A stretch of 64,000 nucleotides of DNA, taken from an uncultured SAR86 cluster bacterium. Its GTDB lineage: Bacteria; Pseudomonadota; Gammaproteobacteria; Magnimaribacterales; AG-339-G14. Both the position numbers and the translations under genes were made by a program. The DNA is taken from assembly GCA_902514765.1 (NCBI GenBank), contig CABXSA010000003.1:2537-66536 (forward strand), written 5' to 3'. The notes below the pieces were generated by a model that did no database searches, was not told where the DNA came from, and saw nothing but the letters and a program-made list of their open reading frames with translations. Every line of letters starts with the position of its first letter. Positions within the stretch are counted from its first letter, which is position 1. Positions 1 to 64,000 of the stretch are shown in pieces.

Positions 1-228
1 TTTATATTGAGACCAAGAAAATTTCTTTTCTGCAGGTCTATTCATGGAATTAATTATTTTTTCTTTTTTTTCAGCGCTTTTGAAAATTTCTACCAAATAA
101 GATTTTTCAAATTTATATTTGGAAACCATTTCATCTATGAAAGATAAGGTTTCGGAGCTTTTTGAATAATCCAAATGAATTAAAGGCATAAAAAAGGCTA
201 AAAGCAAAAGCAAACTTATTTTTTTCAA
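1..228 (-). CDS. mltB: Lytic murein transglycosylase B (5' part; runs off window)
   Basis: Not in ORF track. Hand translation from TTG at 228: MKKISLLLLLAFF...SFIDEMVSKYKFEK...INSMNRPAEKKFSWSQYK. Follows rodA as in the Pseudomonas mrdA-rodA-mltB order. Confidence 0.8.
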   Translation of the reverse strand, partial: MKKISLLLLLAFFMPLIHLDYSKSSETLSFIDEMVSKYKFEKSYLVEIFKSAEKKEKIINSMNRPAEKKFSWSQYK

Positions 229-1325
229 GTCGTTCTCCTTAAAGATAAAATTATACCGATAGTAATCATATTAACCACTAGAGCTGTCCCGCCTTGACTG
301 ATGAATGGCAAAGGCATGCCTACTACGGGAAATATACCAACTACCATTGAAATGTTTAACGTTATGTAAGCAGCTAATATAATTGAGAGCGTCGCTGATA
401 CCAATTTTGCAAATTTTGAATTGCTGCTTTTAGCAACATATAAGAGACGATGAATTAAAAAAGCATAAAGAAGAAAAAGGCAAAGAGCGCCTAAAAATCC
501 AAACTCCTCGACAATTACCGCAAAGATAAAATCAGTGTGACTTTCGGGGATGAAATCTAGCTGGCTCTGACTGCCTTCCATATAGCCTTTCCCAAAAAAT
601 TGTCCAGATCCTATGGCAATCTTTGATTGGGCAATATTCCATCCAGAACCTAAGGAATCAGCTTCGGGGCTTAAAAAGGTATAAATTCTTTCTTTTTGAT
701 AATCCATTAAGCTCATCCAAAGGAAAGGTAAGATGCCAATGCCTCCTAAAAAACTATAAATAATAAATTTCCAAGGAAGGCCTGATAAAATTATTGGCAT
801 TATCCCAGAGAGCAAAACTATCGCTGAGGTACCAAAATCTGGCTGCAGAAAAACTAGAATAAAGGCTGCCAATGTCGTAACTAGGACAATCATCCAGTCG
901 GATAATTTTATCTGAGGATTTCGTGTTAAATATGCTGCTGCAGAAATTGGCAATAAAAACCTCATTAACTCAGAAGGTTGAAACCCAATGAAACCTAAAT
1001 TTATCCATCGATTCGTAGTTCCAGAATTTGGCAAAACTAAAACTAAAATTAAGAAAAAGAAACCTATCCAGACCGCATTTAAATATATAGGTTCCATTTT
1101 TCTAAAATTTGAAATTGCAGCAGTAATCATCAGGATTACACCAAGAAGAAAGTATATTGCTTGTCTCAGTACCAGAGAAAATGAGCCGCTAGCACTATAA
1201 ATCATTGCTAATCCAAAAAGACCCAAAAGGATAACCGCCAAAACAATAGAATAATCAAAATTCAATAAATTTTTTCTTTTATTCAATCGAATATCTACTG
1301 AAAAGCTCAGAGGTTTATTCTGCAT
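225..1325 (-). CDS. rodA: Rod shape-determining protein RodA (SEDS glycosyltransferase)
   Basis: Multi-TM; RWINLG..FQPSE, QPDFGT, IPESHTDFIFAV, GMPLPFISQGG motifs; next to mrdA. Confidence 0.95.
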   Translation of the reverse strand: MQNKPLSFSVDIRLNKRKNLLNFDYSIVLAVILLGLFGLAMIYSASGSFSLVLRQAIYFLLGVILMITAAISNFRKMEPIYLNAVWIGFFFLILVLVLPNSGTTNRWINLGFIGFQPSELMRFLLPISAAAYLTRNPQIKLSDWMIVLVTTLAAFILVFLQPDFGTSAIVLLSGIMPIILSGLPWKFIIYSFLGGIGILPFLWMSLMDYQKERIYTFLSPEADSLGSGWNIAQSKIAIGSGQFFGKGYMEGSQSQLDFIPESHTDFIFAVIVEEFGFLGALCLFLLYAFLIHRLLYVAKSSNSKFAKLVSATLSIILAAYITLNISMVVGIFPVVGMPLPFISQGGTALVVNMITIGIILSLRRTT

Positions 1326-3141
1326 TAAATTCTCCTGTGTAAAAATTTATTGCAGATTTAACAATTGGAGCTGCAACTTCACTTCCTGACTCGCCATTTT
1401 CTATGATAACCGCTACAACAAGTTTTGGATCTTCTACTGGCCCATAGCCCACGAAAAGAGCATGATCACGTAATATAGGATTTTCACGAATTGCATCGTA
1501 TTCTTTTCCTGGAAGAATACTTTTGATTTGTGCAGTACCGGTTTTTCCAGCAATAATAACTGAATTTACATCAAAAATTTTATGAGCCGTTCCATTTCTT
1601 GCAGAAATCACGTCGACAAGTGCTTGTTCCATTTTTTCCCAGGCTTTAGTATTGGAAAGTTGAATTTCAGATACTTTTTTTGGCCTAAAAGACTTTTCGT
1701 CTTCTGGTTGAATGAATTGAGGCTGATAAATTACTCCTCTGTTTGCGAGACCAGAGTAAGCCATAGCTAATTGAAGTGGGGTAGCTAAAATATAACCTTG
1801 TCCTATTCCTAAATTTATTGTGTCACCTTTGAACCAAAAATCTCCTTTGTAACCTAATTTCCATTTTTTATCGGGAAGGAGGCCATTAGCCTCAAAGTTA
1901 GTAAGTCCTGTTTTTTTACCAAAACCAAAACTTTCAAGCATTGGCCTTACTCCTGATAGAGTTAAGTCATAAGCAATGGTATAAAAATATACATCAGAGG
2001 ATTCTGCTATCGCCTTCCTCATATCTACTCTTCCGTGTCCATTCTCTTTCCAGCCACGATAAGGCCTTGGATCTCCTTCGACATAAAATTCACCATCGTC
2101 TTTAATTTTTTTATCCCAACTAATTACTTCATTTTCTATTGCAGCAAGACCCACAAAGGGCTTCAAAGTTGATGCAGGAGGATATTGACCGGAAACGGCT
2201 CTGTTAAAAATTGGACTTTCTTTATTTGAAAATAAACTTTCTACCTCATTAGCATCCACAATTGAATTTAATATATTTGGATTAAACGAGGGGGAACTAA
2301 TTAAAGCTCTAACCAATCCGGTTTTTGGCTCTAAGGCTACTAAAGCTCCTTTTCTGTTTTCAAAAAGCTTAAAGAGATGATCTTGTAATTTTTGATCAAT
2401 TGTTAAGTAAATGTCTTTTCCGTCTTGTGCTCCTTCAGTATCTAAAACCCTTACTAATTTTCCTTTAACATCCCTTTCTTGAGTTTGAATACCAGGTACG
2501 CCTCTTAAAATGGTGTCATACTCTTTTTCAATACCCGTTTTTCCAATCTGAATATTCTGTAATTCTGCTAGTAGCTTGTCGCTTCTAATTTCATCCGAAG
2601 AAATATCTCCAACATAACCTAATACATGAGCCAAAGTTTCTTCATGGAGAACGTACCTTTTAAGAGTGGCTTTGACTTCGATACCTGGAATTGAATCTAA
2701 ATTTACTTTGGCTTTAGCATTCTGTTCTTCATTAAGAGCCTTTACCAAAGGAAAGGATTCAAACTTTTTTACTTTTTTTGCCCCCCTCAAGAAGTTTTCT
2801 TCCAGAAGATCATAGGGCATATCTAATAAATTAGATAACTTTGAAATTGTTTTTGAAGAATCTTCAATATAAGCGGGAGTAACGTAAAGATCACTCTGGA
2901 CTATATTTTCAGCTAATAAAGTACCTTTTCTGTCATATATGAAACCTCTTACAGGATTAATGGGTTTTTGATAAATCCTATTTGACTCAGCTATTGTTTG
3001 ATACTTATCTCCTTGAAACAAAGTTAAGTTTAAAACTTGAAAAAGTGAAATGGAAAAAAGAAAAATAAAGGGTGATAAAAAAAATAAAGCCCTTGAATAT
3101 TCTTCTCCTGTTTTGAATTTTTCTCTGGAAAAATTTTTCAT
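1315..3141 (-). CDS. mrdA: Penicillin-binding protein 2
   Basis: N-terminal TM; RGFIYDR; YPPASTLK (SxxK), SSDVYFY, GKTGTAQ. Confidence 0.95.
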   Translation of the reverse strand: MKNFSREKFKTGEEYSRALFFLSPFIFLFSISLFQVLNLTLFQGDKYQTIAESNRIYQKPINPVRGFIYDRKGTLLAENIVQSDLYVTPAYIEDSSKTISKLSNLLDMPYDLLEENFLRGAKKVKKFESFPLVKALNEEQNAKAKVNLDSIPGIEVKATLKRYVLHEETLAHVLGYVGDISSDEIRSDKLLAELQNIQIGKTGIEKEYDTILRGVPGIQTQERDVKGKLVRVLDTEGAQDGKDIYLTIDQKLQDHLFKLFENRKGALVALEPKTGLVRALISSPSFNPNILNSIVDANEVESLFSNKESPIFNRAVSGQYPPASTLKPFVGLAAIENEVISWDKKIKDDGEFYVEGDPRPYRGWKENGHGRVDMRKAIAESSDVYFYTIAYDLTLSGVRPMLESFGFGKKTGLTNFEANGLLPDKKWKLGYKGDFWFKGDTINLGIGQGYILATPLQLAMAYSGLANRGVIYQPQFIQPEDEKSFRPKKVSEIQLSNTKAWEKMEQALVDVISARNGTAHKIFDVNSVIIAGKTGTAQIKSILPGKEYDAIRENPILRDHALFVGYGPVEDPKLVVAVIIENGESGSEVAAPIVKSAINFYTGEFNAE

Positions 3142-3142
3142 T

Positions 3143-3469
3143 TCAATTCAAAGCTGGATCCCAAAGACTTTCCAAGTCATATAAAGCTCTTGAGTCCTTG
3201 GACATAATGTTTATTACAAAATCTCCCAAGTCTAAAAGAATCCATTCATTAGAATTTTGGCCTTCAACCCCGCTGATTGATATTTTATTAGTTTTCAAGT
3301 CTTCTAATAATTTATCCTTTATTGCTGACATGTGACGGGAAGAAGTTCCTGATGTTATGACCAAAAAATCTGTAAAACTGTTTAATTTTGATAAATCTAA
3401 AAATATTGTATTTTGTGCCTTTATCTCCTCTAAACAATTTTGAATAATTTTTTTTGATTTTTTGGGCAT
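3143..3469 (-). CDS. rsfS: Ribosome silencing factor
   Basis: DFLVITSGTSSRH, EWILLDLGD, YDLESLW. Confidence 0.95.
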   Translation of the reverse strand: MPKKSKKIIQNCLEEIKAQNTIFLDLSKLNSFTDFLVITSGTSSRHMSAIKDKLLEDLKTNKISISGVEGQNSNEWILLDLGDFVINIMSKDSRALYDLESLWDPALN

Positions 3470-4096
3470 TTAAATTTTATAAAGAGATTTTTTTGAAATG
3501 TATTCCAATACTTCATCATCAACCAATCCTGTTAGGTTTTTATTATTCATTAATTTCAGTCTTACCTCTGTTGAAGATATATTTATTAGGTCATTTTTTA
3601 AAATGAGAATTTTTCCATGACCAGAAAAAAAATCATCAAAATTAGAAGATATTTTACTTTCTAACTCTTTATTCAGTTCGAAACTGTCATTCAATTTTCT
3701 TTCTAAAACTAAAAGTGAACACAAAGACAAAATGTTTTCCCAATTTTTCCAAGTTGTAAAGCTATATAGAGAATCCAAGCCTATAATTAACGATAAATGT
3801 TTTTCGGGATGAACGTCTTTCAGATATTTAAGTGTCTCGAAAGTATAAGATTTAGTTTTATTATTTAATTCAAATTCATTTAACTTAATATTTTCAAGTT
3901 GTTTCAAAGCTATTTCAAGCATTTTTAAACGGTGCTTCTCATCAATTTTAATATCTTTGTTATGCGGTGATAGATAATTTGGAATCACTTCGATTTCATC
4001 AATAATTTTTAAATCACTAATGTACTTTAGAGATTGCGTGTGACCTTTATGAACTGGATCAAACGCTCCGCCAAAGATGCCCAATCTTTTTATCAT
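3470..4096 (-). CDS. nadD: Nicotinate-nucleotide adenylyltransferase
   Basis: GIFGGAFDPVHKGH, IIGLDS, ISSTEVR; ATG 4096 (TTG 4099 alternative). Confidence 0.95.
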   Translation of the reverse strand: MIKRLGIFGGAFDPVHKGHTQSLKYISDLKIIDEIEVIPNYLSPHNKDIKIDEKHRLKMLEIALKQLENIKLNEFELNNKTKSYTFETLKYLKDVHPEKHLSLIIGLDSLYSFTTWKNWENILSLCSLLVLERKLNDSFELNKELESKISSNFDDFFSGHGKILILKNDLINISSTEVRLKLMNNKNLTGLVDDEVLEYISKKSLYKI

Positions 4097-4099
4097 CAA

Positions 4100-5362
4100 T
4101 TAAGATCTAAGTTGTCCTTGGCCTTTGATTACAAATTTCTGACTTGTTAAGCCTTCCAATCCAACGGGTCCTCTAGCATGCAACTTGTCTGTAGAGATTC
4201 CTACTTCAGCTCCAAGACCATACTCAAATCCATCTGCATAACAAGTTGGTAGATTATGCATGACCGATGAAGAATCTACTTCATTGAAAAAAGTTTCTAC
4301 TGCCGATGAATTCTCAGAAATAATAGAGTCAGTATGGCCAGAGCCATACATGTTTATATGTGAGATTGCTGATTGAAGATCTTTGACAATCTTCACAGAA
4401 AGAATTGGAGCTAGATACTCCGTAATCCAATCTTCATCTGAAGCAGATTTAACGTCGATAATTTTTTTTGTTTTTTCACAACCTCTTATTTCTACACCCA
4501 ATTTATCTAACTCTGATTTAATCTCTGGTAAAACTTTCGCTGCTACTTTTTCTGAAGTTAGCAAAGTTTCCATTGTGCCGCAGATTCCATAACGATACGT
4601 TTTTGCGTTTATGGATATTTCTACGGCTTTTTTTAAATCGGCATCTTTATCGATAAAGACATGGCATAAGCCTTCATAATGTTTGAGGACTGGAATTTTG
4701 GCTTCTTCAGAAACAACTTTTATTAAACTTTTTCCACCTCTGGGAATTAACAAATCAATATCTCCTTCCCGCTTTATCATTTCTCCAACAAGTTTCCTAT
4801 CTTGATTTTTTACAAGCTGTATAGAGTATTTTGGCAATGAAGCTTTTTCCAAACCATCTTGCATGCATTCCTCGATTATAGAGTTAGAATTTGCAGCTTC
4901 AGATCCTCCTCTTAAGATACATGCATTTCCAGACTTCAGGCATAATGCAGAAGCATCTGCTGTAACATTTGGTCGAGATTCATAAATAATCCCTACCACA
5001 CCTAGAGGAACTCTCATTTTTGATACTTCAAAACCAGATGGCGAAGTATGAGATTGATCAGTTTGACCTACCGGGTCATCTAAATTTACAACTTTATCTA
5101 ATCCGGAAATCATTGAATCTATCCTTTTTTCATTCAACTCAAGTCGATCAACAAATGAATCTTGCAAGGCTTTCTGACTCGCTAATTCCATGTCGATTGT
5201 ATTTGCATCTATAAGCTTTGCTTTGTTTTTTAATAAAAATTCAGCAGCATATTTTAGCGCGTCATTTTTTTTCGCTTTCGTAGATCTCCTTAATTCAATC
5301 TTTGCTTCTTGAGCTTGCTCACAGATTAAATCTAACTCTGAAAAAGATGTTTTTGCACTCAT
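4100..5362 (-). CDS. proA: Gamma-glutamyl phosphate reductase
   Basis: VPLGVVGIIYESRPNV, GLGAEVGISTDKLHARGPVGL. Confidence 0.97.
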   Translation of the reverse strand: MSAKTSFSELDLICEQAQEAKIELRRSTKAKKNDALKYAAEFLLKNKAKLIDANTIDMELASQKALQDSFVDRLELNEKRIDSMISGLDKVVNLDDPVGQTDQSHTSPSGFEVSKMRVPLGVVGIIYESRPNVTADASALCLKSGNACILRGGSEAANSNSIIEECMQDGLEKASLPKYSIQLVKNQDRKLVGEMIKREGDIDLLIPRGGKSLIKVVSEEAKIPVLKHYEGLCHVFIDKDADLKKAVEISINAKTYRYGICGTMETLLTSEKVAAKVLPEIKSELDKLGVEIRGCEKTKKIIDVKSASDEDWITEYLAPILSVKIVKDLQSAISHINMYGSGHTDSIISENSSAVETFFNEVDSSSVMHNLPTCYADGFEYGLGAEVGISTDKLHARGPVGLEGLTSQKFVIKGQGQLRS

Positions 5363-5397
5363 GTACTGTATTATTGCAATAATTTAATTATCTGCCT

Positions 5398-5997
5398 ATG
5401 TTCGATTCTATCCTTTCGTTTTTAGAAACCAATCCTGATTGGGTAAATTGGGCTATTTTTACTTTGATTTTTGTTGAATCATTATTCATTGCTGGTTTGT
5501 TTACCCCGGCCTTGCTTATTGTACCTGGGATTGGCGCTCTTGCAGCTAGTGTAGGTATTAGCGCATTTGAAATTACTTTTTATGCGACCATGGGAATGAT
5601 TTTTGGGGACTCTGTTAGCTATGGTCTTGGAAAGTTAGTTGGGAATAAGTTATTCGAATGGGTACCTAGTGACTATCATGGCTATGTTAAACAAGCTCAG
5701 AAATTTATGAAGAAATATGGAATTTTAAGTGTAGCGTTAGGAAGATTTATAGGTCCCTTAAGATGTGTTGTACCATTTACTGCTGGTTCTTTAGGAATGA
5801 AACCAACAATTTTTTTTCCGGTGACTATTCTTTCAGCCCCAACTTGGACTTCTTTATACGTTTTAAGCGGATATTTTTTAGGTGTCGCTTTTATAGAATA
5901 TTTTAATTATGCTTTGATAGGATTGATTCTTGCAATTACTATTTATACTGTATACGTGGATCCTATGAATTTGCGAGAGGACAAAAAAAATGACTAA
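5398..5997 (+). CDS. DedA/SNARE-associated family membrane protein
   Basis: IFVES...GLFTP, GDSVSYGLG, GRFIGPLR, AG..GM pattern; hydrophobic. Confidence 0.85.
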   Translation: MFDSILSFLETNPDWVNWAIFTLIFVESLFIAGLFTPALLIVPGIGALAASVGISAFEITFYATMGMIFGDSVSYGLGKLVGNKLFEWVPSDYHGYVKQAQKFMKKYGILSVALGRFIGPLRCVVPFTAGSLGMKPTIFFPVTILSAPTWTSLYVLSGYFLGVAFIEYFNYALIGLILAITIYTVYVDPMNLREDKKND

Positions 5998-7294
5998 AAG
6001 AGAAAGTAATAATAAATTTTTATCCGGAAACTGGTATCCAGTAGAAGAAACTTCTACAACTGAATTAAAAATTACAGGTGAATTACCTAGAGAACTATCA
6101 GGTCTATTTCTCAGAAATGGGCCTAATCCAAAAGAACCAATAAATCATGAAAATTATCATCCTTTTTTTGGCGACGGGATGATTCATGGCATAAGAGTAG
6201 AAGATGGAAAGGCTCTTTGGTATAGGAATAAATTTGTGACCTCGCCTTTTGGTTTTGGTCCCAATACTCATGTGCTTAAACATGGCGAAAAAATTTATGC
6301 CTTAGTCGAGGGAGGAGTATCTCCAGTTATTATAGACTCTGAAATGAATTTTCTTGAAGATGAGCCTTTTCCAGCAGCAGATAACAAAAGATTTACTGCC
6401 CATCCAAAAATTGATTCAGATACTGGTGAAATGCATGCCGTGAGTTACGATTTTGGGGAATACGTAAATGGATTAGGCCAAGTTCATTATGTAACTATAG
6501 ATAGAAACGGCAAACTAATAAAAGATCAAATCATTGATACACCAAGCAGACCAATGGTTCATGATTGTGCTATTACCAAAAATTATGTTCTTATTTTTGA
6601 TCTTCCTGTAACGTTTAATCTTGGTAGAAGAGATGATGACAATAATCCCATAGGTGGAGATTATCCTGTAGTGTGGAATGACAAACATACTTCCAGAGTA
6701 GGATTACAAAATAAAAAAACTGATGAAATTATCTGGATAGAGGTAAATCCGGGATTTCTATTTCATATAGTTAATTCGTATGAAGATGACAACGGCCAAG
6801 TTGTATTAGACTTTTGTCGATACGAAAGACTGTTTGATTTTGATAATCCTCTTCCCATGGGACAAAAACCTTTTCTTACAAGGTGGATACTAGATCCAAA
6901 GGCTAAAACATGTTCCGAAGAAATGTTGGACGATAGACCTATGGAATTTTCCAGAGTTCATCCAGATTTTGATGGCAAACAACATCGTTTTGGTTACTTG
7001 CTCAATGATGGAAAACTCAACAACTATTTCAAACATGATTTTGAAAAAAGTGAAACCATCGCTCATGATTTTGGCGAAAGTTGCCAAGCTGCTGAGCCGG
7101 TTTTTATTCCTAAGAAAAATGCTAAATCAGAAGATGACGGTTTTGTAGTTGGATTTGTTTATGACAAAACAACTGATTTAAGTGATTTTGTTATTTTGGA
7201 TGCTCAAAATTTTTCGGAAGCGCCACTTGCTAGAGTAACCTTGCCTCAAAGAGTACCTTTTGGATTTCACGGAAGTTGGATTAATTTAGATTAA
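5990..7294 (+). CDS. Carotenoid cleavage oxygenase (RPE65/CCO family)
   Basis: LRNGPNP, GDGMIHG and four Fe-ligand His motifs (FTAHPK, MVHD, FHIVN, GFHGSW); EPVFIP...EDDG. Confidence 0.93.
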   Translation: MTKRESNNKFLSGNWYPVEETSTTELKITGELPRELSGLFLRNGPNPKEPINHENYHPFFGDGMIHGIRVEDGKALWYRNKFVTSPFGFGPNTHVLKHGEKIYALVEGGVSPVIIDSEMNFLEDEPFPAADNKRFTAHPKIDSDTGEMHAVSYDFGEYVNGLGQVHYVTIDRNGKLIKDQIIDTPSRPMVHDCAITKNYVLIFDLPVTFNLGRRDDDNNPIGGDYPVVWNDKHTSRVGLQNKKTDEIIWIEVNPGFLFHIVNSYEDDNGQVVLDFCRYERLFDFDNPLPMGQKPFLTRWILDPKAKTCSEEMLDDRPMEFSRVHPDFDGKQHRFGYLLNDGKLNNYFKHDFEKSETIAHDFGESCQAAEPVFIPKKNAKSEDDGFVVGFVYDKTTDLSDFVILDAQNFSEAPLARVTLPQRVPFGFHGSWINLD

Positions 7295-8634
7295 ATTCTT
7301 TCTAAAATGGCTTGATGGATACCATCAAATGAACCATTAGATAAACAAATCAAGTGTGAATTGTCTAAATCTAAGCTAGAAAGCTTTCTCAAAAATTCTT
7401 GCGTAGTGGAACATGCTTCGATATTTTTACTTCCGCTCTCTAGAGCAGAGATTTGCTTCTTATCTTTTGAAAAAATAAAGACTTGATCGGCTGAAGCAAC
7501 TGCCTTTGGAATTTTTTTGTCATGATATCCTGAAAGCATCGTATTGGAACGCATTTCCAGAAGACAAATTATCTTCTCGCTTCCAACTTTTTTTCTTAAG
7601 CCCTCTAGAGTATATTTGATAGCTGTCGGATGGTGTGCGAAATCATCGTAAACTTTGACGCTGCTTTTGTCCCCAACCAAGTCCATTCTTCTCGTTACTC
7701 CGTTAAACTTTGAGAGTGACTCTGCGATATTTTTTGATTTCAAGCCTAAAGATTTACAAACTAAATAACTGGCTAATCCATTTTGCAGACTATGCTCACC
7801 AATAGATGACCAACTAATTGACGCTTTTTTCTTTTTGTCTTTGTAAATATCAAATTTAGAGGAATCTGCCGTCACTTTCTTGGCATGCCAGCCTTTGGCA
7901 AATTTGGTATTGAAAGGAAGACTTTGGCTGTAAAAACCCATTTTCATGACATTTTTAATATTGATGTTATGTTCAGGAAAAATTAATGTTGATTTGGAAG
8001 ACATCAATCTCAATAGATGATGAAATTGCTTTTTAATATCACTTAAGCTGCTAAAGATATCAGCATGATCAAATTCAAGATTGTTGATCAAAAGAGTTTT
8101 GGGATGATAATGAATAAATTTCGATCTTTTATCAAAAAAAGCAGTGTCATACTCGTCAGCTTCTATGATAAAAAATTCATGAGTTCCTAATGAAGCAGTT
8201 GCATCTAAATCTTTCGCTCGTCCAGCAATTAAGTAACCACAATCTACTCCATTATCCAGAAGTACTTTTGTAACCATAGAAGACACTGAGGTTTTACCAT
8301 GAGTTCCGCTTATAGCTACCACATGTCTCTTGGCTAATAAGTATTTTGATAAAAACTCTGGGCCAGAAATGAAGTCTATACTTTTATTAAGTATTTCTTC
8401 GATCATGGGGTTACCGCGCGCTATAACATTTCCCACAACAACCAAATCAATATCTTTGGGCAAATTTTTTGGATTGTATCCTTCGTCAATAGTTATGCCA
8501 TTTGAAAGTAAGACTTGGTCCATGGGAGGATATACATTCTCATCACAGCCAGAAACTTTAATGCCTTTTTCTGCTGCCAACTGTGCAAGTCCGCCCATAA
8601 AAGTTCCGCAGATACCTAAAACATATATTTTCAT
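7291..8634 (-). CDS. mpl: Murein peptide ligase
   Basis: ILGICGTFMGGLA-type start (YVLGICGTFMGGLA), GTHGKTS, EADEYDTAFFDKRSKF, DDFAHHPTA; ATG 8634 preferred over ORF-track 8658. Confidence 0.95.
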   Translation of the reverse strand: MKIYVLGICGTFMGGLAQLAAEKGIKVSGCDENVYPPMDQVLLSNGITIDEGYNPKNLPKDIDLVVVGNVIARGNPMIEEILNKSIDFISGPEFLSKYLLAKRHVVAISGTHGKTSVSSMVTKVLLDNGVDCGYLIAGRAKDLDATASLGTHEFFIIEADEYDTAFFDKRSKFIHYHPKTLLINNLEFDHADIFSSLSDIKKQFHHLLRLMSSKSTLIFPEHNINIKNVMKMGFYSQSLPFNTKFAKGWHAKKVTADSSKFDIYKDKKKKASISWSSIGEHSLQNGLASYLVCKSLGLKSKNIAESLSKFNGVTRRMDLVGDKSSVKVYDDFAHHPTAIKYTLEGLRKKVGSEKIICLLEMRSNTMLSGYHDKKIPKAVASADQVFIFSKDKKQISALESGSKNIEACSTTQEFLRKLSSLDLDNSHLICLSNGSFDGIHQAILERI

Positions 8635-8640
8635 CTGATG

Positions 8641-8680
8641 ATTATATCCTTTTCCCACAAAACCTTTTTTCAGTTATATT
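8641..8680. promoter_or_regulatory. Divergent sigma70 -10 boxes for mpl (TATAAT, minus) and pfk (TATATT, plus), each 6 nt from the ATG
   Basis: attata at 8641-8646; tatatt at 8675-8680. Confidence 0.6.
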
Positions 8681-8686
8681 GCCTGA

Positions 8687-9931
8687 ATGACAAAAGTTAA
8701 AAACGCCTTCTATGCTCAATCAGGCGGAGTAACAGCTGTAATAAATGCATCTGCATGTGGTGTAATTGAGACTGTAAATAAATCCAAAAAAATACACAAG
8801 GTGCTTGCTGGTGAGAATGGCATCCTTGGTGCTTTAAACGAAGAACTTATAGACACTTCAAAAGAATCTAAAACGAATATTGCAAAACTGAAACAAACTC
8901 CTGGTGGAGCATTTGGTTCTTGCAGATTTAAATTACAGGATCCAATAAAGCAAAAAAAAGAATATGAAAGATTGTTTGAAGTTTTTGCTGCGCACGATAT
9001 TGGATATTTTTTCTATAACGGCGGGGGAGATAGTCAAGATACTACTTTTAAGGTATCCGAAATGGCAAAAAAACTTAAGTTTCCATTGAAATGCATTGGA
9101 ATACCAAAAACAGTTGATAATGATTTGCCTTATACAGACTGCTCACCAGGCTTCGGTTCAGTTGCAAAATACATTGCTACCTCAACTTTAGAAGCTGGAC
9201 TTGATGTCAAAAGCATGGCTGAAACATCAACGAAAATTTTCATTTTGGAAGTCATGGGAAGACATGCAGGATGGATTGCTGCAGCATCCTGTTTAGCTGC
9301 AACTAAAGCAGGTGATCCGCCTCACATTATTTTGCTTCCTGAAGTGCCATTTGAGAAAACTAAATTTATTACTCAGGTCAAACAAACCATTAAAGAGCAA
9401 GGCTATTGTGTCATTGTCGCTTCAGAAGGTACTCAAACAAAAAATGGGAAGTTTTTAGCAGACTCAGGGCTAACGGATGCTTTTGGTCACAAACAGCTTG
9501 GAGGAGTGGCTCCTGTTTTAGCTGGAATGATTTCAAAGATTGGATTAAAAAATCACTGGGCAGTAGCAGATTATCTACAGCGCTCAGCAAGACACATAGC
9601 ATCAAAAACCGATCTAGATCAGGCTTATGCTGTGGGAGAACATGCGGTGAAACTAGCTATAGCTGGAAAGACAGCTTTAATGCCAATTATTAAAAGAACA
9701 AGTAATTCGCCTTATAAATGGAAAATAGTAACTGCGCCTCTAAAAAATGTGGCTAATATTGAAAAAACTATGCCTAAAAAATTTATTTCTAAAAATGGTT
9801 TTGAAATTACTCAAGCAGGAAAAACATATTTAAGCCCTCTAATAAAAGGAGAGGCACCAATAAAATATGTAAATGGCATTCCTGATGTTGCTGAATTAAA
9901 AAAGATAAAAGTGAAAAAGAAATTAAATTAG
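8687..9931 (+). CDS. pfp: 6-phosphofructokinase, probably pyrophosphate-dependent
   Basis: AQSGGVTAVINAS, NGGGDS (Asp at the ATP/PPi specificity position), IPKTVDND (Lys), EVMGRHAGW. Confidence 0.85.
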   Translation: MTKVKNAFYAQSGGVTAVINASACGVIETVNKSKKIHKVLAGENGILGALNEELIDTSKESKTNIAKLKQTPGGAFGSCRFKLQDPIKQKKEYERLFEVFAAHDIGYFFYNGGGDSQDTTFKVSEMAKKLKFPLKCIGIPKTVDNDLPYTDCSPGFGSVAKYIATSTLEAGLDVKSMAETSTKIFILEVMGRHAGWIAAASCLAATKAGDPPHIILLPEVPFEKTKFITQVKQTIKEQGYCVIVASEGTQTKNGKFLADSGLTDAFGHKQLGGVAPVLAGMISKIGLKNHWAVADYLQRSARHIASKTDLDQAYAVGEHAVKLAIAGKTALMPIIKRTSNSPYKWKIVTAPLKNVANIEKTMPKKFISKNGFEITQAGKTYLSPLIKGEAPIKYVNGIPDVAELKKIKVKKKLN

Positions 9932-9940
9932 TTTGTCTTA

Positions 9941-10197
9941 TTATCTTTTTCTAGTTCCCAACCAGTCATAAACATCAATCCATCCTTTATTTTTATAAGT
10001 CTTGCTTGGGGTGGAAGGAATATCCTCAGGCCTTAAGTTAGAGCTAGCGAATTTTTGCCATTCCCTATAACTATTTAATTTTAATGAATGAACATATTTT
10101 TTAGCTAGAGTATAAGATCTAAATTTCTTATTTTTTCAAAAAGATCTGACCAATTTTTTGCAGAAGAAATAAATCTATCTACTTTAATTAAATTCAT
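9941..10197 (-). pseudogene. Frameshifted ~85-codon ORF or remnant with one integrase-repeat-like unit (AKKYVHSLKLNSYREWQKF...RPEDIPSTP...YKNKGW...DWLG)
   Basis: Hand translation: ATG 10197 frame stops after 30 aa; the -1 frame opens at an A6 run (10131-10136) and ends at TAA 9941. Confidence 0.65.
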
Positions 10198-10200
10198 TAT

Positions 10201-10617
10201 TTATTTCTTTATCTTTTTTACTATTCCAGAAAAACTAAAAACAATTTCCCCTTCGCATTCAATGTAACCTTGTCCAAAAGCAAGACTTCTTGTCTCTTTG
10301 GTAATCGTAGTAAATATTTCTACCAAGGAGCCAACCTTTGCAGGTGCAACGAATTCCGATCTAAAACTTATGGTTGCGGCATAATTTTCTTTTGATTCCA
10401 TCGCAACAGAACACAAACAATAATCCGCAATACTCATCAACATCCCTCCATGAGCAACTCCGCCAGAATTTCCGTTTTCTGGTCTTACCCAAAAAGCCAT
10501 TATCAAATCTCCTGCTTCATTTCTTTTGTAAAAACCTTGACCGATATTCGCAATATGGTCCTCGGTTTGATTAAGAGTTTCATAACCTTTTGGAGCAGAA
10601 AAATTTTTTACCGTCAT
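10201..10617 (-). CDS. PaaI-family thioesterase
   Basis: N..GVAHGGMLMSIAD hotdog motif. Confidence 0.88.
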   Translation of the reverse strand: MTVKNFSAPKGYETLNQTEDHIANIGQGFYKRNEAGDLIMAFWVRPENGNSGGVAHGGMLMSIADYCLCSVAMESKENYAATISFRSEFVAPAKVGSLVEIFTTITKETRSLAFGQGYIECEGEIVFSFSGIVKKIKK

Positions 10618-10658
10618 GATGATGATTTTAACTCAATGTGTATAATTATCCTTTCATT

Positions 10659-11825
10659 ATGGATTTTAAATTAACTGCAGAACAATTAGAGTTACAAAAA
10701 GTCGCAAGAGATTTTGCTCAAAAAGAATTAACAGCATTGGCTGATGAAATGGAAGAATCAGCAAATCCTGTGCCAAAGGATGTGCTGAAAAAAATTGGTG
10801 AATTGGGCTTTTTAGGAATCAATACACCAACGGAGTATGGTGGACTTGGCCTCTCCAATCTTGATGCCATCATAGTTCTTGAAGAATTTGGAAAGATATC
10901 TTCTGCAGTAGGTTGGCCAGTATTTGAAGCAAATGCAGGTCCTGTAAAAGTCATAGAACATTTTGGTTCAGATGCTCTAAAGCAAAGAGTGATTCCCAAA
11001 GTTTGTAAAGGTGAGATGGTGGTAGCCGTAAGTATGTCAGAACCCAATGCTGGAACCGGTTTAACCGATTTAAAAACCAAAGCTGAAATCAAAGGAGACA
11101 AAATCGTAATAAATGGAACCAAACGTTGGTGTTCAGGTGCCGGTCATTCAGATGGTTATGTAGTTTATGCCCGAATGTCTGATGCTCCTGCTGCAAAAGG
11201 TATTGGCGCTGTTTTTGTTGATATCGATACACCCGGGCTGACTTTCGGAAATAGTGAGAGCCTGATGGGTTGGCGTGGAATACCATCCGCAGATATCTAC
11301 TTCGATAACGTAGAGGTTCCAATTGATAATTTATTGGTTGAGCCCGAAGATGGATTCAAAAAATTAATGGAAACCTTTGACTTAGAAAGATGTGGGAATG
11401 CAACAATGGCTTTATCTCAAGCAGCAGCAGCTTTAGACTATGTCAAAGAATACGTTCAAGAGAGGGAGCAATTTGGTAAGCAATTGGTTGATTTTCAAGC
11501 AGTTCAAATCAAACTTGCAGACATGCTCATTAGAGTGGAAGCGTCTAGACTCTTGATTCACCGTGCAGTTTTCAATGCCGCTAATGGTTTGCCAGATATA
11601 TTGGAATCAAGTACTGCAAAATGTTTTGCCAATGAAATCGCAAGAGAAGTCACAACGAATGCAATGCAACTAATGGGCGGTTATGGATTCAACAAAGAAT
11701 ACAAAATGGAAAGACGCGTCAGAGATTCTTTTGGCTGGGGAATTGCGGGTGGAACAATTGATGTTCAAAAAGTAAATATTGCTTCAGCAATGATTGGCAG
11801 ACGTTTCAATCAAAGAGCTAAGTAA
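10659..11825 (+). CDS. Acyl-CoA dehydrogenase
   Basis: EYGGLG, MSEPNAGT, INGTKRW, REQFGKQL..FQAVQ, QLMGGYG; ATG 10659 (MDFKLT) preferred. Confidence 0.93.
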   Translation: MDFKLTAEQLELQKVARDFAQKELTALADEMEESANPVPKDVLKKIGELGFLGINTPTEYGGLGLSNLDAIIVLEEFGKISSAVGWPVFEANAGPVKVIEHFGSDALKQRVIPKVCKGEMVVAVSMSEPNAGTGLTDLKTKAEIKGDKIVINGTKRWCSGAGHSDGYVVYARMSDAPAAKGIGAVFVDIDTPGLTFGNSESLMGWRGIPSADIYFDNVEVPIDNLLVEPEDGFKKLMETFDLERCGNATMALSQAAAALDYVKEYVQEREQFGKQLVDFQAVQIKLADMLIRVEASRLLIHRAVFNAANGLPDILESSTAKCFANEIAREVTTNAMQLMGGYGFNKEYKMERRVRDSFGWGIAGGTIDVQKVNIASAMIGRRFNQRAK

Positions 11826-11826
11826 T

Positions 11827-12309
11827 TTAGTCTGCTCGATATTCGCTGATAATTTCTTCCAAACTGCTGACAAATTCTTTTTTTTCTTCTTCGGTTAAAA
11901 AATTCCCGACAGGAATTTTTTCTCCCTTGGAAGATATAACAATTTTAATTGGATACCAACGGTGGGAAGGTTTTTCAACAAAAACATATGCCCATTCTCG
12001 AATAAACTCCGAAACAGAATCTGGTCGAAAAAGACCTTTTTCAATAGTCAATTTTTCCTTTGTAAGTGTAATTATTTCTTTCTTTGAACTTTTCTTAAAT
12101 ACTACATATAAAGCAGTTCCTACGATTAAGATTTCTAACCCTGCAAAGGGAAGAATAATCGGAGCGCCATAAAAAAAGAAGGTAAGTCCAATGATGGTTA
12201 TTGGAAAGGAAATTAGTCCTAAAAATAGAAGACTGCCCTGCCAAGAAATTGAACTATTTGGCATTAAAGATAATCTATATCCATTATCTAATTGTTCAGT
12301 TATAACCAT
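11827..12309 (-). CDS. DUF2244-family membrane protein
   Basis: L.PNSSIS, GAPIILPFAGLE, VGNFLTEEEK. Confidence 0.8.
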   Translation of the reverse strand: MVITEQLDNGYRLSLMPNSSISWQGSLLFLGLISFPITIIGLTFFFYGAPIILPFAGLEILIVGTALYVVFKKSSKKEIITLTKEKLTIEKGLFRPDSVSEFIREWAYVFVEKPSHRWYPIKIVISSKGEKIPVGNFLTEEEKKEFVSSLEEIISEYRAD

Positions 12310-12376
12310 TAATAAAATACTTTTTTATGTAAAAACAGGCGTAGATTATGATATTTTGATCTTGCAATAGCAAAAG

Positions 12377-13570
12377 ATGAAAAAGATAAATTCTATAAAT
12401 AGAACTTCCTTGATGCCGAATTATGCTCCTGCATCATTCATTCCTGTTAAAGGAAAAAAATCGGTTATTTGGGACGAGCAAGGAAAGGACTACATAGATT
12501 TCGGGGGAGGCATTGCTGTTACTTCTCTAGGTCATTCTCATCCTCAACTAATTAAAGTTTTGAAAGAACAATCTTCAAAGCTTTGGCATGTGAGTAATTA
12601 CTTGTACAACAAGCCAGCTTTAGAGCTAAGCAGAATGCTTGCTGAAAAAACTTTTGCTGACAAAGTATTTTTTTCCAATTCTGGAAACGAAGCAAATGAA
12701 GCGGCAATTAAATTAGCTAGAAAATATTATTTTGACCAAGGCAAACCAGAAAAACATGAAATTATAGTTTTTACGAATGCTTTTCACGGGAGATCAATGT
12801 TGAATATAACCGCCGGTGACTCTAAATTCCAAAAAACAGGTTTTGGTCCACTTCTGCAAGGATTCAAGAGAGCTAAATTTAATGATCTTAACTCTGTCAA
12901 AAAAATTATTTCCAAAAAAACTGCTGCTATTTTTGTGGAACCTATTCTGGGAGAGTCAGGAATTATCAGAGCAAAAAATCCTTTTTTAGAAGGCCTCAGA
13001 AAATTTGCTAATGAAAAAGACTGTCTATTGATATTTGATGAGGTACAAAGTGGTATTGGTAGAACAGGAACGTTAATGGCATACATGGGTTATGGCGTTA
13101 AGCCTGATATTTCTACCCTAGCAAAAGGCCTTGGTGGCGGAATTCCGATCGGGGCAACTTTAACAACTAGTAAAATTGCACAAGCTTTTCAACCAGGCAC
13201 TCATGGCAGTACCTTTGGAGGAAATCCACTTGCCTGCGAAGTTGCAAAAAAAGTTGTAGAAATAGTCTCTTCACAAAAAGTTCTAAAAGGTGTAATGAAA
13301 AAAACATTCAACTTTCACGAACAATTAAATAAATTATCAAACAAGTTTGATTTATTTGAAGATGTAAGATCAGCGGGCCTATGGATCTGTTGTGACTTTA
13401 AAAAGATAAAGGCAAAAGATTTTATTGATGCCTGTTATAAAAAAGGATTGATATTGGTTCAAGCTGCTGGAGAAAATACAATTAGGATTGCCCCTTCATT
13501 AATTATTTCAGATAAAGAGATTGAAGAAGGTTTTAAAAGATTTGAAAAGGCTGTCAAAGCTTTGAAGTGA
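12377..13570 (+). CDS. argD: Acetylornithine/succinylornithine aminotransferase
   Basis: DFGGGIAVTSLGH, SGNEANE, FHGRS, FDEVQSG, AKGLGGG, HGSTFGGNP. Confidence 0.92.
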   Translation: MKKINSINRTSLMPNYAPASFIPVKGKKSVIWDEQGKDYIDFGGGIAVTSLGHSHPQLIKVLKEQSSKLWHVSNYLYNKPALELSRMLAEKTFADKVFFSNSGNEANEAAIKLARKYYFDQGKPEKHEIIVFTNAFHGRSMLNITAGDSKFQKTGFGPLLQGFKRAKFNDLNSVKKIISKKTAAIFVEPILGESGIIRAKNPFLEGLRKFANEKDCLLIFDEVQSGIGRTGTLMAYMGYGVKPDISTLAKGLGGGIPIGATLTTSKIAQAFQPGTHGSTFGGNPLACEVAKKVVEIVSSQKVLKGVMKKTFNFHEQLNKLSNKFDLFEDVRSAGLWICCDFKKIKAKDFIDACYKKGLILVQAAGENTIRIAPSLIISDKEIEEGFKRFEKAVKALK

Positions 13571-15799
13571 TTACTCAGAGATTACTTCAACTTTATCAAC
13601 CTTGCGATAACCTTTAGGAAGAAAGTTTCCTTTTCTGCCACGATTTCCTAGAAAATTTTCTAAATCGTTTGGTTTGATAACAAAGTGTTGTTTTCCGCTG
13701 TAGAGTTTTATGGACTCTCCTTTTTTAAAAGTTACCAAATACATGAGTTGGTCTTCTTTAGCTTCAAACTTCTTTTTATCAATTGATATGATTTTATTAC
13801 CCTTACCTTTTCCTAAAATTGGTAATTCGCCTGCTTCGATGATTAACATTTTGCCTTCTTGAGTAATTGAGGCAATGTAATTTTCCTCAACTGCTGAAAG
13901 AATTTTAGGTGTGATTGGCTTAGCATTCTTCGCATTCAAAGCCGCTTTACCGGATTTATTTTTTGTTTGCAGGTCTCCTAACTTAACCACAAAACCATAG
14001 CCTAAATTAGAAGCTAACACAGCCAAGGTTTCCTCAGATCCTGCAATCACACCGGGAAAAGTTGCTCCGGATTGGGCATTAATCTTTCCTGAAACTGGAT
14101 CGCCCTGGCCTCTCGCAGATGGCAATTGATGAATAGGTAAAGTATAGGCTTTGCCAAAATTATCCAATAGAACTGCATTTTGGCTGTTTCTTGCAAAAGA
14201 CGAAGATAAATAAGAATCACCCTCTCTGTATTGCAAGCCTTCTACGTCTACATCATGTCCTTTGGCAGCTCGAATCCAACCTTTTTCTGATAGAACCACA
14301 GTCATTGGATCGTTTGAAATGAGCTCTTTTTCATCAAAAGCTTTTGCTTCTTCAGCCTCGGCAAGCATGCTGTTTCTTTCATCGCCAAATTCTTCCTGAT
14401 CTTCTTTTAATTCTTTTTTGATAAGAGTTTTTAAGCGAGATGCTGAATTAAGTATTTTTTCAATTTCCTTTGCTTCTGCTTTTAATGAATCCCTTTCTTC
14501 GATGATGCTTTGTTCTTCAAGCTTTGCCAGCTGGCGCAGGCGAATATCAAGAATGGCGTTTGCCTGAATTTCAGTGAGTTTAAATTTTTTAATTAATTGT
14601 TTTTTTGGGTCGTCATGAGTTCTGATTATTTTAATTACCTCGTCTAAATTTAGATAAGCAATCATCAAACCTTCAAGAATGTGCAATCTATCGTTGAGCC
14701 AATCTAATCTGTGTTGCAGTCTCCTTTTTACGGTTTGTGTTCTAAAAGTGATCCATTCTTTTAGAATTTCTCTCAAATCAAAAACTTTTGGCCTTCCGCT
14801 TAAACCAATCACATTCAGATTAACTCTGACATTCTTTTGTAAATCTGTTGTAGCAAAGAGATGACTCATCAAAGCATCTTTATCAACCCTATTCGATCTT
14901 GGTACGACAATAATTCTTACCGGGTTTTCACCATCGCTTTCGTCTCTAAGATCTTCTATTAGATTCATTTTTTTTGAATCAATTTGTGCAGCAATCTGTT
15001 CTAGAATCCTTGTCGTTGAAACCTGATATGGAAGAGCTGTAATGACAACCTCGCCATTTTCTATTTCATATGTTGCTCTTAACTTAACTGCCCCTCTTCC
15101 AGTCTGATACATTTCCAATAGTTCTTCAGGCGTTGAGATAATTTCTGCCTTGGTTGGAAAGTCAGGGGCTGGAATAATTTTTAATAGCTCTTTTACAGAA
15201 AGTTTAGGAGAGTCGATAAGGGCAATAGTTGCATCCACAACTTCATTTAAATTATGCGGCGGAATATCTGTTGCCATACCAACTGCAATACCAGAAGCAC
15301 CATTGAGTAAAACATTTGGAATTCTTGATGATAAAAATCTTGGCTCTATCAAAGTACCATCAAAATTAGGACCCCAATCTACAGTTCCTTGAGATAATTC
15401 CGAGAGCAATACTTGTGCGTAGGCTGAAAGCCTACACTCTGTATACCTTACTGCAGCGAAACTCTTTGGATCATCAAGAGAACCCCAATTTCCTTGTCCT
15501 TCTATCAAGGGATACCTGGTAGAAAAATTCTGTGCCATTAAGACCATTGCCTCATAGGCAGCATTGTCTCCGTGGGGATGAAATTTACCTATCACCTCAC
15601 CGACGGTTCTTGCGCTTTTCTTAAACTTGGAAGTAGATTTCAATCCAATTTCGGACATCGCATAAATTATTCTTCTTTGAACTGGTTTTAAACCATCTCC
15701 AATAAAAGGTAGCGCCCTATCTAAAATTACATACATGGAGTAATCGAGATAGGCTTTCTCTGCAAAGCCGCCAATACTTAGGCTTTTCTCTTTACTCAT
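13571..15799 (-). CDS. parC: DNA topoisomerase IV subunit A
   Basis: [27 protein letters not shown]. Confidence 0.97.
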
Positions 15800-17687
15800 T
15801 GATACTTGCCAAATCTCCTTTACTTTCTAACCAACTTTTTCTATCTGGAGCTCTTTTTTTTGAGAGCAACATATTGAACATTGTTGTTGCACTATTTCCT
15901 TTTTCTAATTTAAGTTGCAGTAATTTTCTTACGTCTTGGGACATAGTAGTTTCTTTCAACTGAGAAGGATTCATTTCACCCAAACCTTTAAATCTTTGTA
16001 TTTCGACTTTGGTTCTTTTATTTTGCGATGTAAGCTTTTTTACCAAATCGTCTTTTTCTTTTTCATCCAGGGCATAATAAATATCCTTACCTTGATCGAT
16101 TCTGAATAAAGGAGGCTGTGCTACATATAACCTACCTTCCTCTACCAAAGGCCTAAAATGTTTGAGAAATAAGGCACAAATCAACGTTGCAATGTGTAGG
16201 CCATCAGAATCTGCGTCTGCCAAGATACAAATCTTTCCATATCTCAGACCGTCCAAGACTCTACATCCCGGTTGCAATCCAATTGCCATGCCAATATCTT
16301 TTACCTCTTGCGATTGATTTACCGCATCGGTATCAACTTCCCAAGTGTTTAAAATTTTGCCTTTTAAAGCCATAACAGCTTGAAAGTTTCTATCCCTAGC
16401 TTGTTTCGCTGAACCGCCGGCAGAATCTCCTTCTACTAAAAACAACTCGGTTTCTTCATAATTAGATGAAACACAATCAGAAAGTTTTCCTGGAAGAGTT
16501 ACTCCTTTGGTAACTTTTTTTCTCTCTACAGATTTACTTTCCTTTACTCTTTTTTGTGCGTTATCGATTGCAATATTAGCAATTCTTTCAGCGAGTTCTG
16601 TTTCCTTATTAAGCCAAATGGCAAAAGCATCTCTTGTAATATTCGCTGCAATAGTTTGAAAGTCTTTCGAAGACAGTTTCTCTTTGGTCTGCCCAGAAAA
16701 TTGAGGGTCCTTTAGTTTTGCGGAAAGAACATAAGAGGCATTTTTCCAGACATCTTCCGCAGTAACTTTTACGCCTTTAGGAATTAAATTTCGATATTCA
16801 CAAAATTCTTTTAAAGCATCGGTTATTCCAGTTCGCATACCAGCAACATGTGTACCGCCTTGGATAGTAGGAATTAGGTTCACATAACTTTCAGTAATGC
16901 TTTCCTGATCTCGTAATTCCCAAGACACTGCCCAAGCAAGTGAGTTTTCCTCATCCTCGAACTCTCCTTCGATTGGTTCGTCAGGTAGATATTCGCCTTC
17001 GCCAAGCGAAGTACTTAAATATTTTCCAAGCCCATCAACGAAACACCATTCTTCTTTAGTCTTATTAACCTCGTCCTTAAATTTTATTTTAAGACCTGGG
17101 CAAAGAACGGCTTTTGCTTTCAGGGAATTGGAAAGATATTTTCCAGAAATTTTTTCGGTATCAAAAAATGATGGATCTGCTTTGAATAAAATTTTTGTTC
17201 CTGAATTTCTTTGTCCAACACTATCTATAACCTTTAGATCCTTTTTCTTTACACTATCTTTAAATTTAATTTCATATTTTTTTCCGTCTCGTTTTATTTC
17301 CGCATCAAGATAAGTTGAAAGAGCATTTACAACTGAAACACCGACACCGTGAAGACCGCCAGAAAAAACGTAATCTTTGTTTGAAAACTTAGCCCCTGCA
17401 TGCAATCTTGAAAAAATTAATTCTACGCCTGGTACTTTTTCTTCCGGATGAATATCAACTGGCATGCCTCTACCATCATCTTCAACAGATACAGAAAAAT
17501 CTTTATTTAAGACAACCGAAATTTCTTTTGCATGTCCTGCTAAAGCCTCATCCACACTGTTATCAATCACTTCCATCACCAAGTGATTGGGGCTGGTTGT
17601 ATCGGTATACATTCCAGGCCTTTTTCTAACGGGCTCTAGACCCGAAAGCACCTCAATGGATTCAGATGTGTAGTCTCTATTAGCCAA
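15792..17687 (-). CDS. parE: DNA topoisomerase IV subunit B
   Basis: [46 protein letters not shown]. Confidence 0.97.
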
Positions 17688-17689
17688 GC

Positions 17690-18166
17690 TTATAAGTGTT
17701 CTAGAATATTTTCTGCACTGCTTACTTCAAATGCACCGCCTTTTTCTGCAAGTAAACAATTGATCTTTCCGCCTTCGATAATAGCAGCATATCTCGATGA
17801 TACTTTCCCAAGACCAAAGCCGCTACCGTCCATAATAAGACCCATGCTCTCTGTGAATTCGCAGTTTCCATCTGACAACATGGTAATTTTATCCGCGTTT
17901 AGATTTTTTCCCCAAGCATCCATAACCCAAGGGTTGGTTACTGAAATACAGATTATTTCATCTACTCCTTTAGAAAGAATCTCATCTGCTTTTTCAATAA
18001 ATCCAGGAACATGATTTACCGAACAAGTAGGAGTAAACGCTCCAGGAACTCCAATAAGAACTAACTTTTTACCTTTGGAGTATTCGTTTAATTGAATTGA
18101 ATCTATGCCCTCAGATCCTAGTTTTCTCAGAGTAGCATCTGAAATTTGATCGCCTTGTTGTTTCAT
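17690..18166 (-). CDS. Peroxiredoxin (Prx5/type II)
   Basis: VPGAFTPTCS..HVPGF, SSRYA. Confidence 0.93.
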   Translation of the reverse strand: MKQQGDQISDATLRKLGSEGIDSIQLNEYSKGKKLVLIGVPGAFTPTCSVNHVPGFIEKADEILSKGVDEIICISVTNPWVMDAWGKNLNADKITMLSDGNCEFTESMGLIMDGSGFGLGKVSSRYAAIIEGGKINCLLAEKGGAFEVSSAENILEHL

Positions 18167-18168
18167 CT

Positions 18169-19926
<1,758 letters not shown>

Positions 19927-20011
19927 TTATTTGATTATTTTAATGGTAAAAAAGGTTACAAAAAATTATCATGTCTTTTCATATCATAATTTAACTCAAG
20001 AGGAGCTTCTT

Positions 20012-21369
20012 TTGGAAAAATTTGTAACATTTCTAATAACTTTATCCCTTTTATTTTTAAGCTCCTATGTTCATTCAGCGAGTTTGGCAGATATTTATGA
20101 GCTTGCTCTTACGAACGATCCGCAGCTGAAAATTGATGAAGCAACATTTAATGCTAATAAAGAGATAAAAAATAAAGCCATGGCAGGCTTGCTGCCTAAG
20201 TTTTCTCTTAGAGCAGGAACGACATGGAATGAAAATAAAAATACCGAATCAAATGCTGCTTTGTTTACTGATACTCAAGGTAGCAACTCTAATTACTACT
20301 CAGCTAATTTGATTCAGCCAATCTTCAGAGTTGATACATGGTTTCAATTTTCTCAGGGCAAGGCATTGGGCGAAGCTGCAGAGGCAAAATTTGCTCTTTC
20401 ACAACAAGAAACCATCATCAGAATCTCAAATGTTTATTTTAATCTTCTAAAAGCTAAAAAAAATCTTGAAGTCGCGAGATTGGAAGAACAATCTATAAAA
20501 AAACAACGAGATCGAACCAAACGACTTTATGAAGAAGGTGTCTCTTCTAAATCTGAATTCCAAGAGGCTCAGGCATTTTATGATTTAGCTAAGGTTTCAA
20601 AAATTGCTTCTGAAGGACAACTTGAATTTGCCAGAGAGGCAATGATTTCAATCATCGGAGATGCACCTGACATTAAAGATTTAAATGATGATTTTCCTGT
20701 AAGTAAACCAGATCCAGTCGAACAAGATGAGTGGGCTGAATTGGCTTTGGCAAATAGTTTTACCCTCAAAGCTTCTAAGTTAAACGCAGAGGCAGCTAAG
20801 AAAAATTCTCAGGCAAAGCTTGCCTCTCATTTCCCAGATATTGATTTGGTTGCAAGCATAACCCAAAATAATTCTAGAGGTATTGTTGATTTTGGTACGG
20901 GCATAGGAGGTCCTATTGTTGTATACGGGCCAAATGGAATAGAACAAACTAGATATAGTTTGGAGTTCAATTGGCCAATTGTTACAGGCGGCTTGTTGCA
21001 TGCAGAAAGAAGAGAAGCTAAAGCCTTAGCAGAGCAAGCAGATCAACAAGAGCTTCTTACAGAAAGATTTGTAATTAGGGATGTTAAAACAAAATTTACT
21101 TCAGTATTAACCAATTTAGCCAATGTGAATGCTAGGAAAGCTTCTTTAAAATCCTCAAATTTTGCTCTTAAAGCAACAATGGTCGGTTATGAAGAAAATA
21201 CCAGAAATATTGTTGATTTGTTAAATGCAGAAAAAAACTATTTTTCTGCACAAAGAGATCTAATTGCTGCTAAGTACGACTACATAATTAGTACTTTAGA
21301 ATTGAAATTAGCTTCAGGAATTTTATCGCCAGCAGATGTTTATGAGATCAGTGGTTATCTAGATAGTTA

Positions 21370-21370
<1 letters not shown>
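20012..21370 (+). CDS. tolC: TolC-family outer membrane channel
   Basis: Signal peptide then ASLADIYELALTNDP; OEP repeats; TTG 20012 preceded by AGGAG (ORF-track 19880 overlaps thiC). Confidence 0.9.
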
Positions 21371-22679
<1,309 letters not shown>

Positions 22680-22724
22680 TTAAAAGCCAAGAAGAACTTT
22701 CGACCTAAAGATAACGCTCTTCTG

Positions 22725-24854
<2,130 letters not shown>

Positions 24855-24961
24855 TTATTTCACCTCATATAAAAAACAAATCTATCTAATATTAAACTAT
24901 CTTTTTATGTATTGTAAAATATGAATATTTCTTATTTAATGTTCTAGAAAATCGAATATAA

Positions 24962-25864
24962 ATGGTTAGTATCAAGCAAATAAATTATGCCTTAGCAGTT
25001 GAAAAAGAGATGCATTTTAAAAATGCTGCAGATAAGTGTTTTGTCTCTGCTTCCACATTGAGCAACGCAATATCAGAAATGGAAAAACAACTGGGTTTTG
25101 AAATTTTTGAAAGAAATAATAAAAAAGTAATTGTTACTAAACTGGGTGAAGAAATTTTAAAGAAATATAAAAACATTAAGTTGCAATTGGAAGACATTCA
25201 AAAAATTTCTGAAAATAATTCACAACCGCTTTCACACCCTATATCTCTGGGAGTCATCCCGACCGTAAGTCCCTTCCTAATGCCATATGCCATCAAGTCT
25301 TTGAGTACTAAATTTCCTAAATTGAATTTAAACATTTCTGAAGGTCAGTCAAAGGATCTCATTGATAAAGTCAAAAACGGTGATTTGGATATGGCCATTC
25401 TTGCACTGCCCTTCAAGCTACAAGGTTTAATACCGATAAAATTTTGGGCAGAAGACTTTTTTTGGATAACTAAGAAAAATGACGCTCGCTCCAAAGATAA
25501 AGAAATAAGGGCCAGTGCACTTGATCTGTCTGAATTGTTGTTACTAGAGGAAGGACATTGTCTAAAAGATCACATACTGTCTGCGTGCAAGATGACGAAG
25601 CAAGCAAGCAATATTTCTTTCAAAGCCTCTTCTTTAAATACCCTAATACAATTTGTAAAAAGCGGCATGGGCACTACTTTGGTGCCAAGGATGGCTATTG
25701 GTCAGTTGATGTCGGGTAATCCAGACCTTAAAAAATTACATCTCGACGAATCTGGCCCTCACAGAGAAATAGCAATAGTCATAAGACCTAATTATGGAGG
25801 CATCCAAGATGTCGAATTGCTTAGTGCAGAGCTAAAGAAAATTCTTCAAGAAAATTCTAGTTAA
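24962..25864 (+). CDS. oxyR: Peroxide-sensing LysR regulator
   Basis: LysR HTH; LLLEEGHCLKDHILSAC with both redox Cys; divergent from katG. Confidence 0.9.
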   Translation: MVSIKQINYALAVEKEMHFKNAADKCFVSASTLSNAISEMEKQLGFEIFERNNKKVIVTKLGEEILKKYKNIKLQLEDIQKISENNSQPLSHPISLGVIPTVSPFLMPYAIKSLSTKFPKLNLNISEGQSKDLIDKVKNGDLDMAILALPFKLQGLIPIKFWAEDFFWITKKNDARSKDKEIRASALDLSELLLLEEGHCLKDHILSACKMTKQASNISFKASSLNTLIQFVKSGMGTTLVPRMAIGQLMSGNPDLKKLHLDESGPHREIAIVIRPNYGGIQDVELLSAELKKILQENSS

Positions 25865-26759
25865 GTTCTTCGGAAGTAGATTCTAAAACCTTAATTCTCA
25901 ACTTTAAAATTTGTCTTTTGTTTGCAGCTAAAACAGTGAAGTGAAAATTCTGTATTTCGATTGAGTCATTTACTAAAGGAATTTTTCCAAAAGCATTTAA
26001 GACAATTCCACCGATGGTATCAAAGTCTATTGCTTCAAAACTTGAAGAGAAGCGATCGTTGAAAGTTTCAATTTCGGTTAAGGCTGAAACATTAAACTCA
26101 TTTTCGGTCAATTGAATAATATCTTCAGATTCACTGATATCAGTTTCGTCAACAATTTCTCCAACAATTTCTTCTAAAACATCTTCAATAGTAACGATCC
26201 CACTAATTTCACCAAACTCATCAACAACTGCAGCCATGTGACTTCGGTTCGTTTTGAATTCCTCCAAGAGTATGTTTATTTTTTTACTTTCAGGAATGAA
26301 ATTAATTGGTCTTAAAATCTGAGACAAATCGAAATTTATATTTTCGTCTTGTCCCAATAGACCAGGACCAAATTTCAATAAATCTTTAGCCAGCAAGATG
26401 CCTTTTATTTTCTCTTGAGGCTCATCAAAAACTGGAAACCTTGAATGAGCTGATTCAAGAATTCGAGGCAAAAATTCAGCTAAACCTTCTGTTTCTTTGA
26501 TGGATATAACTTGAGTTTTTGGCACCATCACTTCTTTTACTGGAGTAGAAGAAAAATCAATGGTTTCTTCCATCATATCCAAAACGTCTTTATCAATGAG
26601 ATTGTTTTCCTCTGCATCCCTTAAAACAGAGGTTAACTCTTCTTGATTTGATGGCTTGAAGGAAATCTTGATGTGGAAATCCCTAAAAAAGCTTTTAATG
26701 CGTTGTATTAAGCCCAACTTTTCCGGCTGGGCACTTATACTTGGAGGTTCTTCTTTCAT
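25857..26759 (-). CDS. corC: CBS/CorC magnesium-cobalt efflux protein
   Basis: SAHSRFPV, HMAAVVDEFG, TIEDVLEEIVGEI, CorC_HlyC tail. Confidence 0.93.
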   Translation of the reverse strand: MKEEPPSISAQPEKLGLIQRIKSFFRDFHIKISFKPSNQEELTSVLRDAEENNLIDKDVLDMMEETIDFSSTPVKEVMVPKTQVISIKETEGLAEFLPRILESAHSRFPVFDEPQEKIKGILLAKDLLKFGPGLLGQDENINFDLSQILRPINFIPESKKINILLEEFKTNRSHMAAVVDEFGEISGIVTIEDVLEEIVGEIVDETDISESEDIIQLTENEFNVSALTEIETFNDRFSSSFEAIDFDTIGGIVLNAFGKIPLVNDSIEIQNFHFTVLAANKRQILKLRIKVLESTSEELN

Positions 26760-26762
26760 TAT

Positions 26763-27224
26763 TTAATAAGGTCTCTCGCCAAGACAGCTGCTGATAATAT
26801 CATCTTCTACTTGTTCCATCTCTTTTTGTTCGCCTTTTTTTTGATGATCAAAACCGAAAAGATGAAGCACGCCATGGACAATCATATGTTTCAACCTAGT
26901 CTCAACAGCTTTTTTATACATTTTTGCTTCTTTTTCAATTTGACTTATACATATAGCAATCTCACCAATTAACCTTTCTTTACTTTCAGGAGTTTCTTGG
27001 TTGTTGGTAAAAGCCAAGACATTTGTCACGCCTACTTTGTTATAAAACTTCTCGTTCAACATTTTAATTTCTTCTTCTGATGTATATTTGATGTTGATTT
27101 GACCACTTTCAAGTTCTTTAAAGCCAATCTTTTTTAAAACAACATCAATGAGTTTTTTTATTTCCTTTTTCTTGAAAGGCTCAGGAATTTTTTTATAGTG
27201 ATCGTTAATTAGCTCAATCTTCAT
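26763..27224 (-). CDS. ybeY: Endoribonuclease YbeY
   Basis: TNVLAF, HMIVHGVLHLFGFDH; ATG 27224 (27245 alternative). Confidence 0.95.
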   Translation of the reverse strand: MKIELINDHYKKIPEPFKKKEIKKLIDVVLKKIGFKELESGQINIKYTSEEEIKMLNEKFYNKVGVTNVLAFTNNQETPESKERLIGEIAICISQIEKEAKMYKKAVETRLKHMIVHGVLHLFGFDHQKKGEQKEMEQVEDDIISSCLGERPY

Positions 27225-28188
27225 TATTTTTTGAATTTTTTTCATAAGCCTCGATGATGCTTTGTACCAGGTTGTGTCTGACTACATCTTTGGATGCAAA
27301 ATGGAAAAAAGAGATTCCTTTTTGACCTTCTAAAATCTTTACAGCATCTGCTAGACCGGACATTTTTTTAGACGGTAGGTCTATTTGAGTAACATCTCCA
27401 GTAACAACCGCTTTGGAATTGAAGCCCAATCTTGTTAAAAACATTTTCATTTGCATGGAAGTACAATTTTGAGCTTCATCTAAAATTAAGAAAGCATCGT
27501 TTAAGGTTCTCCCTCTCATATAAGCCAAGGGTGCCAATTCAATATTCCCTCTTTCTATGAATTTGTTAACAGTTTCAAAGCCCAACATTTCATTCAAAGC
27601 ATCATAGAGTGGCTGCAAATATGGATCTACTTTTTGAGCCAAATCACCTGGCAAGAAGCCAAGTCTCTCACCAGCCTCTACCAATGGTCTAGTCAAAATA
27701 ATTTTATTAATTTTCCTCTGAATAAATAAATTCACAGCAACCGCGACAGCCAAATATGTTTTTCCAGTACCGGCTGGTCCGATGCCAAAAGAAATATCAT
27801 GAGAAGAGATAGAGTTGATAAAATCTTCTTGTGATTGGTTTCTTGGAATGACCTCTAATTTTGGTGTTGTAAGAGAAAAAGCGCTTTTTGACTCTAATTT
27901 AAAGTTTCTTGATTCTTTTGGCTGATTTAAAGCTTTGGAAATAAAGAAATGGATTTCTTTTGGGGAAATGTCTTTTGATTGGTCAGCGAAACTAAAGAGC
28001 TCTTCAATAACTAGTCGACCTTTTGTAATGTTTTGATCATCACCGGAAAGAGAAAATAAGCTGCCTCTATTTTTGATTTTAATTGAAAGAGAATCCTCTA
28101 TCTTTGATAAGTTAGAGTTAACTGGACCGCAAATTATTGATAGTTTTTTTGAATCGTCCGATTCAAGTTTGAATTTCAATTCAGACAT
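27214..28188 (-). CDS. phoH: PhoH-like ATPase (YbeZ)
   Basis: GPAGTGKTYLA, LGFLPGDL, YMRGRTL, LDEAQN. Confidence 0.95.
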   Translation of the reverse strand: MSELKFKLESDDSKKLSIICGPVNSNLSKIEDSLSIKIKNRGSLFSLSGDDQNITKGRLVIEELFSFADQSKDISPKEIHFFISKALNQPKESRNFKLESKSAFSLTTPKLEVIPRNQSQEDFINSISSHDISFGIGPAGTGKTYLAVAVAVNLFIQRKINKIILTRPLVEAGERLGFLPGDLAQKVDPYLQPLYDALNEMLGFETVNKFIERGNIELAPLAYMRGRTLNDAFLILDEAQNCTSMQMKMFLTRLGFNSKAVVTGDVTQIDLPSKKMSGLADAVKILEGQKGISFFHFASKDVVRHNLVQSIIEAYEKNSKNNED

Positions 28189-28191
28189 AAA

Positions 28192-29523
28192 TTAATTTAT
28201 TGTGCCTCCAGTAAAATTACCTCTAAGTGAGTTTGGTTTTGCCTCAACAATTTCTAAGTCAACAAAACTTCCAATCATGTTTTTAGCTGAGGAGAAATTA
28301 ACGACACGATTATTTTCCGTTCTAGCTTGGAATTCTCCTGGATTCCTCTTTGAAATGTCTGTGATTAAACACTTTTCCTTGGTACCTACCATTTTGCGAC
28401 TGATCTGATTGGAATAGTTATTTAACTTATTTTGGAGGATACTCAATCTTTCTTTTTTTTCATCTAGATGGACATCGTCTTCCATTTCAGCTGCTGGTGT
28501 ATTAGGTCTTGGGCTGTATATGAAACTAAAGGATTCATCGAACTTAACGCTATCGATGACATCCAAAGTATCTTGAAAGTCTTCTTTAGTCTCACCCGGA
28601 AAACCAACTATAAAATCTGAAGAAAAACTAATGTCGGGACGATTTGTTCTTATACGATTCACCAAATCCAAATAACTCTCTCGGGTATACCTTCTTCTCA
28701 TTAACTTCAAGATTCTGTCTGATCCGCTTTGAACCGGTAAATGTACATGGCTGACTAGCTCTGGAACATCAAGGTAGAGTTCTACAAGATCATCTTTAAA
28801 TTCAAACGGATGACTGGTAGTAAATCTTAGACGATCTATATTATCGATCTTTGCAGCATCTCTAATCAATTCCGCTAAAGAAGATTTTTCTCCGTCTTTT
28901 TCGCCTTTGAAATTATTTACATTTTGTCCTAAAAAGTTTATCTCTCTTACTCCTTGATCCGCCAACGATTGCACTTCTTTTAAGATATCATCAAACGGTC
29001 TGCTAACCTCATGCCCTCTTGTATGCGGGACCACACAAAAGGAACAATATTTATTGCATCCTTCCATGACAGAGACAAAGGCGGAAGGTCCTTCAGCTTT
29101 CGGCTCAGGAAAATGATCAAACTTTTCAATTTTTGGAAAAGAAATATCAAGCTTTCTTTTCCCGTCTTGTGAAGATTCTTCATACAAATCTGGGAGTTTA
29201 TGCAGAGTTTGCGGACCAAAGACAATGTCTACTGCAGGAGCTCTTTTAGAAATAGCTTCTCCTTCTTGGCTTGCAACACACCCACCAACAGCAATCTTTA
29301 GATTGGGATTATTGTCTTTCAAAGCTTTCCAGCGACCAACTTGATGAAACACCCTTTCTTGTGCTTTTTCTCTGATTGAACAAGTATTTAGAACTAATAA
29401 ATCTGCTTCTGCCTCATTTTCTGTAGTTTGAAAATTACTTTTCTTGCCAAGTAACTCGAGCATTTTGGCTGAATCATATTCATTCATCTGACAGCCATGG
29501 GTTTGGATAAAGACTTTCTTCAT
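28192..29523 (-). CDS. miaB: tRNA ms2i6A methylthiotransferase
   Basis: [34 protein letters not shown] domain. Confidence 0.97.
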
Positions 29524-29577
29524 ATCTTAAAAGGGATGGCAATTATAAAGAAAACGGAGAAAGATACAGTAAAAAAT

Positions 29578-30117
29578 TTAGTTTTTTGCAAAAAATTCAT
29601 CTCGGTAAAACCGCAATTCACTTATAGATTCAAAAACATCTGCTTTAGCACGATGAGCTACTTGCTTTGGTTGTGCCATTGTGACTTCGGGACGCCATCT
29701 TTTTGATACTTCTTTGAAAGAGCTAACGTCTATATTTCTGTAGTGAAAGTACTCTTCTAGTTGAGGCATATACAGTGTTAAAAACTTCCTATCATGGTGA
29801 ATTGTGTTTCCACAAAGCGGTGACTTATTTTTTCCCACATGTTCTTTTATAAAATTAAGGGTCCTAATCTCTGCATCCTCTTGAGAAATCTCACTCTTTT
29901 TAACTTCGTCTAATAATCCTGATCTAGAATGATGATCTTGATTCCAATCATCCATATTGTCTAAATATTCTGTTGGTTGCGATATTACGATATTTGGTCC
30001 TTCAATTACTTCTGTTAAATCTTCATTAGTAATGGCGGTGAAAATCTCTATAATTCTTTCGGATTGAGGTTCTAGACCAGTCATTTCTAAGTCTAGCCAA
30101 ATTAATTTGTTTTCCAT
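29578..30117 (-). CDS. orn: Oligoribonuclease
   Basis: WLDLEMTGL, PLCGN, HYRNIDVSS, HRAKAD..ESI. Confidence 0.96.
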   Translation of the reverse strand: MENKLIWLDLEMTGLEPQSERIIEIFTAITNEDLTEVIEGPNIVISQPTEYLDNMDDWNQDHHSRSGLLDEVKKSEISQEDAEIRTLNFIKEHVGKNKSPLCGNTIHHDRKFLTLYMPQLEEYFHYRNIDVSSFKEVSKRWRPEVTMAQPKQVAHRAKADVFESISELRFYRDEFFAKN

Positions 30118-30152
30118 ATGAATAAACTACAATACTAACAGATTCCAAAGAA

Positions 30153-30902
30153 ATGAGTAAAAACGAAAACAACGAAACCAACTTTGGTTATAAGAATGTA
30201 GATAAAACAGAAAAACCAGAAATGGTTAAGGGTGTTTTTAATTCTGTTGCTGAAAATTACGATCTTATGAACGACCTAATGTCTCTGGGGATTCATCGCT
30301 TATGGAAACGAGGCACAATCGAACTATCTAATTTAAAACAAGGTGATTCTGTTTTAGATGTCGCCGGAGGAACGGGAGATCTATCTATTTTAATGTCAGA
30401 TTTGGTAGGAGAGTCAGGTGAAATCATCCTCAGTGATATCAATGAGAAAATGTTAAAACTAGGCAAAGCAAGAAGTCTTGATAAAAATAAATTGAATATA
30501 AAAACTGCTGTTGCTGATGCTGAAAACCTCCCTTTTCCCGATAATAGATTCAATTGCATAACCATAGGTTTTGGAATTAGAAACGTAACGAATAAGCTCG
30601 AAGCCTTAAAAAATTTTTACAGATGTTTAAAACCTGGAGGTAGACTTTTAGTCTTGGAATTTTCAAAGCCTGAAGCTCCTTTGATATCTGACTTATACGA
30701 TTTCTATTCATTTAAGATTTTGCCTAAACTTGGAAAATTTTTTGCTCAAGATGAGGAAAGTTATCAATATCTTGCAGAATCAATCAGGATGCACCCATCG
30801 CAAGAAGAATTTAAACAAATGCTTGAGTCAGTAAATTTTAAAAATGTTTCCTATGACAATATGACAGCAGGCATAGTAACTCTTCATATTGCGGAAAAGT
30901 AA
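30153..30902 (+). CDS. ubiE: Ubiquinone/menaquinone C-methyltransferase
   Basis: YDLMNDLMSLGIHRLWK, LDVAGGTGD, SYQYLAESI. Confidence 0.97.
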   Translation: MSKNENNETNFGYKNVDKTEKPEMVKGVFNSVAENYDLMNDLMSLGIHRLWKRGTIELSNLKQGDSVLDVAGGTGDLSILMSDLVGESGEIILSDINEKMLKLGKARSLDKNKLNIKTAVADAENLPFPDNRFNCITIGFGIRNVTNKLEALKNFYRCLKPGGRLLVLEFSKPEAPLISDLYDFYSFKILPKLGKFFAQDEESYQYLAESIRMHPSQEEFKQMLESVNFKNVSYDNMTAGIVTLHIAEK

Positions 30903-30903
30903 A

Positions 30904-32439
30904 ATGGCTATTTTCAGTCTGATCCGCATCTCTTATATTTTTTGTAAATACAGATTGGATGAACTCTTTGATCCTTTGGCAAATAAAGTTCTTTTATCTC
31001 TTTTATTTTTTTTCCCAAAAATCTTCTTCAGGAAGCAAAGAGAAATTGAGTATCGTTTAAGCGATGCCTTAGAGGAGATGGGTCCGCTCTTTATAAAATT
31101 TGGTCAGCTTTTATCAACCAGACCGGATCTTGTTGGAGAAAAACAAGCAAGCGTCTTAAAAAAATTTCAAAACAACTTGAAACCTTTTTCAACAAAAGAG
31201 GCTATCAAAATAGTAGAGCAAGATTTGGAAAGTCCTATAGATCAAATTTTCGAGTCATTTAGCGAAGAACCGCTCGCTGCAGCTTCTATTGCTCAAGTGC
31301 ACGATGCAATTTTGAAGGACGGTGAATCGGTGGTTGTAAAAATTGTTCGACCCGGTTTGGATAAGAGAATTTCTGCTGATGTTAACTCAATAAAATTTTT
31401 AGGTGGTTTAGCTGAATTAATCCTCTCCGATGCTCGAAGATTAAAACTGATGGATTTGATAAGAGAATATGAATTGGTTATTACTGCTGAAACCGATCTA
31501 AAAAAAGAAGCAGCAAATGCCATCCAAACAAAAAACTTTTTCAAAGAAAATTCTCTTTTGTACATACCAGAGATTTATGAAAATTTCTCTTCAAAAAACG
31601 TTATGACCATGGAAAAAATTTCTGGAATACCTGTAACAGACATAGAGGTACTAAAAAAAGAAAACATAAATTTAAAAGCCCTAGCCGAAACAGGGGTGAA
31701 GATTTTTTTCAAACAACTTTTTGATGATAATTTTTTCCATGCCGATATGCATCCAGGAAATATTTTTGTAAACAATTCCAATCCTGATAATCCCACCTAT
31801 GTTGCTGTTGATTATGCTATTTGCGGTTCCTTAACCGAGAAAGAACAACTCATCATCGGCAAGATGCTTTCGGAAATGTTCAACAAAAATTATTCTGGGG
31901 TAGCCAAGACCATGATAAATGCCGGTTGGGTTGGCGAAGATACAAAAGAAGTTGAACTAGAAGTTGTGATAAGAACGGTTTTGGATCCAATTTTCGAGAA
32001 GCCCTTTGATGAAATTAAATTTGGAGAAATGTTGCTCTATTTATTCGATGCTACAAGAAAATTTGATTTATCCCTGCCGACTTCATTGTTATTGCTCAAC
32101 AAAACCTTGATCAACATTGAAGGGTTAGGAAGACAAATTTATCCAGAATTGGATTTGTGGACAACGGCCAAACCTTTTATTCAATCTTGGGTTGCAAAAA
32201 AATACAGCCCCAAAGCAATGTTTGAAAGATTTAAAAATGATTCTTTTGCTCTGGCAGAAAAAGCTTATGAACTTCCTGAAAAAATTGAAATCATATTAGA
32301 TAACTTGTCTAGATTAGAAGAGTACAACTCGGAAATAAAAAACTTAAAAAAAGAGATCAAGCAATCTAAAGACAATAATAAATTTATATACATAGGGATT
32401 ACTGCATTGCTTTTAATTGCCATAATAGTTAGCCAATGA
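30904..32439 (+). CDS. ubiB: Ubiquinone biosynthesis kinase-like protein
   Basis: GPLFIKFGQLLSTRPD, AAASIAQVH, FFHADMHPGN; ATG 30904. Confidence 0.95.
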   Translation: MAIFSLIRISYIFCKYRLDELFDPLANKVLLSLLFFFPKIFFRKQREIEYRLSDALEEMGPLFIKFGQLLSTRPDLVGEKQASVLKKFQNNLKPFSTKEAIKIVEQDLESPIDQIFESFSEEPLAAASIAQVHDAILKDGESVVVKIVRPGLDKRISADVNSIKFLGGLAELILSDARRLKLMDLIREYELVITAETDLKKEAANAIQTKNFFKENSLLYIPEIYENFSSKNVMTMEKISGIPVTDIEVLKKENINLKALAETGVKIFFKQLFDDNFFHADMHPGNIFVNNSNPDNPTYVAVDYAICGSLTEKEQLIIGKMLSEMFNKNYSGVAKTMINAGWVGEDTKEVELEVVIRTVLDPIFEKPFDEIKFGEMLLYLFDATRKFDLSLPTSLLLLNKTLINIEGLGRQIYPELDLWTTAKPFIQSWVAKKYSPKAMFERFKNDSFALAEKAYELPEKIEIILDNLSRLEEYNSEIKNLKKEIKQSKDNNKFIYIGITALLLIAIIVSQ

Positions 32440-32756
32440 AAAACATCGTAGAAAGATTAAGCGTCTTACTGAAGGAGCGTAAAAATACTGATCCTTCTTC
32501 ATCTTATGTAGCAAGTTTGTATGCCAAGGGAAATGAGAAGATTATCCAGAAAATAGCTGAAGAAACTGACGAATTAATTGCCGAAATAAATGAAGATCTT
32601 GAGAAAAATAAGGTTATTCATGAAGCAGCAGATTTATGGTTTCATGTCATGGTATTATTAACAAATAATGGAATTGACCCGACTGAAGTTTTAAAAGAGC
32701 TTGAAAAAAGGGAGGGTCTTTCTGGAATAGAAGAAAAAAAAGGAAGAAATAAATGA
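32436..32756 (+). CDS. hisE: Phosphoribosyl-ATP pyrophosphatase
   Basis: [31 protein letters not shown]. Confidence 0.95.
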
Positions 32757-32926
32757 GTTTTGTACCTGGGCCGATGGAATTGCTAATAATTCTTGGAATT
32801 ATTATTTTAATCTTCGGTACCAAAAAAATTAGAAATCTTGGTGGAGATTTAGGTTCTTTTGTAAAAGGGTTTAGAAAAGCTGTCAAAGACGAAGATAAAA
32901 GTTTAGACGACAAAAAAGAAGATTAA
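32753..32926 (+). CDS. tatA: Twin-arginine translocase TatA (57 aa; absent from ORF track)
   Basis: Hand translation [44 protein letters not shown]...; lies between hisE and tatB. Confidence 0.95.
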
Positions 32927-33133
32927 ATGTTCGATATAGGATTCTTTGAAATCTTATTAATTGGAATCATTGCTTTACTTATTTTGGGGCCTAAAAGATT
33001 ACCAGGATTTCTCACTAAATTTGAAGAGTATGTGAAGTTAATTCGTTCAAAAAGCGCTTCAATCTCACAAGAAATAAAACAAGAAATATATACAGAAGAT
33101 TTCCAAAAGGGTAAAAAAGACAAAGATGGCTGA
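32927..33133 (+). CDS. tatB: Twin-arginine translocase TatB (short)
   Basis: MFDIGFFEILLIGIIALLILGPKRLP. Confidence 0.93.
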   Translation: MFDIGFFEILLIGIIALLILGPKRLPGFLTKFEEYVKLIRSKSASISQEIKQEIYTEDFQKGKKDKDG

Positions 33134-33836
33134 AAAAAGTTATCTTGAACATTTAAACTCCCTTAGAAATGCTCTTTTAAGAAGCCTTGGAGCAATTGCT
33201 CTAATTTTTCTTGTTTTGATTTTTTTTAGAAATGAAATCTTTCTAATTTTTGCCAACCCCTTAACTGAAATCTTACCTGCTAATTCTTCGATGATTGCAA
33301 CTGGAGTGGTATCGCCCTTTTTGACTCCTTTAAGACTTACTTTCTATGTAGCAACATTTGTAGCTATCCCATATTTACTTTTTGAATTATGGAATTTCAT
33401 TGCACCAGGCTTGTATAAAGAAGAAAGAATAGGATTTTTTGGAGTTTTATTTTCCAGCATAATTTTATTTCTTGCGGGTATTTGTTTTGCTTTTTTTGTT
33501 ATTTTTCCCATAATTTTTAGTTTTTTCATTCAAGCCTCTCCTTCGGAAGTTTTGGTAATGACCGACATCAATGAATACATTGATTTTATTGTCAGAATTC
33601 TTTTTGTCTTTGGCTTTGCTTTTGAGGTACCAATTGTTTTGATGCTGATGATTTGGTCAGGCGTGACAAATAGCCAGCAACTCTCTAGTGCCAGACCTTA
33701 TGTGATCATAGGATGTTTTGTTGTGGGAATGTTGCTTACACCTCCCGACATTTTTTCACAAATTCTTTTGGCTCTTCCTGTCTGGCTGCTTTATGAAGTG
33801 GGACTTTTAGCTAGTAGATTTTTTATAAACAAATAA
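33126..33836 (+). CDS. tatC: Twin-arginine translocase TatC
   Basis: HL..LR, FIAPGLY..E, FGFAFEVP, LTPPD..SQ. Confidence 0.96.
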   Translation: MAEKSYLEHLNSLRNALLRSLGAIALIFLVLIFFRNEIFLIFANPLTEILPANSSMIATGVVSPFLTPLRLTFYVATFVAIPYLLFELWNFIAPGLYKEERIGFFGVLFSSIILFLAGICFAFFVIFPIIFSFFIQASPSEVLVMTDINEYIDFIVRILFVFGFAFEVPIVLMLMIWSGVTNSQQLSSARPYVIIGCFVVGMLLTPPDIFSQILLALPVWLLYEVGLLASRFFINK

Positions 33837-33840
33837 AAGG

Positions 33841-34848
33841 TTATCCTTCGAAAGTTTCTGACCACTCACCTTTTGCTGCTAAGGTATTCATTTTAGCTCT
33901 ATGGTTAAAAGCTTCTTGCGCAGCTTGCTCGTTTTCTTGTTTGCCACTCCAAGTTTTGAGAGCAGCCTGTTGTAAAGCACGGCCATAAGAAAAACTAAGC
34001 TTCCAAGGATTTCCACCAATTCTGTTCATAGCATCTAGATGAGCGGTAGCGTTAATATCGGATTGTCCTCCAGAAAGAAATGTAATTCCTGGAAGATTGC
34101 TAGGTACATTTTGCAATAAACAATTAAGTGTCATTTCTGCAACTTGTTGGATTCCAGCTTGCATCGAACATTCATTTCCTGAGACCACCATATTGGGTTT
34201 TAAAATGGTTCCTTCTACCAAAACGCTTTTCTCTGCCAAAGATTCAAATAGCGTGCTCAAACATCTTTTAGTTGCGTCTTCACAAGATTCTATGGAGTGA
34301 CTCCCATCCATCAAAACTTCAGGCTCGACAATTGGAACCATATTATTTTCCTGAACTATTTTTGCATAATCAGCAAGAGCATCCATGTTTGCTTTGATAG
34401 CTACTTGAGAAGGCAAACGGTCTGCAATTTTTATAACAGCGCGCCACTTGGTAAATTTAGCACCAAGATCAAAATATTCTGCACATCTCTCATTAAGTCC
34501 ATCTAAGCCCCCAGTGATATTTTCTTCAGGAGAGGTATCAAGTGGGCTGATTCCCTTGTCTACCTTAATACCCGGCAATGCACCTTGTTCGGAAATTATA
34601 TCTTTTAGAGGGGTGCCATCTTTTGCGTCTTGTCTCAAAGTTTCATCAAATAAAATAACTCCACCAATATTATTTTTCATTCCATCAGCTCTAAAAAGCA
34701 TTTCACGATAATCCCTTCTAGAGTCTTCCGTTGACTCAGCATTTATTGTTGCAAATCTTTTCCCTATTGTTGGGGTACTCTCATCAGCAGCCAGTATGCC
34801 CTTTCCATCAGAAACAATATAAGTTGCAATTTCTTCCAGTGATTTCAT
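33841..34848 (-). CDS. fba: Class I (eukaryote-type) fructose-bisphosphate aldolase
   Basis: GKGILAADES, FTKWRAV, VPIVEPEV, LKPNMV, FLSGGQS, FSYGRALQ. Confidence 0.95.
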   Translation of the reverse strand: MKSLEEIATYIVSDGKGILAADESTPTIGKRFATINAESTEDSRRDYREMLFRADGMKNNIGGVILFDETLRQDAKDGTPLKDIISEQGALPGIKVDKGISPLDTSPEENITGGLDGLNERCAEYFDLGAKFTKWRAVIKIADRLPSQVAIKANMDALADYAKIVQENNMVPIVEPEVLMDGSHSIESCEDATKRCLSTLFESLAEKSVLVEGTILKPNMVVSGNECSMQAGIQQVAEMTLNCLLQNVPSNLPGITFLSGGQSDINATAHLDAMNRIGGNPWKLSFSYGRALQQAALKTWSGKQENEQAAQEAFNHRAKMNTLAAKGEWSETFEG

Positions 34849-34852
34849 ATTT

Positions 34853-36013
34853 CTATCCTTTATTTTTATTTATTATCTTATCTATACAAGGTAAGGAATT
34901 ATTTTCTATATATTCTAAGAAAGCTCCTCCTGCAGTGGAAGCATAATCTACAGAATCCATTAAATTAATATTTGCAAAAGAGGTAATGGTCTCCCCGCCG
35001 CCAATAATGCTATAGGCTTTAGATTCCGACATAATTTTTGCTACCTCAGAAGTCCCTTCAGAAAATCTTGGATCTTCAAACTTACCCAAAGGGCCGTTCC
35101 AAAAAACAGTTTTAGCGGATTTAATATGCTTTTGAAAATACTCCAAAGATTTTTTACCCACATCGCAGATAGATTCATGACTTGCTATATCATCAATATG
35201 CTTTTCAAGTACGGAATCGTTAGACGTATCTAAAACTACGACATTTTCTGGCAATACAATCTTCTCATTACCAACTAATTTTTCTGCCACACCTAAATAA
35301 TCTTCTTCAAATAAGGATTTTCCTATGTTTTTTCCCATTGCCTTGTAACAGGTATTTGCAAGAGCGCCGCCAATTATTAATTTATCTACATAAGAAGTAA
35401 GTGAATCAATAACATTGATTTTGGTTGAGATCTTTGATCCTCCAATAATACCAATCAGAGGTTTTTTTGGATTTACCAAAATCTTTTTCAAAGCCTCTAG
35501 TTCATCTTCAACCAAGAAACCAACTCCTGATTCAGCTACTGAATCGATTACGCCAAAAGTTGACGATTGCTTACGATGGGCTGTCCCAAAAGCATCCATG
35601 ATATAAACATCTCCATGTTTACCTAATGCTTTTGCAAGATTTTCAGAATTATCTTTTTCGCCTTGAAAAAACCTTATGTTTTCTAACATGATAATTTTTT
35701 TGTCTTGTTCTAAGTCCTCTAAAGAATCAGCGATTGGAACAGGAATATCTATCAATTCTGAAAGTCTATTTGCAATTGGTTTGACAGAAAATTCAGGCTC
35801 AATTTCTCCTGATTCTGAAGGTCTTCCACGATGCGTTATGATCCTGAGAGATTTTGATTTTTCTAATAAATAATTAATGGTTGGTAAAGCCCTAATCATT
35901 CTCTCATCATTAAGTACTTCTTCGCCTTTAATTGGAATGTTGAAATCTACTCTGAGGAGAACTCTTTTTCCTGCAAAATCAAAAGAGGGTAATTTTGAAT
36001 TTGTTAAATCCAC
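34853..36013 (-). CDS. pgk: Phosphoglycerate kinase
   Basis: RVDFNIP, LENIRF, DAFGTAHR, WNGPLG. Confidence 0.95.
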   Translation of the reverse strand: MDLTNSKLPSFDFAGKRVLLRVDFNIPIKGEEVLNDERMIRALPTINYLLEKSKSLRIITHRGRPSESGEIEPEFSVKPIANRLSELIDIPVPIADSLEDLEQDKKIIMLENIRFFQGEKDNSENLAKALGKHGDVYIMDAFGTAHRKQSSTFGVIDSVAESGVGFLVEDELEALKKILVNPKKPLIGIIGGSKISTKINVIDSLTSYVDKLIIGGALANTCYKAMGKNIGKSLFEEDYLGVAEKLVGNEKIVLPENVVVLDTSNDSVLEKHIDDIASHESICDVGKKSLEYFQKHIKSAKTVFWNGPLGKFEDPRFSEGTSEVAKIMSESKAYSIIGGGETITSFANINLMDSVDYASTAGGAFLEYIENNSLPCIDKIINKNKG

Positions 36014-37987
36014 TTAAATTATTTTATTAATTTGTTTGATTATATTTTCGACTGTAAAACCGAAGTGGTCCATCAAATCATCTATTGGAGCAGATTCGCC
36101 AAATTTATCGATACCAACTACCTGATCATCTCCCTCACAATACTTTTTCCAAAAGTCGCTTTGACCTGCTTCGATAAAAATCTTTGGCAACTCTCCTAAA
36201 GTTTCTTTTTGATATTCAAGTGATTGTTCATCAAATACTTCAGTACATGGCATTGAGACAACCCTTGATGAAATTTTTTGCTCTATAAGTTGATTTCTGA
36301 CCTTCATTGCCAAACTCACTTCTGAGCCAGAGGCAACCAAGGTTATTTTAGGATCTGGATCTGATGCGAGTTCATATCCACCTTGCAGAATTAAATCATT
36401 TTTTTCTCTTCGCTGAGCGTCCAATGACTGTCTAGATAATATCAGTGCTGAAGGTGCAGCTTTTGCTTCTAGTGCAAATTTCCATGCAAAAGTTGTTTCT
36501 ATGCCATCACAAGGACGCCAAGTGTAAATTCCAGGTGTTATTCTGAGCATTGAAATATGTTCTACTGGCTGATGGGTTGGACCATCTTCACCGACCCCAA
36601 TAGAGTCGTGTGTATAGACGTAAATTATAGGTAATTTCATCAAGGCTGACATTCTTACAGCATTTCTTGCATAATCTAGAAAAGTAAGAAAGGTTCCTGC
36701 ATAAGGTCTAATACCGCCATGTAAGATCATGCCATTCATGATTGCCGACATACCAAATTCTCGAACGCCATAATTTAGATAATTTCCTGAACCGTCTTCC
36801 GCAAGATGAGAAGTACCCTTCCATTCAGTATTATTTGAAGGTGAAAGATCTGCTGATCCGCCAATCAACTCAGGCATGATTGGACCAATAGCATCCAAGC
36901 ACATGCCAGAACACTTTCTACTAGCATATGAATTTTCATCTTCAGAAAAATTCTTGATTAGATTTTCAATTGTAGACTCAAATTTACTTGGTAAGCTTCC
37001 GGTAATTAATCTATATAGCTCTTTGAAATCTCCAGGATAGTTTTTTTCAAAACCAGAGAGAGTTTTTTGCCATTCTTCTTCCTTTTTATTTCCTTCTTTT
37101 TTGTGATCCCAAGCCTCGTAAATTTCATCAGGAATTTCAAATGGTTCGTGTTGCCATTGTAGGTTTTCTCTTGTGAGTTTAATTTCTTCTTCTCCAAGTG
37201 CTGCTCCATGAGCATCTGCTGAACCTGACTTATTAGGAGATCCTTTTCCAATTTCTGTTTTACAACAAATGAGTGTTGGAAGATTAGATGATTTTGCATT
37301 TTCCAAAGCATTATCTATGCTTTTAAAATCATGCCCATCCACATCAGCAACTACATTCCATCCATAACTTTTAAATCTTTCGGGAGTGTTGTCTGTAAAC
37401 CAGCCCTCAACTTTGCCATCAATACTTATTTTATTGTCATCATACAAGACGATTAATTTATTAAGTTTATGAGTGCCGGCTAAAGAACAAACCTCGTGAG
37501 AGATACCCTCCATCAAACAACCATCGCCACAAAAAACGTAAGTGTAATGATCAATTATTGAGTGATCTTTTTTATTGAACCTCTTGGCAAGAATTTTTTC
37601 TGCCATTGCCATACCGACTGCGTTAGCTATGCCTTGACCAAGTGGACCGGTCGTTGTTTCCACTCCCGGGGTCACATCACATTCAGGATGTCCTGGAGTT
37701 TTTGATCCTAGTTGTCGGAAATTCTTCAATTCGTCCATGGAAAGGTCATAACCTGTCAAATGAAGAAGCGAATAAAGAAGCATAGATCCATGACCATTGG
37801 ATAAAACAAATCTATCTCTATCAAACCAATCAGGATTTGAAGGATTATATTTTAGATGTTTGGTCCACAAAACTTGTGCAATATCTGCCATTCCCATAGG
37901 CATTCCAGGATGCCCACATCCTGCTTTTTGAACTGCATCCATTGATAAAGCTCTTATAGCATTTGCTAGGTTTTGTTGATCAGTCAT
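36014..37987 (-). CDS. tkt: Transketolase
   Basis: [41 protein letters not shown]. Confidence 0.97.
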
Positions 37988-38004
37988 GAAATTAGAATGT
38001 TATT

Positions 38005-38036
38005 TTCTACTATTTCATGATGAGTTCATAGTAGAA
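38005..38036. promoter_or_regulatory. 9-bp perfect inverted repeat (TTCTACTAT-N14-ATAGTAGAA) in the tkt/metK divergent region
   Basis: Read directly; right arm overlaps a TAGAAT -10-like hexamer at 38032-38037. Confidence 0.5.
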
Positions 38037-38056
38037 TTGCTGACTTTATTGTTGTC

Positions 38057-39211
38057 ATGTCTGAGTATAAAACTTTCACATCTGAATCTGTATCTGAAGG
38101 TCACCCTGATAAAATGTGTGATCAAATCTCTGATGCGATTCTAGATGCATATTTAAAAGAAGATCCAGAGGCTAGAGTAGCTTGCGAGACCTTAGTTAAA
38201 ACAGATTTGGTTGTAATCGCAGGAGAAATAACTTCCTCTGCCAAACCAAATCTAGAAAAAGTTATTCGAGAAGTAATCAATGAAATTGGCTATGATAATG
38301 ATGACTTAGGATTCAATGGTAATAACGTTGAAATAATAAATGCCATTGGACAACAGTCAGTAGATATAGCTGCAGGGGTAGACGAAGGTTCTGGAACCGA
38401 TTTAGATCAAGGAGCGGGTGACCAAGGTTTAATGTTTGGTTACGCAACCAACGAGACTGATGTTCTTATGCCTGCTCCTATTCACTATTCCCATCTGCTA
38501 GTTAAAAAACAATCCGAGGTTAGAAAAAATGGAAAGTTGGATTGGCTGAGGCCGGATGCAAAAAGTCAGTTGAGTTTTTTATATGATGATGAGGGGAACC
38601 CATTAAGCGTTTCGGCAATAGTCTTATCAACTCAGCATGTACCGGATGTAAATGCAAAAGCCATTGAAGAAGGAGTTATGGAAGAAATTATTAAGCCTGT
38701 TATTCCAGATGCATGGCTTAATAAAGATACCAAAATTTACATTAATCCAACAGGAAGCTTTGTGATAGGCGGTCCTGTGGGAGATTGTGGATTAACGGGA
38801 AGAAAAATAATTGTAGATACTTATGGTGGCATGGCTAGACATGGTGGAGGTGCTTTTTCTGGTAAAGACCCTTCCAAAGTAGATCGATCTGCTGCTTATG
38901 CCGGAAGATATGTAGCTAAAAATATTGTTGCTGCCGGTCTTGCAGATAAATGTGAAATTCAAGTTTCCTATGCTATTGGAGTGGCTGAGCCTACCTCCAT
39001 CAGTATCAATACATTTGATACAAATAAAATAGAAGAACCAAAAATTGTAGAATTGATAGAAGAGAATTTTGAACTAAAGCCAAAAAAACTTATCAAAATG
39101 TTAGATCTCAAAAAGCCTATTTATCAACTAACTGCTTCATACGGTCATTTTGGAAGAGAAGAAGGAAGTTTTTCTTGGGAATCTACTGATAAAATAGAAC
39201 AACTTAAATAA
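38057..39211 (+). CDS. metK: S-adenosylmethionine synthetase
   Basis: [28 protein letters not shown]. Confidence 0.98.
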
Positions 39212-39213
39212 TT

Positions 39214-40590
39214 ATGGAATTTAAAGACTACAAAGTAAAAGATATCTCTCTTGCAGAGTTTGGAAGAAAAGAAATAGAACTAGCCGAATCTGAAATGCCA
39301 GCTTTGATTAAACTAAGGGAAAGGTACGGAAAGGATAAACCTTTGCAAGGTGCGAAAATTATGGGCTGCATACACATGACTATCCAAACTGCAGTTCTTA
39401 TAGAAACTTTGGTTGAATTAGGAGCGTCTGTGAGATGGTCATCTTGTAATATTTTTTCTACCCAAGATCATGCTGCAGCAGCTATTGCACAAAAAGGAAT
39501 TCCAGTTTTTGCATGGAAAGGTATGAATGAGGAAGAGTTTGATTGGTGTATAGAGCAAACCATCCTGTCAGATGGCAAGCCTTGGGATGCAAATATGATT
39601 TTGGATGATGGTGGTGACCTGACTGCTATGGTGCATGAAAAATATCCAGAAATGTTAGAAAGTATTAATGGTATTTCTGAAGAAACTACGACTGGGGTTT
39701 TGAGATTATATGAGATGCTAGAAAAAGGTACACTTAAGGTACCAGCTATCAATGTGAACGACTCAGTAACAAAATCTAAAAACGATAACAAGTATGGATG
39801 TAGACATAGTTTGAATGATGCCATTAAACGTGGAACAGATATGTTGCTCTCTGGAAGAAAAGCTCTTGTTTTTGGTTATGGTGATGTTGGAAAAGGTTCT
39901 GCTATGAGCCTCAGACAAGAAGGAATGGTAGTTAAAATTACAGAAATTGATCCTATTTGTGCTATGCAAGCTTGTATGGACGGTTATGAAGTTGTTTCGC
40001 CCTATCTAAATGGTGAAAACTTAAACAATGATGCTTCCATTAATAAGGTCCTCCTCAGTGATATAGATCTTGTTGTAACGGCTACAGGTAACTTCAACGT
40101 TTGTGACAAACATATCTTGAACAATTTAAAATCTGGAGCAATTGTCAGTAATATCGGTCACTTTGACAACGAGATAGATACACAATACATGAGGGACGAA
40201 TGGACTTGGGAAGAGATTAAACCTCAAGTGCATAAGATTTATAGAGGTCCTAAAGATAACAGAGATTATCTACTTCTTTTAGCAGAAGGTAGATTAGTAA
40301 ATCTTGGTAATGCAACTGGTCATCCTTCAAGAATTATGGATGGTTCCTTTGCCAATCAAGTTCTTGCACAAATACTTTTATACAAACAAGGTTTCGCATC
40401 AATTAATGACGAAACTTCAAAGCAAGAAATGTTAAAAGTTCAAGTTTTACCCATGGAACTAGACGAAGAAGTTGCATCTTATATGGTAGAAGGTTTTGGA
40501 GGAGTCATTACAAAGCTTACAAAAGATCAAGCTGACTACATAAATGTAGAAGTTGATGGACCTTATAAACCTGATTACTATAAGTATTAA
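39214..40590 (+). CDS. ahcY: S-adenosylhomocysteine hydrolase
   Basis: [41 protein letters not shown]. Confidence 0.98.
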
Positions 40591-41975
40591 TGTCAAAAAA
40601 AAATCCCTCGTGGGGAGGCAGATTTTCCAAAAAACCTTCCCAAATTGCTCAGAATTTTTCATCCTCTGTTGATGTAGATCAAGTCCTCTATAGCCAAGAT
40701 ATCCAGGGTTCTATTGCTTATGCAGAGGCATTGATGGAAGCAAAAGTTCTTTCTAAAAATGAATACAATAAGATTAAGACTGGGCTTAAAAAAATAGAAA
40801 AGAAAATAGAATCAGATAATTTCAAATGGAATCCTGCTTTGGAAGATGTTCACATGAATATAGAAGCAGCCCTAGAAAAAGAAATTGGAGTAACTGCAAA
40901 AAAACTTCATACGGGAAGATCTAGAAACGATCAAGTTGTAACTGATTTTAAATTGTACTTATTGGAAAGAAGTAATGAGATTGAATCATTATTAAAAAGT
41001 TTAATGAAAAACTTGATTCTAAGAGCAGAAGGAGAATTAGAAACTCTAATGCCAGGTTTTACCCATCTGCAAAATGCTCAACCGATTAGTTTGGCGCATT
41101 ATCTTATGTCTTGGCATGAAATGATGAAAAGAGATCTAGAAAGATTTTTAATAACAAAAAAACAACTTAAGATCAGTCCGCTGGGTTCTGGAGCTTTATC
41201 TGGCAACAGATTTAAATTAGATAGGCAAAAACTAGCTAAGTCTTTGGGGTTCGATTCGGTTACAAGAAATTCTATAGATGCTGTTTCCGATAGAGATTTT
41301 GCTTTAGAAGTTGCTTTCAATGTAAGTGTGATGGCAATTCATTTTTCAAGAATATGTGAAGAACTGATTATTTGGTCTTCAACTCAGTTCAATTATGCTC
41401 AATTGCCTGAAGAATTGTGCACAGGTTCTTCGATAATGCCGCAAAAGAAAAATCCTGATATGGCTGAATTAGTGAGAGGAGGATCTGCTAAAACCATAGG
41501 TAATTTAATGACGTTATTAAGCTTAATGAAGAATCAACCTTTGGCTTATAACAGAGATAATCAAGAGGATAAGGAACCTATAATTAATTCTATAGAATTT
41601 GCTAATGAAGCATTGAGCATCATGAATGAAATGATAAAAGGAGTGTCTTTCAACAATGATCAAATGCTCGCTGATGTTTATGATGATTTCTTAACTGCAA
41701 CAGATCTTGCTGAGTATTTGGTAATCAAAGGAGTGCCATTTAGAGAAGCTCATGAGATTACTGGTAGCGCAGTGAAATATGCAGAAGAAAATGATCTTTT
41801 ATTATTTGAAATGTCGCTCGATGAATTTAAGAAAATTTCAAATAAGATCTCTCGAGACGTTTTTGATTACATTGATCCCAATGACTCTGTACAAGCAAAA
41901 ACTTCAATCGGAGGTACTGCTTTGCAACAAATAAAAAAAGAAATTAAAAGAGCAAAAAACTATTTAAAGAAATGA
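40590..41975 (+). CDS. argH: Argininosuccinate lyase
   Basis: WGGRF, LHTGRSRNDQV, GSSIMPQKKNPD. Confidence 0.97.
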   Translation: MSKKNPSWGGRFSKKPSQIAQNFSSSVDVDQVLYSQDIQGSIAYAEALMEAKVLSKNEYNKIKTGLKKIEKKIESDNFKWNPALEDVHMNIEAALEKEIGVTAKKLHTGRSRNDQVVTDFKLYLLERSNEIESLLKSLMKNLILRAEGELETLMPGFTHLQNAQPISLAHYLMSWHEMMKRDLERFLITKKQLKISPLGSGALSGNRFKLDRQKLAKSLGFDSVTRNSIDAVSDRDFALEVAFNVSVMAIHFSRICEELIIWSSTQFNYAQLPEELCTGSSIMPQKKNPDMAELVRGGSAKTIGNLMTLLSLMKNQPLAYNRDNQEDKEPIINSIEFANEALSIMNEMIKGVSFNNDQMLADVYDDFLTATDLAEYLVIKGVPFREAHEITGSAVKYAEENDLLLFEMSLDEFKKISNKISRDVFDYIDPNDSVQAKTSIGGTALQQIKKEIKRAKNYLKK

Positions 41976-42091
41976 AAATTTTTTTACTTGGGTTATGTCT
42001 AATGTGTTTCGGCTTTTTTAGCTCATGTGGCATAAAAGGTCCTTTATATTTACCTGAAGAAAAAGAAATCAATGAATTTGAAGCATTTTAA
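41972..42091 (+). CDS. lptM: Small lipoprotein LptM/YifL (39 aa; absent from ORF track)
   Basis: Hand translation MKIFLLGLCLMCFGFFSSCGIKGPLYLPEEKEINEFEAF; CGxKGPLYLP signature; upstream of lysA-dapF. Confidence 0.9.
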   Translation: MKIFLLGLCLMCFGFFSSCGIKGPLYLPEEKEINEFEAF

Positions 42092-43292
42092 TTTTAAGGA
42101 AGGTATCTTATATATGGAAGATACGAATTTACTTGAGCTCAGTGAAAGCTTAGAAACGCCCTTTTACGCTTATTCTGTTGAATCAATTAGAGAAAATTGT
42201 CGCTCTTATAAAAAAAACTTATCTTCCTCTGACCTTGCTTGTTATGCAGTAAAAGCTAACAGTAATTTAAGTATTTTATCTTTGATAAAAGATGAAGGCT
42301 TGGGTTTTGACGTGGTCTCTGGGGGTGAATTGAAAAGAGTTCTGAAAATTGGTGCAGATCCAAAGAAAATTGTTTTTTCTGGAGTGGGTAAAACCAAAGA
42401 AGAATTAAAACTGGCCTGTGATCAAGAAATATTTTCCATCAACGTAGAATCTGAATATGAATTGGAACTGCTGGAGGAACTTAAAAAAAGACCAAGAATC
42501 TCTTTTAGGATAAACCCAGATATTGCTGCGGAATCTCATCCTTATATTGAAACTGGTAAGGCCGATTGCAAATTTGGTATTTCTGAAGAAGAGGCTCTAA
42601 TCTTGGCAAAAAGGTATGGAGTTGAAAAAATTAATTTAGTAGGTGTGTCAGCTCATATTGGATCTCAAATAACTAATTCAGACTTACTTGTTGAAGCATA
42701 TGAAAAGCTTGAAAAATTAGCGGATCAATTGACTTCTTTAGGATTTGAGATAGATCACATAGATGTAGGCGGTGGCTTAGCTATTGACTATGAATTAGAA
42801 AAGAATTTTTCACCTGACGAACTCATAAAAAAATTAAAGAACTTTTCTTCAAAATATAACTTAACACTAGAGCCAGGACGCTCCATTGTTGCTCAAGCTG
42901 GAGTTTTGATAACTAAAGTACTGGGCATTAAAGAGAATGGTAGTCAAAAGTTTCTTATTGTCGATGCTGGCATGAATGATTTGATGAGACCTTCGCTTTA
43001 TAGCGCAAGGCACAAAATAGATAATCTATTGGAATCTTCTGAAAAAAAAGATCTTTATTCTGTTGTTGGTCCTGTCTGTGAGACAGCTGACAGTTTTGGT
43101 GCGGGATTTGAAGTGAATGCAACTAGCGGAGATTTTTTAGCAATATATTCAGCTGGCGCATATGGCTCGAGTATGGGTTCTAATTATAATACCCGTCTCA
43201 AACCTGCTGAAATACTAGTTGATGAAGAAAATCATAAAGTCATTAGAAAAGCTGAGACTTTTGATGACCTTATTAAAGAAGAGGAAATTTAA
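42072..43292 (+). CDS. lysA: Diaminopimelate decarboxylase
   Basis: YAVKANS, HIGSQI, DVGGG, LEPGRSI, GPVCETAD, SNYNTR. Confidence 0.96.
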   Translation: MNLKHFNFKEGILYMEDTNLLELSESLETPFYAYSVESIRENCRSYKKNLSSSDLACYAVKANSNLSILSLIKDEGLGFDVVSGGELKRVLKIGADPKKIVFSGVGKTKEELKLACDQEIFSINVESEYELELLEELKKRPRISFRINPDIAAESHPYIETGKADCKFGISEEEALILAKRYGVEKINLVGVSAHIGSQITNSDLLVEAYEKLEKLADQLTSLGFEIDHIDVGGGLAIDYELEKNFSPDELIKKLKNFSSKYNLTLEPGRSIVAQAGVLITKVLGIKENGSQKFLIVDAGMNDLMRPSLYSARHKIDNLLESSEKKDLYSVVGPVCETADSFGAGFEVNATSGDFLAIYSAGAYGSSMGSNYNTRLKPAEILVDEENHKVIRKAETFDDLIKEEEI

Positions 43293-44107
43293 TGCCATTA
43301 ATCCAGTTTATGGAGGCTTTAGGAAATAACTTCATAGTTGTAGATTCAGTAACGCAAAATTTCTCTTTCTCCAAAAAAATCATCTCTAAATTTATCGATA
43401 AGGATGATTTCCTTGAGTTTGACCAAGTGCTGGTTATAGAACCTCCAGAAAAAGAAATTGCAGATTTTTCAGTAAAAATATTTAACCAAGATGGAAGTGA
43501 AGCAGAAAATTGTGTCAATGGGATGAGATGTGTTGCCAGATATTTAGCCGATAAAGAAATATCGATCAATGAAGATGTGAAGCTTCTTATAGGTACAAAT
43601 CTTGTTTCAGTTAAAAGAAATAAAAATGATTTTGTGGTGGAAAATATATTTTCACTCTCCCCTCAAGAAATTGGTCTCAATAACAATGAGCAAATATTCG
43701 AAGTTGAATTTGAAAATAAAAAAATTTCATGTTTCACAGTTTCTATAGGCAATCCACATGCTGTAATTTTTAATGATGAATTTGACGTGGATGTGAAAAA
43801 GTTTGGAACATTTTTGCAAGAAAGTACTTTTTTCATAAATGGCATCAATGTTGGCTTTATTCAAATAAAAAACTCAAATGAAATAAATTTAAGAGTCTTT
43901 GAGAGAGGAGTTGGTGAAACTCAAGCTTGTGGTAGCGGCGCTTGTGCGGCAGCTGTTGCGTGTGCCATTCAAAAAAAACTCAGCTCAGAGTTAAAAATAA
44001 ACTTTCATCAAGGACAGGTATTCACTAAAGTGGATTTAGATGAATCAAAAGTTCTTCTTCAAGGAAGTGCTGAATACAGAAAACAAGATGTTTTATTGAA
44101 TTTTTAA
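43292..44107 (+). CDS. dapF: Diaminopimelate epimerase
   Basis: LGNNF, IFNQDGSEAENCVNG, GNPH, ERGVGETQACGSG. Confidence 0.93.
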   Translation: MPLIQFMEALGNNFIVVDSVTQNFSFSKKIISKFIDKDDFLEFDQVLVIEPPEKEIADFSVKIFNQDGSEAENCVNGMRCVARYLADKEISINEDVKLLIGTNLVSVKRNKNDFVVENIFSLSPQEIGLNNNEQIFEVEFENKKISCFTVSIGNPHAVIFNDEFDVDVKKFGTFLQESTFFINGINVGFIQIKNSNEINLRVFERGVGETQACGSGACAAAVACAIQKKLSSELKINFHQGQVFTKVDLDESKVLLQGSAEYRKQDVLLNF

Positions 44108-44109
44108 AA

Positions 44110-44793
44110 ATGAAACTTTTTAATAAATCTCTAAAACCCGAAGAGGTCGTAAACTTCTTGAAAGAAAATCCTGAGTTTTTTATAGATCATCCAGAAGTTA
44201 TAGAATACCTTGAGATAAGACACGAATCCGGTGAAGCAGTAAGCTTTATTGAAAAGCAAGTTGAATTCATAAAATCCAAGAATTTAGCAACCAGCACACA
44301 ACTCAAGGATTTTATTTTCAACGCAAATGTGAATGAGCTACTTTTTGCAAAGGTTAGAAAACTGATAAGCATCATTCTGAATTCCGAAGACTTAGAAAAT
44401 TTGTTAACAGCTACAGAAAGTTTTTTTACTAAAGAGCTTGGTACGGAAAAGTGTAAATTATTATTCTTTACTCAAGAAGAACTATATCGAGTACCTGAAA
44501 AAAGAATAATTGAGCCGGAGATAGCTACTGAGATTTTTTCTAATATTTTTAAAGAAGTAGATGTTTTCTTAGGGAAGATTTCTCATGGAATCACCTCACT
44601 TACTTTCGGTGGAGAATCTAATATCAAAGAAGCAGTTATCGCAAAACTGAACTCTGAAAAAATTGCAGGAATTTTCATACTAGGTTCTTCGGAAGATGAA
44701 AAATACACTCCCGAACAAGATACTTTGTTTCTAAGTTTTATAGTTGAAGTTTTAAGCCATCAAATAGACAGATTAATTGAAAACCGAGATTAG
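44110..44793 (+). CDS. DUF484 (YigA-like) protein
   Basis: FLKENPEFF..HP, AVSFIEKQV, DTLFLSFI; between dapF and xerC. Confidence 0.88.
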   Translation: MKLFNKSLKPEEVVNFLKENPEFFIDHPEVIEYLEIRHESGEAVSFIEKQVEFIKSKNLATSTQLKDFIFNANVNELLFAKVRKLISIILNSEDLENLLTATESFFTKELGTEKCKLLFFTQEELYRVPEKRIIEPEIATEIFSNIFKEVDVFLGKISHGITSLTFGGESNIKEAVIAKLNSEKIAGIFILGSSEDEKYTPEQDTLFLSFIVEVLSHQIDRLIENRD

Positions 44794-45676
44794 TAAATTA
44801 ATAGAATCTTTTTTAAGCTTTCTTAAAGATAATCGTAATTATTCAGAACATACTCTTAAGAGTTACAAAAATGATTTAAATAAATTTGAAGTCTTTCTGG
44901 CTGAAAATAAAATTATAAATATTACCAAAGTTAATAATCACCTCTTAAGAAATTTTTTAGGTCTGCACAGAAGAAAGGGACTTAATCCGAAAAGTCTAGC
45001 TAGAATTTTATCTACCCTAAGAAGTTTTTTTAAATTTCTTAAATCAGAAGGCAAGTTCATAAACGATCCAACAGTTGGTATCAGCGCACCTAAGCAAGAT
45101 GCCCTTCTACCTAAAGCCTTAGATACCGACATGATCGATAAACTCTTGAATTTTGAACCAAAAAGTTGGATAGAACATCGAGATAAAGCGATGATGGAAT
45201 TGATTTACTCCTCAGGATTAAGACTCTCAGAACTTTGTTCCTTAAACTTAAAAGATCTTTTACTGGAAGAACAAATGTGCCGAGTCCTAGGTAAAGGTAA
45301 TAAAGAAAGGCTTTGTCCTGTTGGCTCTAAGGCAATTGAGGCTTTGGAAAAATGGTTCATACATAGAACAACCATAGCCAATCAAGATGAAACTTCAGTC
45401 TTTGTTAATAAAGAGGGTAATCGACTAGGTCCAAGGACAGTACAAATTAGACTTAAAAAAATTAGTCAAGACAGAGGCTTGCCTTACATTCATCCCCACA
45501 TGTTGAGACATTCTTTCGCAACCCATATTTTGGAATCCAGTGGAGACCTGAGAGCTGTTCAAGAATTATTAGGACATGCTAATCTAAGTACAACTCAAAT
45601 ATATACAAAATTGGATTTCCAGCATTTGGCTAAGGTTTATGATAAAAGCCACCCTCATGCAAAAAATAAAAAATGA
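44777..45676 (+). CDS. xerC: Tyrosine recombinase XerC
   Basis: GLRLSEL, GKGNKER, HPHMLRHSFATH, LGHANLSTTQIYT; dapF-yigA-xerC-yigB synteny. Confidence 0.95.
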   Translation: MKTEISKLIESFLSFLKDNRNYSEHTLKSYKNDLNKFEVFLAENKIINITKVNNHLLRNFLGLHRRKGLNPKSLARILSTLRSFFKFLKSEGKFINDPTVGISAPKQDALLPKALDTDMIDKLLNFEPKSWIEHRDKAMMELIYSSGLRLSELCSLNLKDLLLEEQMCRVLGKGNKERLCPVGSKAIEALEKWFIHRTTIANQDETSVFVNKEGNRLGPRTVQIRLKKISQDRGLPYIHPHMLRHSFATHILESSGDLRAVQELLGHANLSTTQIYTKLDFQHLAKVYDKSHPHAKNKK

Positions 45677-46371
45677 AAATTAAAGCAGTAACTTTCGATC
45701 TCGACGATACCTTATGGCCCCTTCGTGAAGTCATCATCCATGCGCATAAAGAATCCAATAACTGGATCATCGATAAATTTCCAAATATGTCCAAAGTGTT
45801 GTTCTCAGAGCAGGAACAAAAAATGTGGCAAAAACTCATCGCTAAAGATAATTCTCTCAGACATCGCTTATCTGAACTACGCATAAAAGTTATAGAGACT
45901 TTATTGTTAGAAAATGGTGTCCCTGATGAAGATGCAAAAGCTACGTCAAAAGATGCTTTCGATATTTTTTTAAAACTTCGTCACGATATTACATATTTCG
46001 ATGGAACTATAGAAGTTCTTGAATCATTAAAAAATAAATACACATTGGGTGTTTTGACCAATGGAAATGCCAGCATTGAAACTTTAAAGATTGATCATTT
46101 ATTTGATTTTTATCTGAATGCCGAAATGGTAAACGATAGTAAACCAGGCCCGAAGATGTTTGAAGAAGCTCTAGAAATAATGCAACTACAGCCTGAGGAA
46201 GTCTGTCATGTGGGTGATCACCCAGAAAATGATGTTGAAGCTGCTATGAATTTAGGAATGAAAGCTGTGTGGTTAAACTTACTAGATGGAAAGTGGCCAC
46301 AAGGGAAAAAGCCAGCTGACATTGACATTGAATCATGGTGGAACCTAGAGAAAGGAATAGAGAGTCTATAA
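45673..46371 (+). CDS. HAD hydrolase (YigB-like)
   Basis: FDLDDTLW, LTNGN, KP, HVGDHPEND. Confidence 0.9.
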   Translation: MKIKAVTFDLDDTLWPLREVIIHAHKESNNWIIDKFPNMSKVLFSEQEQKMWQKLIAKDNSLRHRLSELRIKVIETLLLENGVPDEDAKATSKDAFDIFLKLRHDITYFDGTIEVLESLKNKYTLGVLTNGNASIETLKIDHLFDFYLNAEMVNDSKPGPKMFEEALEIMQLQPEEVCHVGDHPENDVEAAMNLGMKAVWLNLLDGKWPQGKKPADIDIESWWNLEKGIESL

Positions 46372-46683
46372 AGAATTCAATATGTAACTGACTGCGCTTT
46401 CTAGTTCTCGGTCAGTACAATTCATGCATAAACCCATTGCAGGCATTCCCCTGAGGCCATTTTTAACACTTAAAGTTAGCTCATCTAGGCTTTTATTGAC
46501 TCTATAGCCCCATGAAGATTTATCTCCAAAAATTGGGGCCCCTGCTAAACCATTTTGATGGCAAACGGCACAGGCAACATCGTAAACAGTATTACCGTTT
46601 CTTGAAGGTTTTTCTTCAGAGAAGATTAAAGAAGAATTGAAAAGAAAGTAAATTATTAAAAAGTAAAAAAATGATTTAAGCAA
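46366..46683 (-). CDS. Cytochrome c5 (heme domain only)
   Basis: Signal peptide; CAVCH..G..GAP..GD...W; MPAMGLCMNC (Met ligand plus c5 disulfide). Confidence 0.9.
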   Translation of the reverse strand: MLKSFFYFLIIYFLFNSSLIFSEEKPSRNGNTVYDVACAVCHQNGLAGAPIFGDKSSWGYRVNKSLDELTLSVKNGLRGMPAMGLCMNCTDRELESAVSYILNSL

Positions 46684-46688
46684 AATAA

Positions 46689-47297
46689 TTACAGTCTGGA
46701 TAAATAGTCATCTAATCTTTCTTGATTCATCACGAAAGTAGATTTTATCTGACTCGCAGCTGACTTTACTTCATCTAAATTGACTGCTTCTCCTACTTGA
46801 ATGACGCCAACCATAGCCATCATTGCATGAGGCGTACAATTGTAAACGTATACACCTTCTGCATCTAACGTGACACTGATACCCTCGTTGATAGTTCCAT
46901 TCCAACTCTTTGCATTGGATGGAATCATATTAGGAAAAGAAGCTGAATTATGCATTGGATCGACAAGAACGAAATTTATTGTATCTCCAACTGATACTTT
47001 TAAAACAGGAGGTTCAAAAACCATAGTTCCATCTGCTCCAGAGTTAAGCATTTTTACTTCGTGCACACTTCCTTCAGATAATTTTACTTTATTTGAGGTA
47101 ACAGGTTCAGCTGCCATACTAGTATTCAAAGCAACTTTATAGCCGGGCCCAGAAGATTCTATTCCGCAGTCATCTGTTTTTAAACATACACTGGCTACAG
47201 AAGAAACTCGGTCACGAATTGCGTCTTCACGCATGTCCGCGGGAACCGCTGTAGAAGATAAAATAAGCGAAAACAAAGCAAGATATAATTTTTTCAT
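46689..47297 (-). CDS. Pseudoazurin-type blue copper protein with cytochrome c5-like N-terminal arm
   Basis: VKMLNSGADGTMVFEP, HN, YNCTPHAMMAM (His/Cys/His/Met type 1 Cu); arm DAIRDRVSSVASVCLKTDDC. Confidence 0.88.
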   Translation of the reverse strand: MKKLYLALFSLILSSTAVPADMREDAIRDRVSSVASVCLKTDDCGIESSGPGYKVALNTSMAAEPVTSNKVKLSEGSVHEVKMLNSGADGTMVFEPPVLKVSVGDTINFVLVDPMHNSASFPNMIPSNAKSWNGTINEGISVTLDAEGVYVYNCTPHAMMAMVGVIQVGEAVNLDEVKSAASQIKSTFVMNQERLDDYLSRL

Positions 47298-47436
47298 GAT
47301 GCGATTATAGACCTCTGCATAAATAGTTTTAATTCTAGTAAAAAGAAAAGTTTAAGCTTATTTATAAATATTTTAAGTATCGGGTTCGATGTTCAGTGGT
47401 TCAGAACTTTTGCCTTTGAAATAAAAGATCTTTGGT

Positions 47437-48759
47437 TTAAGTACTGACTGGCTTACCAGCCTCAAGGTTTTCTTGTTCTTCATTGAATAAGATTTTTAAT
47501 TCAGATGAATTTATAGACTCTGTTAGGAAATCGTTTCCAACATTCAATTTGAGATGCCATTCTGACTCTTTGCTGATCTCATCCTTTACACACCCCTCTT
47601 CATAAAGTTTCGCGCGTGTAGCAGATGCGGTATGAGAAACTGAAACCCAGCCTTTAAATAGTCCATTGCTAGTTTGTTCCATTATTTTTTCTTTCAAAGA
47701 TTCAATTCCAATATTTTTTTCTGCTGAAATATAAAGTTCTCCAGGATTTTGAAACTCTAATTCTTGTTGTTTTCCAGCAGGAAGATTATCTACCTTGTTA
47801 TTGACTAAGAGTTGTGGGATATCATCAACGTTTAAGTCTTTTAAAATTCTTAGAACTTCTTTTTGTTTAAGATCTTTTTCCGGATCGTTTACATCGATTA
47901 AGTGAATTAGTAAATCGGCGGACCTGAGATCATCTAAAGTGGTTTTAAAAGATTCAATTAACTCTGTGGGTATTTCTGAAATAAAACCTACTGTATCTGT
48001 AAAAAGTATTGCTCTACTGCCGGGGCTGAGATTTTTCCTCGTAACTGAATCTAAAGTTGCAAAAAGCTGATCGGCTTTATATTCTTCGCCACCCGTTAAA
48101 GCATTGAAAAGTGTTGTTTTGCCTGCATTGGTATAACCAACTAATGCCACTATTTTATTTTTCCCTTTTTTTCTCGCATATCTATTTAAAGATTTTTGAT
48201 TATGGCTTTTTGTAAGTTTCTTCTTAAGTGCTTTGATCCTGTTGCCAATTAATCTTCTATCTGTTTCAAGTTGCGTTTCTCCTGGTCCTCGTAAACCAAT
48301 TCCACCTTTTTGTCTCTCTAAATGGCTCCACCCTCTAACCAGTCTTGTTGCCAAGTGAGATAACTGAGCAAGCTCAACTTGAAGTTTTCCGATGTGACTA
48401 AAAGCACGTTTGGCAAAAATATCCAGGATCAATCCAGTTCTATCTAAAACTCTTGCTTTCAGATAATGCTCGATATTTCTTTCTTGTGATGGCGACAAAG
48501 CATGGTTGAAAATGACTAGATCAATTTTGTCTTTATGCAGTGCTTGCTTGATTTCTTCCAGCTTTCCTTTTTGAATAAAGTATCTGGGTGATGCGAGTTC
48601 CTGCTTTCCTTTGATTTCGCCCAATATATTAGCGCCTGCCGAGCGCGTTAGATCTTTAAACTCTTCAAAAGAGTTTTCAAAATTTAAGATACGTCTAACT
48701 TTCGTAGTTTCTACCTGAACAAGTAGAGCTTTTTCAAAAAAGTTATTTTCGCTTTGCAT
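47437..48759 (-). CDS. hflX: Ribosome-splitting GTPase HflX
   Basis: LSPSQERN, RGPGETQLE, GYTNAGKT, LFATLD, DTVGF. Confidence 0.96.
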   Translation of the reverse strand: MQSENNFFEKALLVQVETTKVRRILNFENSFEEFKDLTRSAGANILGEIKGKQELASPRYFIQKGKLEEIKQALHKDKIDLVIFNHALSPSQERNIEHYLKARVLDRTGLILDIFAKRAFSHIGKLQVELAQLSHLATRLVRGWSHLERQKGGIGLRGPGETQLETDRRLIGNRIKALKKKLTKSHNQKSLNRYARKKGKNKIVALVGYTNAGKTTLFNALTGGEEYKADQLFATLDSVTRKNLSPGSRAILFTDTVGFISEIPTELIESFKTTLDDLRSADLLIHLIDVNDPEKDLKQKEVLRILKDLNVDDIPQLLVNNKVDNLPAGKQQELEFQNPGELYISAEKNIGIESLKEKIMEQTSNGLFKGWVSVSHTASATRAKLYEEGCVKDEISKESEWHLKLNVGNDFLTESINSSELKILFNEEQENLEAGKPVST

Positions 48760-49811
48760 CAAGCTTGCTTAACCTCGAAAACCATATTTGTTCCAGTTCG
48801 AGCTGATTCTCTAACGTGATTAAATCCTGCAGAATTCAAAACATCCGTAAGTCTTTTTGGACCGGCTTGTGCACCCAAACAAAGACCAACATCTTGAGCT
48901 CTAGAAGTAGGAACACATACGATTGTTGAGAAGCCATATGCTAAGCCTCCAAATGTATTCAAATTGTCCTCTAAATTATCCGCTGCAGCTGGCTCCACTA
49001 GCATAAATGTTCCTTCATCAGAAAGAACATTTTTTATGTGGTTGGCAACACCAATAGGATCACCCATATCATGGAGAGCATCAAAAATGCAGGCAAAATC
49101 ATATCCATTATCTGGAATTTCTCTTGCATCAGATACATGGAACTCAATATTATTTAGTCCGAGTTCCTTTGCTCTAGCACTAGCCTCCTCTATAGATGGA
49201 CCGTGAAAATCATAACCGTGAATTGTTGAGTTGGGGTAAGTCTGAGCCATGATGATAGACGTAGAACCTAGCCCGCAACCAATATCTGCGATTTTAGCAC
49301 CAGCTTTAAGCTTGTCTTCAACTCCCGTCAAGGATGGAATCCAATTGCTAACTAAATTTCCAACATAACCAGGTCTGAAAAATCTATCCGTACCGCAAAA
49401 ACAACATAGATGATGTTCTCCCCAAGGTCTTCCTTTTCCCGATTGAAAAGTTTCTACAGCTTTTTCGTGCTCTGCATATTGACCAACTATTGCTTGGAAA
49501 TAACCTTGCAAACAAGTAGGTTCACCGTCTTTGGCAAATACCGCCGCTTGTTCTGGTGAAAGAGAAAATTTATCTTCTGTTGGTTCAAAAGTAACGTAGC
49601 CATTTGCCGCATTGGAAGAAAGAAATTCTCTTAAATATCTTTCATCAAGACCTGCCTTATCTGCTATCTCTTTCACACTTGCTGGGCCTAGTTCATCCAT
49701 TGTCGTATAAACCTTAGATTGATCCCCAATGTAAGCTAGTAACAAACCGACTGCTCCTGCTGCATCGCCTATCACCTTTTGCATTAATTGACTTAATTTT
49801 TCTGCATCCAT
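48759..49811 (-). CDS. Class I SAM methyltransferase with N-terminal winged helix (Rv2258c-like)
   Basis: LDERYLRE, ADIGCGLG, FDALHDMGDP, LGAQAG. Confidence 0.85.
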   Translation of the reverse strand: MDAEKLSQLMQKVIGDAAGAVGLLLAYIGDQSKVYTTMDELGPASVKEIADKAGLDERYLREFLSSNAANGYVTFEPTEDKFSLSPEQAAVFAKDGEPTCLQGYFQAIVGQYAEHEKAVETFQSGKGRPWGEHHLCCFCGTDRFFRPGYVGNLVSNWIPSLTGVEDKLKAGAKIADIGCGLGSTSIIMAQTYPNSTIHGYDFHGPSIEEASARAKELGLNNIEFHVSDAREIPDNGYDFACIFDALHDMGDPIGVANHIKNVLSDEGTFMLVEPAAADNLEDNLNTFGGLAYGFSTIVCVPTSRAQDVGLCLGAQAGPKRLTDVLNSAGFNHVRESARTGTNMVFEVKQA

Positions 49812-49878
49812 GTTTTATCTCCTTAAAAACTCAAATAAGTGTAATCTTCAAATTTATTTCTGAAAAGAGGCTAAAAAT

Positions 49879-51048
49879 TTAATCTTCCTCGACTGAAATA
49901 TCTTTATCTAGCCAGTTTTTAAAAACCTCATTGGTGTGTTCGCCAAGAATCGGTGCGCGTTTAAATTCTTCGTCATGATTAGAAATTTTTACTGGGTTAC
50001 CAGGCATCTTTACAGTTGCGCCACTATCTTGAAGAATCTCTACGATCATATTTCTTTTCAAAAGATCTGCATCCTGAAATGTTTCCGATAGAGTATTGAT
50101 AGGGCCACATGGTACGCGATGCTCTTGTAATATTTTTAACCAGTACTCCGTTGTATTGGTGATAAAAACACCTTGCACAGCTTGATCAATAATTTCTCTA
50201 TTTTTTAAACGACCAATCCTAACTTTATTTTCTTCTGTATCCAGTTGCTTAAGATCAAGAGCTTTGATTAGGCTCGGCCAAAAATCTTCAGCAACCACTC
50301 CTATTTGAATAAAGCTATTAGAAGTTTTGTAAGAATTGAATGGTACATGATTCATGTGTTGATTCCCGATCGGTTCTGGATCTTCGCCTGAAAGAAAATG
50401 CATGGTAGCCATATATGTTAATAAGCTTACTTGTGTATCCAACATCGAAATATCCACATGCTCGCCTGAATCGTTTTTATCTCGAGACTGTAAAGCGCTT
50501 AAAATTCCAATCACAGCATAGAGTCCGGCACCTAAGTCTGCTATCGGTATGCCTGACTTAACGGGATTTTCTTTATCTGTTCCTGTGATGGACATTGCTC
50601 CAGCATAACCTTGAATGAGATTATCGTATGCCGGACGGTTGACTTCAGTATCGCCAAATCCGCTAATGGAGCAAGTAATAATTTCTGGGTTTACTTTTTT
50701 TAAGCTTTGATGATCGATACCCAGTCGCTTGGTTACTCCTTGGCTAAAATTATCTACAACCACATCTGCAACTGAAACCAATTCTTTAAATAGTTTTAAA
50801 CCTTCTTCCGCTTTAAGATCCAATTCAACGCTTTTTTTGTTTCTGCCTAAAGTTAAATGGTAAGCACCAATTCCATCCAAAGAATATTTCGGATCGTCTT
50901 TAAGAAGGTTTCTTGTAATATCTCCCGTCTTTGGCTGTTCGATTTTCACGACTTCAGCACCCAAGTCAGCCAAAATCATTGTTGTATAAGGACCCGCCAA
51001 CATGTGGGTTAAATCGAGGACTTTTATGCTTTTTAAGGACTGCTTCAA
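49879..51048 (-). CDS. Family III (CaiB/BaiF) CoA-transferase; candidate itaconate/citramalate CoA-transferase
   Basis: LDLTHMLAGP, LADLGAEVVKIE, RNKKS, AYD..IQ, P.LGEHT. Confidence 0.9.
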   Translation of the reverse strand: MKQSLKSIKVLDLTHMLAGPYTTMILADLGAEVVKIEQPKTGDITRNLLKDDPKYSLDGIGAYHLTLGRNKKSVELDLKAEEGLKLFKELVSVADVVVDNFSQGVTKRLGIDHQSLKKVNPEIITCSISGFGDTEVNRPAYDNLIQGYAGAMSITGTDKENPVKSGIPIADLGAGLYAVIGILSALQSRDKNDSGEHVDISMLDTQVSLLTYMATMHFLSGEDPEPIGNQHMNHVPFNSYKTSNSFIQIGVVAEDFWPSLIKALDLKQLDTEENKVRIGRLKNREIIDQAVQGVFITNTTEYWLKILQEHRVPCGPINTLSETFQDADLLKRNMIVEILQDSGATVKMPGNPVKISNHDEEFKRAPILGEHTNEVFKNWLDKDISVEED

Positions 51049-51049
51049 G

Positions 51050-51568
51050 TTAATAATCGATCTTATCGTCTACAGCATTTCCTTTAGTTGGAATTAAAGC
51101 TGAGCGTTTAAAAGAAGCTACAACATCACCATTTTGATTCTTGCCAAGTGTTTTTACAGTAACAATACCAGCATTTTTTCTTGATTCTGAAAGACGAGTT
51201 TCTAAGACTTCTGACTCCGCATAAAGGGTATCGCCGACAAACAATGGATGGGGTAAAACAATATCGGTCCAGCCAAGATTAGCAATGGCTTTTTGGCTGA
51301 TATCGCTAACACTCATGCCAACCATGACAGCTACTGTAAAAGTACTGTTAACCAGATTTTTTCCAAATTCAGTTGCTTTCCCATATTCCTTATCAAAATG
51401 CAAAGGGTGCGTATTCATAGTTAAAAGAGTGAACCAAGTATTATCTGATTCGGTTATGGTTCGTCCCGGACGATGTTCATAGACGTGGCCTACTTCGAAT
51501 TCTTCAAAATAACGACCGAAAGATTCTCTAAATCTATTATTCCCTAAATCTTTGCTGGACTTTGACAT
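51050..51568 (-). CDS. MaoC-family hydratase; RipB/itaconyl-CoA hydratase-like
   Basis: RFRESFGRYFEEF..G..YEHRPGRTITESDN, MNTHPLHFD, ANLGW. Confidence 0.85.
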   Translation of the reverse strand: MSKSSKDLGNNRFRESFGRYFEEFEVGHVYEHRPGRTITESDNTWFTLLTMNTHPLHFDKEYGKATEFGKNLVNSTFTVAVMVGMSVSDISQKAIANLGWTDIVLPHPLFVGDTLYAESEVLETRLSESRKNAGIVTVKTLGKNQNGDVVASFKRSALIPTKGNAVDDKIDY

Positions 51569-52399
51569 CTAGTCCTCCTTTTCTTCTTTATCTCCTAAAG
51601 ATAATTTTAATCTCATTGCTTCAGCAATGGGTTCATCGACCATTTTGCCATCTATTTTAACAGCGCCACCATCCATCTTTTGGTATTCCTCAAGAACTTT
51701 TTTAGCTTCTTCTTTTTCTTCTTTAGTTGGTTCAAAGGCATCATTGATGAAATCTATTTGTGAGGGATGAATCGCTGCTTTTCCAGTAAACCCGAGATTT
51801 TTTACCTTTTCTGCTTCTTCTTTTAGCCCTTCTTCATTATCTATGTAGAAAAAAGGCGCATCAATGGTAAACAAGTTATACATTGCGGCAGCCAAGGCAA
51901 CTTTATGTCTGGCATATAAAAGTGGTTCCCATGCTAATTTAGAACCCATGCCCGCAGAAAAATCAGCTGCTCCAAAAAATAAACCAATCACACCTTTAAA
52001 GGCTGCAATTTGAGTAACTGTATCTACCGCTCTAGGAGTTTCAATCAAAGGCACTAATTTATTTTCAAAAGCAATCATAGGAGCAAGCGTTGCCAAGAAA
52101 TCAAAGCTTTGAGTTTTAGGCAAAATAATTGCCTCAATTTGACTTTCGTAATCGGATAGAGCGTCTATATCTTGCCTACCATTTTCATTCATTGCATCGT
52201 TTACACGAATAAAGAGTGGTTTAGTAAAAACGTTCCCTTTCTTTAGCAAACCAATCAATTCTTCACGAGCTTCAATTTTTTTATTCTCAGGACACCCGTC
52301 TTCAAGATCGATAATTAATGCACTGGCATTACTGTTTAGTCCACGATCCAAACGGTCAAGAGTATGGCCTGGAATGAATAGGTTTGATTTATATCGCAT
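51569..52399 (-). CDS. CitE/HpcH-family CoA-ester lyase; RipC/citramalyl-CoA lyase-like
   Basis: IIDLEDG, LPKT, LIET, FGAAD...WEPL..AR, IDAPFF, KAAIHPSQI, DGKMVDE. Confidence 0.88.
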   Translation of the reverse strand: MRYKSNLFIPGHTLDRLDRGLNSNASALIIDLEDGCPENKKIEAREELIGLLKKGNVFTKPLFIRVNDAMNENGRQDIDALSDYESQIEAIILPKTQSFDFLATLAPMIAFENKLVPLIETPRAVDTVTQIAAFKGVIGLFFGAADFSAGMGSKLAWEPLLYARHKVALAAAMYNLFTIDAPFFYIDNEEGLKEEAEKVKNLGFTGKAAIHPSQIDFINDAFEPTKEEKEEAKKVLEEYQKMDGGAVKIDGKMVDEPIAEAMRLKLSLGDKEEKED

Positions 52400-52400
52400 G

Positions 52401-53024
52401 TTATTTCCTTTCTAAGTTAATAAGATAATCAACTACATCTAAAAGTTCGGAAGTTCCAACCTGTCGTGAAGCTGAAACTTTGTATTTTCCATTGACGATA
52501 AAAGCAGGTACACCGCGGATTTCATATTTGAGTCCAAAAGTATCTGCTCTGCGGATTTTGTTTTGCATTGCAAAAGAATTAAATAAAGATTGGTATTGAT
52601 CTTCAGGAATACCAAAGCTTGCAAAAAAAGGTTGAAGCTCTTTATCTGAAGACATCATTTTTTGATTTGCATGAATCGAGACAAAAGTATTCGAAATGAT
52701 TTCAGGTTTTTTAAAAAATTCGGCAGCATAGAATAACTTGGCATGCGTTTTAGCCATTTCATTCCAAGTAATGGGTGAACGCCAAAAATCTACATCCGCT
52801 GGGAGTTTCTTTTCCCAACTTTTAAGTTGATTTTCTAAACTGTAACAATGTCCACAACCAAACCAGAAAAATTCAATGATTTCGATTTTTTTTGAATCTC
52901 GAGTAGCAATGGGTTCAGATAAAACTTGATAATGCTTTCCTGCTTGATAATCTTCAGCAGTCAGTAAAGAACTGATTGAGAAAATAACTATTAGTAAAAG
53001 TTTTTTAGTAAAGGCCTGACACAT
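52401..53024 (-). CDS. dsbA: Thiol:disulfide oxidoreductase DsbA
   Basis: EFFWFGCGHCY, GVPAFIVNGKY; start uncertain (53024 or 53033). Confidence 0.93.
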   Translation of the reverse strand: MCQAFTKKLLLIVIFSISSLLTAEDYQAGKHYQVLSEPIATRDSKKIEIIEFFWFGCGHCYSLENQLKSWEKKLPADVDFWRSPITWNEMAKTHAKLFYAAEFFKKPEIISNTFVSIHANQKMMSSDKELQPFFASFGIPEDQYQSLFNSFAMQNKIRRADTFGLKYEIRGVPAFIVNGKYKVSASRQVGTSELLDVVDYLINLERK

Positions 53025-53646
53025 AATTAGCAACCGCCCTAATCTCCTCTATGGTAAGTCTTGTAGCTATGCCTTGCATAATCTTACCGTGTTCATCGAT
53101 AGCTCTTTCTCCAGTCTGATAAGCAATCAAACTTGTGACTACGTATTCTGCTTTCTGTCCACCAAGCATTGGGTATTGCGCCGACTCAAGACCTTTTCCA
53201 GCAGGTCCATGACAACCAGTACATGCTGGTACACCTGAATCTAAATTTCCTGCGCGATATATTTGTTGGCCTAAAGCTAAGTTAGCTTCATCCGCCTGAC
53301 TTACTTTGGTCTTTTGGCCAGCATAAAATGCAGATACGTCTCTTAAATCCTCATCGGAATAATTATTCAAAAGACCCTTCATAACCGCAATGACTCTTTC
53401 TTCGTCTCTGATGTGTTCAAGTTGTTCAAAGAGATAACTTTCTCTTTGACCGGCTAAAGTTGGCCATTGACCCACAACACTATTTCCGTCTACACCGTGA
53501 CAAGCGACACAGGTACCGACAAGTTTTGAACCTTTTTCGGCATCGCCTTTTTTCAAAGGCTTCGCTTGAGCCATTTCTCCGGCAGAAGCTGCAAAAATGC
53601 TTATGGAACTAATTAAAAGGGATAGCAGTAATAATTTTTTTATCAT
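53005..53646 (-). CDS. Di-heme cytochrome c4
   Basis: Signal peptide; CVACHG and CTGCHG; cc4-dsbA synteny. Confidence 0.93.
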   Translation of the reverse strand: MIKKLLLLSLLISSISIFAASAGEMAQAKPLKKGDAEKGSKLVGTCVACHGVDGNSVVGQWPTLAGQRESYLFEQLEHIRDEERVIAVMKGLLNNYSDEDLRDVSAFYAGQKTKVSQADEANLALGQQIYRAGNLDSGVPACTGCHGPAGKGLESAQYPMLGGQKAEYVVTSLIAYQTGERAIDEHGKIMQGIATRLTIEEIRAVANYVSGLY

Positions 53647-53719
53647 TTATTCTTTATTAACGGGCTAAATGGTTGGCAATTATATACTATAGAATATTGT
53701 TTTTCCTGATTTTAGAAGA

Positions 53720-54328
53720 ATGAGTTATAAGTCAAAACCTTTGCCTCTGACGTTTGTTTGCGCCGCAACCGAAAGCAAGCTTTTCCCTGCCGATTCAGGG
53801 AATGAAATAGCTCTTTGTGGCAGATCAAATTCCGGTAAATCTACCTTAATCAATACTCTGGCTAATCAAAAAAAATTAGCCAAAACATCCAACACTCCGG
53901 GTAGAACTCAATCCATTAATTTCTTTCATTTGGTAAATGATGAGGCAAAAAAAATCATTGATCTGCCAGGTTTTGGCTATGCCAAAGCCAGTAAGCAAGA
54001 TCAAAATGCATGGGCTAAATTGATTTTGAGTTATTTGGAGAAAAGGTCTGCTTTAACTGATTTGATCTTAATCATGGACATGCGCCATCCTTTTCAAAAC
54101 AAAGATCTTGAATTTTTAAATCTTTGTAAATCGCTAAATTTGCCGATTCATTTGGTTTTAACTAAGGCGGATAAACTCAATAACAAAGAATCCCAAACTG
54201 CTCTAAAAGTTGTCTCAGAAAAAATGGCTGACTATCCAGCCATCGTCGATTCAATCGTATTTTCTGCAACCAAAAAAATAGGTTTGGAAACTTTATTAAA
54301 TAAAACTAGACTGCTTTTAGAAGCTTAA
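53720..54328 (+). CDS. engB: Ribosome biogenesis GTPase YihA/EngB
   Basis: GRSNSGKS, TSNTPGRTQ, DLPGFG, TKADK. Confidence 0.96.
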   Translation: MSYKSKPLPLTFVCAATESKLFPADSGNEIALCGRSNSGKSTLINTLANQKKLAKTSNTPGRTQSINFFHLVNDEAKKIIDLPGFGYAKASKQDQNAWAKLILSYLEKRSALTDLILIMDMRHPFQNKDLEFLNLCKSLNLPIHLVLTKADKLNNKESQTALKVVSEKMADYPAIVDSIVFSATKKIGLETLLNKTRLLLEA

Positions 54329-54405
54329 GCCCGTCAGCAATTTTCAGGGGAGAGAGATGCTGACGGGTCATAAGGATTATGTATTTCCTTATTTTTTAGG
54401 AGAAC
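54325..54405 (-). ncRNA. Putative sigmaE-dependent sRNA at the ErsA/Spot42 position
   Basis: Downstream of a consensus sigmaE promoter. Hairpin ATAAGGA/TCCTTAT (54370-54392) and 10-bp GC stem CCCGTCAGCA/TGCTGACGGG (54330-54367) with a CU-rich loop. Ends approximate. Confidence 0.65.
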
Positions 54406-54410
54406 GTTTT

Positions 54411-54437
54411 TTAGACTGAGAATGTTGGAAAAAGTTC
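54411..54437 (-). promoter_or_regulatory. RpoE/AlgU (sigmaE) promoter GAACTT-N16-TCTAA
   Basis: Minus strand reads GAACTT tttccaacattctcag TCTAA, starting 5 nt after the polA stop. Confidence 0.75.
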
Positions 54438-54442
54438 TTGAG

Positions 54443-57148
54443 CTAGTGAGCTTCGCCCCAATTGAGAGCCAAGCCGCTTTCAACTTCCAAAGGTACGTTT
54501 AATTTAGCTGCATCCTGCATTATTTTTGAAACTTCTTGTTCGACTTTAGAAGCATCTTGCTCTTTCACTTCTAATATAACTTCATCGTGAACTTGCATGA
54601 TCATCCTCGCATCAACTTTACCCTTGGCTAACCAGTGATGAATTTCAATCATGGCAATTTTCATTATGTCAGCTGCAGTACCTTGCATGGGGGCATTGAT
54701 CGCTGCGCGCTCAGCTGCCATACGACTGCGACCGCTGTGAATGCCTGGTAAATAAAGTCGTCTGCCAAAAAAGGTTTCAACATAGCCTTTTTCTTTAGCT
54801 AATTCTTTGGTGCGTTCCATATACAACTTTACACCTGGATATTTACGAAAATAAGAATCGATATAATCTGCAGCTAAAGGTCTGGAAATATTCAAAGCTT
54901 TACTAAGACCGAAGGCTGACATACCGTAAATCAAACCAAAGTTAATCGCTTTAGCACCACGACGCTGCTCTGCAGTAACCTCCTCTCCCGGTTCGGCAAA
55001 AACTTCTGCTGCAGTTACAGAATGAATGTCTTCGCCATTTTCAAATGCCGTAATCAAACCTTTATCTTCAGAAAGATGAGCCATGATACGCAATTCAATT
55101 TGCGAATAATCAACCGCCAGTAATTGATAACCCTTGGGAGCGACAAAAGCCGTTCTGATCAGCCTGCCTTCATCGGTTTTGATTGGGATGTTTTGTAAAT
55201 TGGGATCGGCAGAAGACAACCTTCCAGTTGAAGTCACGGCCTGGTGGAAAGAGGTATGCACTCGGCCAGTTTTTTTGGATATTTGTTGCGGCAAACTATC
55301 GGTATAAGTGCTTTTCAATTTTGCCAAAGTACGATGTTCTAAAAGAATTTTTGGTAATTCGTAATGACTAGCCAATTCTTGTAAGACCGATTCATCGGTA
55401 GAGGGTTGCCCGCCAGGAGTTTTTTTCACTACCGGCAATTCCATCTCATCAAAAAAGATCGCTCTGAGATCTTTAGTAGACGCCAAGTTAAATTCTTTGC
55501 CTGCTTCTCGATAAGCCTGTTCTTCGAGGCCGCTGATGCGTTGTCCTAAATTATTGGATTGAACTTTTAACGACTCTTCATTCACTAAAGCTCCAGCCTG
55601 TTCTATATCGGAAAGCACCGGTACCAAAGGCAATTCAATTTCGTGTAAAACTTTTTCTAAAGAAGGCGTCTTTGCCAAAGCCGGTTTCAAATGGGAGTAG
55701 CAACGAAAAGTGATATCTGCATCTTCTGCTGCATAATCACTCGCTTTTTCCAAAGGTATCTGATTGAAAGTCAGTTGTTTAACGCCTTTGCCAGCGACGT
55801 CTTCAAAAGTTGTGGTTTTTACATTTAAATAATGACTCGCCATGGCATCCAAATTATGGCGGGTTGCCGTTGGATCATAGACATAAGACATCAGCATGGT
55901 GTCGTTTTCAATAGCATTCAAATGAATGTCGTAATTTGCTAAAACATTGCGATCGAATTTTAAATGTTGACCAATAAGAGGGGTGTTCTCAATGATTGGT
56001 TTGAGTTTTTTTAAAACCTCGTCTCGATTAAGTTGTTTGGGCGCACCCTCATAATCGTGACCAACTGGAATGTAGTAAGCATTATCTTCATCCGTTGCAA
56101 CTGATAAGCCCACCAAGTTGGCTTGGGTAAAATCCAAGGAATCTGTTTCGGTATCAAAAGCCAAAACTTTAGCTTTTTTCAATTCCTTTATCAGCTCATC
56201 CAATTCTTTATTGGTCAGTATGGCGCGATAATTGTCTTTTGAAACCGAGCCATTAGAGCTTGTTGCTGGAGTTTTTTTAGTTTCTGCGGTTTTTAATAAA
56301 GTTTTAAATTCCATATCAGAAAATAGCTTATGCAATTCAGCTTGATCGGTTTCCCCTACGGCTAAGTCTTCAATCCCGAAATCCAAGGTAACGTCTTTTT
56401 TAATGGTGGTTAGTTGTTGGGAAAGTTTGAGCTGCTCAATGCCTTCTCGTAAATATTCGCCAACTTTGCCGGTAATTTCTTCAGCTTTTTCAATGATGGT
56501 TTCAACCGTTCCATACTTGCCAAGCCAATTGACAGCAGTTTTGGGACCTACTTTATTTACCCCTGGAATGTTATCCGAAGTATCCCCAACAAGTGCCAAG
56601 TAATCGATGATTTGTTCTGGGGTTACGCCAAACTTTTTCTCGACGCCTTGTTGGTCCAGGACTTCATTGGTCATGGTATTCACCAATTTGATATTTTTGG
56701 TTACGAGTTGTGCCAAATCTTTGTCGCCAGTGGAAATCACAGTCGAAATACCCTTTTCTTCTGCTTGCTTGGCAAGCGTGCCAATCACATCATCTGCCTC
56801 AACGTTATCGACTACAAAAATCTTAATACCCAAGGCCTCAACAATGTCATAAATGGGTTGAATTTGTGGACGCAAATCTTCTGGCATCGGCGGTCGATTG
56901 GCTTTGTATTCTTTATACATGTCGTGGCGAAAAGTATCGCCTTTGGCATCGAAGATCATCCCAATGGGAGAATTTGGATGGTCTTCTAAAATTCGCATCA
57001 CCATAGTGGTTACTCCTCTTACAGCGCCAGTTGGCTGGCCCGTAGAAGTCGTTAAGGGCGGCAAAGCATGGTAAGCACGATATACATATGAAGATCCATC
57101 GATGAGAATAACGGAGTCGGTATCTGCGGTGCTTTCTGGTTTAGCCAT
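54443..57148 (-). CDS. polA: DNA polymerase I
   Basis: LIDGSS..YRAYH, 3'-5' exonuclease FDTET...YAAEDAD intact, TGRLSS.DPNLQNIP, DYSQIELR, QVHDE. Confidence 0.98.
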   Translation of the reverse strand: MAKPESTADTDSVILIDGSSYVYRAYHALPPLTTSTGQPTGAVRGVTTMVMRILEDHPNSPIGMIFDAKGDTFRHDMYKEYKANRPPMPEDLRPQIQPIYDIVEALGIKIFVVDNVEADDVIGTLAKQAEEKGISTVISTGDKDLAQLVTKNIKLVNTMTNEVLDQQGVEKKFGVTPEQIIDYLALVGDTSDNIPGVNKVGPKTAVNWLGKYGTVETIIEKAEEITGKVGEYLREGIEQLKLSQQLTTIKKDVTLDFGIEDLAVGETDQAELHKLFSDMEFKTLLKTAETKKTPATSSNGSVSKDNYRAILTNKELDELIKELKKAKVLAFDTETDSLDFTQANLVGLSVATDEDNAYYIPVGHDYEGAPKQLNRDEVLKKLKPIIENTPLIGQHLKFDRNVLANYDIHLNAIENDTMLMSYVYDPTATRHNLDAMASHYLNVKTTTFEDVAGKGVKQLTFNQIPLEKASDYAAEDADITFRCYSHLKPALAKTPSLEKVLHEIELPLVPVLSDIEQAGALVNEESLKVQSNNLGQRISGLEEQAYREAGKEFNLASTKDLRAIFFDEMELPVVKKTPGGQPSTDESVLQELASHYELPKILLEHRTLAKLKSTYTDSLPQQISKKTGRVHTSFHQAVTSTGRLSSADPNLQNIPIKTDEGRLIRTAFVAPKGYQLLAVDYSQIELRIMAHLSEDKGLITAFENGEDIHSVTAAEVFAEPGEEVTAEQRRGAKAINFGLIYGMSAFGLSKALNISRPLAADYIDSYFRKYPGVKLYMERTKELAKEKGYVETFFGRRLYLPGIHSGRSRMAAERAAINAPMQGTAADIMKIAMIEIHHWLAKGKVDARMIMQVHDEVILEVKEQDASKVEQEVSKIMQDAAKLNVPLEVESGLALNWGEAH

Positions 57149-57183
57149 AAAATTTTTTACCTAAATTTCGTTATACTTATACC

Positions 57184-57678
57184 ATGAATTTGCTGCAAGA
57201 AACGCGTGTTGTTTTAACTTTAATTTTGCTTGCTTGCATCGGTTTAATTGCCACTGCATTTTACATGGAATACCAACTTGGGCTCGAACCCTGCCCCATG
57301 TGTATAGTACAAAGAATAGCTGTTGCTCTAGCTGGAGCTGCCGCACTGATTGGCATCTTGCATAACAAAATAGAAAAATTTTATTTGGGACTGACCGCTT
57401 TTTTTAGTGCCGCAGGTGGCGCGTCTGCCATAAGACATTTGTACCTGCAATCACTACCGCCAGATCGTGTCCCCTCTTGTGGGCCTGATTTGAATTATTT
57501 GCTGGATAACAATTTTGTTTCTGATGCATTGATTCAATTATTTTTAGGTGATGGCAATTGTGCTGAAGTGATGTGGAGTCTTTTTGGCATATCAATACCT
57601 GGTTGGGTTTTGATTTGTTGTTCATTCATCTTTTTGCTATCACTGCGTCAACTTAAACTCGGCAGTGTCTATTCTTAG
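57184..57678 (+). CDS. dsbB: Disulfide bond formation protein DsbB
   Basis: LEPCPMCIVQR, PSCGP...GNCAEV.W. Confidence 0.93.
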   Translation: MNLLQETRVVLTLILLACIGLIATAFYMEYQLGLEPCPMCIVQRIAVALAGAAALIGILHNKIEKFYLGLTAFFSAAGGASAIRHLYLQSLPPDRVPSCGPDLNYLLDNNFVSDALIQLFLGDGNCAEVMWSLFGISIPGWVLICCSFIFLLSLRQLKLGSVYS

Positions 57679-58259
57679 TTAATTTTTTTTATATTTCCTG
57701 ATTTGAAAACTCTATACCCTGTAAATTCGACACCTGAATATTCATTTTGCAGAGACATGAAAGCTTTAAGGTTATTATTATCGTCATCAAAAAGTCTAAT
57801 TCTTGCGTAACGTTTTGTATCTAGATATTTTTTAAAAATTACCAATTTGTTTTCACTAGCTGTTTCCTTTCCAATATTACCAGCCCGTTCTACGTATACT
57901 CTCCCAATATCAATTCCTTGGGCCTTGAAAGCATCTTTGAACATTTTTTTATCGTCCATGTCCTGTCTTGCAGTAACGATGATGACTTTTGATCCTTTTT
58001 TAGTGGCAAAATAAATGATTCGTTTTGCTCTATTTAGTACTTTGGCAATAGGAGTAGAAGTTTCCATGAACATTTTTGCTGACTTGAATTGTCCATAATC
58101 AAAAGTTTCTCCTTTTTTTAATTGATAAGAGTTATATTGCTGATTATCTAAAATTTTATAAATTTTTCCATTTTTGAGAACTTGAACTTTTGCCTTAGTG
58201 TGGAATAAAGTCTCATCAATATCGAAAATAGTTAGGCCAATTCTATTTTTACTTAACAT
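57675..58259 (-). CDS. HAD-superfamily phosphatase, phage-like
   Basis: IFDIDETL (motif I), IVTAR (II), K (III), LFDD...NL (IV). Confidence 0.75.
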   Translation of the reverse strand: MLSKNRIGLTIFDIDETLFHTKAKVQVLKNGKIYKILDNQQYNSYQLKKGETFDYGQFKSAKMFMETSTPIAKVLNRAKRIIYFATKKGSKVIIVTARQDMDDKKMFKDAFKAQGIDIGRVYVERAGNIGKETASENKLVIFKKYLDTKRYARIRLFDDDNNNLKAFMSLQNEYSGVEFTGYRVFKSGNIKKIN

Positions 58260-58376
58260 TTTCTCTAACCAAAAAAGTTTTTTTAAATGGTACTTTTGTA
58301 TTTTAAAAGTTTAGATTTAAAATTTAATCTACCATAAAGAGCTTTCAAAGATTTTAAATTCTATATACTTAAACGA

Positions 58377-59273
58377 ATGATCAACTACTTAATTTTCGCA
58401 ATTCTTTTACTAATTTTGGGAGTCTTAATGTTTCTTTTATTTAGCCTTAAAAATAAAAATGCTGATGAAAAAGGGGGTAATGAAAACTTAGAAAATAAAC
58501 TCAATGAAGTCTCTAAAGACATCAACGAAATTGAAATTGCCTTGGCATCTGTTACTACACCTATCAACGAGCTAAACAGATTTCTTGGTGGAAATGTTAC
58601 AACTGGAAGGCTTGGTGAATGGAACTTAGAATCAATCGTCCAAGATATCATGCCCGATAGCAGTTACAACTTTCAAGATTTGATAAATCCAGAATCTGCT
58701 GACCGAGTGGATTGCGCTATTACTACTGCGGAAGGATTTATTGTACCGATAGATTCAAAATTTTATGCTGGTCAATATCAAAATTATCAATCAGCAGGAA
58801 ACGATAGTGACAGAAAAAAAGTTCTTAGAGAGTTAAGAACAGCTATTTTAAGAGATGCCGAAGATATATCTGGAAAGTATATTCTTCAAAATAAAACTAC
58901 AAACTATGCCATTTTGTATATAGCTTCGGAAAAGCTGATCGATCTTGTAGATAAAATTTCCGATCTCCGCCAAGAATGTCTAACGGAGAAAAAAATTCTG
59001 ATCCAGGGACCAAATACCTTAGCAGCTTTTCTTGATACCATTAGAGTTGGTCATCACTACTTGAGATTAAATGAAACCGCGGAAAGAGTTGCTAAAGTCG
59101 TTAGAGGAATACACAAGGAATTTACAAGTTTTGACAGTAGCACTGATAATGTTGTCAAAAGATTAGATAGCGCATTGAAAGACGTACAAAAACTTCAAAC
59201 TAGAGTTAATGTATTAGGTAGAAAATTAGAAAAAGGGGCGGAGACTCTTGAAGAAGTTGAAGAAGAAAATTAA
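58377..59273 (+). CDS. rmuC: RmuC-family protein (N-terminal TM, coiled coil, PD-(D/E)xK domain)
   Basis: GRLGEWNLE, RVDCAI, PIDSKF, DISGKYI...TTNYAILY, GPNTLAA. Confidence 0.85.
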   Translation: MINYLIFAILLLILGVLMFLLFSLKNKNADEKGGNENLENKLNEVSKDINEIEIALASVTTPINELNRFLGGNVTTGRLGEWNLESIVQDIMPDSSYNFQDLINPESADRVDCAITTAEGFIVPIDSKFYAGQYQNYQSAGNDSDRKKVLRELRTAILRDAEDISGKYILQNKTTNYAILYIASEKLIDLVDKISDLRQECLTEKKILIQGPNTLAAFLDTIRVGHHYLRLNETAERVAKVVRGIHKEFTSFDSSTDNVVKRLDSALKDVQKLQTRVNVLGRKLEKGAETLEEVEEEN

Positions 59274-59287
59274 CTAAATCATCACAA

Positions 59288-59755
59288 GTGACTGAATTCA
59301 TAAAAACTATTTTTCTATCGGTGCTTTGCCTGTCAGTAGGTTTTTTAAACGCTTACACCCCATTGGTAAATGTACAAGTCGTTGATGGTGATACCATTAG
59401 GGCTGAAGCAGATGGTAGGGAAATAAAGATTCGTCTAGTAGAAATAGATGCTCCGGAAATGAATCAGCCCTTTGGCGCTCAATCAAAAAATTTTTTGGAT
59501 AATTTGCTTCATGAAAAAAAAATTACTCTCATTTCTGAAGGACAAGACCGCTATGGACGCGTTCTAGGAAATTTATTTTCTGATGAAATGAATGTGAATA
59601 TGTTGATGGTTAAATATGGATTCGCCTGGGTTTATGATAGATACGCTACCAACCTAACTTTATATGAGTATCAAGATGAAGCCAAAGAGCAAAGGTTAGG
59701 ATTGTGGCGCTCCAAAAATCCGATTCCTCCTTGGGTGTGGCGCAGAAAAAAATGA
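59288..59755 (+). CDS. Thermonuclease (SNase) family protein with signal peptide
   Basis: VVDGDTI, IRLVEIDAPE, DRYGRVL, GLW...PPWVWR. Confidence 0.93.
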   Translation: MTEFIKTIFLSVLCLSVGFLNAYTPLVNVQVVDGDTIRAEADGREIKIRLVEIDAPEMNQPFGAQSKNFLDNLLHEKKITLISEGQDRYGRVLGNLFSDEMNVNMLMVKYGFAWVYDRYATNLTLYEYQDEAKEQRLGLWRSKNPIPPWVWRRKK

Positions 59756-59769
59756 ATTAAAATTATTTT

Positions 59770-60789
59770 ATGCGAGCTTTTCTGACAAAACTTTTATTCA
59801 AATTACCAAAGAGTATTCTCATCAGATGGTCTGGTAAAGAGCAAATTCAAAAAGGTTATCGTAAGCTTGATCCTGGCTTTCAATATTTATTGAAAGTTAT
59901 GAATGACACAGGGGCAAAACTCGACACCAGCAAGCCAGCAGCAGAATTAAGAAAAGAATTTGAAGAAAGCAGAAGTTTAATTTCTTTGCCAGTACCTTCG
60001 GGAGTAAAAACAACTGATCATATTGTAATGTCTAAAGGTGTGGAAATAAGAGTTAGAGAATACTCTCCTGAATCGATTGGTAATATTTATCCTGCCGTAG
60101 TTTATTTCCATGGTGGAGGCTGGGTAATTGGAAGTATTGAATCTCATGAAGCTTTTACGGGATTTTTAGCGAAAGAGCTAAATGCAAAAATCTTCTCGGT
60201 GGATTATCGATTAGCACCAGAGTATCCATTTCCTATTCCTTTAGCTGATTGTGAAGCTGCATTTAATTGGGTTAAAAATAATGCATTGGACCTAGGTATC
60301 AATCCAAATCGAATATCTGTTGGTGGTGATAGTGCAGGTGGGAATCTATCGGCAGCATTGTGTGTGAAGCGCCAACAAGAAGATCTTTCTATGCCTAAAG
60401 CACAATTACTTATTTATCCGGTAACTGATCTAACTTTGCAACATCCTTCAATTGATGAAATGGCAGAGGGCTTCTTCTTAACTAAAGCTTCAATGGAATT
60501 CTTTCGTGATCAATATCTTGAGAATACAGAAATAACTCAGGACCCTTTGGTCTCGCCACTCTATGCGAATGACCTTTCTAATCACCCTCCTGCTGTTATT
60601 GTTACTGCAGGATTTGATCCCTTAAGAGATGAAGGTGACAAGTACGCTCATTTGTTAAGGCAAGCCAATGTTGAGATTTATCATCGAACACACGACAGTT
60701 ACATTCATGGTTTTGTGAATATGATGCTGGTCGATGGAGTTGATTATGCTCTTAAGAGAATTTGCGATGATTTCAAAAAGATTTTTTAG
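59770..60789 (+). CDS. HSL-family esterase/lipase
   Basis: YFHGGGW, DYRLAPE, GDSAGG, DPLRDEG, HGF. Confidence 0.93.
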   Translation: MRAFLTKLLFKLPKSILIRWSGKEQIQKGYRKLDPGFQYLLKVMNDTGAKLDTSKPAAELRKEFEESRSLISLPVPSGVKTTDHIVMSKGVEIRVREYSPESIGNIYPAVVYFHGGGWVIGSIESHEAFTGFLAKELNAKIFSVDYRLAPEYPFPIPLADCEAAFNWVKNNALDLGINPNRISVGGDSAGGNLSAALCVKRQQEDLSMPKAQLLIYPVTDLTLQHPSIDEMAEGFFLTKASMEFFRDQYLENTEITQDPLVSPLYANDLSNHPPAVIVTAGFDPLRDEGDKYAHLLRQANVEIYHRTHDSYIHGFVNMMLVDGVDYALKRICDDFKKIF

Positions 60790-60800
60790 ATAGATAGAAG

Positions 60801-61490
60801 TTACTTAAACTTCTTACGCATATTCATTACTGCCTCCATACCGGATATAGGTTTTTTACCTTCAGGAACAGTATTACCTTTTTGGATGAGTTCTTCAAAG
60901 GATGCACCATTTTTAAACATCTCATAAAGAACATCGATATCCATGTTGGTACCAATAGGCTCCTCAGAAAAATCAGTAGAGATATTACTTTTAAATTCTT
61001 CCTTATTGCGCCAATGTTCAAAAAATATCTCTACTAAGTTTCCATCTGGATCTTTGTAATACATGCCAGTAATCCAGCCATGATTTATAGTCCAGTATGG
61101 TTTGAGTCCTTGTTCTTTGGCATCATGATAAAACTTAAACCATTTCTCAATAGGATTTAATTTATAGGAAATGTGGTCAAGACCAACAATTGATGGCAGA
61201 GAACGATTCATCCAATTTTTTAAGCGGACTACAGTTTTAGGGATAAATCCTAGGTTTTTAAAAATACCCGAGGTATTGGCAATTGCTACTCTATGATGTT
61301 CTTCATCAAAAGCTAAAAAAGTTAACTCTTCACTTCTATATAATGTTTGGCAACCAAAAAGTCTTGAGTAAAAATCAACCATAGCTTCGTAATTAATAGT
61401 TTTAAAAGCAACATGATGAAAGTCGTCTGGTGCCTGATTTGAATTTAGATTTTGATATAAGTCTAAATTAAGTTTTTCATCTTTGATCAT
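60801..61490 (-). CDS. VOC/glyoxalase-family protein (extradiol dioxygenase-like)
   Basis: FHHVAF, DEEHHRVA, GLDHISY, NHG....YYKDPDGNLVE. Confidence 0.82.
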   Translation of the reverse strand: MIKDEKLNLDLYQNLNSNQAPDDFHHVAFKTINYEAMVDFYSRLFGCQTLYRSEELTFLAFDEEHHRVAIANTSGIFKNLGFIPKTVVRLKNWMNRSLPSIVGLDHISYKLNPIEKWFKFYHDAKEQGLKPYWTINHGWITGMYYKDPDGNLVEIFFEHWRNKEEFKSNISTDFSEEPIGTNMDIDVLYEMFKNGASFEELIQKGNTVPEGKKPISGMEAVMNMRKKFK

Positions 61491-61522
61491 AAAATAAATT
61501 CTAACCTATATAATTGTTACAT

Positions 61523-62950
61523 ATGCAGGAACTGGAGAATTTTAAATTTTCAAATAAGTTTGCTGGTTTACCTGAAGATTTTTTTCACAGGCAAAATTGG
61601 ACGCCTTTTGTTAATCCAAAACTTATTCATTTCAATAAGGAGCTTGGTGAGCAATTGGGGCTTCCAAAAGATCTAAATCCTCAAGATCTGGTGCCATATA
61701 TAAACGGAAACAAAACTTTCAAAAATAGCGATCCCTTATCTATGACTTATGCAGGACATCAATTTGGTTCTTGGGTCCCTCAGCTAGGAGATGGTAGGGG
61801 AATTTTATTAGGCCAATTACAAACCAAAGATGGTTTGATGGATTTACATATTAAAGGAGCTGGAAAAACACCTTACTCAAGATTTGGTGATGGTCGCGCA
61901 GTCTTGAGATCAACAATTAGAGAATATTTATGTGGTGAGGCCATGCATCATCTTGGTATTCCCAGTTCTAGGTCTTTAATCATGATTGGAAGTGACGAGC
62001 CAGTATTTAGGGAAACAACTGAATTTGGGGCAATGATGGTAAGAGTTGCAAAGACTCACATACGTTTTGGTCACTTTGAATACCTCAAGCATAACCAGAA
62101 AACAGAATTCATTCCTATTTTGCTTAAGCATGTAATAGATTCCTATTTTCCTGAACTACCTGAATCAATAGATGGTTATACTGATTTGTTTGAAATAATA
62201 ATTAATTCAACTGCAAGACTTATTGCCAAATGGCAAGCCTTTGGTTTCGCTCATGGCGTTATGAATACCGACAATATGTCTATCTTAGGAGAAACCTTCG
62301 ATTTTGGACCCTTTGGCTTTCTAGACGATTATGATCCTGGATTTATATGTAATCACTCAGACCATGGAGGAAGGTATGCATTTAACAACCAACCTTCAAT
62401 CGGCCTCTGGAATTGTCATGCTTTAGCCGCAGCTCTTAAAGATCACATTGATATTGAAAGAGCCAAGGAGATTATTAATGACTACCAAAAAAATTTTTAC
62501 GACGAACTTAGTACAATTTTTAGAAAAAAACTTGGTTTAACAACGCACGAATCGGATGATTTGAGTTTGGCAGAAGAATTACTTTCTTGGATGCAAAAGA
62601 AAAAAATTGATTACACTTTTGCCTTTAGGAATCTTTCAAAAGATCCTAGCTTTTTATATACAGATCAAGCAGGCAAGATCTGGTATGAAAAGTATCAAAA
62701 ACGTTTAAACAAGGAAACAACATCGCCTATTGAGAGAAAGAGAATTATGGAAAGCACGAATCCAAAATTTATTTTAAGAAATTATCTGGCTCATGAAGCT
62801 ATTAAAGATGCTGAAAAATCAAATTTTCACAAATTAAATAACTTGTTGGAAGTTTTGAAGAATCCTTTTCAGGAAAACTCAAAACTTGAAGAATTGGCAA
62901 AACCACCTCCAGAATGGGGTAAAAAATTAGAAATTTCTTGTTCTTCTTAA
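61523..62950 (+). CDS. selO: Protein adenylyltransferase SelO (YdiU)
   Basis: YAGHQFG, LGDGRG, KGAGKTPYSR.GDGRAVLRS, HGVMNTDNMS, C-terminal SCSS; ATG 61523. Confidence 0.95.
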   Translation: MQELENFKFSNKFAGLPEDFFHRQNWTPFVNPKLIHFNKELGEQLGLPKDLNPQDLVPYINGNKTFKNSDPLSMTYAGHQFGSWVPQLGDGRGILLGQLQTKDGLMDLHIKGAGKTPYSRFGDGRAVLRSTIREYLCGEAMHHLGIPSSRSLIMIGSDEPVFRETTEFGAMMVRVAKTHIRFGHFEYLKHNQKTEFIPILLKHVIDSYFPELPESIDGYTDLFEIIINSTARLIAKWQAFGFAHGVMNTDNMSILGETFDFGPFGFLDDYDPGFICNHSDHGGRYAFNNQPSIGLWNCHALAAALKDHIDIERAKEIINDYQKNFYDELSTIFRKKLGLTTHESDDLSLAEELLSWMQKKKIDYTFAFRNLSKDPSFLYTDQAGKIWYEKYQKRLNKETTSPIERKRIMESTNPKFILRNYLAHEAIKDAEKSNFHKLNNLLEVLKNPFQENSKLEELAKPPPEWGKKLEISCSS

Positions 62951-62990
62951 TTTCGATAGGAAAACTAGCTTAGAAACAAGAATAATTTTT

Positions 62991-63641
62991 TTAAGTAATG
63001 AAATCTTTGAATTCAAAATAATTTACTCCGGGCTTCTTTAGTTGAGGATTGTTGACGACAGACTTTGAAACCTTTTCTGCAGAAATACTTTTTAATTTCT
63101 GCAAAGGTCCCAATAAAAAAGGATCAACAATTACAGACACCATGTCTGCAAAAAAAATGTCAAGTCGAAATTTATTTCCTCTAAGATGACCAGGTTGAAA
63201 AATATTAGTACTCTCAAAATCAAGTTTAATTATTTCTTCCTCTAACTTTCCCTTGGTTTTTAAGTAGTAATTCCAAGAATTTGTATGAGCACCTACCGCC
63301 GAAATAAGTGAAATGCTTTTGGCACCTGACTCTCTGGCTTTTTTGGCTAACTCAAGCTGATAGGAGAAATCAACAAGGAAAAAGTCTTCTTTTAAAGAAG
63401 GGCTCATGAAGCCCATCACATTGTGATAGAACAAAGGATATCCAAGGGCTAGATAAACATGATCTACAGTTGGAAGTTCAAATCTTGAAAGATTTTCAAA
63501 ATCAATTATCAGCTCTTGAGCATCGTTTGGTAAGTTGTCTATCGTTCTTCTGCTTAAAGCTATAGTAGGATTCTGCTTCGAGCCTAACTCATTTAAGATT
63601 TTATTACCTAAAAATCCAGTTGATCCTGCTAGCAAATTCAT
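62991..63641 (-). CDS. NAD(P)-binding oxidoreductase (YraR/TIP30-like)
   Basis: LAGSTGFLG, ISAVGA...YLKTKGKLE, FQPG.L.G. Confidence 0.8.
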   Translation of the reverse strand: MNLLAGSTGFLGNKILNELGSKQNPTIALSRRTIDNLPNDAQELIIDFENLSRFELPTVDHVYLALGYPLFYHNVMGFMSPSLKEDFFLVDFSYQLELAKKARESGAKSISLISAVGAHTNSWNYYLKTKGKLEEEIIKLDFESTNIFQPGHLRGNKFRLDIFFADMVSVIVDPFLLGPLQKLKSISAEKVSKSVVNNPQLKKPGVNYFEFKDFIT

Positions 63642-63644
63642 TCT

Positions 63645-63766
63645 CTAACAAAAATTCTTTTTTTCGCAAGAACGACATGCTCGTCTCAGACCCATGAAAC
63701 TCCCCTTTGTTTAGAGAAAAAGCTAAAAGGTAATTCTTTGTGACACTCTTCGCATTGTTTAGTCAT
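63645..63766 (-). pseudogene. Frameshifted ~40-aa C4 zinc-finger mini-ORF (CEEC...CRSC)
   Basis: Frame 0 MTKQCEECHKELPFSFFSKQRGVSWV*; -1 frame TKGSFMGLRRACRSCEKKNFC*. Confidence 0.55.
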
Positions 63767-63792
63767 GATTCACTCTAATTTATTATTTTCTA

Positions 63793-63824
63793 AAAAGAAA
63801 TCCCCCTGCCGAAGCGAGGCGATT
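63793..63824 (-). terminator. Imperfect hairpin with cUUCGg loop and U-rich tail
   Basis: Minus strand aatcgcctcgc-TTCG-gcagggggatttcttttt. Confidence 0.4.
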
Positions 63825-63881
63825 AGGGTGTAGAACTTTATAAATTTATTGCTTTATAAAATTAGCAAAACTTTGAACTTT

Positions 63882-64000
63882 TTAAAGGTTCTCGATAAAT
63901 TCTTCCACAACTTTATTTATTTCACTCCTATGACTAAAACTCATGTAATGATCCGCCCCAATAATTCTATGTAATTTAGAGTTTTTGACGACTTCAGTTA
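63882..64000 (-). CDS. C-terminus of a probable alpha/beta hydrolase (partial)
   Basis: Hand translation TEVVKNSKLHRIIGADHYMSFSHRSEINKVVEEFIENL*; resembles the catalytic-His segment. Confidence 0.6.
   Translation of the reverse strand, partial: TEVVKNSKLHRIIGADHYMSFSHRSEINKVVEEFIENL

Follow-up and report, generated by a model that had tools for sequence, protein, structure and literature searches.

Four known small RNAs bear on the slot between polA and engB: anti-hemB, sX13, ErsA (which lies between these very two genes) and Spot 42 (RF00021). Spot 42, encoded by spf, occupies the polA-engB slot, is repressed by CRP-cAMP and depends on Hfq (PMC3295665; bioRxiv 10.64898/2026.07.10.737749). 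The sX13 RNA of Xanthomonadaceae (RF02232) is encoded 3' of polA and carries C-rich loops that act on G-rich motifs near translation starts, Hfq being dispensable for its action; the same work raises the question of sX13-like RNAs at polA in other bacteria (PMC3771888). ErsA is sigma22-dependent and pairs through a CCU seed with the ribosome-binding site (PMC7565897, PMC13613067); its targets include the outer-membrane genes oprD and mlaA (PMC7565897, PMC13613067, PMC5819304), and its repression of mlaA requires Hfq (PMC13613067). Anti-hemB (RF02837) includes ncS04 of Burkholderia cenocepacia, an RNA of 105 nt that is listed as expressed (PMC1950547, PMC5688073), the strand ambiguity of hemB/anti-hemB has already been noted (PMC1950547), and a further source is bioRxiv 10.64898/2026.09.01.748597. 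As regards SAR86 itself, the non-coding RNA described in PMC3358033 is placed in a carbon-assimilation region. In the literature searched, with most subscription journals lying outside that search, SAR86 was found together with Hfq or small RNAs merely in passing mentions, and no publication was found that describes the RNA reported here or the loss of hfq in SAR86, nor any that treats both ErsA and sX13.

The locus to be compared with these lies in a window of 64,000 nucleotides (the whole stretch of DNA that was analysed), taken from a genome of 902,813 bases with 34.7% G+C that is 68% complete. The RNA runs holding this stretch are marine. Among the host genes are a bacterial rhodopsin and six TonB-dependent receptors (relatives have 7-20), features that fit SAR86 as described in PMC3358033. 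In the window, engB (stop at 54328, plus strand) and polA (stop at 54443, minus strand) converge on an intergenic gap of 114 nt, and both this gap and the GAACTT-N16-TCTAA boxes that the initial annotation had claimed for its minus strand were confirmed at the coordinates collected in Table 1. The name engB follows from synteny and is to that extent presumed. The 140 convergent gene pairs of this genome have a median gap of 1 nt, with 22 gaps of at least 100 nt; since genomes of about one million bases with a 1-base median convergent gap keep little non-coding DNA, real selection on whatever occupies this gap is indicated. It is very probable that the element listed there is a conserved non-coding RNA gene.

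Table 1 Features of the polA-engB locus, in window coordinates.
Feature	Position	Strand	Basis or remark
polA, DNA polymerase I	54443..57148	-	ORF; Pfam DNA_pol_A, E 1e-156; upstream neighbour, on the RNA's strand
engB/yihA-type GTPase	53720..54328	+	ORF; Pfam MMR_HSR1; convergent neighbour
sigmaE-type -35 box GAACTT	54432..54437	-	identical in 12/12 other genus members compared
sigmaE-type -10 box TCTAA	54411..54415	-	16 nt from the -35 box
Predicted small RNA, about 80 nt	54325..54405	-	fold z = -6.05; conservation
5' CU-rich motif UUCUCCUAA	54396..54404	-	predicted seed against Shine-Dalgarno sites
Small 7-bp hairpin, variable loop of 4-9 nt	54370..54392	-	fold
Large 10-bp hairpin	54330..54367	-	arms 54367-54358 / 54339-54330; 98.9% of cells paired
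18-nt loop holding UCUCUCUCCCCU / CUCUCCCCU	54340..54357	-	second predicted seed; 94% identity in genus
3' tail CUUAAG	54324..54329	-	without U-run; overlaps engB stop codon

The minus strand of the element folds better than any of 200 shuffled sequences (0/200 as good), and the opposite strand folds too (z = -5.14). The initial annotation had described some 80 nt with a CU motif and two hairpins, and these elements are all present, with one point to be amended: the minimum-energy fold for this genome pairs the UCCU of the 5' motif with the AGGA of the small hairpin (unpaired probability of the seed 0.65). Eight other genus members do form the 7-bp hairpin, their seed being predicted to be unpaired with probabilities of 0.78-0.95. 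The RNA would probably start 5-6 nt past the -10 box, to judge from the spacing; its 3' end is uncertain. The tail, already called weak in the initial annotation, has no U-run, no terminator-like site was called at the 3' end of the element, and there is no intrinsic terminator and no U-run on either side of the hairpins, the larger of which directly adjoins the engB stop codon.

Conservation is what gives these elements their weight. The proposal that the polA-engB locus holds a conserved, miniaturised RNA gene behind a sigmaE-type promoter is borne out in 33 of 37 genomes of the family (this one included), 26 with the present form (type A) and 7 with a related form; by genus these are 15/17 in g1, 7/7 in g2, 4/6 in g4 and 7/7 in g3, and of the four genomes without the element three gave no locus match and in one the contig ends there. 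In a comparison with 12 relatives in g1, identity is 100% for the two promoter boxes, for the 5' motif of 9 nt and for each arm of the stem, as against 94% for the loop, 82% for the promoter spacer and 64% for third codon positions of polA. The sequence UUCUCCU is invariant in 18/18 aligned copies, and the small hairpin forms a helix of 6-8 pairs in all 18, with outer pairs that vary between genera. In g2 and g4 the sequence of the large stem differs and yet pairs (Table 1 gives the figure over 18 copies), and across three genera 5 of its 10 pairs have changed on both sides; these compensatory changes, which answer to the covariation looked for on the strength of the initial annotation, amount to only about two or three lineage-level events, and five changed pairs are reached by 69 of 500 shuffles. 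The loops of the three genera hold CUCCCC or CUCCUCC. The g3 form has the same type of promoter, a single-stranded CU-rich region, a U-run, and a hairpin whose loop is C-rich.

The unit is also independent of either neighbour. In one genome (G005, contig C9, L125:185-997) a gene for a 271-residue PhyH-family dioxygenase stands between polA and the promoter, and in g2 engB does not directly follow the element in any of the 7 genomes; promoter and RNA stay together despite such insertions. A search pattern with 16-17 nt before GTC gave 7 matches, 4 of them true g4-type copies, and missed the common 15-nt spacing; a scan of 61 relatives allowed that 15-nt spacing, with a CCCC window too short for type-A copies, and viral contigs gave 0 matches to the pattern including it.

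In family f2 a reduced version lies opposite the 3' end of engB in 6 of 8 genomes (1 not examined, 1 without an engB match). Some f2 forms (L224-L227, L471, G055:C4:62479-62554) are even shorter than the present one, that of genus g8 being without a U-tail, and some consist of a promoter, an AU-rich leader and a single hairpin with a CCCCAA loop. A run of at least four U after the last hairpin is absent from the 7 type-A copies shown and from g8; the run is kept in g3, g5 and g10, and has 5-7 U in g3 and in 3/5 f2 copies. At the polA and engB flanks examined in families f3 and f4 no element was found. As a separate observation, 5 of 8 f3 genomes have another CU-rich element with a sigmaE promoter, lying 3' of a prepilin-peptidase gene (L465, L467, L468 and L469, which are G041:C1:483467-483535, G053:C2:236068-236133, G047:C2:243811-243877 and G056:C3:254156-254225; a further copy is at G038:C2:86891-86958). 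It combines an intrinsic terminator with a nested hairpin in which UCCUCU and UCCCCU occur, matches nothing in Rfam and only weakly a covariance model of the class-wide RNAs introduced below (R2, E 0.69), and is possibly a relocated or an independent envelope-stress RNA; with a sigmaE-promoter, CU-rich element thus present elsewhere in f3, the description of the RNA as lost in that family was dropped.

As to the promoter, the pattern GAACTT/TCTAA does not by itself reach significance within the window (2 matches against 0.49 expected; 9/100 shuffles reach 2), and its weight comes instead from the conservation of the boxes and from their position outside ORFs. The second match in the window lies at 8843-8871 on the plus strand, with an 18-nt spacer. 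Genome-wide, the strict pattern has 16 sites, of which the element's is the only one outside a called ORF. The relaxed motif also has 16 copies, comprising those at the element, at rpoE, at the largest sigma-factor gene and at one more non-ORF position, together with 12 within ORFs; the copy at rpoE (L033:1192-1810, G000:C20) ends 13 nt before the start codon and has the box GAACTT, as at the element, and a similar motif stands 59 nt before the largest sigma-factor gene. In the 30 type-A copies examined the boxes always stand 16 or 17 nt apart, and no sigma70-type site was called in 54200-54600. An rpoE gene, which the initial annotation had needed to be present, was indeed found, adjacent to rseA-like and degP-like genes (the degP label coming from a reading of the sequence) and carrying the same promoter motif. 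This RpoE scores 209.8 bits against TIGR02939, below the cut-off of 236; an RpoE-like protein was found in 56/61 relatives, in every case below that cut-off. Autoregulation of rpoE through its own promoter is established, so that the recurrence of the motif in front of rpoE supports reading the boxes at the element as those of sigmaE, by which the element would then be transcribed. Eight RNA-library runs (of 21 listed) gave contigs with a depth of about 2-6 over the element, several of them crossing the promoter and the neighbouring genes; because such contigs carry neither strand nor ends nor level, they count neither for nor against transcription.

Where this RNA comes from can be approached through the rest of the class, in which polA was matched in 142 other genomes and its 3' flank was read in 90 of them. 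Many of these flanks hold an RNA-like unit of 100-140 nt behind a sigmaE-type promoter: it comprises a short hairpin, two hairpins with CUCCCU and CCCC in their respective loops, and a terminator whose loop is C-rich. A model (R1) finds 32 of the 90 loci, on 21 of which it had been trained. Of the 31 complete loci, 28 have a sigmaE-type motif upstream when a loose pattern is applied. In every one of the 31, the nine bases that follow the last helix include 5-9 U, a figure biased by the choice of a training set with U-runs; in the three-helix structure 22/24 pairs change on both sides, as judged in a model-fitted alignment. Another model, R2, was built from the 32 loci without any genome of this order. 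It recognises the g3 form at an E of about 2e-5, and lands on the element in 15/16 carrier loci of the order at E up to 7.3, the present copy scoring 6.8 bits (E 7.3, chance level) with the last model hairpin falling weakly on the large hairpin; R1 gives no match to this copy. Homology of this copy accordingly depends not on its own score but on the locus, strand, sigmaE-type promoter and terminal hairpin with a C-rich loop that it shares with the class-wide RNA, and on the bridge provided by g3. Its large hairpin is likely to be the homologue of the terminal hairpin of the class-wide RNA, and the whole would be a descendant of the polA-engB RNA that has four hairpins in other Gammaproteobacteria, having lost hairpins as well as the U-tail. 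An anti-AUG sequence adjoining the CU motifs is no more frequent class-wide than chance allows (11/31 against 11.5 expected). At one class-level locus (L166, G177:C1:91326-91926) polA is separated from the RNA-like element by arrays of short tandem repeats of 8-9 nt.

The absence of a U-tail has to be seen together with what was found for RNA chaperones. Pfam Hfq was found in 0/61 genomes of the order, 37 of which are at least 90% complete, and ProQ likewise in 0/61; a profile search without filters gave no hfq match in this genome. The same Hfq search gave 131/151 genomes class-wide (a tally including two unpublished ones) and was positive in 32/32 carriers of the long RNA, and of the 7 Hfq-negative genomes among the 90 loci none carries the long RNA. 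The gene hfq usually sits directly after miaA, and in the five genomes of the order examined (L240-L244) miaA stands directly before hflX (G043) or hflK (G000, G017, G019, G021). The hflX gene of the window (47437-48762) stands apart, after a methyltransferase-like gene. Hfq binds the U-tails of terminators, and loss of the U-tail may therefore be linked to loss of hfq, a link that would be incomplete in that g3, g5 and g10 keep the U-run. Hfq-assisted pairing of the ErsA kind is not indicated here, and with no hfq found in the order the RNA would have to block ribosome-binding sites unaided.

What such an RNA might do can be set out as follows. Envelope stress would free RpoE, and transcription by RpoE, starting close to 54405, would give an RNA of about 80 nt. 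This RNA would pair with Shine-Dalgarno (SD) sites through two exposed CU-rich stretches, the 5' leader and the C-rich loop, so blocking ribosome entry and lowering translation with no need for Hfq, and the likely targets would be mRNAs of secreted and outer-membrane proteins. That the element is a sigmaE-driven RNA of about 80 nt pairing with SD sites without Hfq, with putative envelope targets, is considered probable, if with appreciable reservations; the doubt beyond the RNA gene itself lies in the mode of pairing and the class of target. Repression at SD sites is predicted from models of pairing, for which a crude caller of genes and signal peptides supplied 885 genes, 112 of them secreted-like. 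The 50 best predicted partners of the 5' seed include 13 secreted-like genes against 6.3 expected (p = 0.006), and those of a generic anti-SD core 6; flank-shuffled seeds that keep CUCCU reach 13 in 11/100 trials. With the single-stranded region of the g3 form the number is 14, reached by 0/100 shuffles, and this region is complementary to an SD sequence, spacer, AUG and two lysine codons in register. A perfect 14-nt complement to the 5' motif covers the SD of two secreted-type genes (2/885 start windows against 0.009 expected, the 14-mer having been picked after the fact), whose proteins have no Pfam families; one of these sites is kept in an orthologue of 57% identity.

For the loop, two TonB receptors rank 4th and 5th of 885, as good a result being given by 0/60 loop shuffles, and these sites are kept across g1; they are strong generic SD sites as well, and for the six TonB receptors as a group the shift in rank is not significant (p = 0.06-0.13). 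Across 10 genomes a 12-mer seed complement is not enriched over its reversed control; its exact match falls at 0 secreted-gene starts in g2 and g4. G-runs in the ribosome-binding region are found in 19/50 receptor genes of f3 and f4 (where no element was found at the locus) and in 22/57 of f1 and f2, a comparison weakened by the other sigmaE-promoter, CU-rich element of f3; regrouped after the fact as f4 against the rest, the test is not significant either (p = 0.10). Co-variation of receptor SD and loop across genera is suggestive for one receptor family (g1, g4) and absent for the other. Counted overall, a GGGG run occurs in this region in 41/107 receptor genes of four families (loci L320-L439, G000), the background being 25/885 genes in G000 only. 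An envelope bias of the predicted targets is plausible on these figures.

Such mixed target controls leave room for a real sigmaE-driven RNA that instead binds a protein or the ribosome, or has targets outside the envelope, its anti-SD appearance being ancestral. A closing helix may, moreover, hold part of the 5' motif in two genera (g2 and g4, where the motif is predicted to be partly paired with the 3' tail, unpaired 0.14-0.55), no chaperone was found that might aid pairing, and for anti-hemB a function is not established in the available parts of PMC1950547, PMC5688073 and bioRxiv 10.64898/2026.09.01.748597. This is nevertheless unlikely, given that the invariant, unpaired CU motifs resemble those with which sX13 and ErsA pair with ribosome-binding sites, and that the g3 form, with its complementarity to SD, AUG and lysine codons, enriches secreted-like genes here (14/50). 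Less credible again, and indeed improbable, is that the hairpins are simply a shared terminator or 3'-end protection for polA and engB, with boxes that are incidental or serve antisense control of engB. The position between convergent genes and the folding of both strands would suit such a role; what speaks against a plain bidirectional terminator, which had been the alternative named in the initial annotation, is the lack of a U-run on either side, a conservation of promoter, 5' motif and loop greater than a terminator would call for, the persistence of the unit where polA or engB has moved away, and the sigmaE-type motif preceding 28/31 class-wide homologues. A terminator-like hairpin inside engB (54244-54223) is broken in several genus members and hence not conserved.

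It might also be supposed that the conserved DNA encodes a short peptide, alone or in addition to the RNA, on the strand of engB, with the sigmaE transcript as its antisense regulator. A reading frame on that strand does exist in 30/30 type-A copies (FLGE being kept in 27/30); opposite the loop there is an SD-like G-run, after which comes a start codon that lies inside the stem and is so sequestered (unpaired 0.00-0.27); and hemB/anti-hemB offers a precedent for strand ambiguity (PMC1950547). Against this, one-base indels make the frame vary between 13 and 37 codons in a single genus, the N-terminal halves are unrelated between genera, and the peptide in g3 is another one, 9-13 residues long and ending at variable stops. 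The promoter search called no site on the plus strand, and an anti-SD loop will always resemble an SD when read from the other strand, all of which makes this very improbable. In this genome the frame is at 54357-54419 (+), with 20 codons, an SD-like G-run and a sequestered AUG. A CsrA sponge was rejected: the element has a single GGA, within a stem, and a CsrA sequence motif has 0 matches in this 68%-complete genome.

Returning to the sigmaE-driven RNA that would pair with SD sites, what is new is that such an RNA is retained in an order whose 61 genomes gave neither an Hfq nor a ProQ match and in which miaA stands directly before hflX or hflK in the five genomes examined, and that the present form has no U-tail. 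A wider reading, put forward tentatively as a possibility that may well prove wrong, is that a whole order of streamlined marine Gammaproteobacteria, presumably SAR86, deleted hfq yet kept the RNA arm of its sigmaE response, the ancestral RNA having been shortened differently in each lineage, with the U-tail lost at least twice, and having come to repress secreted-protein and TonB-receptor mRNAs without a chaperone by way of its anti-SD motifs. If true, this would be a natural experiment in how an RNA of the Hfq era turns Hfq-independent, with a trans-acting stress RNA working in a gammaproteobacterium that has neither Hfq nor ProQ; the need for a chaperone could be tested by setting the long, Hfq-era form against several independently shortened ones, and there would be a first handle on envelope control in an abundant marine lineage rich in TonB receptors.

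It remains to place the element among the RNAs described at the outset. By Rfam, nothing in the window reaches a gathering score, three matches on the element at E up to 10 being at chance level, and this copy matches none of the models for anti-hemB, sX13, ErsA and Spot 42. Kinship with Spot 42 and membership of ErsA, the two RNAs named in the initial annotation, are not supported: Spot 42 has no Rfam match at E up to 10 in 54200-54560, and RF01719 has none in the window, at E up to 10 in the same interval, or genome-wide. With Spot 42 only the slot is held in common, the element differing in its sigmaE-type promoter and showing no sequence or model match. With ErsA it has in common a promoter of the sigma22/sigmaE type, and rpoE is present in this genome, so far as sequence can tell; the RF01719 model has 116 positions, however, against about 80 nt here, and class-wide it matches 3/151 genomes, weakly (30-34 bits, cut-off 50) and in each case between polA and engB.

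The longer, class-wide relatives at the polA flank score best to anti-hemB (RF02837; PMC1950547, PMC5688073), with one at 49.8 bits, over the cut-off of 49.5, and ten more at 24-47, and after that to ErsA and sX13, two of them giving 25-27 bits to RF02232. Neither this copy nor 9 carrier loci of the order, these searched at E up to 2, match the anti-hemB model. CU-rich loops and a C-rich terminal hairpin are common to the class-wide anti-hemB-like RNAs and the element, which differs in having about 80 nt and two hairpins rather than three or four, its first CU motif in the 5' leader instead of in a loop, no U-tail, and a sigmaE promoter, a feature that goes unmentioned for anti-hemB in the available parts of PMC1950547 and PMC5688073. 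In the case of sX13 both RNAs are encoded 3' of polA, but sX13 has 115 nt and three C-rich stem-loops in a host with hfq, whereas here there is one C-rich loop with one CU-rich leader and no hfq was found; sigmaE control, suggested here by the type of promoter, is unmentioned for sX13 in the available part of PMC3771888. The element is thus nearer to the anti-hemB- and sX13-like RNAs than to the others of this slot, sX13 is by analogy the best functional model for it, and it supports linking anti-hemB, sX13 and ErsA as one family defined by locus.
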